62,301 nucleotides of DNA, taken from sequence record SRR20825019_2768; one strand, written 5' to 3'. Every line of letters starts with the position of its first letter. Within the stretch, counting starts at the first letter, position 1. The notes under the pieces were generated by a model. The model searched no databases and was not told where the DNA came from. It was given only the letters and a program-made list of their open reading frames with translations. This document shows, piece by piece, positions 1-62,301 of this stretch. A program made the position numbers and the translations under genes.

Positions 1-157
1 CGCTAGCTTCATTGACGATCTGGGCGCTGATAGCCTGGATACCGTTGAACTGGTTATGGCGTTTGAAGAAGAATTCGGTATTGAGATCCCGGACGATGCA
101 GCTGAAAAAATTCAGACTGTTAAGGACGCGATCGATTTTATTAGCGCGAATTCCTAA
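1..157 (+). CDS. acpP: Acyl carrier protein, 5'-truncated by the window edge (not in the ORF track in this frame)
   Basis: Frame from nt 2 reads [51 protein letters not shown], containing the DSL phosphopantetheine site; lies upstream of fabF. Confidence 0.98.
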
Positions 158-177
158 GCTGAATCTGTTATTCAGTG

Positions 178-218
178 GGGCAACAGCCGGGCCGCGGGGT
201 TAGGCTGTTGCCCTTTTT
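178..218 (+). terminator. Intrinsic terminator-like hairpin after acpP
   Basis: GGGCAACAGCC (178-188) pairs with GGCTGTTGCCC (203-213), followed by TTTTT. Confidence 0.75.
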
Positions 219-264
219 CATTTTCTGTCAGGTTGGGCTGATTGATTGAATTGAGGATGGACAG

Positions 265-1536
265 ATGAGACGAGTGGTAGTTACGGGATTAGGCATGGTT
301 TCGCCACTGGCTTCCAGTGTGGACGAAACATGGAAACGCCTGATTGAAGGTCAGTCTGGTGCTGGCCAGATTACACTTTTTGATGCAAGTGATTTCCCCT
401 GCAAAGTGGCATGTGAAGTGCCTTTGGGGGACGGATCTGGTGGCACATTTAATGCTGACGACTGGATGGCGCCAAAAGACCAGCGCCGTGTTGATAATTT
501 TATCCTGTTTGGCATGGCTGCAGCGATGCAAGCCGCGCGTGACGCGGGTTGGGAAAACCCAGGCGAAGAGGAATGCCTGCGTACTGGTGTGATGATTGGT
601 GCTGGTATTGGCGGACTGCGCTGGATTGCAGATTCGGCCGTGTTGCTGCATGAGCGCGGGCATCGGCGGATCAGTCCTCACTTTATTGCGGGCTCCATTA
701 TCAATCTGGTTTCAGGTAACGTGTCCATCAAGTACGGCTTTAAGGGCCCGAACCACGCGCCTGTCACCGCATGTTCAACTGGCGCGCACGCCATCGGCGA
801 TGCGGCACGGCTGATTATGCTTGATGATGCAGATGTAATGATCGCAGGCGGCGCGGAAGCTTCCATTTGCGGTATCGGCATGGCAGGTTTTAGTCAGGCC
901 AAAGCGCTTTCTACAAAATATAATGATGCTCCAGAGCAAGCTTCACGCCCATGGGACAAAGGCCATGACGGCTTTGTGATGGGTGAGGGTGCTGGTGTTG
1001 TTGTGCTTGAGGAACTTGAGCACGCCAAAAAACGCGGCGCCAAAATTTATGCCGAAGTAACTGGTTACGGTATGTCAGGTGACGGTTATCACGTCACTGC
1101 GCCGGTTCCGGATGGCAACGGTGGATACCGCTCCATGGAAGGTGCGGTAAAACGCGCGGGTATCAGCATTGATGAGATTGATTACATCAACGCACATGGT
1201 ACCTCGACACCAGTTGGTGACCCGATTGAGTTTGGTGCCGTGAAGCGCCTTCTTGGTGATCACGCAGCAAAAGTTGCGATGTCGTCTACAAAGTCGTCCA
1301 TCGGTCACCTTCTCGGTGCTGCGGGCGCTGTTGAGGCCATTTTCTGCATCAAAGCGATCCAGGAAAACATCGTGCCCCCAACCCTGAACCTGCATGACCG
1401 TGCAGAGGGTTGTGACGGTATCGACCTCGTACCTCTCGTGGCACAGGAACGCGACGTGAAGGTGGCACTTTCAAACTCGTTTGGGTTTGGTGGCACCAAC
1501 GCGTCACTCGTGATGCGTGAATACAACGGCAACTAA
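265..1536 (+). CDS. fabF: 3-oxoacyl-ACP synthase II
   Basis: MRRVVVTGLG start, TACSTG catalytic Cys, NAHGTST, GHLLGAAG, SNSFGFGG; follows acpP. Confidence 0.97.
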   Translation: MRRVVVTGLGMVSPLASSVDETWKRLIEGQSGAGQITLFDASDFPCKVACEVPLGDGSGGTFNADDWMAPKDQRRVDNFILFGMAAAMQAARDAGWENPGEEECLRTGVMIGAGIGGLRWIADSAVLLHERGHRRISPHFIAGSIINLVSGNVSIKYGFKGPNHAPVTACSTGAHAIGDAARLIMLDDADVMIAGGAEASICGIGMAGFSQAKALSTKYNDAPEQASRPWDKGHDGFVMGEGAGVVVLEELEHAKKRGAKIYAEVTGYGMSGDGYHVTAPVPDGNGGYRSMEGAVKRAGISIDEIDYINAHGTSTPVGDPIEFGAVKRLLGDHAAKVAMSSTKSSIGHLLGAAGAVEAIFCIKAIQENIVPPTLNLHDRAEGCDGIDLVPLVAQERDVKVALSNSFGFGGTNASLVMREYNGN

Positions 1537-1600
1537 TAAATACATCTGCAGATAACAAGACCGGCTTTGGAACTTGAAACTTGCCTGATAGGCTAACCTC

Positions 1601-2587
1601 ATGATCCGGAGCCGGTTTTTTATTATCTGCCTGTTTGCTATATGCATGCTCACCATATGGGTGAGTGTGGCGTCTGGTGTGGCGCGGGTTATTCTCGCGC
1701 GACCAGCGCAGACAGCTGAGACAGCATACTATTATATTGCGCCCGGTAGTGGCTTGCTGCGCGCAAGCTATGTTGCTGAAAAGCAAGGGATTGTCGCCTC
1801 CGCGTGGCATTTCAGGGTTGCTGCACAGATTCTTGGTATGGAGCGCAGCCTGCAAGCGGGTGAATACGAACTTGTACCGGGCATGTCATTACGCGCCACA
1901 TTCACCAAGATTGAGCGCGGGGAGCGCTTCCTGCGCCGTCTAGCGGTGCCGGAGGGCCGCAGTGTGGCGGAAGTTGAGGCGATCCTCGAGGGTAGTTTTG
2001 GGCTTGATATGTCCGACTATTCACGACCGGCGGAAGGCAGCCTGCTACCGGATACCTATTTCTATGAGCGTGGTGATAGCGCAAAAAAACTTATCGGGCG
2101 TATGCAGGTTGCGTTATGGGCCGAGGTTGACCGGCTTTGGGCTTCCCGTCAGGCTTCACTGCCGCTGCAAAGCCCCGAAGAAGCCCTTATTCTTGCGTCT
2201 ATTGTTGAGAAGGAAACCGCCGTAGCGTCAGAGCGCCCACTTGTCGCAGCGGTTTTTATAAACCGGCTTAAGCGCGGTATGCGCCTACAGTCTGATCCCA
2301 CGGTGATATACGGCATAACCAGCGGGGAAACCCTCGACAGACCTATCATGCGCTCTGACCTAAATAAGACAACCCCTTACAATACTTACCGGATTGGCGG
2401 GCTACCACCAACACCTATAGCCAACCCCGGCAGAGCCTCAATCGCAGCCGTGTTAAACCCGGCGGATGTTTCCTACCTTTATTTTGTCGCAGACGGCAGC
2501 GGCGGCCACGCGTTCGCGGATACGCTCAATGAACATAACCGAAATGTGGCCCGTTGGCGTCAGATTGAGGCGAAGTCGCGGCGATAA
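1601..2587 (+). CDS. mltG: Endolytic transglycosylase MltG (start uncertain)
   Basis: N-terminal TM segment, LASIVEKET, LQSDPTVIYG, PYNTY..GLPPTPIANPG, YLYFVADGSGGH. Confidence 0.95.
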   Translation: MIRSRFFIICLFAICMLTIWVSVASGVARVILARPAQTAETAYYYIAPGSGLLRASYVAEKQGIVASAWHFRVAAQILGMERSLQAGEYELVPGMSLRATFTKIERGERFLRRLAVPEGRSVAEVEAILEGSFGLDMSDYSRPAEGSLLPDTYFYERGDSAKKLIGRMQVALWAEVDRLWASRQASLPLQSPEEALILASIVEKETAVASERPLVAAVFINRLKRGMRLQSDPTVIYGITSGETLDRPIMRSDLNKTTPYNTYRIGGLPPTPIANPGRASIAAVLNPADVSYLYFVADGSGGHAFADTLNEHNRNVARWRQIEAKSRR

Positions 2588-2670
2588 CTGTTGCGGGATA
2601 GCTTTTTGGGGTGCCGTTTGCAGACGAGGCTCTCTATAGTGCGGCAATGTTTTATTGAGGAAGGAATATT

Positions 2671-3558
2671 ATGCCGCTTAGCAGTATGACCGGTTTTGCC
2701 CGCAGCGCAGGGGAAGGCGCTGGCTTTCGTTGGAACTGGGAAATCAAGAGCGTCAACAACAAGGGCCTAGAGGTGCGGTGCAAGATGCCGACCTTTCTTG
2801 ATGGCTTTGACCTGCAGATTAAGCGCATCGCTGGGGCCGCGGTCTCACGAGGCTCGGTTTTTATTAACCTCAATGTGACCCGAGACGGCGATGAAGCCGT
2901 GTTCGAGATCAACGAAGAGCGACTGAAAGCTCTTATTGACGTAGCGGCTCAATACGGTGGGCATGGCGGAGTTGCCCAAGCAAGTATTGACGGCCTGTTG
3001 GCGATTAAGGGTGTTGCTGACCTGAGCGTCAGGGAAACCAGCGAAGATGAACGTGAGCAGCTTGAAGGTTTGCTCACGAGGGATCTGGCTGGCCTGCTGG
3101 CAGACCTCAAACGCGCGCGCAACGATGAAGGTGTGCGTATGGGAGAGGTGTTGACCACACAGCTCAAGGACATTCAAGCTTTGTCGGAACAGGCCCGTAG
3201 CGTGGCAGGTGACAGGGTTGAAGCGATGCAAAACCGCTTTTTGGCGCAACTGGCTAAGCTGCAAAACACAGACAAACCAGTGTCAGAAGAGCGTCTGGCG
3301 CAGGAAATTGCTATGATGGCCGTGAAGACAGACGTGCAGGAAGAGCTTGACCGGCTTGACAGCCATGTTGTCGAAGCAAAGAAACTGTTGGATAGTGACA
3401 AGCCTGTCGGACGGCGGCTGGATTTCCTTTGTCAGGAATTTAACAGGGAGGCGAACACTTTGTGTTCAAAATCTGGGGATTCTGCATTGACGAAAATCGG
3501 TCTAGACCTTAAGGCACTGATCGATCAGTTCCGTGAACAAATTCAAAACATTGAATAA
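2671..3558 (+). CDS. yicC: YicC/YloC family endoribonuclease
   Basis: SMTGFAR, EIKSVN, EELDRLDSH, GRRLDFLCQEFNREANTLCSK, FREQIQNIE. Confidence 0.95.
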   Translation: MPLSSMTGFARSAGEGAGFRWNWEIKSVNNKGLEVRCKMPTFLDGFDLQIKRIAGAAVSRGSVFINLNVTRDGDEAVFEINEERLKALIDVAAQYGGHGGVAQASIDGLLAIKGVADLSVRETSEDEREQLEGLLTRDLAGLLADLKRARNDEGVRMGEVLTTQLKDIQALSEQARSVAGDRVEAMQNRFLAQLAKLQNTDKPVSEERLAQEIAMMAVKTDVQEELDRLDSHVVEAKKLLDSDKPVGRRLDFLCQEFNREANTLCSKSGDSALTKIGLDLKALIDQFREQIQNIE

Positions 3559-3578
3559 TCTGCAAGCAGGCTAGATAT

Positions 3579-4238
3579 ATGACCGCAAAATCCGTTTATT
3601 CCCGCCGTGGGCTTATGCTCGTGATCTCCTCGCCATCTGGGGCAGGGAAAACGACGCTAACGCGGCGCCTGCTGGAAGAAGATACCGAGATAGTGATGTC
3701 GGTATCTGCGACAACGCGGGAACCTCGTCCAGGCGAAGAGCATGGGAAAGATTATTTCTTTGTGTCGCATGATCGCTTCAAGGAAATGATCGAGGGTGAC
3801 GAGTTGCTGGAACATGCAGTGGTGTTTGAAAACAGATATGGGACACCACGCGGGCCTGTCATGGATGCGCTTGGACGTGGTCAGGATGTTATTTTCGATA
3901 TCGACTGGCAAGGCGCACAGCAACTGGATTCGAGCACGCGCGCAATCGATTTGGTTCGCATCTTCATTCTGCCACCATCCGTTCGCGCGCTTGAAGAACG
4001 CTTGAAAAAGCGTGGGCAGGATACGGAAGAGACGATCAGAAAGCGCATGGCCAAGGCTGAAGCTGAGATCAGTCACTGGGCGGAATACGACTATGTCCTG
4101 ATTAATGATGATTTAGATGCCACATTCGAATCGCTCAAAAACATCATTCGGGCCGAGCGCTTGCACAGAGAACGCCGTCCGGGCCTATCCGAGTTTGTGC
4201 GCAACCTTCAAGCTGAGCGCCAACTTCCAGCAAAGTAA
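3579..4238 (+). CDS. gmk: Guanylate kinase
   Basis: SSPSGAGKTT P-loop, SATTREPRPGE, YGTP, DIDWQGA. Confidence 0.97.
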   Translation: MTAKSVYSRRGLMLVISSPSGAGKTTLTRRLLEEDTEIVMSVSATTREPRPGEEHGKDYFFVSHDRFKEMIEGDELLEHAVVFENRYGTPRGPVMDALGRGQDVIFDIDWQGAQQLDSSTRAIDLVRIFILPPSVRALEERLKKRGQDTEETIRKRMAKAEAEISHWAEYDYVLINDDLDATFESLKNIIRAERLHRERRPGLSEFVRNLQAERQLPAK

Positions 4239-4250
4239 GCATTTAAGGTG

Positions 4251-5105
4251 TTATGCCTGCATCTCGCGATAGATGCGGGCAAGCCGGACAAAATCCTCCA
4301 CGCTGATATCTTCCGCGCGGCTGGTTTCAACAATATTGGCGCGGTCAAGCAACTCTGTCGCATTGACGGGCAAGCTCTTGAGGCTGGCGCGTAGCATTTT
4401 ACGGCGTTGTCCAAAAGCGCGTTCAACAACAAGCTCCAGGTCTTTCAAGCGCACGGTAGGGTCAATCGGGTCAATCGGCTCAAAATGAATGACTGCACTA
4501 GCGACTTTCGGTGCAGGGGTAAAGGCAGCGGCCGGAACGTTTACCGCGATACGCACTTTACCGCGCCACTGCGCCAGCACCGAAAGGCGGCCATACGCCT
4601 TTGAGCCGGGCTTGGCGACAATCCGCTCGGCTACCTCTCTCTGGAACATCAAGGTGAGGGAAGCAAACCAAGGCTTCCATCTATCAAGTGTGAGCCACTT
4701 GATGAGCAACATGGTTCCCACGTTGTAAGGGAGGTTGGACGCGATACGTAGCGTCTCGCCTTCTTTTTGCTGAAGAATTTCAGGCTCATCAACGTCAAGA
4801 GCGTCACCCTGATGAACCGTAAGGCGGTCATTGTAGGCCTTGGATATCTGTTCAAGTGCCGGCAGGCAGCGGCTATCCATCTCGACTGCAACAACCCTTT
4901 TAGCGCCTTCATCAAGAAGGCCGCGCGTAAGACCGCCAGGGCCGGGTCCAACTTCATAGACCACGCTATTACTAAGGTCTCCGGCAACACGGGCAATTTT
5001 ACGTGTCAGGTTTAAATCTAGCAGGAAGTTCTGACCGAACGACTTCTTAGCACGCAGATCAAATTCGCGTATTACCTCACGAAGAGGTGGCAGTTCCGTT
5101 GCCAT
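4251..5105 (-). CDS. rsmA: 16S rRNA m6,2A1518/1519 dimethyltransferase
   Basis: [43 protein letters not shown]. Confidence 0.97.
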
Positions 5106-6136
5106 TATACGGTGCCTTCCTGTGCTGCCGATGCCTTTGCCATACGCGCTGCCATCCTTATCGCCGCCAGCATGCTGTCAGTTCTAGCTTTCCCTTGCCC
5201 CGCAAGGCCTAAGGCTGTTCCATGGTCAGGTGACGTGCGAATGAACGGTAAACCGAGTGTGGCGTTGACGCCGCCCCAAAAATCAAGCGTCTTGATCGGT
5301 ATCAGAGCTTGATCATGGTACATACAGAGCACAACGTCATAGTCCTTGCGCGCTTCTGCATGGAAAAGAGTGTCGGCGGGCAGTGGGTCGCTAACATCTA
5401 TGCCTTCATCACGAAGGGCCCAAACGGCGGGCATGATATGGGTAGCTTCTTCAAGCCCGATGGTGCCGGATTCGCCAGCGTGCGGATTTAGGCCGGCAAC
5501 GGCGATCCTTGGTCGTTCGATCCCAAAACGATGCCTCAGGTCATGGTCGGCAACTATGCCAGCATGAATTATCCTGTCTGCCGTAAGCGTGCGTGCCACG
5601 TCCTTGAGGGGTACGTGAATGGTGACGGGAATGACACGGAGTTCATCTGTAGCAAGCATCATGACAGAGGTGTCATCAGATAAGCCGCATTTGCGTGCGA
5701 GGTATTCGGTGTGCCCAGGTGCAGTGAAACCAGTTTTATAGAGCGCTGCTTTATGTATGGGGGCCGTTACAATCCCACTGATGGTACCGTTTAAAGCTAG
5801 CTCACAGGCTTTATCAAGCGCTGCAATTACGGCTCTGCCATTTTCCTGGCTGGGCGTGCCTAACCGGAGTGGTTCAGCAAGCGGGATATCTAGAACACCA
5901 AGAGTATCCGTGGGCAAATTTTCGAGCGAGGAGGGACTGACGACATGCGTGACCGGCAGATCAGGGTCAACTACATGGAGAGCCGCTGCCGCGCCAATAT
6001 AAATAAATGGGGCAAGTCCTAGGTTTTCCCTTTCACGCCATAGGCGCGCTATGAGCTCCGGCCCCACGCCAGATGGCTCGCCCATGGTAATACCAAGAGG
6101 TGCAATTGCATTTGGTTCTGAAAGTGCCCGTGTCAT
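5105..6136 (-). CDS. pdxA: 4-hydroxythreonine-4-phosphate dehydrogenase
   Basis: [39 protein letters not shown]. Confidence 0.96.
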
Positions 6137-6151
6137 GGGCCTCCGATACGC

Positions 6152-7438
6152 TTAGCGGTAATCGACGATGGCGTCGCGGCGCAAGTCACGCAGGTAACGG
6201 CGGCCCATCATTGACAAGCGCTGTTGTTCCATCTGATTGTATACAGCATCAAAATTCGGCTCCTGAACGGTTGCTTCTTCGCGCTCGCACACAAACAGAA
6301 CACGCATACCGTCTTCCATTGTTAGCATATCGCTTGCCGCACCTATTTCTGCGTTTTCGACCGCTTGACGGATTTGAGGTTGCAGGTCACGGTAACGTAG
6401 AATGCCAACCTCCGGGCGGCCATCAGCGCCCGCTTCTTCCACATATTGTGGAACTTGTGCACAAGAGGTCTCTTGGTTTGACAATGATTCTGCGACCGAG
6501 CGGAATTTCTCGACGGCTTCAGGGTCTGCAACCTTCTCAGGTGTTAAGTGTACTTGGCGTAGTGAGATTTGTGTATCCAGTGGGTCAGCGGTTAAAATAC
6601 GACGCCGGTCCCGCTGAGCGAGAATGACATAGCCACCTGCGGTACGCAGCGGATCAGCAACGTCACCAACCGCGACATCTTCAATTGCCTTCGCATAATC
6701 AGGGTCAAGGTCTTCTGCGGTAATCCAGCCGAGGTCGCCACCAACAGCGGCTGTGGATGACGCTGAAAGTTGTTGTGCGATGTCCGGGAACGACGCGCCG
6801 GCACGAATGCGGGCTACCAAGTCGTCAGCATTTGCCTTTACGCTTGCTTCCTGCTCAGGGCTGTCAACAAGCAACACGATCTCGGCAAGGCGATGCTCAA
6901 ACTTACCTTTGTTGTCGTAAATGCGTTGAATGTAGGCTTCAACTTCCTCGTCCGATACACTCACAAAGGAGCCGAGCCTACCTTGGACCAGTTGAGACCA
7001 GGCTATTTCTGCTTCCATCTGGTCCACCATGGTTTGTTTGCTTGATCCAATACCCGCGAGGGCGTTGGCAAATTGTTCAGGTGTTTGCCCAAGGCCCTGA
7101 GCGCGGCGTGCGAAAAACTCTTCGAGCTGGGCATCTTGAATCTCCAGTTCGACGGTTGCGGCTTCTTGAAGCTGCAGTTTCTCGTCGACCATGGAGCGGA
7201 TGACCTGTTCACGGACTTTAAGGAATTCCTGTTCGGTTTCTACACCACCAGCAACCGCGATCACGAGCCGCAGGCGTTGGTTGATATCAAAGCTTGAGAG
7301 CGGTTCGTCGTTGACCAGAACTTCGATGCTGTTAATCGCCTGTTGGCTCTGTGCCGCACCAGCCAACATCGCAGCAATGCCGATGCCCATAAGGCTGTGT
7401 TTTGCAATTTCTTTTGTCTTTTCGATCACTCTCGCCAT
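6152..7438 (-). CDS. surA: SurA-like periplasmic chaperone / parvulin PPIase (start uncertain)
   Basis: Signal peptide, VLVNDEPLS, parvulin GGDLGW, C-terminal RRYLRDLRRDAIVDYR; lies between lptD and pdxA. Confidence 0.9.
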   Translation of the reverse strand: MARVIEKTKEIAKHSLMGIGIAAMLAGAAQSQQAINSIEVLVNDEPLSSFDINQRLRLVIAVAGGVETEQEFLKVREQVIRSMVDEKLQLQEAATVELEIQDAQLEEFFARRAQGLGQTPEQFANALAGIGSSKQTMVDQMEAEIAWSQLVQGRLGSFVSVSDEEVEAYIQRIYDNKGKFEHRLAEIVLLVDSPEQEASVKANADDLVARIRAGASFPDIAQQLSASSTAAVGGDLGWITAEDLDPDYAKAIEDVAVGDVADPLRTAGGYVILAQRDRRRILTADPLDTQISLRQVHLTPEKVADPEAVEKFRSVAESLSNQETSCAQVPQYVEEAGADGRPEVGILRYRDLQPQIRQAVENAEIGAASDMLTMEDGMRVLFVCEREEATVQEPNFDAVYNQMEQQRLSMMGRRYLRDLRRDAIVDYR

Positions 7439-7523
7439 GCCCAAACTTTACATTTCAAATAATTTCAAACGGGTCGTTGCCGCTCAGTATGGTTAGCCTT
7501 TTAGACGCTTTCGAGGCAATGCA

Positions 7524-9764
7524 CTAGCCCAAATTCTTTAATTTAAGCCGGAACATAATGGAAGTTCCGGGTTCGACGTCGCGGTCCCGGGTGAAGGTCT
7601 CACGCCAGCGTAAGCCAAGCTCGATACATTCGTTGGTGTAGGAGAGGCCGATATCGTATTTCACGCCGCCGCTTTCTTCCTGCACATATACTGTGGACCC
7701 GGTGGCCGTATCAAGAGTTGCAAGCCGCGCACCGGAAAGTCGGTGAATGAAGCCGCCATCAATACGCCAGTTCTCGTTGAGGTTATAGTACGCCCCGGCG
7801 CGGAGCTCCTCCCTATCTTCGCGGGTAACGATTGTCATGTCGCGGTCGAGCTTCAGATAGCCCGCATACATGCCAACAGTAGCGCCGTTTGCACTTACTG
7901 ATATTTCGTTTCGCTGCACCGCGAATGTCTGCTCATCGACCCTGTAGCGATGTTCAAAGTTTAGCCAGTCTTTGTAGCGTATGCGGGTTCGGCCGACGAT
8001 ATTTGACAGGTCGCCTTCGAGACCGGCACCGTCGGCAAAGACCATTGCGGTACCGCTAATGCGCCATGACTGTCCCAGCATAACATCAGCACCCCAGTCC
8101 TTACCGTCATACCGCCACTGCATACCGTATGTGACACGGCTTCCTTCTTCCCATAGGTCATAACCTGACGCTCGGTCGGCGGAAAACAGGTTAAGGTCGT
8201 TGAGTTCAAACGCGCGGCTGTCTTCGTTGACGATATTGTCGGGTGTTCCCCTCCGCGGAGAAACAGTGACCTCGACGATAGGCTCGACTGTGTGTGTTCC
8301 ACTGTCGGTGAACTTCACCAAAGGCCATGTAACAGTTCCAGTAGCGCGCACAAGGTTTCGCCATTCACTGCCACTGTCACCCCCAAAGGTACCCGCGAAA
8401 GAGGGGTCGTCGGGCCTATCGATATCGCTCAGCTTATAAGCCTCAGAGCGGGCATAAGCTTCAACATCAACAACAAAGCCTTTTGGTGTAATCCAGCGTC
8501 GCTGCCAACTGGCGGACAGTGAAACGCGTTGAGTGTCCAGGCCATCGCTCCTTTGAAGAGCGAGCGCGTTCCCTTTAACACTTATGGTGCCGCCGAAGGG
8601 CGAGAATGAAGGAATATACTCTGCGTCCAGCAAGGGTAGGGCGTGGCCGGTAAGGCCCGCTTCATCCTCAACTCTCAGCCCCTGAAAACCAACAGTGCGG
8701 ACCGAGAGATAAGAACGGTCATAAAAGCCCTCGAGCTTATATTCGCTTACCAGTGTATCAGCGTCCGATAGGTCGTAGCGCCTCAAGTATGTATCGTCAG
8801 ATGCCCAATTGAGCTGATAGGTGGACCGCCAACGCTTTGAATGGTTGAACAGGCCATCAGAGCTTATATGGCCGCGGAACTCCTTGTTGCCGGTTAAAAC
8901 ACCATTATCGTCGCGGCCGTCGGTATAGGTAATACTGCCATCCGCTTCATACTGACCAAAGCCGAGGTGTTGGCGGTATTCTCCTGCAAGGACCAAACCT
9001 TCTTTTGTAGTGAAGATGGGCTTGATCGTGGCGTCAATACTATCGTTGAACACGTGATAGTATGGAATGGCGGCTACGAAACCCAGGTTCTTACTTGTTT
9101 GAATGTCGAGAGGTAAAAGCCCGCTTGCTCGGTCAACTGTTGGGTCGGGGTGCGAGAAATAAGGGGTCCACAATACTGGTACGCCAAATACCTCAAGCGT
9201 GGCATCATCATAGTATAGGCGACGTTTCTCACGGTCGTGGGTGACCTTGACGGCCTTGATCTGCCAGAGCGGGTCTTTGCCGCTATCATCAGCGCAAACC
9301 TTGCAAGGACTGTAAACCGCCTTGTTTAGTGTCATGGTGCCGGCTTCACCATTGCGGTTCGCCTCAGCGGCGGCAACCTGTGCGCCGTCTTGCATCAGCA
9401 GGCGAATATCCTCAATAAAGGCGGTTTTGAGCGCATCTTCAAGCACGACTTTGGGTGCAAAGATGCGTTCGCCTGTGGGCGTGGTTAGTTCAACGGCACC
9501 ATAGGCTTCCGCGCGGCCCGTGCGCTCATTATAAATAACTTCGCCGGCCTCAAGGATGTAGCCGTCGCGCTCAAGATATACCCGGCCGACGGCGCGAACC
9601 TCACCGGTTTCAGCGTTATAGATCAGGTTGTCAGCTGACAGCTCGACACGTTCAGCTTCAGCCGGTGTGCCTTGGCTGTAAACGGGCGTTGTCGCTAAGC
9701 CAGACGAGGCAAGCAATCCTGCTATAATAAGCGATCTATGGGACGAGACTGATTTTTTGTGCAC
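7524..9764 (-). CDS. lptD: LPS assembly outer-membrane protein LptD
   Basis: Signal peptide, YSPCKVC, PYFSHPDPTVDRASG, beta-barrel C-terminus with YTNEC; heads surA-pdxA-rsmA. Confidence 0.93.
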   Translation of the reverse strand: MHKKSVSSHRSLIIAGLLASSGLATTPVYSQGTPAEAERVELSADNLIYNAETGEVRAVGRVYLERDGYILEAGEVIYNERTGRAEAYGAVELTTPTGERIFAPKVVLEDALKTAFIEDIRLLMQDGAQVAAAEANRNGEAGTMTLNKAVYSPCKVCADDSGKDPLWQIKAVKVTHDREKRRLYYDDATLEVFGVPVLWTPYFSHPDPTVDRASGLLPLDIQTSKNLGFVAAIPYYHVFNDSIDATIKPIFTTKEGLVLAGEYRQHLGFGQYEADGSITYTDGRDDNGVLTGNKEFRGHISSDGLFNHSKRWRSTYQLNWASDDTYLRRYDLSDADTLVSEYKLEGFYDRSYLSVRTVGFQGLRVEDEAGLTGHALPLLDAEYIPSFSPFGGTISVKGNALALQRSDGLDTQRVSLSASWQRRWITPKGFVVDVEAYARSEAYKLSDIDRPDDPSFAGTFGGDSGSEWRNLVRATGTVTWPLVKFTDSGTHTVEPIVEVTVSPRRGTPDNIVNEDSRAFELNDLNLFSADRASGYDLWEEGSRVTYGMQWRYDGKDWGADVMLGQSWRISGTAMVFADGAGLEGDLSNIVGRTRIRYKDWLNFEHRYRVDEQTFAVQRNEISVSANGATVGMYAGYLKLDRDMTIVTREDREELRAGAYYNLNENWRIDGGFIHRLSGARLATLDTATGSTVYVQEESGGVKYDIGLSYTNECIELGLRWRETFTRDRDVEPGTSIMFRLKLKNLG

Positions 9765-9994
9765 TGACGCGGTTCCACCCTACAGTTTGTGCCTTGATAG
9801 CGGCTGCGTCCACGCGGTGCAACGATGTTCATGGCCCAAGAGTACGCTTGTGAGCCTTGTTGACGAAAAATGTGGCAATTTCACGGGCACCACTTGCGTC
9901 TGACAGCCAGAAAAGGCATTAGATTGTTGAAGTTGGTTTCGGCGCCGAGACGGCGAATCTGAGACAGGTAAAATCAAAGACAAAAGGGAATCCC

Positions 9995-11461
9995 ATGCAA
10001 ATCTCGTTTGCTGCACTTGAATTGCCCTCATCGGGCGCTGTCGCATTTCTGGTAGAAAAGGATAAGCCTCTTGCGGGACTGGCGGCAGAGGCCGATAGCA
10101 AAACGAACGGCGCTCTTTCCAAGGCTGCTGCCGCATCCCGATTCAATGGCGCATCAGGACAGACCCTTGAAGTGGTTGCACCTTCAGGCCTTGAGGCGGA
10201 GCGAGTGCTCTTGGTTGGTGTGGGTGAAACGGGGAAATCGGTTGCGCAAGACTGGGTTGAGACCGGTGCAGCAGTCGCCGCAGCACTCCTTGGTTCTGGC
10301 AGCTCAGAAGCGACCGTCGTTGCTGACGCGAATGGTGCTGATGCACTTGCGTTGGCGGAAGGCGCCCTTCTGCGCTCCTACCGATTTGACAAATACCGCA
10401 CTAAAGAGCCAGAAAGCAAAAAGCCTACACTGAAGGCCCTGACGGTCTCAGGTGCTGCATCGGATGCGGCGAGCGCTTTCGCTGCACGCAAAGCTGTGAT
10501 CGACGGTGTGTTTCTCACTCGTGACCTCGTATCAGAGCCCGCCAACGTGCTTTACCCTGCTAGCTTCTCTGAGCGCATAAACGAGCTGACAGAGCTGGGT
10601 GTGGAAGTAGAAGTGCTTGGCGAGGCAGAAATGACCAAGCTTGGTATGGGTGCCCTTCTGGGCGTAGGCCAAGGCTCCGATCGCGAAAGCCAGCTTGCTA
10701 TTATGGTATGGAATGGTGGTGCTGAGGGCGAAGCGCCAATCAGCTTTGTAGGCAAGGGTGTAACCTTTGATACTGGCGGTATCTCGCTCAAGCCCGGTGA
10801 GGGCATGGAGCAGATGAAGTGGGATATGGGCGGTGCAGGCACAGTCGTTGGCCTGATGAAGGCTCTGGCTGGCCGCAAGGCAAAAGTAAATGTGGTGGCG
10901 ATTGTGGGGCTAGTTGAAAACATGCCATCAGGCAACGCCCAGCGCCCAGGTGACGTGGTTACATCAATGTCAGGCCAAACCATTGAAATTCTAAACACAG
11001 ATGCTGAGGGTCGTTTGGTTCTCGCTGATGCGCTTTGGTACTGCCAGGAACGGTTTAAGCCTAAGTTTATGGTGGATTTGGCTACATTGACCGGTGCGAT
11101 CATCATCACATTGGGTCATGAACACGCAGGCATCTTCACTGATGACGATACGCTTGCGAAGCAGCTTGAAGCTGCTGGCGGCACAACAGGTGACAAAGTG
11201 TGGCGCCTTCCGCTTCATAAAAACTATGACAAGCTGATTGACTGCCCAATCGCTGATATGAAGAACATCGGCGGCCGCGCTGCGGGCTCCATTACGGCCG
11301 CACAATTCCTGCGCCGGTTTACCAACGACATTCCATGGTGTCACATCGATATTGCAGGCACTGTCTGGTCCGAGAAAGACCTGCCACTCTCAGAAAAGGG
11401 CGGCACAGGATACGGCGTACGCCTGCTGGACCGCTTCGTGGCGGATAATTACGAGGGATAA
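9995..11461 (+). CDS. pepA: Leucyl aminopeptidase (M17)
   Basis: VGKGVTFDTGG, MKWDMGGA, NTDAEGRL, DLATLTGA. Confidence 0.97.
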   Translation: MQISFAALELPSSGAVAFLVEKDKPLAGLAAEADSKTNGALSKAAAASRFNGASGQTLEVVAPSGLEAERVLLVGVGETGKSVAQDWVETGAAVAAALLGSGSSEATVVADANGADALALAEGALLRSYRFDKYRTKEPESKKPTLKALTVSGAASDAASAFAARKAVIDGVFLTRDLVSEPANVLYPASFSERINELTELGVEVEVLGEAEMTKLGMGALLGVGQGSDRESQLAIMVWNGGAEGEAPISFVGKGVTFDTGGISLKPGEGMEQMKWDMGGAGTVVGLMKALAGRKAKVNVVAIVGLVENMPSGNAQRPGDVVTSMSGQTIEILNTDAEGRLVLADALWYCQERFKPKFMVDLATLTGAIIITLGHEHAGIFTDDDTLAKQLEAAGGTTGDKVWRLPLHKNYDKLIDCPIADMKNIGGRAAGSITAAQFLRRFTNDIPWCHIDIAGTVWSEKDLPLSEKGGTGYGVRLLDRFVADNYEG

Positions 11462-11466
11462 GCCCT

Positions 11467-11916
11467 GTGGCGGACATACGGTTCTATCATTTGCAGCGGC
11501 AAACGCTTGAGGAAGCCCTTCCCAAGCTGATGGAGCGGGTCGTTGATGCCGGGCTTAGTGCCCATATCAAAGTGCCTGACCGCGGCATGATGGAAACCTT
11601 GAACAAAGTCTTGTGGGATTACGATCCTGCAAGCTTCCTGCCTCACGACATGGAAGGGTGTGAGCACCCTGATGAACAGATGCTTTACCTGACGACAGGG
11701 GACGAGAAGGTAAACGGCGCTTCCGTTCTTGTGTTGATTGATGCTGTGGCCAGCCCAGATGTCGCCGACTACGACCGCTGCCTTTATATGTTTGACGGGC
11801 GCAATGAAGACGTCGTTGCTGCCGCACGTGAGGCGTGGAAGGGTTTCAAAAGCATGGAAGGCGAAATGTCCTACTGGCAACAGCGGGAGATGGGTGGTTG
11901 GGAGCAGAAAGCGTGA
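11467..11916 (+). CDS. holC: DNA polymerase III chi subunit
   Basis: IRFYHL, LW....SFLPH, AAREAWK, SYWQQ...GGW; follows pepA. Confidence 0.92.
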   Translation: MADIRFYHLQRQTLEEALPKLMERVVDAGLSAHIKVPDRGMMETLNKVLWDYDPASFLPHDMEGCEHPDEQMLYLTTGDEKVNGASVLVLIDAVASPDVADYDRCLYMFDGRNEDVVAAAREAWKGFKSMEGEMSYWQQREMGGWEQKA

Positions 11917-12368
11917 GCAAGTCTTCCTCAACGCATAGCTCATTGCCATATTTCATCTCAACTGATCTCAGCCTTTTTGACATGCCGCTCGTCCATAGCT
12001 GGCTCACCGACACTTATTGGGCGAAAGGAATTCCGCTCAAGATTGTCGAGCAAAGCTTCAAAAATTCTCTTTCCTTTGGTGTCTTCCAGCGGGATGGTGC
12101 CCAAGTCGGATGCGCCCGCATGATCACAGACCGCGCCACGTTTGCTTATCTGGCGGATGTATATCTCGCTGATAGTTGTCGTGGTAAGGGCCTGGGCCGC
12201 TGGATGATGGATATGATCATGGCGCATGATGACCTGCAGGGGCTCAGGCGGATGATGCTGGCCACAAGCGATATGCACACGCTATACAAACAGGTGGGTT
12301 TTACAAGCCTCACCAACCCGGCTGTTATGATGGAAATCTCTGTGCCGGATATCTACTCCCGCCATTAA
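11913..12368 (+). CDS. GNAT N-acetyltransferase (GTG start overlapping holC stop)
   Basis: YWAKGIP, ARMITDRATFAYLADVYL, RGKGLG acetyl-CoA motif, LYKQVGF. Confidence 0.88.
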   Translation: MSKSSSTHSSLPYFISTDLSLFDMPLVHSWLTDTYWAKGIPLKIVEQSFKNSLSFGVFQRDGAQVGCARMITDRATFAYLADVYLADSCRGKGLGRWMMDMIMAHDDLQGLRRMMLATSDMHTLYKQVGFTSLTNPAVMMEISVPDIYSRH

Positions 12369-12514
12369 GCCGCCAAGGCTTTGCCATAATTTCACACCAT
12401 GATGGAACCGTTCGCTTGGTTGAGGACGTTACAGTTTCTTTACGATTCGCATCTAAGCTGAACTGATAGGGGAGGACGTGTGTAATAGCCCAGCAGCAAG
12501 GCGAGGCGTCCCGT

Positions 12515-13390
12515 ATGTACAAGTTTGTGAAATGGAGTTTGAGTTTTGTCGTTAGCGGATATCTGCTGATTGCAGCAACGGCATATTTTTTTCAGGAACA
12601 TCTGATGTTCCACTTCGCACCGGTTCCCGACACCCACCGGTATCATTTCAATGCAAGTACCGAAGATGTTTGGCTGAGTAGTCAGGGTGGCCATTTGCAT
12701 GGGGTTTTGTTCAAAGCTGATGAGGGCAAGAAAGCCCGCGAGCTTGTGGTTTACTATAAGGGAAACGCGGGTAACGTTTCAGGGTCTGAGCGTATGGCCC
12801 GGTTGTTCCTTGGTATGGGGTATGATGTTCTCTCCATGGACTATCGTGGTTTTGGAAAAAGCCGTGGTGAGTTGTCTGAAGCAAGCTTGCTTGACGATGC
12901 TGAGCGTTGGTTCGATTGGGGCAGGGACAACTATGGTGACCAAAACGTGCGTGTTGTTGGTTATTCCATGGGTACGACTTTCGCGAGCCATGTGGCAGCG
13001 GCGAGGGCTGCCGGTAACGTCATTCTGTTTGCGCCGATGAAATCAGTCGTTGATATGGCGTCGCGTCGCTATCCGTTCCTACCAGAGTTTCTGACAAATT
13101 ATCCGCTCAGGAGCGATGAGAAACTTGCCGAGGCCCCGGGGCATGTGGTGATCTACCACGGAACCGCTGACGAGGTAGTCCCCTTCGCGTCCGGTGAAGG
13201 TTTGAAAGATTATTTGGGCCCTGACGATGCTTTTGTGCCGGTGGAAGGGGCGAACCATTATACCGTCGCCATTCAGACCTCGGTACAAGCCGATATTACA
13301 GCGCGATGGGGGGCTAGCGCCTCGACGCTAACACAAACGTTGCCGCAAGCAGGGCCAAGTCTTTCAAGAGAAAGTGCCCCGATGAACTAA
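12515..13390 (+). CDS. Membrane-anchored alpha/beta hydrolase (ABHD13/17-like)
   Basis: N-terminal TM, GNAGN, DYRGFGKS, GYSMG nucleophile elbow, HGTADEVVP, GANH. Confidence 0.88.
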   Translation: MYKFVKWSLSFVVSGYLLIAATAYFFQEHLMFHFAPVPDTHRYHFNASTEDVWLSSQGGHLHGVLFKADEGKKARELVVYYKGNAGNVSGSERMARLFLGMGYDVLSMDYRGFGKSRGELSEASLLDDAERWFDWGRDNYGDQNVRVVGYSMGTTFASHVAAARAAGNVILFAPMKSVVDMASRRYPFLPEFLTNYPLRSDEKLAEAPGHVVIYHGTADEVVPFASGEGLKDYLGPDDAFVPVEGANHYTVAIQTSVQADITARWGASASTLTQTLPQAGPSLSRESAPMN

Positions 13391-14162
13391 GGTATGGGAA
13401 CCCGCCCATAGTGCTGTGCCATGTCGGGGCAAAGCTCACCATGAAGCTAAGTGTGGTGATGAATGTTACAGCACATAAAAATAGCCCCAGCGTGAACAGG
13501 CGCTTGTTCCACCAATACCCCGTCAAAAGAGCGACCGTGATCAGCTCGATCACTCCAATCACATTCGAGGCACCTTGTTTGGTGAAGTAGGCGGTGAGCC
13601 ACCAGTTGAACACCGGGCTGGTTTTGAGGAGGGGATCAACACCATCTGCTTCGGGGCTGGTAAATTTCATACCACCTATCCAGGCAAGCACGACGATCAG
13701 ACCGACCAGCATGACCGTTTCAGCGTGACGGCTGCCCAGCCGCCACATCGCGAGGCCCAGCAGGGTTAGATATTTGATGATGCCTTGCCCAGCACCAATG
13801 GCAGGAAAACCGCCAAGGCTGTCAATCCAAACAGGGTTGGTGAGCATTAGGCTAAGTGCGCCAAGGCTATAGAGGGCTGTGAACATGTAGGCGAGGCGTT
13901 TGATGTTATCTGGCACCGAGTGCAGGGCTATCAGCAATCCAGAGAGCGCCTGCAGCCCACCAATGCCCCACATGATATAGGTTTTGTGAGGCAGTAGGCC
14001 GCTCAGAAACATGTGGCCCTTGATCCAGCGTTCCACAATGCCGCCTGATGCGCCTGAGATATTCATCAAGCCAAACCAGATAAGAAGAAGCGCGAGCGAT
14101 AGTGTTACAAAAAGCTCGGTGAAGCCACGGGTTGGCCGTAGCCGTTCGATAGCGGAAATCAT
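13314..14162 (-). CDS. DUF417 / YkgB-RclC-like inner-membrane protein with two tandem domains
   Basis: C-half WIGGMKFT..EA.GV, IGVIE, GGFP.LS..G.FLLKDL; N-half is a diverged second copy. Confidence 0.8.
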   Translation of the reverse strand: MISAIERLRPTRGFTELFVTLSLALLLIWFGLMNISGASGGIVERWIKGHMFLSGLLPHKTYIMWGIGGLQALSGLLIALHSVPDNIKRLAYMFTALYSLGALSLMLTNPVWIDSLGGFPAIGAGQGIIKYLTLLGLAMWRLGSRHAETVMLVGLIVVLAWIGGMKFTSPEADGVDPLLKTSPVFNWWLTAYFTKQGASNVIGVIELITVALLTGYWWNKRLFTLGLFLCAVTFITTLSFMVSFAPTWHSTMGGFPYLSSSGHFLLKDLALLAATFVLASRR

Positions 14163-14233
14163 GGAGTGCCCCTCATTGACGCCTAACCTCTAAGTAGGAC
14201 CAATAGGACCAGAGCTATCGGGAAGGTCAAGCC

Positions 14234-16132
14234 CTATGACGCGTTATTCACAGCGTCTTGAGCATTTGTGTAGGCTTCTTCCGCTGCCATCCAGGCATCT
14301 TCGGCTTCAGTAATCTGAGCCGTTAGTTCTGCACCCATCTTGGAAAGCTTGGCGACTTTATCTTCCTGGCCCGGCTCATAAAGCTTTGGGTCCGCAAGGC
14401 GATTATCGACCCGCTCTTTGTCGGCAATAAGCTTCTCAAGGGTCGCTTCCGCGCGTTCTGCCGCACGGCGATAAGGCGCAAGCTGTCGCCTGAGCTCAGC
14501 GGCGTTTTGGCGGGCAGCCTTTTTTTGATTTTCCTGCTTGGGGCCACGGCGCTCCGCACGTTCGCCGGAGCGTTCCTTGAGAAGGTGCTGCTTGTAATCT
14601 TCCAGATCACCGTCAAAACGTTTCACGTCGCCTTTTTCAACGATCCAGAGCCTGTCAACGCATGCTTCCACCAAGTGCCTGTCGTGGCTGATCAGCAACA
14701 CAGCGCCATCATATTCATTGATGGCATGGATAAGCGCTTCGCGGCTGTCCACATCCAGGTGGTTTGTGGGTTCATCAAGGATGATAAGTTGCGGCGCTTC
14801 AAACGTGGCCAGCGCGAACATCAGCCGCGCTTTTTCACCACCAGAGAGTGATTCTACAGGGCGGTCGGCTTTATCCGCACCAAAGCCAAAAGACCCAAGG
14901 CGGGCCCGCACTTTGGCTTCGATAGCATCCGGCATCATTTTTTGAAGGTGGTTGAGCGGGGAGGTTTTAGCCACAAGCTCGTCGAGCTGATGCTGCGCAA
15001 AATAACCAACCTTCAGCACGCGCGACTTGCGCATCTTGCCTTCCATGGGCTTGAGCTTGTCCGCAATCAACTTCGCGAATGTAGACTTGCCGTTGCCGTT
15101 CGCACCAAGAAGGGCGATGCGATCATCCATGTCAACCCGCAGGTCCAGCTTCTTGAGGATAGGGTTACCTTCCTCATACCCCACGCTGGCTTCTTCAAGT
15201 GCAACAAGCGGGGAGGACAGGGGATCGGGCTTCGGGAAACGGAACGGGACGGTATGGGCCTCAACCATGGTGGCGATAGGCTTCATGCGTTCAAGCGCTT
15301 TCAGGCGGCTTTGGGCCTGCTTGGCTTTACTGGCCTTGGCCTTGAAACGATCAACGAACGACTGGATATGCCTGCGTTCAGCTTCCTGCTTGGTTTTGAG
15401 CGCCATCTGGCGCTCCATCAACTCGTGCCGAAGCTGTTCAAAGCGGTCATAACCGCCAGTATAAAGGTTCAGCTTGGTTTGCTCGAGGTGCACAATATGG
15501 GTGACCGCCTTGTTGAGGAGGTCCCTGTCGTGGCTGACAATAAGAACGGTATATGGGTATGAGCGCAGGAAGTTCTCAAGCCACATCACGCCTTCAAGGT
15601 CGAGATAGTTTGTTGGCTCATCAAGAAGCAGAAGGTCTGGCTCGTTAAACAGCACGCAGGCGAGGGCTACGCGCATACGCCAACCGCCGGAATAGCTTGA
15701 ACATGGCCGTGCTTGAGCTTCTTCGTTAAAACCAAGGCCCGCGAGAATTGTCGCCGCCCGTGCTTCCGCAACATGAGCGCCAATATCAGCGAGGCGGGTA
15801 TGAATTTCTGCAACCCGTTGCGGGTCTGTTGCGGTTTCGGCCTCGGCTTCCAGCGCGGTCATTTCCTTATTAGACCGCAGCACTGTCTCAAGCAGGCTTT
15901 GTGGGCCGTCAGGCGCCTCCTGGCCAACATGGCCAACGCGCGCGCGCGGTCTGATAGAGATATCACCAGATTCGGCCGCCAGTTCACCAAGGATCATTTT
16001 AAGAAGAGTTGACTTGCCAGCGCCGTTTCGCCCGACAAAACCAACTTTATGGCCAGCGGGTATATGCACCGTTGCCGCATCAAAGAGGATACGGTCACCA
16101 ATTCTGAATGTTATGTCGTTGATATGCAGCAT
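14234..16132 (-). CDS. ABC-F family ribosome-associated ATPase (YheS-like)
   Basis: Two NBDs (GRNGAGKST, GANGNGKST; SGGW, SGGE; two DEPTN), no TM segments, C-terminal coiled coil; start taken at MLHINDI. Confidence 0.93.
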   Translation of the reverse strand: MLHINDITFRIGDRILFDAATVHIPAGHKVGFVGRNGAGKSTLLKMILGELAAESGDISIRPRARVGHVGQEAPDGPQSLLETVLRSNKEMTALEAEAETATDPQRVAEIHTRLADIGAHVAEARAATILAGLGFNEEAQARPCSSYSGGWRMRVALACVLFNEPDLLLLDEPTNYLDLEGVMWLENFLRSYPYTVLIVSHDRDLLNKAVTHIVHLEQTKLNLYTGGYDRFEQLRHELMERQMALKTKQEAERRHIQSFVDRFKAKASKAKQAQSRLKALERMKPIATMVEAHTVPFRFPKPDPLSSPLVALEEASVGYEEGNPILKKLDLRVDMDDRIALLGANGNGKSTFAKLIADKLKPMEGKMRKSRVLKVGYFAQHQLDELVAKTSPLNHLQKMMPDAIEAKVRARLGSFGFGADKADRPVESLSGGEKARLMFALATFEAPQLIILDEPTNHLDVDSREALIHAINEYDGAVLLISHDRHLVEACVDRLWIVEKGDVKRFDGDLEDYKQHLLKERSGERAERRGPKQENQKKAARQNAAELRRQLAPYRRAAERAEATLEKLIADKERVDNRLADPKLYEPGQEDKVAKLSKMGAELTAQITEAEDAWMAAEEAYTNAQDAVNNAS

Positions 16133-16270
16133 GGAGCGCGAGGTATCACATGCCGCCGGGGCTGGCAATGCCACAAACACGCCAATGCACGCAAGGCTTG
16201 GCTTTCCGGTAATTAGAAGCTATAAGGCGCGCGAATCTGTTTAACCCCCATTTGTACAAGGGATAGTCAC

Positions 16271-16693
16271 ATGGCTGTGCAACGCACTTTTTCGATCATT
16301 AAACCAGACGCGACCAACCGCAACCTGACTGGTGCTGTAAACGCCAAGCTTGAAGAAGCTGGCCTGCGCATCGTTGCGCAAAAGCGTATCCAGATGACCC
16401 AGGCTCAAGCTGAAACTTTCTACGCTGTTCACTCTGAGCGTCCTTTCTTCGGTGAGCTGGTTGAGTTCATGACATCTGCTCCTGTTGTTGTACAGGTGCT
16501 GGAAGGCGAAAAGGCTGTCCTGAAAAACCGCGAAGTTATGGGGGCTACGAACCCATCTGAAGCTGCTGAGGGCACAATCCGTAAAGAGTTCGCTCTTTCA
16601 ATCGGCGAAAACTCCGTTCACGGTTCAGACAGTGAAGAAAACGCAGCGATCGAAATCGCTCAGTTCTTCGCTGGTAATGAGATTGTTGGCTAA
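16271..16693 (+). CDS. ndk: Nucleoside diphosphate kinase
   Basis: [25 protein letters not shown]. Confidence 0.98.
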
Positions 16694-16723
16694 TCAGCCA
16701 CTCTCAATGCTGATGAATTCGAG

Positions 16724-16755
16724 AAGGCCGGGGCAAACTGCTCCGGCCTTTTTCT
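16724..16755. terminator. Terminator hairpin between convergent ndk and purN
   Basis: AAGGCCGGGGCA pairs with TGCTCCGGCCTT, followed by TTTCT. Confidence 0.8.
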
Positions 16756-16771
16756 ATGCGTGATTATGGTG

Positions 16772-17425
16772 TCAGGGAAGGGGGCATATAAGCCCGGTCG
16801 CGGGCAATGCCACATCTTCCTTGATGACCACCTTGTGGCCGGAAACCCGCGCGTTGCCTTCAGCGATGAGGCGGACAGCGGCTGGGTACATGCGGTGCTC
16901 ATAGGTCAGCGTTTTGGCGATCAGGCTTTCTTCTGTCTCGTCAGGCGCAATTGGAATGGCGGCCTGCATGATAATCGGGCCATTATCCATTTCAGGCCGC
17001 ACGTAATGAATGGTGCATCCCGCAAATTTGACGCCGTCCTCCAGCGCGCGGGCGTGGGTATGCAGGCCTTTGTATGAAGGTAGCAGGGACGGATGGATGT
17101 TGATCATCCTGTCTTTCCAGCGCCCGACAAAATCCGCCCCCAAAAGGCGCATGAAACCCGCAAGACAAACGAGCTGTACTTTGTGTTCTGTCAGGCAATC
17201 ATGAATAGCGTCTTCAAATGCAGCGCGTTCTTCATACTCTTTATGGTCAATCGCGACCGCTTTAAGGCCGGCGGTGCGCGCACGCTCCAAGCCTTTGGCG
17301 TCGGGGCGGTTGGAAATAACGACCTCGATCTTGGCCGGATAGCCATGCTGCTGGCAGGCGTCTATGAGCGCTTGCAGGTTTGTGCCGCCACCTGAAATCA
17401 TGACACCGAGGCGTAATTTACGCAC
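16772..17425 (-). CDS. purN: Phosphoribosylglycinamide formyltransferase (GTG start)
   Basis: ISGGGTNLQAL, LAGFMR, INIHPSLLP, GCTIHYV, MDNGPII. Confidence 0.96.
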   Translation of the reverse strand: MRKLRLGVMISGGGTNLQALIDACQQHGYPAKIEVVISNRPDAKGLERARTAGLKAVAIDHKEYEERAAFEDAIHDCLTEHKVQLVCLAGFMRLLGADFVGRWKDRMINIHPSLLPSYKGLHTHARALEDGVKFAGCTIHYVRPEMDNGPIIMQAAIPIAPDETEESLIAKTLTYEHRMYPAAVRLIAEGNARVSGHKVVIKEDVALPATGLICPLP

Positions 17426-17429
17426 GCTC

Positions 17430-18536
17430 TTAACCTTCCGCTGTGATGGCAGACCAGTTTTTCTCGGCCCCCCAGGTACCTGCACGGCCGGTTACCCGAC
17501 ATTTAGGTGAGCCGCTGCCTTCGGTGATTTGCCCAATTATATAGACGGTTTCACCATGCTCCTCAAATACCTCTTTGGCTGCGGCAGCATGCTCAGCAGA
17601 GACAACTACCACCATGCCAATGCCGCAGTTAAAGGTGCGGGACATCTCGGCGGTTTCAATATTACCTTCATTCTGCAGCCAGCCAAATACGGCTGGCAAC
17701 TGCCAGGCTCCGCTGTCGATCTCTGCAAGCGTGTTCTTGGGCATGACGCGCGGTACGTTTTCAAGGAAACCGCCGCCTGTGATGTGAGAAAGGGCTTTAA
17801 CGTAACCCTCTTTAATCGCGGCGAGGCAGCTCTTAACATATATTTTTGTTGGTGCCAGTAGAGCTTGACCAAGTGTTACACCATTATCAAACGGTGCTTT
17901 ATCTGCGTAGCTAAAGCCTTTGTCGCCCACAATGCGGCGAATAAGGGAATAACCGTTCGAATGTGTACCGTTGGAAGCGAGCCCGAGAAGGACATCACCA
18001 GCCTGGACCGTGGAGCCGTCTATCAACGTACCACGCTCAGCTGCACCAACGGCAAAACCGGCTAGGTCATAATCCTTGTCCTGATACATGCCCGGCATTT
18101 CAGCTGTTTCGCCGCCGATTAGTGCGCAGCCTGCTTGACGGCACCCTTCCGCGATACCTGCGACAACATCCGTCATTTGTGCGACGTCAAGGTGGCCTGT
18201 AGCCATATAGTCAAGGAACAACAGTGGTTCGGCGCCTTGAACGACAAGGTCGTTCACACACATGGCAACGAGGTCGATACCGACCGTGCCGTGCAGCTCC
18301 GCATCGATAGCGACTTTGAGCTTGGTGCCCACACCGTCGTTAGCAGCAACAAGAATGGGATCGTTAAAGCCAGCAGCCCTCAGATCAAATAGACCACCAA
18401 ACCCACCAAGGTCGGCATCAGCGCCGGGCCGGCGCGTGGATGCAGCCAGTGGTTTGATGTTTTCTACAAGAGCTTCGCCCGCGTCAATGTCAACGCCAGC
18501 CTGCTTATAGGTATATGATTGAGTATTTTCTGCCAC
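17430..18536 (-). CDS. purM: AIR synthetase (GTG start)
   Basis: [44 protein letters not shown]. Confidence 0.97.
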
Positions 18537-18662
18537 GATAGAGACCCGTCCTGCCGCAAATAAGGCAAAATTGCTTGCCAGCCTATCCGCCACTGGCAAT
18601 TGGTTGCCCAATTGTTATAACCAGTTGCTATAAGGGGGCGTTATAGTGTCGCTGCGCCTGTT

Positions 18663-19793
18663 ATGAAAGAGTTTATGCATAAGTATTTTAGAAATAGCAC
18701 AGTTTTTCAGCTCGCTTTTGCGATTTTGGTGAGCTTGATGCTTTTGGCTGGCTTGTTCGTCCCCGTGCAGGCGGGAGACGACCGTACCGATCGCCTGTTT
18801 ACTATTCGCGACATCAAGGTAGATGAGGTTGCTTCCCGTGCCAGCCAGGCTAGGGAAACAGCGCTTGAAAAGGCGGAGATGCAGGCCTATCAAACGCTGA
18901 TCCGCAAGCTGGCGCAGGAAGATGGCAGGCAGCGACTGCCCGAACTTGCCCGCCCCGAAATTCAGGCGCTGATCACAGCGATTGAGGTGGTGGAAGAACA
19001 ATCCTCATCTCGCCGATATCTTGCAACTTTGAACGTACGGTTTGAACCGAACGTTGTTAGTGATCTTTTAGCCAAATACAACGTGCCGCACGTGTTGAGC
19101 ACCGGGCAGGGCATTCTTGTGCTTCACGGGCATAAACGCGGACTTACAGAGCTTTTATGGGAACAGGACCAGGCCGTTGAGGCTGCGCGTGAGCGCGTCG
19201 ATTGGGTCAATCGAATCAGAGGTTATGTTTTCCCGCGCGGTGAGATAGCTGAGCGAGCGGCTGTTACCTTTGGTGAGGTGCAAACATTATCTGCTGGTGA
19301 AGTGAAGGAAATAGCACTGCGCTACGATGTGAGAGACGCGCTACTGATCTCAAGCGAGTGGACGATGGGCGCTTATGGGCCAGAGCTTAGCTACCGATAT
19401 CGTTCAACAGACGGTGGTATGCAGGGCGACGGTATCATTGATGAGGCGCCCGATGAGGTGACAGGGCTTGCCTCAATGTATGAAAATGTGCTTGAGACCA
19501 TCGATAGCGCCTGGCGGAGCCAACTGCTGGTGGATACAGGCACTGGTGGAGAAATTATTGCACTAGTGCCGACCACATCTCTTGATGTTTTGACTAATAT
19601 TCAAGCCAGGCTTGAGGATGTGTCGTTAGTGCGGGAGTTTAGGACAGTCGAGATCGGCCTGCCGTTTAGCCGCATTGCCTTCAGTTATACGGGGCGCGAA
19701 GATCAACTAGTGCTGGCTCTTCGTTATGCCGGGCTGGATTTGGGTAGTTACGGGAGAGAGCGGCTGCTTGGGCCACGTACAGAGGCCAAATAG
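18663..19793 (+). CDS. Exported DUF2066-like protein
   Basis: Signal peptide, VDEVA..AS.ARE.A, E..S..RYLATLNVRF; usual position divergent from purM. Confidence 0.7.
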   Translation: MKEFMHKYFRNSTVFQLAFAILVSLMLLAGLFVPVQAGDDRTDRLFTIRDIKVDEVASRASQARETALEKAEMQAYQTLIRKLAQEDGRQRLPELARPEIQALITAIEVVEEQSSSRRYLATLNVRFEPNVVSDLLAKYNVPHVLSTGQGILVLHGHKRGLTELLWEQDQAVEAARERVDWVNRIRGYVFPRGEIAERAAVTFGEVQTLSAGEVKEIALRYDVRDALLISSEWTMGAYGPELSYRYRSTDGGMQGDGIIDEAPDEVTGLASMYENVLETIDSAWRSQLLVDTGTGGEIIALVPTTSLDVLTNIQARLEDVSLVREFRTVEIGLPFSRIAFSYTGREDQLVLALRYAGLDLGSYGRERLLGPRTEAK

Positions 19794-19802
19794 GGGGACG
19801 TT

Positions 19803-20903
19803 ATGAATAGATGGTACTGGGTTGGCGGTGTTGGTGTTGCGGCGCTACTTTTCTATCTGACACGTGGGATATTGCTGCCGTTCCTGGCAGGGTTAGCTAT
19901 TGCCTATTTCCTTGATCCTGTTGCCGACAAGCTTGAGGCTAGAAAAGTGCCACGAAGCTTGGCCGCTGCTATGGTGATCTCACTCTTTTTCTTGCTTATC
20001 ATTGCTATTCTGTTGGCTTTTTGGCCGGTACTTCAATCCCAGATCGTGGCGGCGTCAAACACGCTACCGAAGACTCTTGCCAACATGCGGCCTTGGCTGA
20101 ACGAGATGATGCTGACGCTGTCTGAGCGGTTTGGTTCTGACCTATCAACCGATGTCGATGGCCTTGTTGCTAATTTTTCAGGGGAAATACTGGCGAAGGT
20201 GCGGGATGCTGCGACAAGCGCACTCAAAAGTGGGCTCGCGCTCTTTAATTTGCTGTCGCTTGCCCTTATTTCGCCGGTTGTTGCCTTCTACCTTCTTCGT
20301 GACTGGGACAGGATCGTAGACAAAATTGACGGATGGCTGCCCCCTGCGAGCGGCACAACAGTTCGAGCTCTAGCGACCAAGGTCGACACCGTTCTCGCGG
20401 GCTTTGTCAGAGGCCAACTGCTGGTGAGTACGACCATGGGTGTGTTATACGGTGTTGGCTGGGCGCTGACAGGATTGGATTTTGCCATCGTGCTTGGTGT
20501 ATTGGCGGGTGTGCTTTCTTTCGTTCCCTTTGTCGGAGCCTTGTTTGCGGCCGGTGTTGCTGTTGCCATGGCATTTGGGCAATGGGGTTTTGATCCCCTT
20601 CAGATCGCGCTTGTTGCCGGGGCTTTCCTTGTAGTTCAAACCATAGAAGGCGCGTTTTTGACACCTCGCCTGATTGGCGAGCGAGTTGGTTTGCACCCTG
20701 TGTGGGTACTGTTCGCAGTTTTCGCTGGCGGTGAGGTCATGGGCTTTGTGGGCGTATTGATTGCTGTGCCTGCGGCAGCGGCAATCGCTGTTCTGGTGCG
20801 TTTCTATATCGATCAGTACCTTGACCACTATGACTTGCAGCCAAAAGAGGATGATGTCGAGGTGGAAAAGCTGACGAACGAAGTAACTGCAGAAACGAGT
20901 TAG
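19803..20903 (+). CDS. AI-2E (PerM) family transporter
   Basis: AYFLDP, FYLLRDW, GFVRGQ, LTPRLIGERVGLHPVW; multiple TM segments. Confidence 0.92.
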   Translation: MNRWYWVGGVGVAALLFYLTRGILLPFLAGLAIAYFLDPVADKLEARKVPRSLAAAMVISLFFLLIIAILLAFWPVLQSQIVAASNTLPKTLANMRPWLNEMMLTLSERFGSDLSTDVDGLVANFSGEILAKVRDAATSALKSGLALFNLLSLALISPVVAFYLLRDWDRIVDKIDGWLPPASGTTVRALATKVDTVLAGFVRGQLLVSTTMGVLYGVGWALTGLDFAIVLGVLAGVLSFVPFVGALFAAGVAVAMAFGQWGFDPLQIALVAGAFLVVQTIEGAFLTPRLIGERVGLHPVWVLFAVFAGGEVMGFVGVLIAVPAAAAIAVLVRFYIDQYLDHYDLQPKEDDVEVEKLTNEVTAETS

Positions 20904-21572
20904 ATGGCTGAAAATATTGTTCAAATACCGCTAGATCTTCCGCACAGGCCGAGTTTCGACTTATCCGATTTTATCGTGTCGTCCTCAAATGAAGCCGCGT
21001 TTAATGCACTGGATGCATGGCCTGAATGGCCTCATCACGCAATGGCGCTCATCGGCCCCAGGTCTAGTGGTAAGACGCATCTGGCGACAGCGTGGGCTCG
21101 TAGGGCTGGCGCCATATGTCTGGACGCCTGTACAAAAGTGGAGACGTTGCCAAGTGGCAAGTCGATCCTGGTTGAGGATGCAGACAAGTCTGGACGCGAT
21201 GATGAAAGCCTGTTTCATATTTTCAACTGGACCAAAGAGCAGGGCACCAACTTGCTTGTTACAGCGACATCTGCCCCCAACCGGTGGGACGTTGAACTGC
21301 CTGATCTCAAGTCGCGGCTTGCGACCTTGCCTGTATCTGAGATTGAAGAACCGGATGATCATCTCTTGATGGTTCTGTTGGTAAAATTGTTTTCTGACAG
21401 ACAATTACAGGTCGACCTTTCAGTGATAGATTACATTTTACCCAGGATCGAGAGGTCCTTCAGTACAGCAAAAGCGCTGGTGGAAGAGCTTGACCGGCTT
21501 GCGCTGGCTGAGAAGCGGAAAATAACGCGCGTTCTTGCCAAAACTTGCCTTGAAGGCGGTACGTGGCAATAA
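20904..21572 (+). CDS. hdaA: DnaA regulatory inactivator HdaA
   Basis: QIPLDL clamp-binding motif, GPRSSGKTHL, LFHIFN, DLKSRL, RIERSF. Confidence 0.9.
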   Translation: MAENIVQIPLDLPHRPSFDLSDFIVSSSNEAAFNALDAWPEWPHHAMALIGPRSSGKTHLATAWARRAGAICLDACTKVETLPSGKSILVEDADKSGRDDESLFHIFNWTKEQGTNLLVTATSAPNRWDVELPDLKSRLATLPVSEIEEPDDHLLMVLLVKLFSDRQLQVDLSVIDYILPRIERSFSTAKALVEELDRLALAEKRKITRVLAKTCLEGGTWQ

Positions 21573-21626
21573 TTGTAACAATGTGCGTGTATGGCAACGC
21601 ATTCAACAGAATGCAGGAGTGGTACA

Positions 21627-23846
21627 ATGGCCGACGGTGATCAGAAACAAACAGTGGATACCTCAGGAAACGGGGCCGCACCGGCGTTACCCAGCCGCGA
21701 GGACATTGTAGCCGCTCTGAAAGAAGTTCCGAAGGCAGAGAAGTATCTCAACCGCGAACTCAGCTGGCTCCAGTTCAACATGAGGGTGCTGGAAGAAGCG
21801 GAAAACATGCGCCATCCGTTACTGGAACGCCTGCGCTTTCTCTCCATATCAGGGAACAACCTCGACGAATTCTATATGGTGCGGGTTGCAGGCCTGAGGG
21901 GCCAGAGCGACCTGAAACTGGAAGTTTTCTCAGATGACGGTCTCACCCCGTTCCAGCAATTGCAGCAGGTGAACGATGTTGCAGAGACCCTTATGGCCAA
22001 GCAGCAGAAGGTTTGGGCACAACTCAAGAAAGAAATGCGCAAGGCTGGTATCGCGGTATTGGACGAGGGAAGCCTTGAGGACGCGGACCATGAGTGGATT
22101 GAGAATTACTTCCTGGAGAGCGTGCTGCCCGTTCTGACGCCTATTGCGGTTGACCCTGCGCACCCATTCCCGTTCATTCCCAACCTTGGCCTTACCATGG
22201 CGCTATCGATGGTGCGAAACAGCGATGGCAAAGCCATGGTGGCGCTGCTGCCCGTGCCGCGCCATGTGCAGCGGTTTATTCGCTTGCCGGGGCAGGGTGA
22301 CGTACGTTTTATTCCGCTTGAGCGCATGCTTACCCTTTTCCTTGATCAGCTATTTCCTGGATACCGATGCGAAGGCAGCGGTGTGTTCCGTGTGGTGCGT
22401 GACAGCGATATCGAGATAGAGGAGGAAGCGGAAGATCTGGTGCGCGTATTTGAAAGCGCGCTTAAGCGCCGCCGGCGTGGTCGAGTCATTCGGCTCAAGA
22501 TCGAAACGGCGATGCCGGAGAAGCTGCGCAACCTTGTGATCTCCCGCCTTGATGCGGATACGGAAACTGTTGTACTCGTGGACGGTATTGTTGGCATTGA
22601 TAACACGAGCGAGCTGATCGTCGATGATCTGCCTGACCTCAAATTTGTGCCTTATAACCCACGGTACCCCGAACGTGTACGCGATTCCGGTGGTGATATC
22701 TTTGGCGCGATCGCGGCAAAAGACTTTGTCGTGCACCACCCTTACGAATCCTTTGAGGTTGTACACCATTTCCTGCGGCAAGCGGCGCATGACCCGGACG
22801 TGGTGGCAATCAAACAGACGCTCTACCGCGCGGGCTCCCAATCGCAAATCATCCGTGCGTTGATTGAGGCTGCTGAAGCAGGCAAATCCGTTACGGCAGT
22901 TGTGGAGTTGAAAGCACGGTTTGATGAAGAGCAGAACATCAAATGGGCGCGGGACCTCGAACGCGCCGGTGTGCATGTGGTGTTTGGCTTCATTGACCTG
23001 AAAACGCATGCGAAGGTATCGATGGTCGTGCGCCGGGAAAACGGCAAACTTCGCAGCTACTGCCACTTTGGCACAGGTAACTACCACCCGGTGACCGCCA
23101 GAATTTATACAGATCTCTCGTTCTTTACCGCGGACCCGGCGCTAGCGCGGGATGCAAACCGCATGTTCAACTATCTGACCGGTTACGTTGAGCCCGCAGG
23201 GCTGGAGAAGCTCATTCTTTCCCCGTTTGCGCTACGTGACCAGCTTGTGAGGCATATAGACCGGGAGATCGAAATCGCGCGGTCAGGCGCACCTGCGGCC
23301 ATATGGGTGAAGCTCAATTCACTTTTGGATGCCAAGATCATCGACAAGCTTTATGAAGCTTCCTGTAATGGCGTTCAGATTGATCTGGTTATCCGCGGTA
23401 TCTGCACGCTTAGGCCCGGTATCCCGAACCTGAGCGAGAATATACGTGTGCGGTCCATCGTTGGGCGTTTTCTGGAGCATGCCCGTATATGCTGTTTTGG
23501 TAACGGTCATGGCTTGCCATCCCGGCAGGCCAAGGTATTTATCTCGTCCGCTGACTGGATGCCACGCAACTTTGATCGCCGCGTTGAAACACTGGTTCCG
23601 ATAGAGAATCCAACGGTACATGACCAGATAATGGGACAGGTTATGTCTGCGAACCTGAAGGATAATGCCCAGAGCTGGACAATGAACCCTGACGGCTCGT
23701 TTGACCGTATCGTCGCCAAAGATGATACCAAGGAATTCATTGCGCATCATTATTTCATGACAAACAGTTCCCTTTCTGGCCGAGGTAAGGCATTAGGGGG
23801 CGACCGGAAGATCGAGCCGGTGATCGCGTATGACATCAAGGAATAA
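21627..23846 (+). CDS. ppk1: Polyphosphate kinase 1
   Basis: [54 protein letters not shown]. Confidence 0.97.
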
Positions 23847-23851
23847 TATGT

Positions 23852-25372
23852 ATGTTTGAGGCCGTTGCGCACGCAGAGCAATATCTTGCAGTTATCGATA
23901 TTGGTTCAAACTCTGTGCGGCTTGTTGTTTTCTCCGGCCAGCGGCGCGTACCAGATACTATTTTCAACGAGAAGATGATGTGTGGCCTGGGCGCTGAACT
24001 CGGCGCTACCGGCAGGATGGGCAGGTCTTCCATCAAGCTCGCAATTTCCACACTCAAGCGCTTTAAAGCGCTATGTGACCAGATGGAGGTCAAGCATATC
24101 CACGCCATCGCAACAGCGGCGGTGCGTGATGCGAAAAATGGTCCTGCATTTGTCCGGCAGGTTAAAAAAGAGTGCGGCATTGATATCTCCGTCATCGAAG
24201 GTGTCGAGGAAGGGCGGCTTTCAGCTTCTGGCGTACTATCCGGCGAACCTGCCGCAACTGGCCTGATGGGTGATTTGGGAGGTGGTTCGCTTGAGCTCGC
24301 GCAGTTAAAAGACGGCCACGTTCTCCACACAGTAAGTTTACCCATTGGCCCGATGCGCCTAATGAGCAAGTTTGGCACAAACCGGCGAGACATCAGGCGT
24401 TTCCTGCGCGAAGAGTTTGCCAAACTTGAATGGTTGGCGGATTGCAGCGGCCAGAACTTGTATCTGGTTGGTGGCGCCTGGCGGAATATCGCCAAACTGA
24501 TGATGCGGGAGAAATCCAACCCTCTTCCCATATTGCACGGTTACCGCACGAGCCGAAGCGAAATGACCGATTATTGCCGCAGGCTCAGCCGTTTGCGCCC
24601 GCAAGATATCCCGTTTGGAAACTCGCTTCCCGAAGCACGGCGTGAGGTGCTGCCGGTAGCGGCTGTTATTCTGTCCGAAGTGATGGCGGCAATACGCGCC
24701 CGGTCCGCGATCGTTTCAACATACGGTTTGCGGGAAGGGTTCATCTTTGATCGCTTGACAGATGACACTCGAAAGATGGATCCGTTTATCTTTACGTGCC
24801 ACGTACTGGCCGCTGAACGGTGTCGTTTTCCTGAACACTCTGACACGATCTACGAGTGGACGAGACCTTTGTTCCAGCGAAAAGTTTCTGACCCGGATCA
24901 TCGGGACAAGCTCCATCACGCAATTTGCCTGCTGGGTGATATCGCGTGGCGCGGTCATCCTGACTTCAGGGCTGAAAAGGCGGTTGAGACCGTGTTGCAT
25001 GGCCACTTTGTTGGGCTGAGCCACCGGGATAGGGCGTATTTGGCTGTTGCTTTAAACCAGGCTTATGGTGCGGCTATTGATGCGTCCCACGTGGCGCACA
25101 TCCTGCCGCTTCTAAAGATCAATGAGCTGATGGAAGCCCGTATGATGGGGGCTTCACTCAGACTCGCGCAGCGGCTTTCAGGAGGTGCTGTCACGGCCCT
25201 TACGGTATCCCGCCTTCGTATCACAAAAGCTAAGCTATTTCTTGGTGTGCCGAGGTCTTATAAGGACCTCACAAACGATGTGGTGCTCAAGCGCCTTACC
25301 CAACTCGCCCAGCTTATGGGCAGACGTCCTGTGATAGAATTCCCGAGAAATATGAATACGATTAAGGCTTAG
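23852..25372 (+). CDS. ppx: Exopolyphosphatase Ppx/GppA family
   Basis: IDIGSNSVRL, ATAAVRDA, DLGGGSLE, GLREG; follows ppk1. Confidence 0.94.
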   Translation: MFEAVAHAEQYLAVIDIGSNSVRLVVFSGQRRVPDTIFNEKMMCGLGAELGATGRMGRSSIKLAISTLKRFKALCDQMEVKHIHAIATAAVRDAKNGPAFVRQVKKECGIDISVIEGVEEGRLSASGVLSGEPAATGLMGDLGGGSLELAQLKDGHVLHTVSLPIGPMRLMSKFGTNRRDIRRFLREEFAKLEWLADCSGQNLYLVGGAWRNIAKLMMREKSNPLPILHGYRTSRSEMTDYCRRLSRLRPQDIPFGNSLPEARREVLPVAAVILSEVMAAIRARSAIVSTYGLREGFIFDRLTDDTRKMDPFIFTCHVLAAERCRFPEHSDTIYEWTRPLFQRKVSDPDHRDKLHHAICLLGDIAWRGHPDFRAEKAVETVLHGHFVGLSHRDRAYLAVALNQAYGAAIDASHVAHILPLLKINELMEARMMGASLRLAQRLSGGAVTALTVSRLRITKAKLFLGVPRSYKDLTNDVVLKRLTQLAQLMGRRPVIEFPRNMNTIKA

Positions 25373-26568
25373 TCTTCCTGCCCGTCATGAGAGCCTTCAT
25401 CCAAGTCTTCATCGTCCGCGAGCAGTTCAACCACATCGATATCGCCGTTGCGCGCAGTTAGGCCAAGGTCGCCTTCCATCAGCTTGACGGCATCAGCCCC
25501 GAAAATCTTATACCGCCAACCATGCATAGCTTTGATGTCCGTGGTTTCCGGTTCCGCTGCCCAGGCTTCTATCTCTTGTGAGCTTGCCACCATACGGGCG
25601 GCGACTTTGGCCTGCTGGCTCTTGATCTTCAAAAGCACCTTCAGAAGATCAGCCATAGGAGGTGTTGCGGGACGTGGTTTTGCGCGTTCGATATGCGGCA
25701 AGTCCTTGTCCGGTATATTCATGCCAGCCTCAAGTGCTTCCAGCATGCTTTTGCCAGCGCGGGAGCGGCTGAAGCCTTTGGGAATGCCGCGGATCCGGTC
25801 AAGTGCGGTCTCATCCCTTGGCGGGTGAGCTGCAATCTCAAACAGTGTTTCATCTTTCGCCACACGGTTGCGGGGCAGGTCGCGTTCTTGCGCCTGACGT
25901 TCCCGCCACGCGGCAAGCTCCTGCAAAAGGCCAAGAAAGCGCGGCTTGTTGGTGCGCACCTTCAGGCGTTGCCAAGCATCTTCCGGCGCGATCCAGTACA
26001 GATTTGTATCGCGCAGCACAGCCATTTCCTCGTCAACCCAGGCCTCACGACCCGTGGCTTGAAGTTCTGCACTCAGGCGGCGATAAATGGTCCGCAAATA
26101 GGTGACATCACCAAGCGCATAGTTGAGCTGAGTGTCAGAAAGCGGGCGCTTCGACCAATCTGTATACCGGGCGGATTTATCAAGTTGCGCTTTCGCGATT
26201 TTGGTCACGAGCGTTTCATAACCCACCGAATCACCAAAGCCGCACACCATGGCCGCAACCTGTGTATCGAACACAGGTTTGGGCAGATCGTTCATCAGGA
26301 GGTAGAAAATCTCCATATCCTGACGGCAGGCGTGTAGGACCTTGAGCACTTTTTCATTGGCAAAAAGGTCAAGAAGTGGCTGTAGGTCAAGGCCTTCAGC
26401 GAGGGGATCAATTGCATGCGCTCCATCATCGTCAGCAACCTGAACAAGGCAAAGCTTGGGATAATAAGTGTTATCCCGCAAAAACTCAGTATCAACCGTA
26501 ATGAATTCCGCTTGTTCCCAGCGTTTGCAAAGTGAAATTAACTCGTTGGTGTCCGTTATCGGCTGCAT
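25369..26568 (-). CDS. rnd: Ribonuclease D
   Basis: VDTEFLR..TYYP, FDTQVAA, TDWSKRPL, YALGDV, HRDC domain; start taken at MQPITDT. Confidence 0.96.
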   Translation of the reverse strand: MQPITDTNELISLCKRWEQAEFITVDTEFLRDNTYYPKLCLVQVADDDGAHAIDPLAEGLDLQPLLDLFANEKVLKVLHACRQDMEIFYLLMNDLPKPVFDTQVAAMVCGFGDSVGYETLVTKIAKAQLDKSARYTDWSKRPLSDTQLNYALGDVTYLRTIYRRLSAELQATGREAWVDEEMAVLRDTNLYWIAPEDAWQRLKVRTNKPRFLGLLQELAAWRERQAQERDLPRNRVAKDETLFEIAAHPPRDETALDRIRGIPKGFSRSRAGKSMLEALEAGMNIPDKDLPHIERAKPRPATPPMADLLKVLLKIKSQQAKVAARMVASSQEIEAWAAEPETTDIKAMHGWRYKIFGADAVKLMEGDLGLTARNGDIDVVELLADDEDLDEGSHDGQED

Positions 26569-26653
26569 GCAAATATCCGTTGTTGTTTGCGGCATCTAAT
26601 ACACAACGTAGAGGCAGCCGTCACCCTTTCTCTACATTCATGTTATCGTGGTC

Positions 26654-26684
26654 TTGACATTCGACCCCATTCATGCGCTTTTCC
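26654..26684 (+). promoter_or_regulatory. Putative sigma70 promoter of aspS
   Basis: Perfect TTGACA at 26654-26659; -10 region is degenerate (GCTTTTCC). Confidence 0.4.
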
Positions 26685-26742
26685 GGGCCAAATTTGTACG
26701 TAATTTTGTACGCTCAAGACACTAAAAAAGACGTAGGATACC

Positions 26743-28527
26743 ATGCACGCATATCGCTCACACACCTGTAACGAGCTTCGCCACAGTAATGTTGGCGATA
26801 CGGTCCGGCTTTCTGGCTGGGTTCACCGCAAACGGGACCATGGCGGTCTGCTTTTCATCGACCTGCGTGACAATTATGGTATCACCCAGCTTGTGTTTGA
26901 TACGGACAGCAAGTGTTTTGGTGAGGCTGAAGCCGTTCGCGCTGAAAGTGTTATCCGCATCGATGGCCGTGTGAAAGCACGCACCGAAGAAACGGTCAAC
27001 AAGGACCTGCCAACAGGTGACGTTGAGATCTATGTGGATGATATGGAAATGTTGTCTGCGGCTGGTGATCTGCCGATGCCTGTGTTTGGCGACACCGAGT
27101 ATCCAGAAGACATTCGTCTCAAGTACCGGTTCCTTGACCTGCGTCGCGAGCGGCTGCATAAAAACATCCTACTGCGCTCGGGTGTGATCAACAGCCTGCG
27201 TCGCCGCATGATCGATCAGAACTTTACCGAGTTCCAGACTCCGATCCTGACAGCGTCTTCGCCTGAGGGGGCACGTGACTTCCTGGTGCCAGCACGTCAG
27301 CATCCCGGCAAATTCTATGCGCTACCGCAAGCGCCACAGCAGTTCAAACAGCTGATCATGGTTTCCGGTTTTGACAGGTATTTCCAGATCGCACCTTGTT
27401 TCCGCGACGAAGATGCGCGTGCCGACCGCAGCCCAGGCGAGTTCTACCAGCTCGACGTTGAAATGAGCTTCGTGACGCAAGACGATGTTTTCAACGCGAT
27501 CGAGCCTGTGCTGGTTGGTGTGTTCAAGGAATTTTCCGACAAGAAAATCACCGAAGCGCCGTTTCCGCGCATCGCTTATAAAGAATCGATGCTCAAGTAC
27601 GGCAACGACAAACCAGACCTTCGGAACCCGATTGAAATTCAGGACGTGACGGAAATCTTCCGTGGCTCTGGTTTTGGTATCTTCGCCGGCATGATCGAGA
27701 ACGGTTCCATTGTCCGCGCTATTCCGGCGCCAGAGGCGGGCCTGAAATCACGCAAGTTCTTTGACGGCATGAATGACTGGGCAAAACGGGAAGGTTTCGC
27801 GGGCCTTGGTTATATCAACATCAAAGAAGGCGTTCCTGGTGGCCCGATTGCCAAGAACCTGGGCGAAGAGCGCACAGCACAGCTTGTTGAACAGCTTGGC
27901 CTGGGCGCTAATGACGGTGTGTTCTTTGCGTGTGACAAAGAAGCAGGGGCCGCCAAGCTTGCGGGCGTTGCGCGTACCAAGGTTGGTGAAGACCTGGAGC
28001 TTATCGCGGATGACGAGTTCAAGTTCTGCTGGATTGTCGATTACCCAATGTTCGAATATAACGAAGACGAAAAACGTATCGACTTCTCTCACAACCCGTT
28101 CTCCATGCCACAAGGCGGCATGGAAGCGCTTGAGAACAGCGATCCGCTTGATGTGCTTGCTTACCAGTATGATATTGTTTGTAACGGCATCGAGCTTTCG
28201 TCTGGCGCTATCCGGAACCACCGGCCAGACATCATGATCAAGGCCTTTGGCCTTGCGGGCTATGATGAAGCAACGGTTGAGGCTGAGTTTGGCGGTATGC
28301 TGAATGCGTTTAAGTATGGCGCCCCTCCACACGGTGGCTTGGCACCGGGTGTTGACCGCATGGTGATGCTGCTGGCTGATGAGCCGAACATCCGCGAGGT
28401 CATCCTGTTCCCGATGAACCAGAAGGCGGAAGACCTGATGATGGGTGCGCCGTGCGAGGTAACGCCGAAGCAGCTTCGAGAGTTGCACATCCGCTGCGTC
28501 GAGCCGGTGAAAAAAGAAACAGAGTAA
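26743..28527 (+). CDS. aspS: Aspartyl-tRNA synthetase, probably non-discriminating (Asp/Asn)
   Basis: [36 protein letters not shown]; His in RDHGG is typical of non-discriminating enzymes. Confidence 0.97.
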
Positions 28528-28535
28528 AACACCAT

Positions 28536-28560
28536 GATGGGGCCCGCGCGGCCCCATCTT
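28536..28560 (+). terminator. GC-rich hairpin after aspS (weak U-tract)
   Basis: GATGGGGCC pairs with GGCCCCATC, then TT. Confidence 0.5.
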
Positions 28561-28621
28561 GCCATTGGGGGCAGGGTAGACTGCCCAGCCCAAAGACCAA
28601 ACCAATAGTGAGACCGTCCGA

Positions 28622-30169
28622 ATGACAGATAAAATCCTCATCCTAGATTTTGGCTCACAAGTAACACAACTGATTGCTCGCCGCGTGCGTGAAGCAGGCG
28701 TTTACTGTGAAATCGTTCCCTTCAATGCTGCAGCAGAGATACTGGGCAGTTTTAACCCAGCTGGTATCATTCTCGGTGGTGGGCCGGCGAGCGTTACGCA
28801 CGCTGATACACCGCGTGCGCCTGACCGTATTTACACCATGGGCATTCCAATCCTTGGCATCTGTTATGGCCAACAAACCATGGTGGCCCAGCTTGGCGGT
28901 AATGTTACATCCTCTGACCATCAGGAGTTTGGTCGGGCGTTTGTAGACGTGAAGAAGCCATGCGCGCTGTTCGATGGTGTCTGGAACATTGGTGACCGTG
29001 AGCAAGTGTGGATGAGCCATGGTGACCATGTGGACGGCCTGCCTAAAGGCTTCGAGGTTGTTGCGACAAGCGAAGGTGCACCATTTGCTGTTGTGGCGGA
29101 TGATGAGCGCCGCTTCTATGGTGTGCAGTTCCACCCGGAAGTGGTGCACACGCCGCACGGCGCGCAGCTTATCCAGAATTTTGTAAAGAATATCTGTGGC
29201 TGTAAAGGCGACTGGACTATGGCCAGTTTCCGGGAAACCAAGATCAAGGAAATTCGCGACCAGGTTGGCGACGGCAAGGTTATCTGTGGTCTATCCGGCG
29301 GTGTGGATAGCTCTGTTGTTGCAGTCCTGATCCATGAAGCAATTGGTGACCAGCTTACCTGCGTTTATGTTGATCATGGTCTTATGCGCCACGGTGAGAG
29401 CGATCAGGTCGTTAGCCTGTTCCGCGAGCACTACAACATCAACCTTGTGCACAGGGATGCGTCTGAGCTGTTCCTTGGTGCGCTTGCGGGCGTATCAGAC
29501 CCTGAAACCAAACGCAAAACCATCGGTAAACTCTTTATCGATGTGTTTGAAGAAGAGGCACGCGCTGTTGGCGGCGCAGACTTCCTCGCTCAGGGCACGC
29601 TCTACCCGGATGTGATCGAGTCAGTTTCGTTCATTGGTGGGCCATCGGTGACCATTAAATCACACCATAATGTGGGTGGCTTGCCAGAGCGCATGAACAT
29701 GGCGCTTGTGGAGCCACTGCGAGAGCTCTTCAAGGATGAAGTGCGTGAGTTAGGCCGTGAACTTGGGCTACATAATGATTTTGTCAGCCGCCACCCGTTC
29801 CCAGGCCCGGGTCTTGCGATCCGTATCCCAGGCGAGATCACGCGCGAAAAAGCCGATATCCTCAGGAAAGCCGATGCCATTTATCTGGAAGAGATCAGAA
29901 ACGCTGGGCTTTACGACACCATCTGGCAGGCTTTTGCTGTTCTGTTGCCGGTTAAAACGGTTGGTGTCATGGGTGACGCCCGCACTTATGACCATGTGTG
30001 TGCGCTGCGGGCTGTTACCTCCACAGATGGCATGACAGCAGACTATTACCCGTTCCCACATGATTTCCTTGGCCGCACGGCAACCCGCATCATCAATGAA
30101 GTACGTGGTATCAACCGCGTGGTCTATGACGTGACGTCCAAACCGCCCGGAACGATTGAGTGGGAATAA
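28622..30169 (+). CDS. guaA: GMP synthase (glutamine-hydrolysing)
   Basis: [40 protein letters not shown]. Confidence 0.98.
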
Positions 30170-30261
30170 TCCTGCGCAGTAAATGCATAATGTCTTCCAG
30201 CACAGCGCTGAACTTTGGCTGAACGCTATGTAGTTTCTACCACAAATTAGGAGCTTGCCTC

Positions 30262-30723
30262 ATGCGCATGTTATTGCTTTTATCGATAATGTTGATATCA
30301 ACCTTTGTAACCGCGACGGCGCAGGATATAGCTATGTTTACTAAAGAAGAGTTCGCAAAAATCAGGTTTCTGGAGGGCCGCTGGGTAGGCAAGGCCCCGG
30401 ACGGTACTGAGTTCTATGAAGAATATGCCTTTCCTTCGGACGTTGAAATGCAATCTCGAAGGGCCACGGACAGTACATTCGCCAAGTTTTCGGACGGCAG
30501 CGTCGTCGCGCTTGACGATGGTTTAGTCACCTCAACGTGGGGTGAGTTCAACTGGCGGGCCTCCAGTATCACAGCAGACGCGGTGCACTTTGAACCTATT
30601 AATGCACCTAGTTCATTCTCGTGGCGGCGGCTATCTGTAGATGAAATTGCTGTCGTACAGGAGTGGACGGACGAAAATGGTGAAGCACAATCTTATACCG
30701 TGAGCCTGAATAGGGTAAAATGA
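30262..30723 (+). CDS. Secreted hypothetical protein, probable lipocalin-like beta-barrel
   Basis: AGGAG RBS, signal peptide, FLEGRW (GxW) motif, beta-strand pattern. Confidence 0.65.
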   Translation: MRMLLLLSIMLISTFVTATAQDIAMFTKEEFAKIRFLEGRWVGKAPDGTEFYEEYAFPSDVEMQSRRATDSTFAKFSDGSVVALDDGLVTSTWGEFNWRASSITADAVHFEPINAPSSFSWRRLSVDEIAVVQEWTDENGEAQSYTVSLNRVK

Positions 30724-30845
30724 TCGCTGGCTTTCGCTGGACTTTTGATTGTGGAAGCCAATATGTAGGTAAGGTAGGTTAACTTGATACCGTTAGGTAG
30801 GAGACATCCTGCATCCCATAGAATGTTTCCGGAAAGTGATTGTCC

Positions 30846-31697
30846 ATGTCAACAGAACCCAAAGACGTATCCGTAGACGCGCGGCCCAAGCGCCAGCAAA
30901 CCGCCAAGAATATTGCCGGACGCAAAGGTGGCACGCCCGTTGTGTGCCTAACAGCCTATATTACACCAATGGCGGCGCGGCTTGATAAACACTGCGACCT
31001 CCTTCTGGTTGGTGACAGTGTTGGTATGGTGCTCTATGGGCTGGAAAGTACGCTCGCGGTTGATCTGGAAACCATGATTCGTCATGGTCGGGCAGTATGC
31101 CGCGGCGCAAAACAAGCGCTTGTTGTAATCGATATGCCATTCGGCTCCTATGAGGAATCAAAAGAGCAGGCGTTCAGGAATGCCGCTCGCGTTTTATCGG
31201 AAACCGGCGCGGGTGCTGTGAAGCTTGAAGGCGGTGTTGAGATGGCCGAAACGGTTCGTTTCCTCACCCATCGCGGCATTCCGGTGCTTGGTCACGTTGG
31301 TCTCATGCCACAATCTGTGAATACAAATGGTGGATATGGCGCGCGTGGCCGCTCGGTCGACGAATGGCAGCCCATCATTGATGATGCAAAAGCGATTGCA
31401 GAAGCAGGCGCCTTCTCAGTCGTTCTGGAGGGTGTCGCGGAGCCGCTTGCGCGTAAGGTAACTGCAGAAGTTCCCGTGCCTGTGATAGGAATTGGTGCAT
31501 CGAACGCATGTGACGGGCAAATCCTCGTTACTGAGGATATGCTTGGCCTGTTTGCCATTAACCCCAAGTTTGTTAAGCGTTTTGCGGAGATTGGTCACGA
31601 CATTGAAGAAGCCATTGGCTCGTATGCGCGCGAAGTTCGCAGTCGTGCTTTCCCGGGTGAGGAACACACTTACAAGATGCGCGGTGCGAACAGTTAA
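30846..31697 (+). CDS. panB: Ketopantoate hydroxymethyltransferase
   Basis: [44 protein letters not shown]. Confidence 0.97.
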
Positions 31698-31766
31698 CTC
31701 GCTCGCTATGCTTTACGTTTGCCAGATTGGCTTCACTGGGTCCATTTTCGAACAGGTAGTCTATTT

Positions 31767-32723
31767 ATGGCAATCGTCTATCTTGCGCCAGCGACCGAAA
31801 AAACCATTGGTGGCGTAAAAGTAATCTATAGGCATGCAGAGTTATTGGCGGGTCAAGGTATTGATTGCCAAGTCTTTCATCCCTCCAACCCAGACTTTTC
31901 ATGCACGTGGTTTGATCATAATGCACCCATTAAGAGGGAGCCCGGCTTCGACAAGAAAAATGATTTTTTTGTAGTGCCGGAAGCTTGGGTTGCCACCTCA
32001 GGTCGTCAGTGCATGGCCCAAAAGGCCCGCTTTGCTGTTTTTGTCCAGAATGGTTATTTGTTTTCACAAGGGTACGACCCTCAGAACTATGATCAGTTGC
32101 GAGAGGTCTATGAGGCCGCTGATCTTATACTGTCTATCTCTGACGATACTTCCTCGATGATCAAATTGGCATTCCCGACGCTTGCGGCTGAGAAAATTGT
32201 TAGGGTACAACTGAGCGTCGGCAATATCTTTAGCGATGCGGGTGTACGCAAAAAAAAGCTCATTAGCTATATGCCCCGGCGTCTCACCCAACATAGTTCT
32301 TTGGTTGAGTTCTTCCTGAAGGAACACATGCCGAGCGAGTGGAAGCTTCAGCCCGTTGACGGCTTGACGGAAAACGGGGTCGCCGGAAAGCTGGCCCAGA
32401 GTTCCATTTTTCTTTCGTTCTCTGCGATGGAGGGGGTGGGGTTGCCTCCGCTTGAGGCCGCGCTGTGTGGTAATGTTGTGGTTGGCTATACTGGCGAAGC
32501 TGGTAAGGAGTACTTTGAACCTCCGGTGTTCAAAGAGGTCCTGAATGGTGATTTCAAATCATTTGTTAAACAGGTCCTTGCAGCAACTGACTATGTGGAT
32601 GACGGGTCCACGGCCTCTGCTGCGTTTCATGAGGGCGTCGCGCGGGTGAGGAAGGCCTATTCTCGAGAGCGTGAACTTGAAAGGCTTCTGGCGTTTAACG
32701 AGCGCGTAAAAAGTATCTTCTGA
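31767..32723 (+). CDS. Orphan GT-B (GT4-like) glycosyltransferase
   Basis: GGVKVIY N-terminal motif, VVPE, FVQN, EGVGLPPLEA (EX7E); start taken at MAIVYL. Confidence 0.85.
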   Translation: MAIVYLAPATEKTIGGVKVIYRHAELLAGQGIDCQVFHPSNPDFSCTWFDHNAPIKREPGFDKKNDFFVVPEAWVATSGRQCMAQKARFAVFVQNGYLFSQGYDPQNYDQLREVYEAADLILSISDDTSSMIKLAFPTLAAEKIVRVQLSVGNIFSDAGVRKKKLISYMPRRLTQHSSLVEFFLKEHMPSEWKLQPVDGLTENGVAGKLAQSSIFLSFSAMEGVGLPPLEAALCGNVVVGYTGEAGKEYFEPPVFKEVLNGDFKSFVKQVLAATDYVDDGSTASAAFHEGVARVRKAYSRERELERLLAFNERVKSIF

Positions 32724-32821
32724 ATGCCAAGTGATGCTATGGGCGATGTCAAGTTTGAGCAGTATCTATCTGCCGAAAAATAACCATAATCCGGTGCTCT
32801 GGTAAATAGTGCTTTCTGGGT

Positions 32822-32850
32822 TTGCGTCTCAGGGATGCTTTAGGTATTGT
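32822..32850 (+). promoter_or_regulatory. Putative sigma70 promoter of yfgM-bamB-der
   Basis: TTGCGT-N17-TATTGT. Confidence 0.45.
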
Positions 32851-32944
32851 AGCGACCAATTCGCGGGCACGTGTTCGCGGTTAATTGTATTAATAGGTGC
32901 CGCCTCCAGGTGTATGAGAGGCGGCTTTGTCTGGGGAGTATAGT

Positions 32945-33694
32945 GTGTCGGACCTGAATTCCGATCTTCTCACGCAGGAAGTCGATGATGAGGTGCGCCG
33001 TGAGCGCATGCTTAATCTTTGGAAAGCATACGGCAAATACCTGATTGGTATTGCTGTGGGTATTGTTGTGCTTGTAGCAGGTAACGAGGGCTATAAAGCC
33101 TACGTTAAATCTGTTGAAAGTGCGTATTCAACCGCTTTCGAGGCAGCGCGAGAAGCATCACTTGAAGAAGGCGCGGATGCGCTGGCTATCTGGGAAGCGG
33201 CGCTTCCTGAACTGGGTTCCGGTTACGGCGTGCCTGCGAGGCTCCACCTTGCAAGCGCTGCGATCACGGCGGGTGACTACCCGCGTGCGCTCACAGCCTA
33301 TGAAACCCTTGCCGCAGACAGTAAAGCAGAGCCCGCCATGCGCGACTTTGCGACACTTCAGGCAGGCATGCTTTTGGCTGGAAAGCTTGAAGATGCAGAT
33401 GCCGCTCGTGGCCAGCTTTCAACGATCGCAGTTAAAGGCAAAGCCTGGTATTTTTCAGCGCAAGAGCAATTGGCGCTGCTTGACCTGCAGGCCGGTGATC
33501 TGGACGCTGCGCTGAATAAGTTCACGCTGTTGGCTGACGACGCAGAAACCCCGCAAAGTATTCAGGCTCGCGCTTCACAGTTCCGCAACTTTGTTGAAGC
33601 TCAGCAGGCTGCTGCTTCACCAACGGTAGAAGTTACACCGGAAGGCGAAAGTGTCGCTGACGAAGATAGTGCAGAAGAAGGAGAGGCGCATTGA
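32945..33694 (+). CDS. YfgM-like TPR membrane protein (GTG start after GGGGAG)
   Basis: EVDDEVRRE, LWKAYG, single TM then helical repeats; precedes bamB-der. Confidence 0.85.
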   Translation: MSDLNSDLLTQEVDDEVRRERMLNLWKAYGKYLIGIAVGIVVLVAGNEGYKAYVKSVESAYSTAFEAAREASLEEGADALAIWEAALPELGSGYGVPARLHLASAAITAGDYPRALTAYETLAADSKAEPAMRDFATLQAGMLLAGKLEDADAARGQLSTIAVKGKAWYFSAQEQLALLDLQAGDLDAALNKFTLLADDAETPQSIQARASQFRNFVEAQQAAASPTVEVTPEGESVADEDSAEEGEAH

Positions 33695-35040
33695 AATCGC
33701 CCGCAGGTATGAACACGACACTTCGCAACGGCATACTGCTCGCTTTGACGGTGGCACTTGCTGCTTGTAGCGGGAATAGTAAAAAGCCACGCAACAAATA
33801 TGATGATGAGGGCAGGGAGCGTATTCCAATCCTGAGCTCTACCCAGACACTCAGCGCTGATAGCGCGATTTCTGGCCTATCTATCGTGCTTCCAAGGCCT
33901 TACCGCAACGGTAACTGGGCGATTGTGGGCGGCAACGCCTCACACCGCGTGCAGCATCTGGCACTCGGAGATACACTTTCTGTCGCTTGGCGCCGCAAAA
34001 TTGGCGCTGGCAACGACAAGTATGAACGTATGATTTCTGGCCCTGTTGCTGCAGAGGGACGTGTGTACGCGGTTGATGTTAAGGGTGGTGTTACAGCAGT
34101 ATCCCTCTCTGACGGCCGCGAGATCTGGAACAACAAGCTTGATGACAATGATGAGCGCAGCGATGTCGGCTTTGGTGGCGGCGCGGCGTTCTCCGGTGGT
34201 AAGCTGTTTGTAACCTCTGGCTATGGTTTCCTTGTGGCGCTTGATGCTGCAAGCGGACGCGAACTGTGGCGCTATAAGGGCGTTGTTCCGTTCAGAGGGG
34301 CGCCGACGGCGAGCGGTAACCGTGTTTTTGCGATCACCCACGACAACCAGATGCTGGCGTTTAACGCCAATGATGGTTCCCCAATTTGGGATCAGGTTGG
34401 TATTGCGGAAACTGCCGGCATGCTTGGCGCTGCTACACCGGCGTTTGATGGCACAGCCCTTGTCGCAGCCCTTTCTTCCGGTGAGTTGATCGCCCTTCGC
34501 GGAGCAAACGGGCGTATCCTGTGGCAGGATGCGCTTTCGTCCTCCCGCCGCCTGACGCCGCTTGCGACACTTTCGGATATTGACGGTGAGCCCGTGATCG
34601 ATCGCGGTAAGGTATATGCTGTCAGCCACGCAGGTAGCATGGTCGCGATTGATATGCGGACCGGTGAACGCTCATGGGAAGCAGATATTGCTGGCGTTAA
34701 TATGCCGTGGGTTGCGGGTGATTTTGCTTTTGTGACCACGATTGACAGCCAAGTTGTTGCTGTATCCCTTGGGGATGGGCGCGTGCGCTGGGTAAGCCAG
34801 CTCCAGCGCTTCATGGACCAGGAGAAGCGCAGGGACCTTATCAAGTGGAACGGCCCGGTACTGGCGGGAGACCGCCTTCTGGTAACCAGTTCACATGGGT
34901 ATGCGCTAAGCCTTTCACCCTATACGGGTGAAGTGCTGAGCGGTGTTGAACTGCCAGCGGGTAGTTCTGTGGCCCCAATTGTTGTGGACGGCACCTTTAT
35001 CGTGCTGACAGATTCCGGTGAACTGGTTGCTTACCGCTAA
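33691..35040 (+). CDS. bamB: PQQ-like beta-propeller lipoprotein (BamB-like)
   Basis: Lipobox LAAC, repeated A.D..xG...W blades; yfgM-bamB-der synteny. Confidence 0.8.
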   Translation: MKSPAGMNTTLRNGILLALTVALAACSGNSKKPRNKYDDEGRERIPILSSTQTLSADSAISGLSIVLPRPYRNGNWAIVGGNASHRVQHLALGDTLSVAWRRKIGAGNDKYERMISGPVAAEGRVYAVDVKGGVTAVSLSDGREIWNNKLDDNDERSDVGFGGGAAFSGGKLFVTSGYGFLVALDAASGRELWRYKGVVPFRGAPTASGNRVFAITHDNQMLAFNANDGSPIWDQVGIAETAGMLGAATPAFDGTALVAALSSGELIALRGANGRILWQDALSSSRRLTPLATLSDIDGEPVIDRGKVYAVSHAGSMVAIDMRTGERSWEADIAGVNMPWVAGDFAFVTTIDSQVVAVSLGDGRVRWVSQLQRFMDQEKRRDLIKWNGPVLAGDRLLVTSSHGYALSLSPYTGEVLSGVELPAGSSVAPIVVDGTFIVLTDSGELVAYR

Positions 35041-35080
35041 GGCAACCAGCACCCTTTAGGCCAAGCTGAAAGAAAAAGTC

Positions 35081-36526
35081 ATGGGCTTTACAATTGCCAT
35101 TGTTGGTCGTCCCAACGTTGGGAAATCGACGTTGTTCAACCGTCTGGTTGGTAAAAAAATTGCCATTGTTGACGACACGCCTGGCGTGACACGCGACCGC
35201 AGGCATGCTGACGGCCGTATTGCAGACCTTGAGTTCGAAATTATCGACACTGCTGGGCTTGAAGAGGGCGAAGTGGGCTCGCTTCCTGACCGGATGCGCC
35301 GCCAGACCGAACAAGCGCTCAAGGAAGCAGACATTGCGCTGATGCTTTATGATGCGCGTGCCGGTGTAACCAGCATGGACGAGCATTTTGCCTTGTGGCT
35401 TCGGCGCGGCAACAAGCCGGTGATCCTCGCGGCCAACAAATGCGAAGGCAACGCGGTAATCGATAATATCTATGAAGCATACAGCCTTGGTCTTGGTGAG
35501 CCGATTGGCCTATCAGCTGAACATGGCGAAGGCCTGGGTGAACTATATGCCGCGATTGTCGAGGCGCTTAAAGAACAGGGCATTGACCCCTATGAGGGCG
35601 AGAATGACGGATCTGCCGACCGGCAGCGCGGTGCTGATAGTGGTCCGGAAGAAGGGGATATGGACTATGAGTTCACCGACCCTGAAGATGAAACCGAAGA
35701 AATCAGGCCTCTGAGGCTCGCTATCGTCGGCCGTCCGAACGCCGGCAAATCAACTCTCATCAACGCTCTTGTTGGTGAAGACCGCTTGATCACCGGCCCT
35801 GAAGCGGGGCTGACGCGGGATTCGATTGCGGTTGATTGGGAATGGGACGGGCTTCCCGTCAAGCTGTTTGATACGGCTGGACTTCGCAGGCGTGCGCGCG
35901 TCACCGAGAAGCTAGAGAAGCTCTCCGTGGCTGACACACTTCGGGCCGTTCAGTTCGCGGAAGTAGTTGTTCTGCTGCTGGATGCAGAGGTAGGTATTGA
36001 GAAACAAGACCTCAAGATCGCCGAGAAGGTGGTTGACGAAGGCCGTGCGCTCATTATAGCTCTCAACAAGTGGGATGCGGTTGATGACCGGCTTGAGACA
36101 CAACGCCAACTTAAAGACGCATTAACCCGCAGCCTGCCACAGCTTAAGGGCGTTAAGGTTGTTAATTTCTCAGCGCTTACTGAGGCTGGTATTCACAAGA
36201 TGATGCCCGCTGTGGCTGAAGCCTATGAAATCTGGAATGCACGCATTCCCACATCCGCCTTCAACCAGTGGCTTACCGATACGCTGGAGAAACACCCCGC
36301 ACCGTCTGTTGCTGGCCGCCGGATCAAAATCCGTTATGGCGCGCAGATCAAAACTCGTCCACCGACCTTTTTGATGTTCTGTAACCGCCCGGATGACCTG
36401 CCGGACAGTTACAAGCGCTATCTGGAAAACGAGCTTCGGCGGGATTTTGACCTGCCCGGCGCGCCAATCCGTATCTTGCTCAAGAAGGGGAAGAACCCCT
36501 ATGAGAGCAGGCGCAAAAAGAGATAG
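35081..36526 (+). CDS. der: Ribosome biogenesis GTPase Der
   Basis: Two G domains (GRPNVGKS, GRPNAGKS; two DTAG; NKCE, NKWD) and a KH-like C-terminus. Confidence 0.98.
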   Translation: MGFTIAIVGRPNVGKSTLFNRLVGKKIAIVDDTPGVTRDRRHADGRIADLEFEIIDTAGLEEGEVGSLPDRMRRQTEQALKEADIALMLYDARAGVTSMDEHFALWLRRGNKPVILAANKCEGNAVIDNIYEAYSLGLGEPIGLSAEHGEGLGELYAAIVEALKEQGIDPYEGENDGSADRQRGADSGPEEGDMDYEFTDPEDETEEIRPLRLAIVGRPNAGKSTLINALVGEDRLITGPEAGLTRDSIAVDWEWDGLPVKLFDTAGLRRRARVTEKLEKLSVADTLRAVQFAEVVVLLLDAEVGIEKQDLKIAEKVVDEGRALIIALNKWDAVDDRLETQRQLKDALTRSLPQLKGVKVVNFSALTEAGIHKMMPAVAEAYEIWNARIPTSAFNQWLTDTLEKHPAPSVAGRRIKIRYGAQIKTRPPTFLMFCNRPDDLPDSYKRYLENELRRDFDLPGAPIRILLKKGKNPYESRRKKR

Positions 36527-36579
36527 CCTGCGTTCTCTTTGTTTTGACGTGGGCTAATTGCGCATTATTATCATGCGTT

Positions 36580-37545
36580 ATGAAACATATTCTCTGGGGA
36601 CTTTTGGGTTTGGCCTTCGTGAACGCTACCGTGTTTGCGGATGAGAGCTCTATAACCTTTGCCACCGACTGGAAAGCGCAAGCTGAACACGGTGGTTTTT
36701 ATCAAGCATTGGCAAAGGGTTATTATGCTGAGCGCGGCCTGAAGGTAGCTATCAGGCCCGGTGGTCCGCAGACAGATAACCCTCGCCTTATGGCGGCTGG
36801 CGCCCTTGAGATTGCTATTGCATCCAATAATTTTCAGCCGCTAAACCTGATCGCTGCGGGCGCTGAGGTGAAGGCGGTGATGACGTCTTTCCAGAAAGAC
36901 CCGCAAATACTGATGATTCACCCGGACGTTAAGGCCACCAATGTGGCTGAGCTCAAGGGTATGCCAGTATTCATCTCTGATAGCGCAGTTGCTACCTTCT
37001 GGCCCTGGTTGCAGGCCCGGTTTGGCTTCGAGGATAGTCAGGTCAGAAAATATACATATTCGTTGGCGCCGTGGCTCGTGAACAAAAATACGGTGCAGGA
37101 GGGATATCTCTCATCGGAACCCTATACGGCGGGGCAGGCGGGTGTTGTGCCGAAGATATTCCTGTTTGCGGATGCTGGCTATCCCGGGTACGCGGGTATG
37201 GTGATGGTGCGCACAGATTATCTGGAAAAGAACCGCGCCACTGTACAGGCTTTTGTTGAAGCCAGCATCCTGGGTTGGCAGGACTACATCTGGGGTGACC
37301 CCGCGCCAGGTAATGCCTTGATCCTCAAAGATAATGATGAGATGACGCCCGAGCTGATTGCATATGCAATTGAGGCCATGAAGCAGAACAATATGCTCGG
37401 CCCCCGTGAGCAAGTAGGTGGCATGACAGACGCACGCTGGAAGCAGTTTTATGACGAGATGTCTGCGCTCGATATCGTATCTAAAGGTGTTAATGTAAAA
37501 GATGCCTATACGCTGGAGTTCCTGCCCAATGAAGGCAAGCGCTGA
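36580..37545 (+). CDS. NitT/TauT (NMT1/THI5-like) ABC substrate-binding protein
   Basis: Signal peptide, TDWKAQAEHGGFYQA, PGGPQ, FQKDP, SSEPY. Confidence 0.88.
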   Translation: MKHILWGLLGLAFVNATVFADESSITFATDWKAQAEHGGFYQALAKGYYAERGLKVAIRPGGPQTDNPRLMAAGALEIAIASNNFQPLNLIAAGAEVKAVMTSFQKDPQILMIHPDVKATNVAELKGMPVFISDSAVATFWPWLQARFGFEDSQVRKYTYSLAPWLVNKNTVQEGYLSSEPYTAGQAGVVPKIFLFADAGYPGYAGMVMVRTDYLEKNRATVQAFVEASILGWQDYIWGDPAPGNALILKDNDEMTPELIAYAIEAMKQNNMLGPREQVGGMTDARWKQFYDEMSALDIVSKGVNVKDAYTLEFLPNEGKR

Positions 37546-38264
37546 TGCTGGCGGTTGACGCTCTCAACTTCGCTTATCCTGACGACCCGGCGCACGTGGT
37601 GCGTGACCTTTCCTTCACCTTGGGGCAGGGCGAGATTGTCTCGCTTCTTGGACCAAGTGGCTGCGGAAAATCAACCGTGCTCAGGCTGGTTGCAGGCCTG
37701 CTGAATGCTCAGTCCGGAAGCGTGACGTGGCCACACGGTCAAAAGCATCTCGCGTTTGTATTCCAAGATGCGGCGCTAATGCCGTGGGCGACGGTTGAAG
37801 ATAACATTCTCCTGCCCCTCAGTCTGAAGGGCGATCAAGATCATGAACTCGCTCTGCAGTTGCTGGAGACCGTGGGCCTGAAGGGATACGGGGACCGCTT
37901 TCCGCATAAACTGTCAGGTGGGCAGCGCATGCGGGTATCTATCGCCCGCGCGCTTGTGGCAAAGCCTGAGCTGTTGCTTCTGGATGAGCCCTTCGCAGCC
38001 CTTGATGAGATATTGCGTTTCCAGATGAATGAAATGCTGTTGAAGCTGCGTAGGAAGCAGGGCTGGGCGGCAATATTCGTGACCCACAGCGTTTATGAAG
38101 CAGCGTATCTATCTGACCGTGTTTTTGTAATGAAAAATGGTCGATTATCAGGTGAAGTTAAACCAAAACTTGATAGAAGCAGGCCTTCATTCGATCAGCG
38201 CAGCTCCAAGGAATTCAGCGTGGCTGTGAGCGAAATATCCAAACTGCTGGAGACGAGGCGATGA
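37545..38264 (+). CDS. NitT/TauT ABC ATP-binding protein
   Basis: GPSGCGKST, LSGGQ, LLLDEPFAALD, VTHS. Confidence 0.93.
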   Translation: MLAVDALNFAYPDDPAHVVRDLSFTLGQGEIVSLLGPSGCGKSTVLRLVAGLLNAQSGSVTWPHGQKHLAFVFQDAALMPWATVEDNILLPLSLKGDQDHELALQLLETVGLKGYGDRFPHKLSGGQRMRVSIARALVAKPELLLLDEPFAALDEILRFQMNEMLLKLRRKQGWAAIFVTHSVYEAAYLSDRVFVMKNGRLSGEVKPKLDRSRPSFDQRSSKEFSVAVSEISKLLETRR

Positions 38265-39013
38265 AGAAGATACTTCTGCCGCTGGTTGCTTTAGCCGTAA
38301 TCCTTCTGTTTTGGCATTTCACGGTCGTGCTGGGCAATGTGCCCAAATTTATCCTGCCCGCGCCGTGGGACGTGCTCGTGGCGCTGGTGGACAATTTCAC
38401 TACCTTCTTTTGGGCTGCAACGGCGACACTGAAGGTAACGCTGTTGGCGTTGGCCGGCGCGGTTATCAGCGGTGTGTTGCTGGCGCTGGCCTTCAGCCTG
38501 AGCCGGACGCTCGAGATGACCGTCTACCCTTACGCCGTGGTATTACAGGTAACGCCTATCGTCTCGATCGCGCCGCTGGTGCTGATCTGGGTGGGCATAG
38601 ACCATGTTGAGCGCGCCTTGATCATCATTGCATGGCTTGCGGCCTTCTTTCCGATTCTGGCAAATATGTCTGCGGGCCTGAGAGCGGTAGACCCACACCT
38701 TAGTGACCTTTTCAAGTTATACGGCGCCAGCCGCTGGCAACGTTTCTGGCGGCTGTTGTGGCCAACGGCCATGCCCTATCTTCTGGCCAGCCTCAAGGTA
38801 AGTGGTGGCTTTGCACTGATTGGCGCTGTAGTGGCTGAATTTGTGGCCGGATCGGGTGGTGCAACTGGGCTGGCGTGGCGCATCCTGGAAGCCGGAAACC
38901 GCCTGCAGGTTGAGAAGATGTTCGCGGGTCTTATTCTCTTGAGTCTTCTCGGTGTGGCAATCTTCTATAGTTTTGTGGCGCTGGAGCGTTGGGTGCTTAG
39001 GTACCGGCAGTAA
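38261..39013 (+). CDS. NitT/TauT ABC permease
   Basis: ILPAP, QVTPIVSIAP, FFPI, LIGAVVAEF; about 6 TM segments. Confidence 0.92.
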   Translation: MKKILLPLVALAVILLFWHFTVVLGNVPKFILPAPWDVLVALVDNFTTFFWAATATLKVTLLALAGAVISGVLLALAFSLSRTLEMTVYPYAVVLQVTPIVSIAPLVLIWVGIDHVERALIIIAWLAAFFPILANMSAGLRAVDPHLSDLFKLYGASRWQRFWRLLWPTAMPYLLASLKVSGGFALIGAVVAEFVAGSGGATGLAWRILEAGNRLQVEKMFAGLILLSLLGVAIFYSFVALERWVLRYRQ

Positions 39014-39116
39014 AAGATGGCTTCGTGGCTACAGCTGAAACGTTTTGGCGTGCGGCATATTGCCATTTGATGCACAAACACTTGCCCGTGGAACCGGAAA
39101 GGGCTAGCACAGCGCC

Positions 39117-40145
39117 ATGATGATCCAGACGAATGATAGAGACCGTCGTGCCGTCGGCATTTGGCTGCTGTTTATGGCCTTCACCGTGTTTGTGATGGTG
39201 GTGGTTGGGGGCGCAACGCGGTTGACGGAATCCGGCTTGTCAATCGTGGATTGGCGCCCGGTCACTGGCGTGCTGCCACCGATTGGTGATGAGGCTTGGC
39301 AGGCCGAGTTTGCCAAATATCAGACAAGCCCGGAGTTTAAGCTCAAAAACTACCACATGAGCATCGATGACTTTAAAGGCATCTTTTACTGGGAATGGGC
39401 GCATCGGCTGCTTGGGCGTCTGATAGGCCTGTTTTTCTTTGTGCCGATGGTCTGGTTCTGGGCCAAGGGGCGGGTGCCTGAGGGCTATAAGCCGCGCCTG
39501 GCGGTGCTGTTTATACTGGGCGGGCTGCAAGGCTTGCTCGGCTGGTATATGGTCAAGTCCGGCCTTGTTGACGAACCTGCTGTAAGCCATTACCGCCTGA
39601 CCGCACATCTATCGCTGGCGCTCTTGATATTTGCAGCCTTGTTCTGGACGGCGCTTTCGCTGTTAAGACCAACGGCAGAGGGCGGCCCCAAACTGCTAAA
39701 GCGCCTGTCTCACGTGTTTGCACTCACGCTCGTACTGCAAATTGTGATGGGTGCTCTGGTTGCGGGGCTGAAAGCCGGGCATATATTCAACACATGGCCT
39801 TTGATGGGCGATAGCTTCATGCCAGAGGGCTTGACGACCATGGAGCCGGTGTGGCGGAACTTTGTCGACAATGCCGTAACCACACAGTTTGATCACCGGA
39901 TTGGTGCCTACATCCTGTCCGTATTGGTGATAGGCATTGTGCTAGCGGCACGCAACGCCACACCAGCGGTGAGAAGGGCGGCAGCGTTTCTTGTGGCCAC
40001 TGTCGTCATGCAGATGACACTCGGTATCGTGATGCTTCTCTTGGAAGTGCCGGTATCGTGGGGTACAGCCCACCAGGGCGGCGGTGCCGTCGTCTTGGCT
40101 GCAACTTTATATTTAATGCATCTACTTAGGGGGAGACCGGTTTGA
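39117..40145 (+). CDS. ctaA: Heme A synthase (COX15/CtaA)
   Basis: GGATRLTESGLSI, EWAHR, GWYMVKSGL, YRLTAHL, QFDHR, HQ. Confidence 0.95.
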   Translation: MMIQTNDRDRRAVGIWLLFMAFTVFVMVVVGGATRLTESGLSIVDWRPVTGVLPPIGDEAWQAEFAKYQTSPEFKLKNYHMSIDDFKGIFYWEWAHRLLGRLIGLFFFVPMVWFWAKGRVPEGYKPRLAVLFILGGLQGLLGWYMVKSGLVDEPAVSHYRLTAHLSLALLIFAALFWTALSLLRPTAEGGPKLLKRLSHVFALTLVLQIVMGALVAGLKAGHIFNTWPLMGDSFMPEGLTTMEPVWRNFVDNAVTTQFDHRIGAYILSVLVIGIVLAARNATPAVRRAAAFLVATVVMQMTLGIVMLLLEVPVSWGTAHQGGGAVVLAATLYLMHLLRGRPV

Positions 40146-40474
40146 TGAGTGAGAACCACGAGTTTGTTACCATTTATGTGATGGCGGAAAGCGAAGACGT
40201 TGCTGTGCATATCTCAACGGCGCTGGTGAAAGAAAAGCTTGTAGCTTGCGCGAACGTGAACGCGGGAACGCGTTCGATCTATGAGTGGAACGGTATTATC
40301 CAGCTGGACAACGAGATTACCGTTTTCATGAAGACACATGTCAGCAAGCTTGAAGATGCGATTAAGCGCATCAAAGAAATGCACAGTTATGAAGTGCCCT
40401 GTATTACGGCAACACCTATCGTTGGCGCTAATCAGGATTATCTGGAGTGGGTGCGCAGACAGGTAGGCCTCTAG
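40145..40474 (+). CDS. cutA: CutA divalent-cation tolerance family protein
   Basis: LVACAN, SIYEW.G, E....MKT, HSYEVPCI, YLEW. Confidence 0.95.
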   Translation: MSENHEFVTIYVMAESEDVAVHISTALVKEKLVACANVNAGTRSIYEWNGIIQLDNEITVFMKTHVSKLEDAIKRIKEMHSYEVPCITATPIVGANQDYLEWVRRQVGL

Positions 40475-41613
40475 GGCGCTTGCAGCCAGAGATTATAGAT
40501 CGCGGCATCTCGGAGGCCTGCAGCCCCTATATGCAGTGTTCCATGCTCAAGGATAAGGGCGCGGCCATTGCCGCGCTCACCCCATAGATCCCCTTTCAGA
40601 AAAACGGTCATACCGTCTTTGACGCCGTATGTTTTGGCTTTGGCGGGCATGGCGTATTTGATCCAGGCTTCACCTTCGGTGATCTGGCCAATATCTACTA
40701 TCCACGCATCATGCTCGGGTTGATCGCCTATATAGCCACCCCACGGTGCTTGCCACTCAGCGCCGGTAAGGAAGGCTGGAACCAGAACAAGGCTGCTTTC
40801 TGCTTTATTGCCTGCCTCAAATGTATCGTTAAACCAGCTGTCGGCACATATCAGCACAGAGAATTTCCGGCCGGCACCTTCAAACACCGGCTGCGCTTTT
40901 GCCGGGAAGGGTGTGATGAAGCCGCGTTCGGCCAGGATAGGGTGGCTTTTGCGCACTGCGTCTTCAAGCGGTTTACCATCAGGGCCAAACACAAAGCTCG
41001 CATTGAAGATGGGCCCATGCCCGTATGAGAGGCCCTCATCATATATACCAGCCGTCATCAGTGCGGCGGAACCTGCAATGAGCGTCACGCCATACTCTTT
41101 CGCCAGGCCGCCAAATACATCTTCAATGTTGCGAGAGAGCACACCGGCGCGAGACCGGAACAGCGCTGCGGCCCAAGGGTCCCCGTCATCAAAGATAAAA
41201 AGGCTTTTGATAGCCTCAATAGGTTCACTCGCCAGCAGGCGCAAGAGCGGTAGCGTGGTGCCCTCCGCGCTATAGACGCGACTACCCACATCAGTTGCTA
41301 TCAGCCAGGTGGCCAGATGCTCAGGCAGCAGCACAATGGTATCGGCTGTGAACCAACCTTTGGCGCGTGCGGCATCCATGTAGCCAGAAATCTTGGCTTT
41401 GAAGCGCTCGGCCGTTGCATAATCAAGCGGTTCCATCACCGGCTCGATCCCCACAACATTACCGGCCCCCACGTTCTCACCAAAGCTTTCGCTCTGAGTA
41501 AGGTGGAGGGTAGGGGGATGGACGAAATTTGGTTTGAAACCCGGCCAAAAAACAAAGCCCGAGGCGATGATGAGCATCGTGAGCGTGAGCAGTTTTTTCT
41601 TGTGGCGCATCAT
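40471..41613 (-). CDS. Exported or membrane-anchored carbon-nitrogen hydrolase (nitrilase superfamily)
   Basis: E-K-C triad in LLPEH, VRKSHP and VLICADSW; N-terminal basic plus hydrophobic segment. Confidence 0.85.
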   Translation of the reverse strand: MMRHKKKLLTLTMLIIASGFVFWPGFKPNFVHPPTLHLTQSESFGENVGAGNVVGIEPVMEPLDYATAERFKAKISGYMDAARAKGWFTADTIVLLPEHLATWLIATDVGSRVYSAEGTTLPLLRLLASEPIEAIKSLFIFDDGDPWAAALFRSRAGVLSRNIEDVFGGLAKEYGVTLIAGSAALMTAGIYDEGLSYGHGPIFNASFVFGPDGKPLEDAVRKSHPILAERGFITPFPAKAQPVFEGAGRKFSVLICADSWFNDTFEAGNKAESSLVLVPAFLTGAEWQAPWGGYIGDQPEHDAWIVDIGQITEGEAWIKYAMPAKAKTYGVKDGMTVFLKGDLWGERGNGRALILEHGTLHIGAAGLRDAAIYNLWLQAP

Positions 41614-42359
41614 TCTGCACTGACGGGAATATGGGCCCAGGCGTCTGTGTTGGGTATGCCGTCAAGGACTTGGGCCAGCTCAAAAGCGGCATTGGCACGG
41701 CTTTCCAGCCCTTTCTGAAATTCCTGCCAGGCAGGAGTTTCATCGTCGCCTGCATAGATATCCGTGAGGGTCATGCCGTGGTCTCGGCCAAACTCGATAT
41801 AAAAGAGGATCACTTCCCCTTTGCGGCTGTCATCCGTGATGGTGAGCGAACGCCACATCAGCCAGTCTTGAGGAACGGTATACTCGTTTTTTTCCAGGAG
41901 CGCCGCGGTGCCAGCCGCCTCGCCAGCCGGGTTTTCACTTCGTGAGGCAACCATATCAAAGGCGTATGCATTGCTGCGCCAGCGATAGCCTGCAACCTCA
42001 GGGCTTTTTGTAAGGTCGTAATTATAGGTTTCATCATTGTCGGCGTGGAAGGCCTCAAACTGAACGATGAAAAGGCGTTTGACCTCTTCCCCTGCGGTTT
42101 CGCCGTACACAATTCTCTCACCGGCGGCCTTGTTGTCAATTGAAATCGGGTGCCTGCCAATCATGTGAAGAGCGTCGTCAGCCAACCTTATCGCGAGGGC
42201 AGGGCTGTCGGGAGAAACGATCATCGTCTCTTTGGTGCGGTTTGCCTCGGCCGCCGCATCATTCGCTTTGAGGGGGGGGCCGTGAAGAGTGGCAAGGAAG
42301 GATAGTGCCAGAAGGAGGTTCCGAAGTGTCGATGCAGATAAGAACCGGTGTTGTGTCAT
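41610..42359 (-). CDS. Secreted hypothetical protein
   Basis: GAGG RBS, signal peptide, 249 aa, ATGA overlap with the downstream gene. Confidence 0.7.
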   Translation of the reverse strand: MTQHRFLSASTLRNLLLALSFLATLHGPPLKANDAAAEANRTKETMIVSPDSPALAIRLADDALHMIGRHPISIDNKAAGERIVYGETAGEEVKRLFIVQFEAFHADNDETYNYDLTKSPEVAGYRWRSNAYAFDMVASRSENPAGEAAGTAALLEKNEYTVPQDWLMWRSLTITDDSRKGEVILFYIEFGRDHGMTLTDIYAGDDETPAWQEFQKGLESRANAAFELAQVLDGIPNTDAWAHIPVSAE

Positions 42360-42428
42360 CGGTTGTTTCCTCGCCTAATATAATGCTGGTCGGCGCCGTC
42401 CGCCGACCAGCTTATAAGCGAGATGATA

Positions 42429-43439
42429 TCAGGCGTCAGAAAGGCGAACAACCTGCTTGCCAAAGTTGTTGCCCTTCAGCACATCCATAAAGGCTTGCGG
42501 TGCGTTCTCAACACCTTCAGCCACACTTTCGCGGTACTTGAGCTTGCCTTCCTTAAGCCAGCCAGCGCCAACACCAATCCATTCTTTACAGAGCTCAGGA
42601 TAGTTGAACACAATAAAGCCCTGCATCTTGACGCTGCGGCCAACCAGAACCGCAAGGTTGCGGGGGCCGGGGGGCATATCGTCCAGCGTAGCGTTATAAA
42701 GCGAGATCATGCCGCAGAGCGCCACACGGCTGTTGAAGTTGAGATTGTTGATCACGGCCTCAAGCACAGGGCCGCCTACGTTCTCAAAATATACGTCAAT
42801 GCCTTTGGGGTTGCTGTCACGCACCGCCTTGTAAACATCATCTTTTTTGTAGTTGAAGGCAGCGTCGAAGCCGAGTTCCTCTTTGAGGTATGCGACCTTG
42901 TCGTCAGTGCCCGCGCTCCCTGCTACATGGCAGCCCATGTTCTTACCGATCTGGCCAACAACCTGGCCAACTGCGCCTGAGGCTGCGGAAACAAAGAGCT
43001 GTTCGCCGTCCTTGAGGCCAGCAACGCCTTTGAGGCCGACATAAGCTGTCATGCCCGGCATGCCGAGGATGCCAAGATAGTAGGAGAGGGGCGCGAGATC
43101 AGGGTCAACCGGCTGGAACCCTTCGCCGTTGGTGGTCATATAGTTTGCCCAAAGGCCCATGCCGGTCACATAAGTACCGACCGGGAACTTGCCGCCATTG
43201 GACGCGATAACCTTGCCCACGATGCCCGCCTGCAGCGGTTCACCAATCTGAAACGGGGGTACATAGCTCTTCACATCGTTCATACGGCCACGCATGTAGG
43301 GGTCAACTGACATGTAGATTGTCTCAAGCAGGACCTCGCCCATCGCAGGTTCAGGAACCGCAGCCTCTGCAAGTTTGAAGTTGTCCGCGGTTACCCAGCC
43401 GTTCGGGCGGCTACTCAGAAGGATCTGTTTGTTGCTCAT
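42429..43439 (-). CDS. NADPH-dependent enone/alkenal reductase (CurA/YncB/PTGR1-like MDR)
   Basis: SVDPYMRGRM, LGMPGMTAY, SAASGAVG, YFENVGG, CGMIS.YN, GNNFGK. Confidence 0.93.
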   Translation of the reverse strand: MSNKQILLSSRPNGWVTADNFKLAEAAVPEPAMGEVLLETIYMSVDPYMRGRMNDVKSYVPPFQIGEPLQAGIVGKVIASNGGKFPVGTYVTGMGLWANYMTTNGEGFQPVDPDLAPLSYYLGILGMPGMTAYVGLKGVAGLKDGEQLFVSAASGAVGQVVGQIGKNMGCHVAGSAGTDDKVAYLKEELGFDAAFNYKKDDVYKAVRDSNPKGIDVYFENVGGPVLEAVINNLNFNSRVALCGMISLYNATLDDMPPGPRNLAVLVGRSVKMQGFIVFNYPELCKEWIGVGAGWLKEGKLKYRESVAEGVENAPQAFMDVLKGNNFGKQVVRLSDA

Positions 43440-43476
43440 GGTTTTGGTCCCTTGATTTGAACTTTGCTCCCCCTTG

Positions 43477-43505
43477 ATATGGGGCGAGGGTGGGGAGGCG
43501 GCAAG
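43477..43505 (-). promoter_or_regulatory. Putative RpoH (sigma32) promoter of the oxidoreductase gene
   Basis: Minus strand reads CTTG-N17-CCCCATAT, ending about 37 nt before the ATG. Confidence 0.6.
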
Positions 43506-43596
43506 AAATGACGAATTTATATGGGGTATTTATATACCGCTTTTTTAGATGGTTGTTTTTATTGGATAATTTCGACATGCACATGTAAAAAACCGT

Positions 43597-43624
43597 TTGA
43601 CAGTTTGCTAAATATGCCTATATT
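43597..43624 (+). promoter_or_regulatory. sigma70 promoter of rplM-rpsI
   Basis: TTGACA-N16-TATATT with AT-rich upstream DNA and a GC-rich discriminator (CCGCGCC). Confidence 0.7.
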
Positions 43625-43727
43625 CCGCGCCAATGTGATGACGGCGTCTGTTTTGCCGCATCCGTTTAGTTTTAACACTGGCCTGCGGCTCACAAAAGCC
43701 AAAGGCGGTAACCGAGGCATAATTGCG

Positions 43728-44186
43728 ATGAAAACGTATTCCGCAAAACCTTCGGAGATCGAAAAGAAATGGCTGATCGTTGACGCAGAGGACGTAGTTC
43801 TTGGTCGTCTGGCTCAGGCCATCGCTGTTGTTCTCCGTGGGAAGCACAAGCCCACGTACACTCCGCACATGGATTGCGGTGACAACGTGATTGTTATCAA
43901 CGCTGAAAAAGTGAAGCTGACCGGCCGGAAAATGGCTGACAAGGTTTACTACCGTCACACAGGTCACCCTGGTGGTATTAAGTCTGCAACTGCAGGCGAG
44001 ATCCTCAGTGGTCGTTTCCCTGAGCGTGTGGTTGAGAAAGCGATTGAGCGTATGATCCCTAAGGGTCCGCTTGGCCGTCAGCAAATGCGCAATCTTCGCG
44101 TTTATGCAGGCGGTGATCACCCGCACACTGCACAGGACCCTGAAGTTCTGGACGTTGGCGCAATGAACCCGAAAAATAAGAGGTAA
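43728..44186 (+). CDS. rplM: 50S ribosomal protein L13
   Basis: [38 protein letters not shown]; the ORF-track start is too far upstream. Confidence 0.98.
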
Positions 44187-44191
44187 GCGAC

Positions 44192-44671
44192 ATGGCCGAC
44201 CTTCAAGACCTTAAAGAAATCACCGGTGCGGCTGACGCTGCTGTGGTGGAAGCTGCTGAAGAGCGCAAGCCTGTCGTTGACGATCAGGGCCGTTCTTACG
44301 CAACTGGTAAGCGTAAAGACGCTGTTGCCCGCGTTTGGGTGAAGCCGGGTTCCGGTAAAGTGACCGTAAATGGTCGCGACCAGGAAGCTTACTTCGCACG
44401 TCCAACACTGCGTCTCATCGTGAACCAGCCTTTCCAAGTTGCTGGCCGCGAAAACCAGTATGACGTTATTGCAACTGTTAAAGGCGGCGGCCTCTCTGGC
44501 CAGGCTGGTGCGGTAAAGCACGGTATTTCCAAAGCGCTTCAGCTTGCTGAGCCTGAGCTTCGCGGCTCGCTCAAAGCTGCTGGCTTCCTGACCCGCGATA
44601 GCCGGGTTGTTGAACGGAAGAAATACGGCCGCGCGAAAGCTCGTCGTTCGTTCCAGTTCTCCAAGCGTTAA
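44192..44671 (+). CDS. rpsI: 30S ribosomal protein S9
   Basis: [34 protein letters not shown]. Confidence 0.98.
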
Positions 44672-44719
44672 GCGCAAACGAGTTTTTGTTTCGAGTATTC
44701 AAAAATTCTGTATCGAGTA

Positions 44720-44753
44720 CAAAAGGCCGTCCCTCGGGGCGGCCTTTTGCTTT
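44720..44753 (+). terminator. Intrinsic terminator after rpsI
   Basis: AAAAGGCCGTCC-ctcg-GGGCGGCCTTTT. Confidence 0.85.
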
Positions 44754-44863
44754 GCAGGGCACACACCTTTATCGCTTCTTTATAAGTCGCCCACTTAGAT
44801 CAGGCAGATCATTGATGCCGGGCCGCCTAGCATGCTCTCAAACAACTATATGAGGGCTGAATA

Positions 44864-45526
44864 ATGGTTAGGAACTCTAAGCTTATCTGTGCGCTGCTAG
44901 GCAGCGTATTTGTATTGCAAGCTTGCTCAACTGACCCCTATACGGGCGAGAAAAAAGTCTCAAACACTGCCATTGGCGCGGCCATCGGGGCTGCGGCGGG
45001 TGCTGTGGGCGGCGTGATTGTCGGGGGTTCCAACAAACGCAAAGCCGCCCTTATTGGCGCAGGCATCGGTGCGCTTGCGGGTGGTGGTGTTGGTTTTTAT
45101 ATGGACCAACAGGAAGCCAAACTCCGCCGCCAGCTTCAAGGCACGGGCGTACAGGTCGTCCGGGACGGGGATAATATCATCCTCAACATGCCCGGCAATA
45201 TTACCTTTGCGACCGACAGCACGGCGGTAAACGCGAGCTTTATGGAGGTATTACACTCCGTCTCGCTAGTTTTGGACGAATACGACAAAACCTATGTGGA
45301 CGTGATGGGGCATACCGATTCCACTGGTTCTGACAGCTATAACATGCAGCTCTCGCAAGGGCGGGCGCAGTCTGTGGCCAGCGTTCTCACGCAAAAGGGT
45401 GTTGACCCGGTGCGCCTTGTGGTTCGCGGGTATGGTGAACAGCACCCCATCGCCAGCAATGAAACTTCATCAGGCCGGGCGCAAAACCGCCGGGTGGAAA
45501 TAGCACTCTCACCAGTGGTGGAATAG
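44864..45526 (+). CDS. YiaD-like OmpA-family lipoprotein
   Basis: Lipobox LQAC, glycine zipper, YMDQQE, GHTDSTG, NRRVEI. Confidence 0.93.
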   Translation: MVRNSKLICALLGSVFVLQACSTDPYTGEKKVSNTAIGAAIGAAAGAVGGVIVGGSNKRKAALIGAGIGALAGGGVGFYMDQQEAKLRRQLQGTGVQVVRDGDNIILNMPGNITFATDSTAVNASFMEVLHSVSLVLDEYDKTYVDVMGHTDSTGSDSYNMQLSQGRAQSVASVLTQKGVDPVRLVVRGYGEQHPIASNETSSGRAQNRRVEIALSPVVE

Positions 45527-45609
45527 CGGGTATTTACAGGCGGGTTTTGGTCCGCCTTTACATTCCCCGATTTAGTACTTTCGTTGACTGCGGCACATAA
45601 GTGTGATGA

Positions 45610-46203
45610 ATGTCAGCGATTGTGTCAAAAGTCGGGGTGATGGTAATGGATATTGGTGTCCCAATCAGGGAACTAGGCAAGGTTGAATGCGGCGCCCTCA
45701 TTGAGCGTGTTAACACATTGGACCCACAAGTGTGGGACCTGTGCGATATCCGCCAAAAGAAGTACGATATTCATCGCCATACCAAATCCATCGTCATGAT
45801 ATTTTCAGAGGGCTGGCCGGACATCAGGCTGGCGCGTTATCCCGGTTGGGACGTGCTTGCCAAGTTTGCCATGCCAATTATCGAGAAGGTTGTCGCTGCA
45901 AACTATAAGCCTGGCGGCGCTATCATCCGGGCGATGGTCGCTAATCTTGTTAAAGGCGGCATGATTGAGGAACACTATGATGCAGCGCCGTCTTTTGCTG
46001 TGGGGCACCGCATCCATGTACCGCTTTGTACCAACGCTGACGTCACGTTCACCATCGACGGAGACCCGTATAAACTGGAAGTTGGAAAAGCGTATGAGCT
46101 CAACAATCTTGTCGACCACGGTGTCGTGAACGAGGGAGTTGAAGACAGGTATCACCTCATCTTCGATTATGTTCCCCCTCAACCCAAGATGACAAAGGTC
46201 TGA
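45610..46203 (+). CDS. Asp/Asn beta-hydroxylase-like Fe(II)/2OG oxygenase (start uncertain, possibly 45646)
   Basis: HYD (HxD), RIHVPL, ELNN...H.V.N.G..DR.HLIFD. Confidence 0.85.
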   Translation: MSAIVSKVGVMVMDIGVPIRELGKVECGALIERVNTLDPQVWDLCDIRQKKYDIHRHTKSIVMIFSEGWPDIRLARYPGWDVLAKFAMPIIEKVVAANYKPGGAIIRAMVANLVKGGMIEEHYDAAPSFAVGHRIHVPLCTNADVTFTIDGDPYKLEVGKAYELNNLVDHGVVNEGVEDRYHLIFDYVPPQPKMTKV

Positions 46204-46212
46204 TCTTTACCT

Positions 46213-46809
46213 CTAGTGGTCGTGTCCGCAATCCGGGCCATGCACATGACCATGATCATGGTGATGATGGTCATGACCGCATCCGGGGCCATGTACGTGG
46301 TTCTTCATCTGTTTAATGTATTTCTGCATCTTCTTGAGCAGTAGGTCGCGCTTCATCTTGGATAGGTGATCGAGGTATGTTTTGCCGTCAAGGTAATCGA
46401 TCTCGTGCTGCAAAACGGTGGCGAGCCAACCATCCGCATCAATTTCGTGCCGCGTGCCTTCCATATCCAGATACGCGAGCCGGATGGCATCAGGCCGGGT
46501 AATCTCGGCCGAGATGCCGGGAAAGCTGAGCGACGCTTCTTCATGTGTTGAGGTCGCGTCTGACCGCCACAGGATTTCAGGGTTAATGCAAACCATTGGC
46601 TCACGGCGGCCTTCAGGCTGCAGGTCAAGAACCACAATACGCTTCAAAAGCCCCACCATGTTCGCGGCGATGCCAATACCCCGGTTTTCATACATGATAT
46701 CCAGCATTTGGGCCGTGAGCACCCGAATGTCGTCATTTACGTCCTCAACAGGCAGGGCTTTCTGCCGGAACACTGGGTTTGGGGCGGTCACTAGGCTTAG
46801 CGTGGTCAT
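46213..46809 (-). CDS. Peptide deformylase-like protein with degenerate active site and His/Cys-rich tail
   Basis: PDF fold motifs read GIGIAANM, EASLS, QHEIDYLDG; tail HVHGPGCGHDHHHHDHGHVHGPDCGHDH. Confidence 0.9.
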   Translation of the reverse strand: MTTLSLVTAPNPVFRQKALPVEDVNDDIRVLTAQMLDIMYENRGIGIAANMVGLLKRIVVLDLQPEGRREPMVCINPEILWRSDATSTHEEASLSFPGISAEITRPDAIRLAYLDMEGTRHEIDADGWLATVLQHEIDYLDGKTYLDHLSKMKRDLLLKKMQKYIKQMKNHVHGPGCGHDHHHHDHGHVHGPDCGHDH

Positions 46810-47004
46810 ATCAAAGATACCTCAAAAAATTATCGGCTAGAAATACCTTCATCATCATAAAAATGCCAGCGCCGTTTTACGTACTTCACGTGCGGTAACA
46901 GGCCGTTCTGCGATACGTGGCATTTTGTGATCACATTTTTGTTGCGTGCTGCTATGTCTCGGCGCAGATTTCACTTCTGATTCTCGAATGAAGAGGAGCG
47001 CGCC

Positions 47005-47367
47005 ATGAGTGCCAAAGGTGTTTTGAACTTCCGTGATACCGACCCAGAGTTGGAAAATGGCCCCGTTGCAGCTGAAAAGCTGATCTCCGGTAGTCCGCAA
47101 CAACAGACCGAAAACGTTTACACCAGCAAGTCGGAACGCTTTTTTTCCGGCTATTGGTCCTCCACCAAGGGGAAATGGCATGTAGACTATGCGGACGAAG
47201 AAGAATTTTGCCACTTGCTAGAAGGCGAGGTGGAGCTCGTTGATGCCGACGGCCGCGCAAGCCGCTTCAAAGCGGGTGACAGGTTTACCATTTCTGCGGG
47301 TTTCAAAGGCACCTGGGAGACAATCAAGGATTGCCGAAAGCTCTATGTCATTGCATTAATGGGATAA
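47005..47367 (+). CDS. Cupin, DUF861/EutQ-like
   Basis: GAGGAG RBS, G.W.ST.GKW, EFCHLLEG, GFKGTWET, RKLYV. Confidence 0.88.
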   Translation: MSAKGVLNFRDTDPELENGPVAAEKLISGSPQQQTENVYTSKSERFFSGYWSSTKGKWHVDYADEEEFCHLLEGEVELVDADGRASRFKAGDRFTISAGFKGTWETIKDCRKLYVIALMG

Positions 47368-47431
47368 TAATGACAATCGCCGAGGGTTGTGAAATACTCC
47401 CCACCGGAATTCAAAGATAAGGAGAGCAGGC

Positions 47432-47857
47432 ATGAAACGGCTGATAGTTGCGTTGATGTTGGGTATCACTTTACCGGCAGTGGCCGCGTTCGCGGATGAT
47501 GGCACGCCGTCAACAGCGGGCACAGAAGTCTACATCATCAGCCCGATGGATGGCGAAAGCCTGAAAAGCCCAATCACTGTTCGTTTTGGCTTGAAGGGCA
47601 TGGGCATCGCACCTGCTGGGGTAGAGAAAGAAGGCACTGGCCATCACCATTTGATTATCGATACCGACCTGCCGCCGCTTGATGAAAATATCCCGATGGA
47701 TGACCAGCATATCCACTTTGGTGGCGGCCAGACGGAAACAACGATAGAGCTGAGCCCCGGTAAACATACGCTTCAATTGCTTCTGGGCGATCAAAACCAC
47801 ATCCCCCACAGCCCTGCGGTGACATCCAAAAAAATCACCATCACGATCGTGGAATAA
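47432..47857 (+). CDS. Exported DUF4399 protein
   Basis: Signal peptide, VYIISP.DG, V.FGL, GHHHLIID, HIHFGGGQTE, PGKHTLQL, HIPH. Confidence 0.88.
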   Translation: MKRLIVALMLGITLPAVAAFADDGTPSTAGTEVYIISPMDGESLKSPITVRFGLKGMGIAPAGVEKEGTGHHHLIIDTDLPPLDENIPMDDQHIHFGGGQTETTIELSPGKHTLQLLLGDQNHIPHSPAVTSKKITITIVE

Positions 47858-47866
47858 TCACGGTCG

Positions 47867-48463
47867 TTAGGTGCCAGGCTCTGTCCTTTCTGTGAACTTG
47901 GTGGGTGTGACGGGAGTCCAGTGAACCGGGCCGTCGGGTTTCACCGGCAAAGGTTTGTTCGGATGGCTTGCGAAGGTTTTACTGCGCATATAACAAAGTA
48001 CTTCAGCCTCCTCGGAGCCACCACATTGCCGCTTATGCAAATCCTCAACTACGGGCGAGACAATTTGCCAGTCTCCGCTTTGATTGACCCGATCGGCAAA
48101 TGTTTCGACCTCAGCGTTAAGGTTTGCGTATTGCTGCTCATAGTCTGTGTTCAGATAGGCAACAACCAACCTGTTGGCATCACCTGAGGGCATGTCATTG
48201 AGGATGTATTGGATATGCGTTTGTATCGCTGCGGCGCAGGCAAGCCATACCTCAACACTTTCAACAAAGCGGGGGACGGTGCGCCTTAACGGTTTTAGGG
48301 GCGAGCTGCCGCGTACCTTTGCTGGTGCGGTTGGCGTTTGTCCACAAAGCTCAACGAGACCCGGGATTTTGGCTAACGCTGCATCCTTATTGCTGAAGGA
48401 GCTGAATCCGTAAGCTGGGCTTGAGAGGAGAGATAAGGCCATAGCCGCCGCAATCAGTTTCAT
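47867..48463 (-). CDS. Secreted hypothetical protein with 4 Cys
   Basis: GGGAG RBS, signal peptide MKLIAAAMALSLLSSPAYG; fills the intergenic gap. Confidence 0.65.
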   Translation of the reverse strand: MKLIAAAMALSLLSSPAYGFSSFSNKDAALAKIPGLVELCGQTPTAPAKVRGSSPLKPLRRTVPRFVESVEVWLACAAAIQTHIQYILNDMPSGDANRLVVAYLNTDYEQQYANLNAEVETFADRVNQSGDWQIVSPVVEDLHKRQCGGSEEAEVLCYMRSKTFASHPNKPLPVKPDGPVHWTPVTPTKFTERTEPGT

Positions 48464-48638
48464 ACGCGCTCCCCATAACTCACCAGCAAACACTTAGCAA
48501 GGTTACAAGGTCGCGTCGTATTCGCAAGTCATAATTGCATTGATACAAGCATATAGGCGGTGGAAATTTTTTCTTCATCAGCTTCCGATATCTGCCTAAG
48601 CTGATGCCGGAAGAAACAACACACAGGGAAATCTTCTC

Positions 48639-48980
48639 ATGCCACATTTGGTAGTTGAATACAGCCGGGACGTTGAGGCCCACACAGAGATATCCAGCCT
48701 ATTGCAAGCGGCCCACGAGGGCGCGCTTGGGTCTGGGCTTTTCGGCGCTGAGGATATCAAGGTCCGTGCATATCCATGCGATCACAGCCTTGTAGGTGGC
48801 AAAAGCGGCACTTCTATCCATGTTACAGTATATTTGCTGTCTGGCAGGGATCAGGCCGCCCAAAAAGCACTGGCGGAAGCTGTTCGGAGCCATATTGAAG
48901 GGCTGGATTTGCCGCTTCAATCACTGAGTGTTGATTGTCGTGACATGGACCGTTCCGTTTATACAAAGGTGGTACGTTAA
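48639..48980 (+). CDS. Tautomerase superfamily, 5-carboxymethyl-2-hydroxymuconate isomerase-like
   Basis: Catalytic Pro-1 (MPHLVVEYS), DIKVRA, IHV..LLSGR, Y.K. Confidence 0.87.
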   Translation: MPHLVVEYSRDVEAHTEISSLLQAAHEGALGSGLFGAEDIKVRAYPCDHSLVGGKSGTSIHVTVYLLSGRDQAAQKALAEAVRSHIEGLDLPLQSLSVDCRDMDRSVYTKVVR

Positions 48981-49038
48981 AAAGCTGGTACGCTAAAGCG
49001 TGGGGGCTTCAAAAAGAATAGACTTCCAGGGGGAACAG

Positions 49039-50439
49039 ATGAAATTCAAAACACTCACTTGCACAGCCATTCTGGCTCAAGCGCTTGCAGGCGGAACCTT
49101 CGCCGATGGGCATGTAGACCCGCCGGTTGAGGTGCAGCGCCTTCACGGCATGGTGGCAGACGTGTCAGCAGACCGTATAGAAGCCGATATCCGCAAGCTT
49201 GTCAGCTTTGGCACCCGGCATACGCTTTCCGACACAGAATCAGACACGCGCGGCATTGGCGCGGCGCGGCGTTGGATTGAAGAAGAATTCAAGCGCATCT
49301 CTGAGGGGTGTGAAGCCAAACTTGAGGTTTACACCGTCGCTGACACCGTCACCGGCAAACGCATCCCTGAACCCACCGAGGTTGTTAGCGTGATTGCTAT
49401 TCAGCGTGGCATCCTTGACCCTGACCGTGTTGTGATGATGTCGGGCGACATTGATAGTCGCATCTCCGACCCGCTGAACGGTGTGGACGATTCGCCCGGT
49501 GCCAACGACAACGCCTCCGGCATGGCAGGGACGATCGAGGCCGCGCGTGTTCTGTGCCAAACCAAATTCCCCGGCACGATTGTTTATGCAGGCCTTTCAG
49601 GAGAAGAGCAGGGCCTTTACGGCGGTGAAATCCTGGCTCGCCACGCTCGGGAGAAAGGCTGGCGCATGATGGGAGTGCTCAATAACGACATGATCGGCAA
49701 CATTGAGGGCATCAACGGTGTCATCAATAATACCACGGCACGGGTGTTCTCTGAAGGCACGCGGGTCACTGAAACCGCAGAGGAAGCGCGGGTGCGTCGT
49801 TTTTCCGGCGGTGAGGTAGACAGCCCAAGCCGTAATATCGCGCGCCTTGTCGACCGTCTGGCTGACGGCTATATCCCCAACCTTGATGTAATGATGATCT
49901 ACCGGCTGGACCGGTTTGGCCGTGGTGGTCACCACCGGCCGTTCAATGAAGCGGGCTGGCCAGGTGTGCGCATCATGGAAACCAACGAACATTATGACCG
50001 CCAGCATCAGGATATCCGTACAGAAAACGGCATTGCCTACGGCGATGTGATTGAAGGCGTGGACTTTGACTATGCCGCGAAGCTGACATCGCTCAATGTG
50101 GTGACATTGGCGTCGATGGCTGGTGCGCCGCCGTTCCCGAGCGACGTGAAGCTTGAGGGCGCCGTGCAGCCATCAACCACCATCAGCTGGAACGTGCCGG
50201 GTGATGAGCGCCAGCAGGCGAACCTCAAGGGCTTTCGTATCTATTGGCGGCTGACAACCGACGCTCAATGGCGCTGGAGCCATTTTGTGCCTGCGGATGC
50301 GCGCTCTCACACGCTCGAGAATGTGGTGATCGACAATTATTTCTTTGGTGTGGCCTCTGTTGCCAACGACGGGCTCGAAAGCCCTGTTGTGTTTCCGGGG
50401 CCGATGGGCGCGTTTGAAAGGCCAGAAGCCACTGAGTAA
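49039..50439 (+). CDS. Secreted M28 metallopeptidase with C-terminal Fn3-like domain
   Basis: Signal peptide, FGTRHT, PGANDNASG, SGEEQGL, NNDMIG, GGHH..F, RQHQD. Confidence 0.88.
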   Translation: MKFKTLTCTAILAQALAGGTFADGHVDPPVEVQRLHGMVADVSADRIEADIRKLVSFGTRHTLSDTESDTRGIGAARRWIEEEFKRISEGCEAKLEVYTVADTVTGKRIPEPTEVVSVIAIQRGILDPDRVVMMSGDIDSRISDPLNGVDDSPGANDNASGMAGTIEAARVLCQTKFPGTIVYAGLSGEEQGLYGGEILARHAREKGWRMMGVLNNDMIGNIEGINGVINNTTARVFSEGTRVTETAEEARVRRFSGGEVDSPSRNIARLVDRLADGYIPNLDVMMIYRLDRFGRGGHHRPFNEAGWPGVRIMETNEHYDRQHQDIRTENGIAYGDVIEGVDFDYAAKLTSLNVVTLASMAGAPPFPSDVKLEGAVQPSTTISWNVPGDERQQANLKGFRIYWRLTTDAQWRWSHFVPADARSHTLENVVIDNYFFGVASVANDGLESPVVFPGPMGAFERPEATE

Positions 50440-50525
50440 TCGCGCTTTCCTGACGTAGTTGTGACATGACGGCCAGTGGTATCCTCGGGTATCACTGGTC
50501 AACTGCAATTTAAAAGAGGCTATCC

Positions 50526-52610
50526 GTGCGTCTGCTGAAATCCCTTATCGCGGCTGTTGCCGTTTTCATGATGCTGAACGTAACCGTTCAAGCCGCGCCG
50601 CTGGCTGAGATTGAAGCCAGTCATAGCACGCTGCGCATCTACAGCGAGTTGGACGGCCTGAAGCCCTATAACAGGCAGTGGCTGGCGGTTGAGATCACAC
50701 CAAGGGACGGTTGGCATAGTTACTGGAAAAACCCGGGCGATAGCGGTGCAGCGCCTATCCTTGACTGGAAACAGGGCAGCTACGCAGAGGCTATGATCTT
50801 TAGCGAGCCACTTTTCCCAACACCAAAGCTTATCCCTGTAGGGCCGCTTGCCAATTATGGCTATGACGGCGCGAGTGTGTTGCTGGTGGAGATGCTGACG
50901 GGCGACACGAGCGCAGCCATCACACTGGAAGCCGAATGGCTGATCTGTGAGGTGGAATGTGTTCCGCAGTTTGGTACACTTGACTTCAGCCTGCCTAGAA
51001 AAGACGACGCGTCGCTTGGCGATGAGGCGCTACTTTTCAGCGATGCGCGCGCCAAAATGCCCGAACCACCATATTGGGGTGGCCTGTTGAGCGTTGAGGG
51101 AACGTCGTCAACGCTGACCGTTTATGCTGACAAGGCTGATATGCCAACGCTCGAAAAGGCGGCCTTTTTTGCGGGGCATGAAGGTGTTTTGAATTACGCC
51201 ACACCTCAAAACTGGTTTTGGGGCGAAAAGGGACTGGTGATTGAGCTGCCGCGGGACGCAGGTGCCCCGACGCCGAAAGCCGCAGATGGCTTGCTTTTTT
51301 TGACAAGCATGCAGGGTGAAACCACGGCCTATAAGCTCGACCCGATGCTCAAAATCGCATTGGAGAATACACGCCACACCGCCGCCACAAAAACCGACAC
51401 ACTTTTGCCTACAGAAAGCATGCCAGTGTGGCGCGCGGCGCTCTTTGCGCTCCTCGGCGGTTTGATCCTGAATTTGATGCCTTGTGTGTTCCCGATCCTC
51501 TCGCTGAAGGCCTTCTCGTTCATCTCGGCCAACTATAAAACCGAAGCCAAACGCCGGTTTGAGGGCGTTGCTTACACGCTGGGTATTTGGGTCAGCTTCA
51601 TGGCGATTGTGGCGGTTCTCTTGGCTTTACGCGCGGGCGGCGCTGCCATCGGCTGGGGTTTTCAGCTACAGGAACCGTTGTTTGTGGCCCTTATGGTGCT
51701 TCTGATGACGCTGGTGGCGCTCTCGCTTTCCGGCATGTTTGATATCCGGCTTGGTATTGAGGGTGCAGGGCAGGGCTTTGCATCACGCGAAGGGGCACAA
51801 GGCGCGTTCTTCAAGGGCGTGCTGGCAGCACTTGTTGCAACGCCGTGCACCGCGCCCCTGATGGCTCCCGCTATCGGCTTTGCGCTAACCCAGCCTATTA
51901 TAACGGTTTTTGTCGTCTTCAGCTTGCTTGCGGTTGGCATGGCGCTGCCATTTCTGGCGCTTGCCTTCATCCCGGCTGTGGCCCGGGTCATGCCAAAACC
52001 GGGTGCCTGGATGGAAAAGATGAAGGAGGCGCTAGCCTTCCCGATGTATCTGACAGCGGCGTGGCTTCTTTATATCTTCGATCGGCAGTTGGGTGCGGTT
52101 GCGACCTTCCTGCTGCTGGTCGGGCTGGTGATTTGCATTTTTGGTGTTTGGCTTGCCAAACAAGGGCAGGGGCGAGTCCTTAAAGCTTTTGCGCTGCTCG
52201 TGATTCTTGGCAGTATAGGCTTTGTTGCCAGCAAACCCTGGGCCAGCCTGCTGGAAAGCGGGAGCGAGGCCAGCGAAGCAGAGCTCGCCTACTCAGGGGA
52301 GACCCTGGCGGCCCTTAGGGCCGAGGGCAAGCCTGTGTTCGTATATTTCACCGCAGACTGGTGCATCACCTGTAAAGTGAATGAAAAAGTTGTCTTGATG
52401 ACGGATGATATTCAGCAACTGTTTAAAGACAAGGGTATCACCGTCCTCAAGGGGGACTGGACCAACAGAAATGCAGAGATCGCAGGCGTTCTAGCCAACT
52501 ATGGCCGCGCAGGCGTACCGCTTTATCTTTATTATGCGCCGGGATCGAAGGACGCAGTATTGCTGCCTGAAATCCTGACACCTGGCGCTGTTCATGACGC
52601 TATAAGCTAG
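50526..52610 (+). CDS. DsbD-family (ScsB-like) transmembrane electron transporter
   Basis: GWHSYWKNPGDSG and CEVEC periplasmic domain, NLMPCVFP and ATPCTAP TM cysteines, C-terminal WCITC thioredoxin. Confidence 0.92.
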   Translation: MRLLKSLIAAVAVFMMLNVTVQAAPLAEIEASHSTLRIYSELDGLKPYNRQWLAVEITPRDGWHSYWKNPGDSGAAPILDWKQGSYAEAMIFSEPLFPTPKLIPVGPLANYGYDGASVLLVEMLTGDTSAAITLEAEWLICEVECVPQFGTLDFSLPRKDDASLGDEALLFSDARAKMPEPPYWGGLLSVEGTSSTLTVYADKADMPTLEKAAFFAGHEGVLNYATPQNWFWGEKGLVIELPRDAGAPTPKAADGLLFLTSMQGETTAYKLDPMLKIALENTRHTAATKTDTLLPTESMPVWRAALFALLGGLILNLMPCVFPILSLKAFSFISANYKTEAKRRFEGVAYTLGIWVSFMAIVAVLLALRAGGAAIGWGFQLQEPLFVALMVLLMTLVALSLSGMFDIRLGIEGAGQGFASREGAQGAFFKGVLAALVATPCTAPLMAPAIGFALTQPIITVFVVFSLLAVGMALPFLALAFIPAVARVMPKPGAWMEKMKEALAFPMYLTAAWLLYIFDRQLGAVATFLLLVGLVICIFGVWLAKQGQGRVLKAFALLVILGSIGFVASKPWASLLESGSEASEAELAYSGETLAALRAEGKPVFVYFTADWCITCKVNEKVVLMTDDIQQLFKDKGITVLKGDWTNRNAEIAGVLANYGRAGVPLYLYYAPGSKDAVLLPEILTPGAVHDAIS

Positions 52611-52621
52611 AGGAGCAAGTG

Positions 52622-53245
52622 ATGAAAAAGACTTTTTTACAATCTCTTAGTGTTGCTTTTGTATGTTCTGCTTTCACTGTTGGAGCGATGGCTGACCCGG
52701 TGATTGGCCAGCCAGCTCCCACCTTTGAAGGCATGGCGACGGACGGCACGACCATCTCGCTTGAGGACCTCAAGGGCAAGCCTGTGATGCTTGAATGGAC
52801 CAACCATGGCTGCCCCTATGTTCAGAAACATTATGATGGCGGCAATATGCAGAAAACCCAGAGAGCACTTACGGAAGACGGCGTGGTCTGGCTTTCGATT
52901 ATCTCAAGCGCACCGGGCACGCAAGGATATGTCAGCCCTGAAGAAGCTGATGAGCTGACAGCTTCGCGAGGTGCTTATCCAAGCCATGTTATCCTTGATC
53001 CGGAAGGCAAAATCGGTCGTTTGTATGACGCCAAAACCACCCCGCACATGTTCCTGATAGATGCCTCCGGCACGCTGGAATACATGGGCGCGATTGATGA
53101 CAAGCCTTCTGCGCGGCCATCTTCACTTGAGGGCGCTCATAATTATGCGCTCGCCGCATGGGAAGAAGTGAAGGCCGGAGAGGCCGTGAGCGAAAACAAC
53201 ACCAAGCCTTATGGCTGCACAGTTAAATACGGTGATGCGCATTAG
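52622..53245 (+). CDS. Exported peroxiredoxin-like redoxin (AhpC/TSA fold)
   Basis: Signal peptide, EWTNHGCPYV, A.TTPH, Y.GAIDD, YGCTVKY. Confidence 0.88.
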   Translation: MKKTFLQSLSVAFVCSAFTVGAMADPVIGQPAPTFEGMATDGTTISLEDLKGKPVMLEWTNHGCPYVQKHYDGGNMQKTQRALTEDGVVWLSIISSAPGTQGYVSPEEADELTASRGAYPSHVILDPEGKIGRLYDAKTTPHMFLIDASGTLEYMGAIDDKPSARPSSLEGAHNYALAAWEEVKAGEAVSENNTKPYGCTVKYGDAH

Positions 53246-53297
53246 GTTTGGGCTTTGGGCGCAAGATTTTTGAGAAGTTTCAGCACGATAGCCAAAA

Positions 53298-53312
53298 TTA
53301 AAGGTGTGTTAA
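53298..53312. promoter_or_regulatory. CtrA-binding box upstream of motA
   Basis: TTAA-AGGTGTG-TTAA, an exact TTAA-N7-TTAA match, about 95 nt before the motA ATG. Confidence 0.75.
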
Positions 53313-53407
53313 GGCTATTGATTGAGACTGAATGCGCTGTAAGATGCACAAAAGCGGATGTGACGTACAGTAAGCGTAGATAACCCAAGGCAAGGCAGGC
53401 ACGCCCT

Positions 53408-54277
53408 ATGTTTCTAATCATTGGTCTCGTTATTGTCCTCGTGATGGTATTCGGCGGCTTTGCTATGGCAGGCGGTAAGTTCGGTATCATCGTGAAGGCC
53501 TTGCCATTTGAGTTGATGATCATCTTTGGTGGTTCCATCGGTGCTTTCATCAGTGCGAACTCGACCGGGGTGATCAAAGGCGCGCTTAGCGGCGTCGGCA
53601 AGGTCATGAAGGGTCCGCACTGGAAGGCCGATGATTACCGCGACCTATTGTGCCTCATGTTCCTGCTGACCAAAACCATCCGCAGCAAGGGTGTTGTGGC
53701 GATTGAAGCGCACATCGAAAACCCTGAAGAATCCAAGATTTTCCAGCAGTTTCCTCGCATCGTTGAGGATCATCACGTTGTTGAATTCATCTGCGATTAT
53801 ATTCGCATGCTGACCATGAACTTTGATGATCCCAACCAGATGGAAGATGCGATGAACGCGGATCTTGATAAGCATCACGCGGAAGAGCATGAGCCGCAGC
53901 ATGCCCTGCAGGTCATGGCTGATGGCTTGCCCGCTGTGGGCATTGTTGCCGCGGTGCTTGGTATTATCAAAACCATGGCGGCTATTGCTGAGCCGGTAGA
54001 AGTACTCGGCGGTATGGTTGGTAGTGCGCTTGTGGGTACCTTCCTTGGTATTTTCCTCTCATACCTGATGATCGCCCCCATTGCGGGCCGGTTGAACCAG
54101 ATTCTGACGGAAGATGGCCAGTTCATGCAGCTTATCAAGATCGTGCTGGTATCTCATCTGCAGGGTAACCCACCACAGATTTCGGTTGAACTTGGCCGAC
54201 GTAACGTGCCGAGCCACCTGATGCCTACTTTCATCGAACTGGAAGAGGCAATCGCCGAGCTGCCGCCTGACATTTAA
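53408..54277 (+). CDS. motA: Flagellar stator protein MotA (no adjacent motB)
   Basis: IR.KG..AIE.HIENP, ADGLPAVGIVAAVLG, SALVGTFLGI, VE.GR. Confidence 0.95.
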   Translation: MFLIIGLVIVLVMVFGGFAMAGGKFGIIVKALPFELMIIFGGSIGAFISANSTGVIKGALSGVGKVMKGPHWKADDYRDLLCLMFLLTKTIRSKGVVAIEAHIENPEESKIFQQFPRIVEDHHVVEFICDYIRMLTMNFDDPNQMEDAMNADLDKHHAEEHEPQHALQVMADGLPAVGIVAAVLGIIKTMAAIAEPVEVLGGMVGSALVGTFLGIFLSYLMIAPIAGRLNQILTEDGQFMQLIKIVLVSHLQGNPPQISVELGRRNVPSHLMPTFIELEEAIAELPPDI

Positions 54278-54304
54278 GTTTTCTCGAGAAAAACAATGAC
54301 GAGC

Positions 54305-54340
54305 GCGCGGCCATAGATCAAAATGGTCGCGCTTTTATTT
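54305..54340 (+). terminator. Intrinsic terminator after motA
   Basis: GCGCGGCCAT pairs with ATGGTCGCGC, followed by TTTTATTT. Confidence 0.7.
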
Positions 54341-54371
54341 GTCCCACATCAAACGCAAACACGGTGACACC

Positions 54372-55499
54372 ATGACACAGAGCAGAAAAATTCGGGTCGG
54401 TATTCTTGGCGCAAGCGGTTATACAGGCGCTGATCTCGTGCGGCTTCTTGTCCGCCATCCCAACGTTGAAATTGCGCTGATGACGGCTGAACGCAAGGCT
54501 GGCATGCCGATTGGCGATGTGTTCCCGCACCTGATGGGGCTTGGCTTGCCGGACCTTATTGGCCTTGATGAGGTGGAATGGCACGGCGTTGAACTGGATG
54601 TGGTTTTCTGTGCGCTCCCACATGCCACCAGTCAGGAAGTGATCAAGGGTCTGCTGCACGCCACCAAACACAGCCTGCTTGATGAATTGATAGTGGAAAC
54701 GAGGGCAGACCTGGCGTCTTCCTTTGAAGGCGAGGTCAAGATCATTGATCTCTCTGCGGATTTCCGCCTGCGGGATACGGAAACATACGCCGAGTGGTAC
54801 GGCCGCGAGCACGGCGCACCAGAACTGCAGCCAAAGGCGGTCTACGGCTTACCAGAAATTAACCGGGAGGCAGTTAAACCAGCCAGCCTTGTGGCGTGCC
54901 CAGGATGTTATCCAACGGCCGCACTGCTTGCTCTGATCCCCGCACTCCGCAGCGGTGTTATCACCTCTGAAGATATTATCATTGATGCCAAGTCAGGTGT
55001 ATCCGGCGCCGGGCGTTCGCTTAAAGAACCAAACCTTTTTGTTGAGGTGTCTGAGGCCATGCATCCATACGGCATTGGTCATCACAGGCATATGCCTGAG
55101 ATTGAGCAGGAGCTGTCGCTCGCGGCGGGGCAGGCGGTATCGATCAGCTTTACACCCCATCTTGTGCCGATGAATCGTGGCGAGTTGGAAACCATCTACG
55201 TCAAACTCGCAGATGGTAAAACAGCTGCTGACCTCAAAAATGACCTCGTTGAGTTTTATGCGAATGAGCCGTTTGTCTCCGTTCTCGCGGACGGTGTAGC
55301 GCCTGCAACGCGCATGGTTCGGGGCTCTAATGGGTGCGTTATCAACGTGTTTGAGGATCGGCTTAAAAATCGCGCTATCATCGTTTCTGCTATCGATAAT
55401 CTCGTGAAAGGCTCCTCTGGTCAGGCAATCCAGAACATGAACCTGATGATGGGCTTTGACGAGATGGCAGGGCTTGAACAGGTTGCCATGTTCCCATGA
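54372..55499 (+). CDS. argC: N-acetyl-gamma-glutamyl-phosphate reductase
   Basis: GASGYTG, ALPH, DLSADFRL, PGCYPT, SGVSGAG, DNLVKGSSGQA. Confidence 0.96.
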   Translation: MTQSRKIRVGILGASGYTGADLVRLLVRHPNVEIALMTAERKAGMPIGDVFPHLMGLGLPDLIGLDEVEWHGVELDVVFCALPHATSQEVIKGLLHATKHSLLDELIVETRADLASSFEGEVKIIDLSADFRLRDTETYAEWYGREHGAPELQPKAVYGLPEINREAVKPASLVACPGCYPTAALLALIPALRSGVITSEDIIIDAKSGVSGAGRSLKEPNLFVEVSEAMHPYGIGHHRHMPEIEQELSLAAGQAVSISFTPHLVPMNRGELETIYVKLADGKTAADLKNDLVEFYANEPFVSVLADGVAPATRMVRGSNGCVINVFEDRLKNRAIIVSAIDNLVKGSSGQAIQNMNLMMGFDEMAGLEQVAMFP

Positions 55500-56089
55500 C
55501 GGACGGCACGACGTACCCGCTATTCAGGGATACCAATCTCGGCGGTCGCTTGAGCCCTTTTAAGGGTCAGTGGCCGCGCATTGCAGAAAGCGCTTATGTC
55601 TTTCATGGCGCGCAAGTGGTGGGGGATGTCGAGATTGGCGAGAGCACCAGCGTTTGGCATAACTGTGTGCTGCGTGGTGATGTGAACCTTATCCGTATCG
55701 GCAGCCGCACCAACATTCAGGACGGTACGGTTATCCATGTGAGTACAAACACTTACCCGACAATTGTCGGCGATGACGTGCTTATAGCCCATATGGCGAT
55801 GCTTCATGGCTGTACGCTTGAAGATAATGCCTTCGTGGGCATGGGGGCGATTGTCATGGATAACACGGTGATTGAACCTGATGGCATGTTGGCGGCCGGT
55901 GCCATGTTAACACCCGGAAAGCGAGTGAGAAGTGGTGAACTGTGGGCCGGAAGCCCAGCCAAGTTCATGCGCAAGGTGACACCACAGGAGCTGGAGAAGA
56001 ACCGCAGCATGGCTGAGCACTATCGTCGCCTTGCCGAGCAGCACCGCCTTGATAGCCAGGGAATAGCCACCGACCAGCCCTATCCCTAG
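55496..56089 (+). CDS. Gamma carbonic anhydrase family hexapeptide-repeat protein
   Basis: LRGDVN, NIQD..VIH, AH..MLHGC, WAGSPA. Confidence 0.93.
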   Translation: MTDGTTYPLFRDTNLGGRLSPFKGQWPRIAESAYVFHGAQVVGDVEIGESTSVWHNCVLRGDVNLIRIGSRTNIQDGTVIHVSTNTYPTIVGDDVLIAHMAMLHGCTLEDNAFVGMGAIVMDNTVIEPDGMLAAGAMLTPGKRVRSGELWAGSPAKFMRKVTPQELEKNRSMAEHYRRLAEQHRLDSQGIATDQPYP

Positions 56090-56266
56090 GGGTGCATTGG
56101 TATGCAAAAGCCTCTCGGATAGGGCGAGGCTGGTCACATTGCCGCAAGCACCAAATAATAATAAAATATTGATGTAAGTGGCATTGATTTTGCGCCCTTG
56201 TTTCGCTAGCAAGACACTCCAAGTTATTGCTTGTCTTAGTATTTTTAGCGACAAAGAGGTATCCCC

Positions 56267-56887
56267 ATGACTTTTCAACTCCCCAAACTTCCATACGAAC
56301 AAGATGCCCTTGAACCCCATATTTCAAAAGAGACGCTCGGTTTTCACTATGGCAAGCACCACAATGCCTATGTGACCAACCTGAACGGACTTGTTGAAGG
56401 CACCGAGTTTGAAGGTAAGAGCCTCGAAGACATCATGCTGGCGACGGCAGGCAAGGCTGACAGGGCGGGCATTTTCAATAACGCGGCTCAGGTATGGAAC
56501 CACACCTTTTATTGGCACTCAATGACGCCAAACGGTGGCGGCGAAGCAACCGGCGCGCTGGCAGAAAAAATCAAAGCTGATTTCGGCAGCTTTGAAGCTT
56601 TTGCAGACGAGTTCAAAAAGGCTGGAGCCACACAGTTTGGTTCAGGCTGGGCCTGGCTTGTGTTGAACAAGGACGGCAAACTTGAGGTGACCAAAACATT
56701 GAATGCTGAATGCCCGCTCACAGATGGTAACACACCGCTTCTGACCATGGATGTATGGGAGCACGCTTATTATCTCGACTTCCAGAACCGTCGCCCAGAT
56801 TATATTGCGACATTCCTCTCGAGCTTGGTGAACTGGCAGTTTGCAGCTGAGAACTACAGCGCAGCGACAGCCAAAGCTGCTGAATAG
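56267..56887 (+). CDS. sodB: Fe superoxide dismutase
   Basis: [15 protein letters not shown] (Fe-type AAQ), [15 protein letters not shown]. Confidence 0.95.
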
Positions 56888-56905
56888 TCTGTTTGATCAT
56901 AGAAT

Positions 56906-56936
56906 AAAAAAAGGGCCGGAAAACCGGCCCTTTTCT
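56906..56936. terminator. Bidirectional terminator between sodB and the convergent gene
   Basis: AAAAAAAGGGCCGG-aaaa-CCGGCCCTTTT. Confidence 0.88.
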
Positions 56937-56963
56937 ATTGGTCTCTTGTCGATCAGAGCCGAA

Positions 56964-57545
56964 TTACCAGCCAGCCGCGCCGTTCTGTGCGCTCACCATG
57001 CAATAGAGCATTGGGATCGAGAGCATCGTGTTTGTACGGCTGAACAGCATCGCCTTACGCGCTGCTGCTGGTTTCGCATCAGCTTCAGCCTCAACAATGC
57101 CCAAAGCGATCTTTTGGTTTGGCCAGATGATGAACCAAACATTGAACCACATGATAATGGCAAGCCACATACCGATACCAATTGAGCGGAAACCTTCCCC
57201 AAGGCTCAGCGCATCAACAATATAGCCGTTAGCGGAAGCGAGCCAAAGGCCGCTCAACAGTGTGAACATTGCACCCCACCGGAACCACCATAATGCCTTG
57301 GGAGCAATGTGTTTACCGATCGCAGGTTTCATTTCATCCGGAATAGACGGCATCGTTGGAATTTGAATAAAGTTGAAATACCAAAGGATACCTATCCACA
57401 TAATGCCGGACAGCACGTGAATATAGCGCGCATAGAAAGATATGTCATAAGCTACGCCGCCCTGCATCATGACGCCCAGTAAGATGGCCATCAGAACAAA
57501 GCCTACAATCACTGTGTTTTGCAGCGATTCAAGAATTTTTCCCAT
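56964..57545 (-). CDS. PuuD/Urate_ox_N-like membrane protein, short form without cytochrome c domain
   Basis: R..HVL.GI.WIG...YFN, ALWWFRW, MWFNVW..IWPNQK, SRTNT..S.PM. Confidence 0.75.
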   Translation of the reverse strand: MGKILESLQNTVIVGFVLMAILLGVMMQGGVAYDISFYARYIHVLSGIMWIGILWYFNFIQIPTMPSIPDEMKPAIGKHIAPKALWWFRWGAMFTLLSGLWLASANGYIVDALSLGEGFRSIGIGMWLAIIMWFNVWFIIWPNQKIALGIVEAEADAKPAAARKAMLFSRTNTMLSIPMLYCMVSAQNGAAGW

Positions 57546-57719
57546 TTTCTAGCTCCCCAATTTGCAGACGCAAATATTGTGTTGGAGGGTAAATCTTACC
57601 GTTCCGGTCATTGTTTCACAAGAAAAACAATGACATGACGACCTTCATCGGTAGGGAGGCGCCTTTTATACGCTGGATTTCGTTTGATTTTGCACGCATG
57701 TCGCGCCATGTTCCGGCGC

Positions 57720-58559
57720 ATGGAAAAAGGCCAGACAAATAGCGAGTATTGCCGGACTATGGTTCGCGATGACGATATTGAGCGTTACTATTCAACGCTC
57801 TTTGCGCCGAGCGAACGCCAAGCGGACCTTTGGGCCATATATGCCTTCAATCAGGAAGTGGCAAAAACCAGAGAGAGTGTATCAGAGCCGATGATTGGCG
57901 AGATACGCCTTCAGTGGTGGCGGGAGGCGCTTGAGGGCATTACAGCAGGCACTCCACGCGAGCATCCTGTCGTGCAGGCGCTTGCCGCTGTTCCGAACTT
58001 TACTCAGATATCATTTCACCTTCAGCAGGTGATTGAGGGTAGGGCGCAGGATCTGTACGGTGAGGGTGATGTAAGCTTTAAAGCGCTTAAAAGCTATTCA
58101 GAGCAAACTGGTGGGACGTTGAGTAAGGCAGCTGGCCTGGCTCTCGCGCCAGATGCATCACCAAACACGCTTGATGGGCTAAATGCATCCGGCTGTGCGT
58201 GGGCGATGCTTGGCATTATCAGAGCGTTACCGTTCCAGCTTACTGACAATAAAGAGTTCTCGGTGTTTGGTGAGCTCGGGCAATCTCTCTCCGGGCTCAA
58301 GAAAGGCGATATCGCTATACGCCTGCAGCCTATGCTGGACGAGATGACCGCTTATGTTAGCGATCAGTTGAGGCTGAGTGAGAAGGCGAGCACTGAGAAG
58401 GCGGCACGACCGGTTATGGCACTTAATAGCCTGAGCAGGAAACACCTGAAGGCGCTTAAGAGAGCTGGCGGCAGTCCGTTTGATATGCACGTCCATGAGA
58501 TCGGGAATGTAAGACGGCTTCTGACCTTGTTTTCATATCATCTTCTGAGAATACACTAA
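57720..58559 (+). CDS. Squalene/phytoene synthase-fold protein, NDUFAF6-like (start uncertain)
   Basis: YAFNQE, EPMIGEIRLQWWREAL, HPV; lacks DDxxD motifs. Confidence 0.82.
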   Translation: MEKGQTNSEYCRTMVRDDDIERYYSTLFAPSERQADLWAIYAFNQEVAKTRESVSEPMIGEIRLQWWREALEGITAGTPREHPVVQALAAVPNFTQISFHLQQVIEGRAQDLYGEGDVSFKALKSYSEQTGGTLSKAAGLALAPDASPNTLDGLNASGCAWAMLGIIRALPFQLTDNKEFSVFGELGQSLSGLKKGDIAIRLQPMLDEMTAYVSDQLRLSEKASTEKAARPVMALNSLSRKHLKALKRAGGSPFDMHVHEIGNVRRLLTLFSYHLLRIH

Positions 58560-58587
58560 AAGCCCGCATCTCATACGAGGTGCAGGC
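58558..58587 (-). terminator. Terminator for the small minus-strand gene
   Basis: Minus strand GCCTGCACCTC-gtat-GAGATGCGGGC then TTTT; one mismatch in the stem. Confidence 0.6.
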
Positions 58588-58611
58588 CTAAACGTTTTCA
58601 CGCAAACCAAG

Positions 58612-58794
58612 TCAGGCTTGGATATCTACTCTTTCACCCACGCCCGGGCCAGTAGAAGAAGGCTCGATCTCTTTACGTTCGATCGTGCTGTCTTCTGCAG
58701 ACTTCCGCTCAGTCGCGGCTGATTCAAGTGACCCTGAACGCCCAGCAGCCGAAACATCGGCGGCGTTGGCAGTGGATGCTCCTTGAATATCCAT
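58612..58794 (-). CDS. 60-aa small protein with YjfB-like C-terminal motif
   Basis: AGGAG RBS before MDIQGAS, C-terminus GPGVGERVDIQA, own terminator. Confidence 0.65.
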   Translation of the reverse strand: MDIQGASTANAADVSAAGRSGSLESAATERKSAEDSTIERKEIEPSSTGPGVGERVDIQA

Positions 58795-58950
58795 ACAATT
58801 TGCTCCTATCCGCGTGCGTTTACCCATGACACACGCTCTCTCAACAAGTAAGACTGTACACTATATGGGCACAAAACCCAAGATTTAAAGAATTCTGCCG
58901 GTTTGTGCGGTATTTGGCAGAACGCCAATGAGGGCTTTAGGGGTGTGTGA

Positions 58951-59817
58951 ATGCTGAAAAAATCAGGTAAATCAGCGATATCAGGCGTACTGCTCGTGCT
59001 CACAGCCTGCGCCTCTAGCGGCCCTTCAAAACGCGCCACCGAAGATGTTGGGCCTGTATCTGTTCGTGCAAGGAACAGTCTCGCCACTGAAAACCCCACA
59101 GGTCTCGTAAAGGTTGGTGAAGGGTTTGAGCGGGCGGGAAATTATCCTGCTGCACAGGCGCTTTACCAGCAGGCTCTTGCGGCATCGCCTGATCTCATGG
59201 CAGCGAAAGTTGCCGTCGCCCGTATTCTCGCACCTATGGGCCGCGCGGATGAGAGCCTGAAGTTGCTGCAGATGTTGGTTGTAGAAAATCCAAAGGCGAC
59301 CGAAGCCCGTTCTGCCCTCGTGGACGCCTATATCGCCAATGCAGACTATAAAAACGCACTTCAGACATTTGAGCCTTTGATCACATCTTCATCATCGGCC
59401 GAGGTGTATGACACTGCGGGGCGGCTGGCCTACATTTCTGGTGCGACTGACAGCGCTCGCATCTTTTTCGACAAGGCGCTCAAACTTGAACCTGAAAATC
59501 CGTCGGTTCTTCAGCATCTTGCCCTGTCTTATGCGCTGGATGGTTCATTCGAAAGCGCTGTTGCCCTGATCCAGAAGGCGATGGACAGACCCTCCGCCCA
59601 GCTTCCTGCGCAGCGCAGCTTGGCCATCATTTATGCGCTATCCGGCCAGACAGATGCGGCACTCCACATCGCGCGTAGTGCAATGCCGCTTGAAGAGGCA
59701 AATAACATGAGACCCTTCTACCAGTTGCTGCCAAGGCTGGATAAGGAACAAAAAGCTGCAGCAGCCATGTTTGGGCGTATACCGGTGAACGCTGTTGACA
59801 AACTGAATGGGAAGTGA
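58951..59817 (+). CDS. TPR lipoprotein (TadD-like)
   Basis: Lipobox LTAC, successive TPR helices, LALSYAL.G, LAIIYALSG. Confidence 0.75.
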   Translation: MLKKSGKSAISGVLLVLTACASSGPSKRATEDVGPVSVRARNSLATENPTGLVKVGEGFERAGNYPAAQALYQQALAASPDLMAAKVAVARILAPMGRADESLKLLQMLVVENPKATEARSALVDAYIANADYKNALQTFEPLITSSSSAEVYDTAGRLAYISGATDSARIFFDKALKLEPENPSVLQHLALSYALDGSFESAVALIQKAMDRPSAQLPAQRSLAIIYALSGQTDAALHIARSAMPLEEANNMRPFYQLLPRLDKEQKAAAAMFGRIPVNAVDKLNGK

Positions 59818-59896
59818 GGCAAATTGACCTCTTGTTTGCGACGGTGATGCAGGGTAACAGTGCGCGGAAGTTGCAGTAATTGAACTGGATGAAGCC

Positions 59897-60208
59897 TTGA
59901 AACAATGCCAGAACATGGATGAGGTTCGCGCGGAGATAGACCGTGTAGACCGTTTGATTGTACCGCTTTTGCTCGAGCGCCTCACCTATATAGCACAAGC
60001 CGGGCACATCAAGGGCGACCGTGATACGGTCCGTGATCAATGGCGGATTGAAGACGTTGTCTCGAAAGTGAAGGCTGAAGCTGAGAAACTGGATGGCAAC
60101 ACTGGCTATATCGAAGATATCTATCGCCACCTGATTGAATGGAGCATTGCCCACGAATTTGTGGTTTGGGACGATGTGAATGCCGAGCAGAAGCGGACTG
60201 CCCGCTAA
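59897..60208 (+). CDS. AroQ-type chorismate mutase / isochorismate-pyruvate lyase family
   Basis: M.EVRAEIDRVD, LL.ER, HIK, VRD..R. Confidence 0.88.
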   Translation: MKQCQNMDEVRAEIDRVDRLIVPLLLERLTYIAQAGHIKGDRDTVRDQWRIEDVVSKVKAEAEKLDGNTGYIEDIYRHLIEWSIAHEFVVWDDVNAEQKRTAR

Positions 60209-60534
60209 GTGCGGGCACACCCGGTGCAAAAGCAGACGGTTGGGTCCAACTCCAGGCGTTTTTCGGAAATCTCGTCACCACATTCAAGACAGTAGCCAAA
60301 CTCGCCAGTTTTCAGGCGTTCCAGCGCTGCGTCCAGCCTTGACAGCATCTGCTGGCGACGGACAGCAATAGCATTGTTCATCGCCTGGCCCTGAAGGGCA
60401 TCCATACGAGATAGCCGACCAACACGGCTTTGGTCCAGTTCAACAGCTTGCCGGGAATTCTTGGCAGCACTGTCCGTAGCCTGAAGGTCTTCCTTCAGCG
60501 CCAGAAGTTTGGATTGCCAGTCTGGATTGGTCAA
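60205..60534 (-). CDS. TraR/DksA C4 zinc-finger protein (TTG start after GAGG)
   Basis: VELDQSRVGRLSRMDALQ.Q, FGYCLECG.EI...RL...P....C..C. Confidence 0.9.
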   Translation of the reverse strand: MTNPDWQSKLLALKEDLQATDSAAKNSRQAVELDQSRVGRLSRMDALQGQAMNNAIAVRRQQMLSRLDAALERLKTGEFGYCLECGDEISEKRLELDPTVCFCTGCART

Positions 60535-60689
60535 AGCTGATACCTCGAGTGCCTTTGATCTAAGCCCAAGCAAAGCATCTCAGCTAAACATAGGTCAAGC
60601 TGATAAGTGCGTGGCATCACAAGGCGAGACGGTCGATCCGATTAGAAATAATAGGTTTAAATTAACCCTAAAGAGCATATAATTTGTGC

Positions 60690-60769
60690 AAGTAGCATGA
60701 GTGGACGCGCGAGCGTGCACGCTGCTTAACCCAGAGGGCTTACCCCCATCGCCCTCTGGGTTTCTTATT
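60690..60769 (+). ncRNA. Candidate small RNA (unnamed)
   Basis: TATAAT at 60678-60683, GCGA-tetraloop hairpin, 12-bp hairpin with C-rich loop plus U-tract on +, although both flanking genes are on -. Confidence 0.45.
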
Positions 60770-60793
60770 CCTAAGGGGCGGGCGGTTTAACAG

Positions 60794-61876
60794 CTATTCC
60801 GCTGCGCTTTTCCCTAAATTCACCATCTCATCGACATGAACCCGCCGTGCATCATGCTCATCGGCTACGGCCATATCGTTGGCCTGCATGGCGTCGATAT
60901 CGATATTGGCAAAGCCAAGAATACCCATCTTGCCATAAGCGTCCTGGATTTTATCACCCCAAAGGCCGATATCTTTCACAATGGGAACGATACGGCTGAA
61001 CAGGTTGGTCCGGAACATTTTCATCGCGTCGCTTTGCTCCAGAAACTCCAGGCACTCTTTCATGGGGTAACCAAGCGTTTCCCAAACTTCCTTGTTCTGG
61101 AAACGGTCACGCATGAGATAACAGGCTTCAATCAGGAACTCTTCCCGCTCATTCCGCTCAGATTGGCTTAGCTGAGGGTAGAACTCTCGAAGCGCCAGGC
61201 GCCCAAACGCAACATGGCGGGCTTCGTCTTGCATCACATAGGCATTAACGGATGAGGCTAGAGGATCAGAACCATGATCCCGAATGTTCGCAAAGGCGGC
61301 CAGTGCCAGCCCTTCAATAACCACCTGCATCCCGAGATAAGTCATATCCCAGCGGCTATCGCGCAAAACCTGATCAAGCAGTGTTTTCAGCGGGCCTGTG
61401 ATGGGGTAGGCGAGGCCTATTTTTTCAACCAGCTTTTTATAGGTTTCCACATGGCGAGCTTCGTCCATCACTTGCGTGGCGGCGTAAAATTTGGCTTCTG
61501 TATCGGGCACGTTTGTTACGATTTTAGCGCTGCATATAAGCGCGCCTTGTTCGCCGTGCAGGAATTGGGAATTGCTCCATGCTGCCTGATGGCGCAGAGC
61601 TTCGCCTTGTTCTTTTTTCGACATTTTCATGAAGAAATCGGCGCCGTAGAGAGGGAAATATTCAATGGGAATGCCGAGCGGGTTGTCCGGGTCCAATTCA
61701 TGCGACCAGTCAATGCGGGAATCTGTATCCCATTGCATCGTTTTGCCCTTTGAGTACAGGCCAAGCAGGTCTTTACGATCGTCTGTATATTGCCAGTTAA
61801 ACAGTGCCTCGAAGTCTTGCGGCACTTCCCATGCGCAATCTTCAACGGCATTGGTGTAAAGCGGATCTAACGCCAT
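60794..61876 (-). CDS. Ferritin-like di-iron oxygenase (AurF-related family)
   Basis: SQFLHGEQGAL, QVMDEARH, IEGLALAAF, MQDEARH; GGAGGGG RBS. Confidence 0.85.
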   Translation of the reverse strand: MALDPLYTNAVEDCAWEVPQDFEALFNWQYTDDRKDLLGLYSKGKTMQWDTDSRIDWSHELDPDNPLGIPIEYFPLYGADFFMKMSKKEQGEALRHQAAWSNSQFLHGEQGALICSAKIVTNVPDTEAKFYAATQVMDEARHVETYKKLVEKIGLAYPITGPLKTLLDQVLRDSRWDMTYLGMQVVIEGLALAAFANIRDHGSDPLASSVNAYVMQDEARHVAFGRLALREFYPQLSQSERNEREEFLIEACYLMRDRFQNKEVWETLGYPMKECLEFLEQSDAMKMFRTNLFSRIVPIVKDIGLWGDKIQDAYGKMGILGFANIDIDAMQANDMAVADEHDARRVHVDEMVNLGKSAAE

Positions 61877-61993
61877 ATCTTCCCCTCCAGTTGTCGTGCG
61901 GCGCCTATATTAGACCCGAACGTCCAGAAAAGATACCAGTGCCAGATGAGCAGGTAAATGATAAAATTATCAATAGAGGCAAGTCGGCGAAAT

Positions 61994-62022
61994 AAAAAGG
62001 CAGCCGCATGCTTGCGGCTGCC
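61994..62022 (-). terminator. Intrinsic terminator after amtB
   Basis: Minus strand GGCAGCCGCA-agca-TGCGGCTGCC then TTTTT. Confidence 0.85.
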
Positions 62023-62068
62023 GAGTTGACCAGGGAGAGAAGGGCTCCGAGGTTGAAAAGATCGACTG

Positions 62069-62301
62069 TTAGGCGCTGAGTTTCTGTGACCCGCGACCAA
62101 ACTCTGGATAGGCTTCAAGCCCTAGCTCCGCGAGGTCAGAGCCGAGCTCTTCCTGCTCGTCAGTCAGGCGGATACCAACGGTATATTTGAGCGCCAGCCA
62201 TACAATTGCGCTTGTCACCACGACGAACGCACCAATGGCAACAACACCCAGTGCCTGTGTACCGAAGCTTGCGTCAGCATATGTCAGCGGTACAGCCATG
62301 G
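62069..62301 (-). CDS. amtB: Ammonium transporter, C-terminal fragment (5' end beyond the window)
   Basis: Q..G, last TM helix, GIRL..EQE..G.D..E.G..AYPEF Amt C-terminal signature. Confidence 0.9.
   Translation of the reverse strand, partial: MAVPLTYADASFGTQALGVVAIGAFVVVTSAIVWLALKYTVGIRLTDEQEELGSDLAELGLEAYPEFGRGSQKLSA

Follow-up and report, generated by a model that had tools for sequence, protein, structure and literature searches.

A conserved deformylase-like protein family with an altered metal site and a Cys/His tail, a candidate pseudo-deformylase of the ribosome exit

Peptide deformylase (PDF), a textbook enzyme of the ribosome exit, is a target for antibiotics. The stretch of DNA that we analysed (the window, 62,301 nucleotides of sequence record SRR20825019_2768) comes from a marine bacterium and encodes a 198-aa protein that keeps the PDF fold and the basic C-terminal helix, carries replacements in all three catalytic motifs, and ends in a Cys/His-rich tail. 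Judged by sequence comparison, it is a member of a conserved, mainly alphaproteobacterial deformylase-like family that derives from type 1B PDF and is under purifying selection. The reading that we favour, to which we give about an even chance, is that the protein is a pseudo-deformylase docked at the ribosome exit and holding a zinc-type metal site there. The features of the gene and of its product are collected in Table 1.

Table 1. Positions in the window of the deformylase-like gene and its features
Feature	Position	Strand	Description
Putative ribosome-binding site GAGG	46820..46823	-	last base 10 nt 5' of the ATG; read from the sequence
ORF of the deformylase-like protein	46213..46809	-	open, 198 aa; ATG start at 46809, stop 46213-46215
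Motif I, G44-IGIAAN-M51	46657..46680	-	compare GIGLAASQ; Gln next to the metal replaced by Met
Motif II, E91-A-S-L-S95	46525..46539	-	GAA GCG TCG CTC AGC; compare EGCLS; metal-ligand Cys replaced by Ser, preceding Gly by Ala
Motif III, H135-E-I-D-Y139	46393..46407	-	CAC GAG ATC GAT TAC; compare HEMDH; second metal-ligand His replaced by Tyr
Basic C-terminal helix, residues 151-169	46303..46359	-	AF2 model; counterpart of the ribosome-docking helix of type 1B PDF
Cys/His tail, residues 170-198	46216..46302	-	two HVHGP(G/D)CGH copies joined by a His/Asp run
Clasp copy 1, H171-H179	46273-46299	-	HVHGP(G/D)CGH
Clasp copy 2, H188-H196	46222-46248	-	HVHGP(G/D)CGH

The frame is open over its entire length, in agreement with an earlier reading of this DNA made from the sequence alone (the sequence-only reading), which had described the ORF as intact. 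Residues 5-154 match PF01327 (E 5.2e-48, 163 bits, cut-off 22.8), and the protein also passes the cut-offs of two generic PDF models, TIGR00079 (136.9 bits, cut-off 103.95) and NF001159, and matches solved PDFs in the PDB at E 1e-37. Its AF2 model superimposes on E. coli PDF structures with a TM score of 0.95-0.96 and an rmsd of 1.3-1.5 Å. The identity with the Def of its own genome is 41%, and a search of the ESM Atlas returned generic PDF clusters only.

The motifs were set by alignment to solved PDFs and by re-reading of the DNA. As the sequence-only reading had reported, all three are altered: the PDF consensus is unmet at GxGxAAxQ, EGCLS and HExxH, where the protein has GIGIAANM, EASLS and HEIDY, respectively. 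In E. coli numbering, Gln50 is replaced by Met, Cys90 by Ser, His136 by Tyr, Gly89 by Ala and Cys129 by Val, and His132 and Glu133 are kept. The available part of one preprint names the four residues nearest the catalytic metal (bioRxiv 10.1101/2022.04.20.488877), and three of these four (Gln50, Cys90 and His136) are exchanged here. The replacements are strikingly uniform among 121 aligned relatives, with Met in 120, Ser in 119, Ala at the Gly89 site in 115, Tyr in 120, and the retained His and Glu in all 121. Likewise, Met/Ser/Tyr reach a frequency of 1.00 in 60 family sequences, compared with 1.00 for Gln/Cys/His in 50 canonical PDFs; in the same comparison, the second conserved Cys (C129 of E. 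coli) is Val in 98% of the family. The core is thus unlikely to bind the catalytic Fe/Zn ion as a PDF does, and normal deformylation is therefore predicted to be lost.

Residues His135, Glu136 and Gln134 are invariant in the family. This is unexpected if the core is nothing more than a scaffold, and some chemistry could still take place at the old site. Also conserved are the motif I and motif II strands that form the lining of the substrate cleft in PDFs, and the family-specific invariant residues F96, G98 and I99 cluster beside motif II. The recurring Met/Ser/Tyr triad offers a clean case in which to follow the conversion, as opposed to the mere loss, of a metalloenzyme site.

The family is widespread. 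Among contigs from one genome per species, 235 stretches match DNA patterns for QHExDYLxG and GxGxxANM, and 209 of these encode a relative. The best 80 relatives include members from Kordiimonas, Rickettsia, Megaera, Bandiella, Midichloriaceae, Sneathiella, Emcibacter, Hwanghaeella and Parvibaculaceae, so that the degenerate def-like proteins of Rickettsia mentioned in the sequence-only reading are indeed present. Within the genus of the window, 16 of 18 Kordiimonas genomes carry the gene; the two without it are 76% complete. Over 60 family sequences from several orders the mean column identity is 54%. Against the closest, 92%-identical orthologue, dN/dS is 0.089 (dN 0.045, dS 0.50), and for the canonical def the same pair of genomes yields 0.033. 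Among 21 genome pairs, dS could be computed for the deformylase-like gene in 6 (ratios 0.089-0.286) and was saturated in the other 15.

The phylogeny was computed with IQ-TREE (LG+G4) on 90 rows, comprising all non-canonical rows, 22 randomly drawn from 108 stand-alone canonical PDFs, the canonical domains of proteins longer than 300 aa, and the canonical PDF P0104. The 28 stand-alone family rows, including the window's protein, form one group with no canonical PDF within it (SH-aLRT 88). We also ran a class-wide profile search over 300 other alphaproteobacterial genomes, all at least 90% complete. The profile fails to tell the family apart from canonical Def, which matches it up to E 2e-61; five of the 300 genomes stand clear (E <=1e-69), four of them with a second match at E <=1e-50. 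Two small genomes are borderline at about 1e-63, motifs unread, and two unpublished genomes among the 300 (G236 and G062) show canonical-level matches only.

The C-terminal helix is the part of the core that would link the protein to the ribosome. Across residues 141-170 the AF2 model has block-mean pLDDT values of 97, 97 and 86. Helix residues K153, R154, D155, L157, K159, K160 and M161 are at least 90% conserved in the family and K163 is invariant; S150, K153 and K163 are common to the deformylase-like family and canonical PDFs. According to the available parts of two sources, the C-terminal helix of E. coli PDF sits in a ribosomal groove at uL22 (PMC12690207; bioRxiv 10.1101/2022.04.20.488877). 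By analogy, this helix is predicted to anchor the deformylase-like protein to the large ribosomal subunit, at the site used by PDF. The sequence-only reading had pointed to the basic helix, which is well borne out by model and conservation; the peptide that it gave ended at K169, omitting the 29-residue tail (residues 170-198).

No other part of the protein is as informative as this tail, the main feature absent from that reading. Directly after the helix, nearly all family members carry a four-ligand clasp, H-x-(H/C)-x3-4-C-x-H, a pattern defined within the present analysis; it is single and 9-12 residues long in most members and duplicated in the window's protein. Specifically, 117 of 120 family members have a Cys/His tail (55 HxHxxxC, 58 CxxxxC and 4 CxxxC) and three have none, His and Cys alternate at one aligned tail position, and Cys177 reaches a conservation of at least 90%. 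In the AF2 model, which contains no metal, the tail is, as expected, disordered (pLDDT <50). The deformylase-like gene is the only place in its genome where the strict motif H[VI]HG..C.H is found; a first, looser tail pattern gave 183 matches, mostly meaningless. Three family members and the fused forms described below keep the triad without the tail, which indicates that the function of the core is independent of the clasp. Conversely, P0104 bears the same tail yet groups with canonical PDFs, so the clasp appears to be a portable add-on and not a signature of a dead core. Of the three options put forward in the sequence-only reading, that of a metal-responsive factor is the best founded, through the clasp, which that reading did not include.

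The same clasp recurs in other proteins. The module HVHGPxCxH occurs in 3-9 tandem N-terminal copies in four Zn/Cd P-type ATPases (P0276, P0299, P0345 and P0358) and in 2-4 copies in the linker of two CobW/COG0523 GTPases (P0301 and P0341), and the clasp is further present in three DUF1980 proteins and two TPR proteins. All 95 proteins of two clasp-motif searches (P0277-P0371) fit the looser H[VIL]H[GDSTA]xxCxH, and nearly all of the 93 clasp-motif matches listed are trigger factors. Those of Sphingomonadaceae carry a C-terminal HVHGPDCGH-(His/Asp)-HVHGPDCDH insert. These are ribosome-exit factors and have, like the window's protein, a duplicated clasp in near-identical arrangement; they differ in their unrelated fold and in a long Lys/Ala/Pro-rich extension behind the clasp. 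Trigger factor docks at another ribosomal site, uL23. A literature search found no paper on clasp-bearing trigger factors, and the motif string was without matches. A metal-binding His/Cys tail is also a feature of SlyD. The COG0523 GTPases (ZigA/ZagA/ZNG1 type) likewise have a short flexible His/Cys segment on a folded domain that brings the segment to a client, and in the two proteins named above this linker carries the very same module; in contrast to these metallochaperones, the window's protein has no GTPase domain, and its carrier is a predicted dead processing enzyme. As far as the available text of two reports goes, ZNG1 supplies zinc to methionine aminopeptidase 1, a ribosome-associated enzyme that takes the step following deformylation (PMC11672702, PMC10642216).

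Taken together, the favoured pseudo-deformylase would work as follows. The core would no longer hold the catalytic metal ion PDF-style and would have given up ordinary deformylation; the helix would dock the protein at the PDF site on the large ribosomal subunit, and a zinc-type metal site would thereby come to lie at the mouth of the exit tunnel, where metal could be handed to, or sensed for, emerging chains or processing enzymes. If the clasp does bind zinc there, it would provide a simple handle on metal insertion during translation in bacteria, which the available part of a 2024 review calls an open question (PMC11672702). A broader version, which we offer as a speculation with a small chance of being right, is a ribosome-docked metal handler: an ex-deformylase adaptor would park the clasp at the tunnel mouth to supply or sense metal, sphingomonads would do the same through trigger factor, and both would serve bacterial co-translational metal insertion, a process that reviews continue to present as an untested model.

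Several other explanations have to be weighed against the favoured one. An incipient pseudogene with substitutions private to the strain was considered and rejected: it can draw on the altered motifs themselves and nothing further, and is virtually excluded by the intact frame, by the presence of Met/Ser/Tyr in relatives from several orders (119-120 of 121), and by the dN/dS of 0.089. The substitutions are thus not unique to this strain, and the view of the sequence-only reading that they mark a conserved family rather than decay is upheld. The protein might still be an enzyme, acting on formyl-Met peptides or another small amide, either as a metal-free hydrolase with Ser93, His135, Tyr139 and Glu136 that would be spared the oxidation suffered by Fe-PDF, or with another metal held by His135, Tyr139, Met51 and the tail. 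Mutagenesis of E. coli PDF, in which a change of Cys90 or His136 is reported to abolish metal binding and activity, counts against this, and we know of no precedent for the PDF fold as a Ser/His hydrolase. The invariant His135, Glu136 and Gln134 and the fixed replacements (120, 119 and 120 of 121) do resemble a designed site and not a filled hole. The conserved strands of motifs I and II and the invariant F96, G98 and I99 also speak for an enzyme. Moreover, the changes of Cys90 to Ser and Cys129 to Val would take away oxidation-sensitive points, the tail supplies Cys and His, both ligand kinds missing from the core, and some motif-altered PDFs are active according to the available part of one report (PMC12690207). 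However, the clasp begins two residues past a 19-residue helix, so that, judged from this spacing, its reach to the protein's own old pocket seems improbable; the triad is kept in tail-less members and fusions; and the clasp is autonomous in unrelated proteins. On balance we regard a surviving enzyme as unlikely. It is very unlikely indeed that the core is a relic and that the protein, playing no part at the ribosome, mainly uses its His/Cys tail to buffer or store metal in the cytoplasm. The tail is His-rich and duplicated in the window's lineage, and the module is repeated many times in Zn/Cd-handling proteins, but the single 9-12-residue clasp of most members is too small for storage, the core, the helix above all, is strongly constrained (54% mean column identity, dN/dS 0.089), and tail-less members persist.

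A further possibility, to which we assign a low probability, is that the protein pairs, as a non-catalytic paralogue, with the true Def and, whether at the ribosome or away from it, regulates it, keeps it stable or supplies it with metal. Every genome checked has at least one further PDF-family match beside the deformylase-like gene: all 16 Kordiimonas carriers have a second, canonical-level PDF match, and PF01327 is matched 2-4 times in each of the five named carriers outside that genus (motifs unread). In the window's own genome a canonical def lies elsewhere, at L001:1477-2010, followed by fmt at 2023-2961, so that the def-fmt pair looked for in the sequence-only reading is found. This constant co-occurrence speaks for a partnership, and so do natural tandem fusions in which a degenerate PDF-like N-domain precedes a canonical PDF domain in one chain, the canonical domain standing where the Cys/His tail would be. 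The N-domain is of the Met/Ser/Tyr type in P0122 and P0131, of other degenerate types in P0125, P0128 and P0130, and Met/Asn/x in at least nine further proteins. However, the fusions are rare (1-3 contigs per cluster). In a FastTree phylogeny the Met/Asn/x fusion domains fall inside the family (SH-like 95), whereas the IQ-TREE (LG+G4) analysis joins both the Met/Asn/x domains and the N-domain of P0131 to the C-terminal domains of their own chains (SH-aLRT 87 and 99). These domains may therefore have arisen by duplications of their own and tell little about the stand-alone family; one origin for all Met/Ser/Tyr rows is not rejected (AU p 0.41). The AF2 model of the P0122 fusion has well-folded domains (pLDDT 91.2) and a pTM of 0.59, which gives no confident packing between them. 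The predicted complex of the genome's own Def with residues 1-172 of the deformylase-like protein scored 0.14 (mark 0.32), too low to speak for or against a pairing. The two genes, moreover, are never adjacent: no def adjoins the deformylase-like gene in any of the 72 loci read.

Compared with known deformylases, the window's protein has the fold, the motif framework, His132/Glu133 and the basic C-terminal helix in common with type 1B PDF (E. coli Def, PDB 1LRU and 2W3T, and its own Def), and differs by Met/Ser/Tyr, Ala at Gly89, Val at Cys129, the clasp and the lack of an fmt neighbour. It falls outside the models NF011189 (72.1 bits, cut-off 232) and NF006670 (66.7 bits, cut-off 162), which we take to be models of the S. 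aureus / S. pneumoniae type 3 kind, NF011189 presumably standing for the staphylococcal type 3 PDF. The type 3 PDFs of T. brucei keep the metal ligands. In the available part of one report, the latter are active despite altered motifs, and the type 3 PDFs of S. aureus and S. pneumoniae are second copies with altered catalytic motifs, reported inactive under laboratory conditions (PMC12690207). Like these bacterial type 3 proteins, the window's protein is a motif-altered second copy beside an active one; it belongs to another lineage, the changes described there lie in motifs I and II, whereas the window's protein loses the motif III metal ligand too, and its family keeps the type 1B helix and carries a Cys/His clasp, of which that part of the report makes no mention for type 3.

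The family is large and, to judge from its sequences, mis-annotated. The UniRef entries 'Peptide deformylase-like' of Kordiimonas lacus, K. pumila and Candidatus Trichorickettsia mobilis are the same family (53-73% identity, same triad and same tail type), from which the window's protein differs by the duplicated clasp and nothing structural; the Swiss-Prot DEFL entries of Rickettsia presumably belong to it as well. The name 'Peptide deformylase-like' records only missing conserved residues, and NCBI calls the same proteins plain 'peptide deformylase'. Our literature search turned up no work devoted to the family; its sole trace was an entry in a table of a Rickettsia phylogenomics paper. A conserved PDF branch in the genomes of at least 209 species, Rickettsia and relatives among them, thus goes by the enzyme's name; if the core is dead, deformylase gene counts and inhibitor-target predictions in these bacteria would be off by one.

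The genomic setting was read at 72 of 80 loci (L015, L024, L052, L061, L073, L075, L077 and L084 being left out). In the window the gene does not lie next to fmt, and its neighbours encode a cupin-type hydroxylase, a cupin_3 protein and a DUF4399 protein. No conserved upstream motif emerged from an alignment of 10 Kordiimonas-type upstream regions, and the 7- and 8-mers enriched in 71 upstream regions are A/T-rich words only. Neither a zinc-regulator-type core (TGTTAT...ATAACA) nor an iron-regulator-type core occurs in any of the 71; TGTGA..TCACA occurs in one, that of the window itself, and a sigma-70 scan gave no promoter-like site upstream of the gene. Across the 72 loci and 71 upstream regions, no neighbour gene or upstream box links the gene to zinc or iron regulation. 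Two short contigs lie on the gene in one of four runs with a guessed RNA label, which is not evidence of expression. No neighbour gene is conserved across the 72 loci; neighbours are kept within genera only, examples being a laccase-like PF02578 protein (Rickettsia), an ATP/ADP translocase, an MFS protein, FlhA, and SecA with YebC, together with PPK2, a photolyase, an M3 peptidase and RNase D.

The deformylase-like protein is a peptide deformylase (PDF) by fold. Its residues 5–154 match Pfam Pep_deformylase (E 5.2e-48), and solved PDFs in the PDB match it at E about 1e-37. The AlphaFold2 model, for which an alignment of 60 relatives served as input, has a mean pLDDT of 88.8 (residues 11–160 at 92–98 as 10-residue block means) and superposes on E. 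coli PDF structures with TM 0.95–0.96 and r.m.s.d. of 1.3–1.5 Å; residues 151–169 form a helix, and disorder extends from residue 172 to the end. The gene is preceded by GAGG, 10 nt from its last base to the start codon. The sequence-only reading had described three altered PDF motifs, and all three were confirmed on the DNA and in PDB alignments. In E. coli PDF, mutations of the Cys90/His136 type eliminate both metal binding and activity. Closest to the metal in that enzyme are Gln50, Cys90, His132, and His136, according to the consulted part of one preprint (bioRxiv 10.1101/2022.04.20.488877). Three of these four are replaced here, by Met51, Ser93, and Tyr139, and His132 is kept together with the catalytic Glu133 (E. 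coli numbering). Standard catalysis has likely been lost.

The replacements are a family property. A word-indexed search gave 482 relatives, the best 120 of which were aligned with the query (121 rows). Met, Ser, and Tyr occupy the critical columns in 120, 119, and 120 rows, respectively, motif III retains its His and its Glu in 121/121, and Gly89 is replaced by Ala in 115/121; the single exception, relative P0104, has wholly canonical motifs. Comparison of 60 members with 50 canonical PDFs gave Q51M, G92A, C93S, and H139Y as fixed differences, as well as Val for the second conserved cysteine. Residues N50, G67, F96, G98, I99, D155, and M161 are conserved only in the family, while helix residues S150, K153, and K163 are common to both groups; the C-terminal helix as a whole is more conserved in the family than in canonical PDFs. 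An IQ-TREE phylogeny of 90 rows unites the 28 stand-alone family members in a single group that contains no canonical PDF (SH-aLRT 88).

A conserved family, a low dN/dS, a canonical def-fmt elsewhere, and similar proteins in Rickettsia had all been suggested or named as checks, and each was borne out. For the core and its closest orthologue (92% identical), dN is 0.045 and dS 0.50, which gives a dN/dS of 0.089, compared with 0.033 for canonical def in the same two genomes; of 20 further genome pairs, 15 had a saturated dS for this gene, and the five computable ratios were 0.108–0.286. Decay of the gene was ruled out by this ratio of 0.089 and the near-invariant Met/Ser/Tyr. The gene's own genome, a single 4.18-Mb contig whose relatives' names point to Kordiimonas, has two PF01327 matches. 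The second carries GIGLAAIQ, EGCLS, and HEIDH, is 41% identical to the deformylase-like protein, and is followed after 13 bases by a 312-aa ORF that we take as fmt from its sequence. Within the genus, the gene occurs in 16 of 18 other genomes (the two without it are 76% complete), and in the rest of the order in only one other family (two genomes); every carrier in this comparison also has a canonical-level PDF match. A one-genome-per-species pattern scan yielded 209 relative-encoding loci; among the best 80 of them are Kordiimonas, several Rickettsia, Megaera, Bandiella, Midichloriaceae, Sneathiella, Emcibacter, Hwanghaeella, Parvibaculaceae, and Rhodobiaceae. The five named carriers examined from other genera each have 2–4 PDF-family matches, counted by family match and not by motif. 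Among 300 further alphaproteobacterial genomes, sampled evenly, a profile that does not separate the family from canonical Def showed only five clear and two borderline carriers; the family is therefore patchy.

Features of the deformylase-like protein, its family, module carriers, and the surrounding window
Feature	Position	Description	Basis or count
Motif I	residues 44–51	GIGIAANM	DNA re-read, PDB alignments
Motif II	residues 91–95	EASLS	DNA re-read, PDB alignments
Motif III	residues 135–139	HEIDY	DNA re-read, PDB alignments
Tail form		H-x-H-x3-C	55/120 family members
Tail form		C-x4-C	58/120 family members
Tail form		C-x3-C	4/120 family members
No tail			3/120 family members
Zn/Cd-exporting P-type ATPases	N-terminus	3–9 tandem module copies	n=4
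CobW/COG0523 GTPases	linker joining the two domains	2 and 4 module copies	n=2
DUF1980 proteins		module present	n=3
TPR proteins		module present	n=2
Sphingomonadaceae trigger factors	about residues 450–475	two module copies, arrangement near-identical to query tail	
rplM-rpsI pair	43521–44671		Pfam L13 + S9
Cupin gene	45610–46203	197 aa, convergent with deformylase-like gene	PF05118 (Asp/Asn beta-hydroxylase), E 6.6e-11
Deformylase-like gene	46213–46809 (-)	intact, 198 aa, start ATG	
X1 contigs	46321–46532; 46624–46834	on deformylase-like gene	0 mismatches
Palindrome	46928–46937	perfect, 10 bp, TGTGATCACA	
cupin_3 gene	47005–47367	divergent from deformylase-like gene	
DUF4399 gene	47432–47857	contains GTGHHHL stretch	Pfam E 6.5e-40
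DUF4399 gene region	47405–47857	covered by contigs from two other runs	

After K169 the protein continues as NHVHGPGCGHDHHHHDHGHVHGPDCGHDH, and such a Cys/His tail, or clasp, directly follows the helix in 117 of 120 family members. The two main forms align, H-V-H-G-P-x-C-x-H with H-x-C-G-D-P-x-C-x-H; one aligned position is alternately His or Cys, and conservation reaches at least 90% at the later Cys (C177), which points to metal-ligand behaviour and a predicted set of four ligands. The strict motif has no occurrence in its own genome outside this gene. Searching for longer relatives, and then widening with the trigger-factor copy as query, recovered the module in other proteins; Sphingomonadaceae trigger factors account for nearly all of the 93 matches listed, and one further trigger factor is from Planctomycetota. 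Judged by sequence, the clasp is a new element, near-universal in the family and common to zinc-handling proteins and trigger factor. Core and clasp are separable, since tail-less members exist and the canonical P0104 has the same tail. Four other PDF-like proteins (P0175, P0242, P0149, and P0178) carry an HVHGPxCxH tail on cores whose motifs have degenerated differently (EDDLS with QHLS; EDCLS with AHLL; EGSPS or EGSPC with QHQ replacing the family QHE), so the tail accompanies several kinds of altered core. The Sphingomonadaceae trigger factors (~520–560 aa; P0285, P0286, P0287, P0314, P0346, P0354, P0361, and many metagenomic relatives) have two HVHGPDC(G/D)H clasps past the C-terminal domain, preceding a long Lys/Ala/Pro-rich extension. 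No publication on clasp-bearing trigger factors was found, and the motif string had no match in a literature search.

The reading we favour, at about even odds, is a pseudo-deformylase that sits at the ribosome exit and bears a zinc-type site. Loss of Cys90 and His136 would leave the core unable to hold the catalytic ion in the PDF manner. The C-terminal helix of E. coli PDF occupies a ribosomal groove at uL22 (consulted parts of PMC12690207; bioRxiv 10.1101/2022.04.20.488877), and because the helix is more conserved here than it is among canonical PDFs, the protein would be expected to dock at the same site. The clasp starts two residues past the helix end and would thus lie at the ribosomal surface beside the exit; its metal would be zinc or a similar divalent metal, since the module also occurs in zinc pumps and COG0523 chaperones. 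The predicted site could donate metal to nascent chains, to canonical deformylase (Def), or to methionine aminopeptidase, could sense metal, or could merely anchor. A eukaryotic precedent of the right kind is the COG0523 protein ZNG1, which loads zinc into ribosome-associated METAP1 (consulted parts of PMC11672702; PMC10642216); the former, a review, presents bacterial metal insertion during translation as a model still to be tested. No conserved neighbour gene or upstream box tying the gene to metal regulation was found.

The old pocket may instead still do chemistry, as a rewired enzyme, because His135, Glu136, and Gln134 never vary and the substituted residues are themselves fixed; we regard this as unlikely. 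Cooperation of the dead copy with live Def, which we judge quite unlikely, draws on tandem fusions, found in a representative search, that join a degenerate PDF-like domain to a canonical PDF, but these are rare, trees disagree on their origin relative to the family, and the model of one fusion (pTM 0.59) gave no confident domain packing. The single-chain tandem PDFs (316–704 aa) are P0122, P0125 (from a Rickettsiales MAG), P0128, P0130, P0131, P0160, P0168, P0180, P0186, P0191, P0195, P0197, P0205, P0212, and P0264. Their N-domains have Met at Gln50, Ser/Asn for Cys90, and Tyr/aliphatic for His136, and the C-domain is canonical; those with Met/Asn/x apparently come from a separate, G+C-rich lineage.

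Lacking three of the features that define PDF catalysis, the protein should not be classed among deformylases. UniRef calls some members 'Peptide deformylase-like' and the NCBI name is 'peptide deformylase'; the protein scores above the thresholds set for NF001159 and TIGR00079. NCBIfam has no model dedicated to the family, and 60/60 members tested matched generic models only. In its consulted part, a 2025 survey of accessory PDFs (PMC12690207) reports about a fifth of PDFs without updated motifs, refers to inactive type 3 PDFs of S. aureus as well as S. pneumoniae, and mentions neither Rickettsia nor this family; its supplements may list such sequences. Literature searches on the family name, PDF pseudoenzymes, and def-like proteins in Rickettsia returned nothing on function.

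Additionally, we observed several features around the gene. The palindrome lies in the divergent intergenic region that separates the deformylase-like and cupin_3 genes; a search upstream of the orthologues found it at only 1/71 loci, the window itself. The second contig from run X1, whose 'RNA?' label is a guess, continues at 46834 with 21 letters, which we take to be the reverse complement of a SMART template-switch oligo; if so, a cDNA 5' end lies there, with the ATG 25 nt downstream. A single contig at depth 2 is no evidence of expression. The neighbouring cupin, with a weak LpxO-like match, ends 10 bases from the stop codon of the deformylase-like gene. The L13 domain begins only at residue 82 of the listed 221-aa ORF, which probably places the true start farther downstream. 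Both contigs on the DUF4399 gene end at 47834, 23 nt short of the stop codon, followed by 14–16 A's, which could mark the end of a cDNA, either poly(A)-tailed or primed internally.
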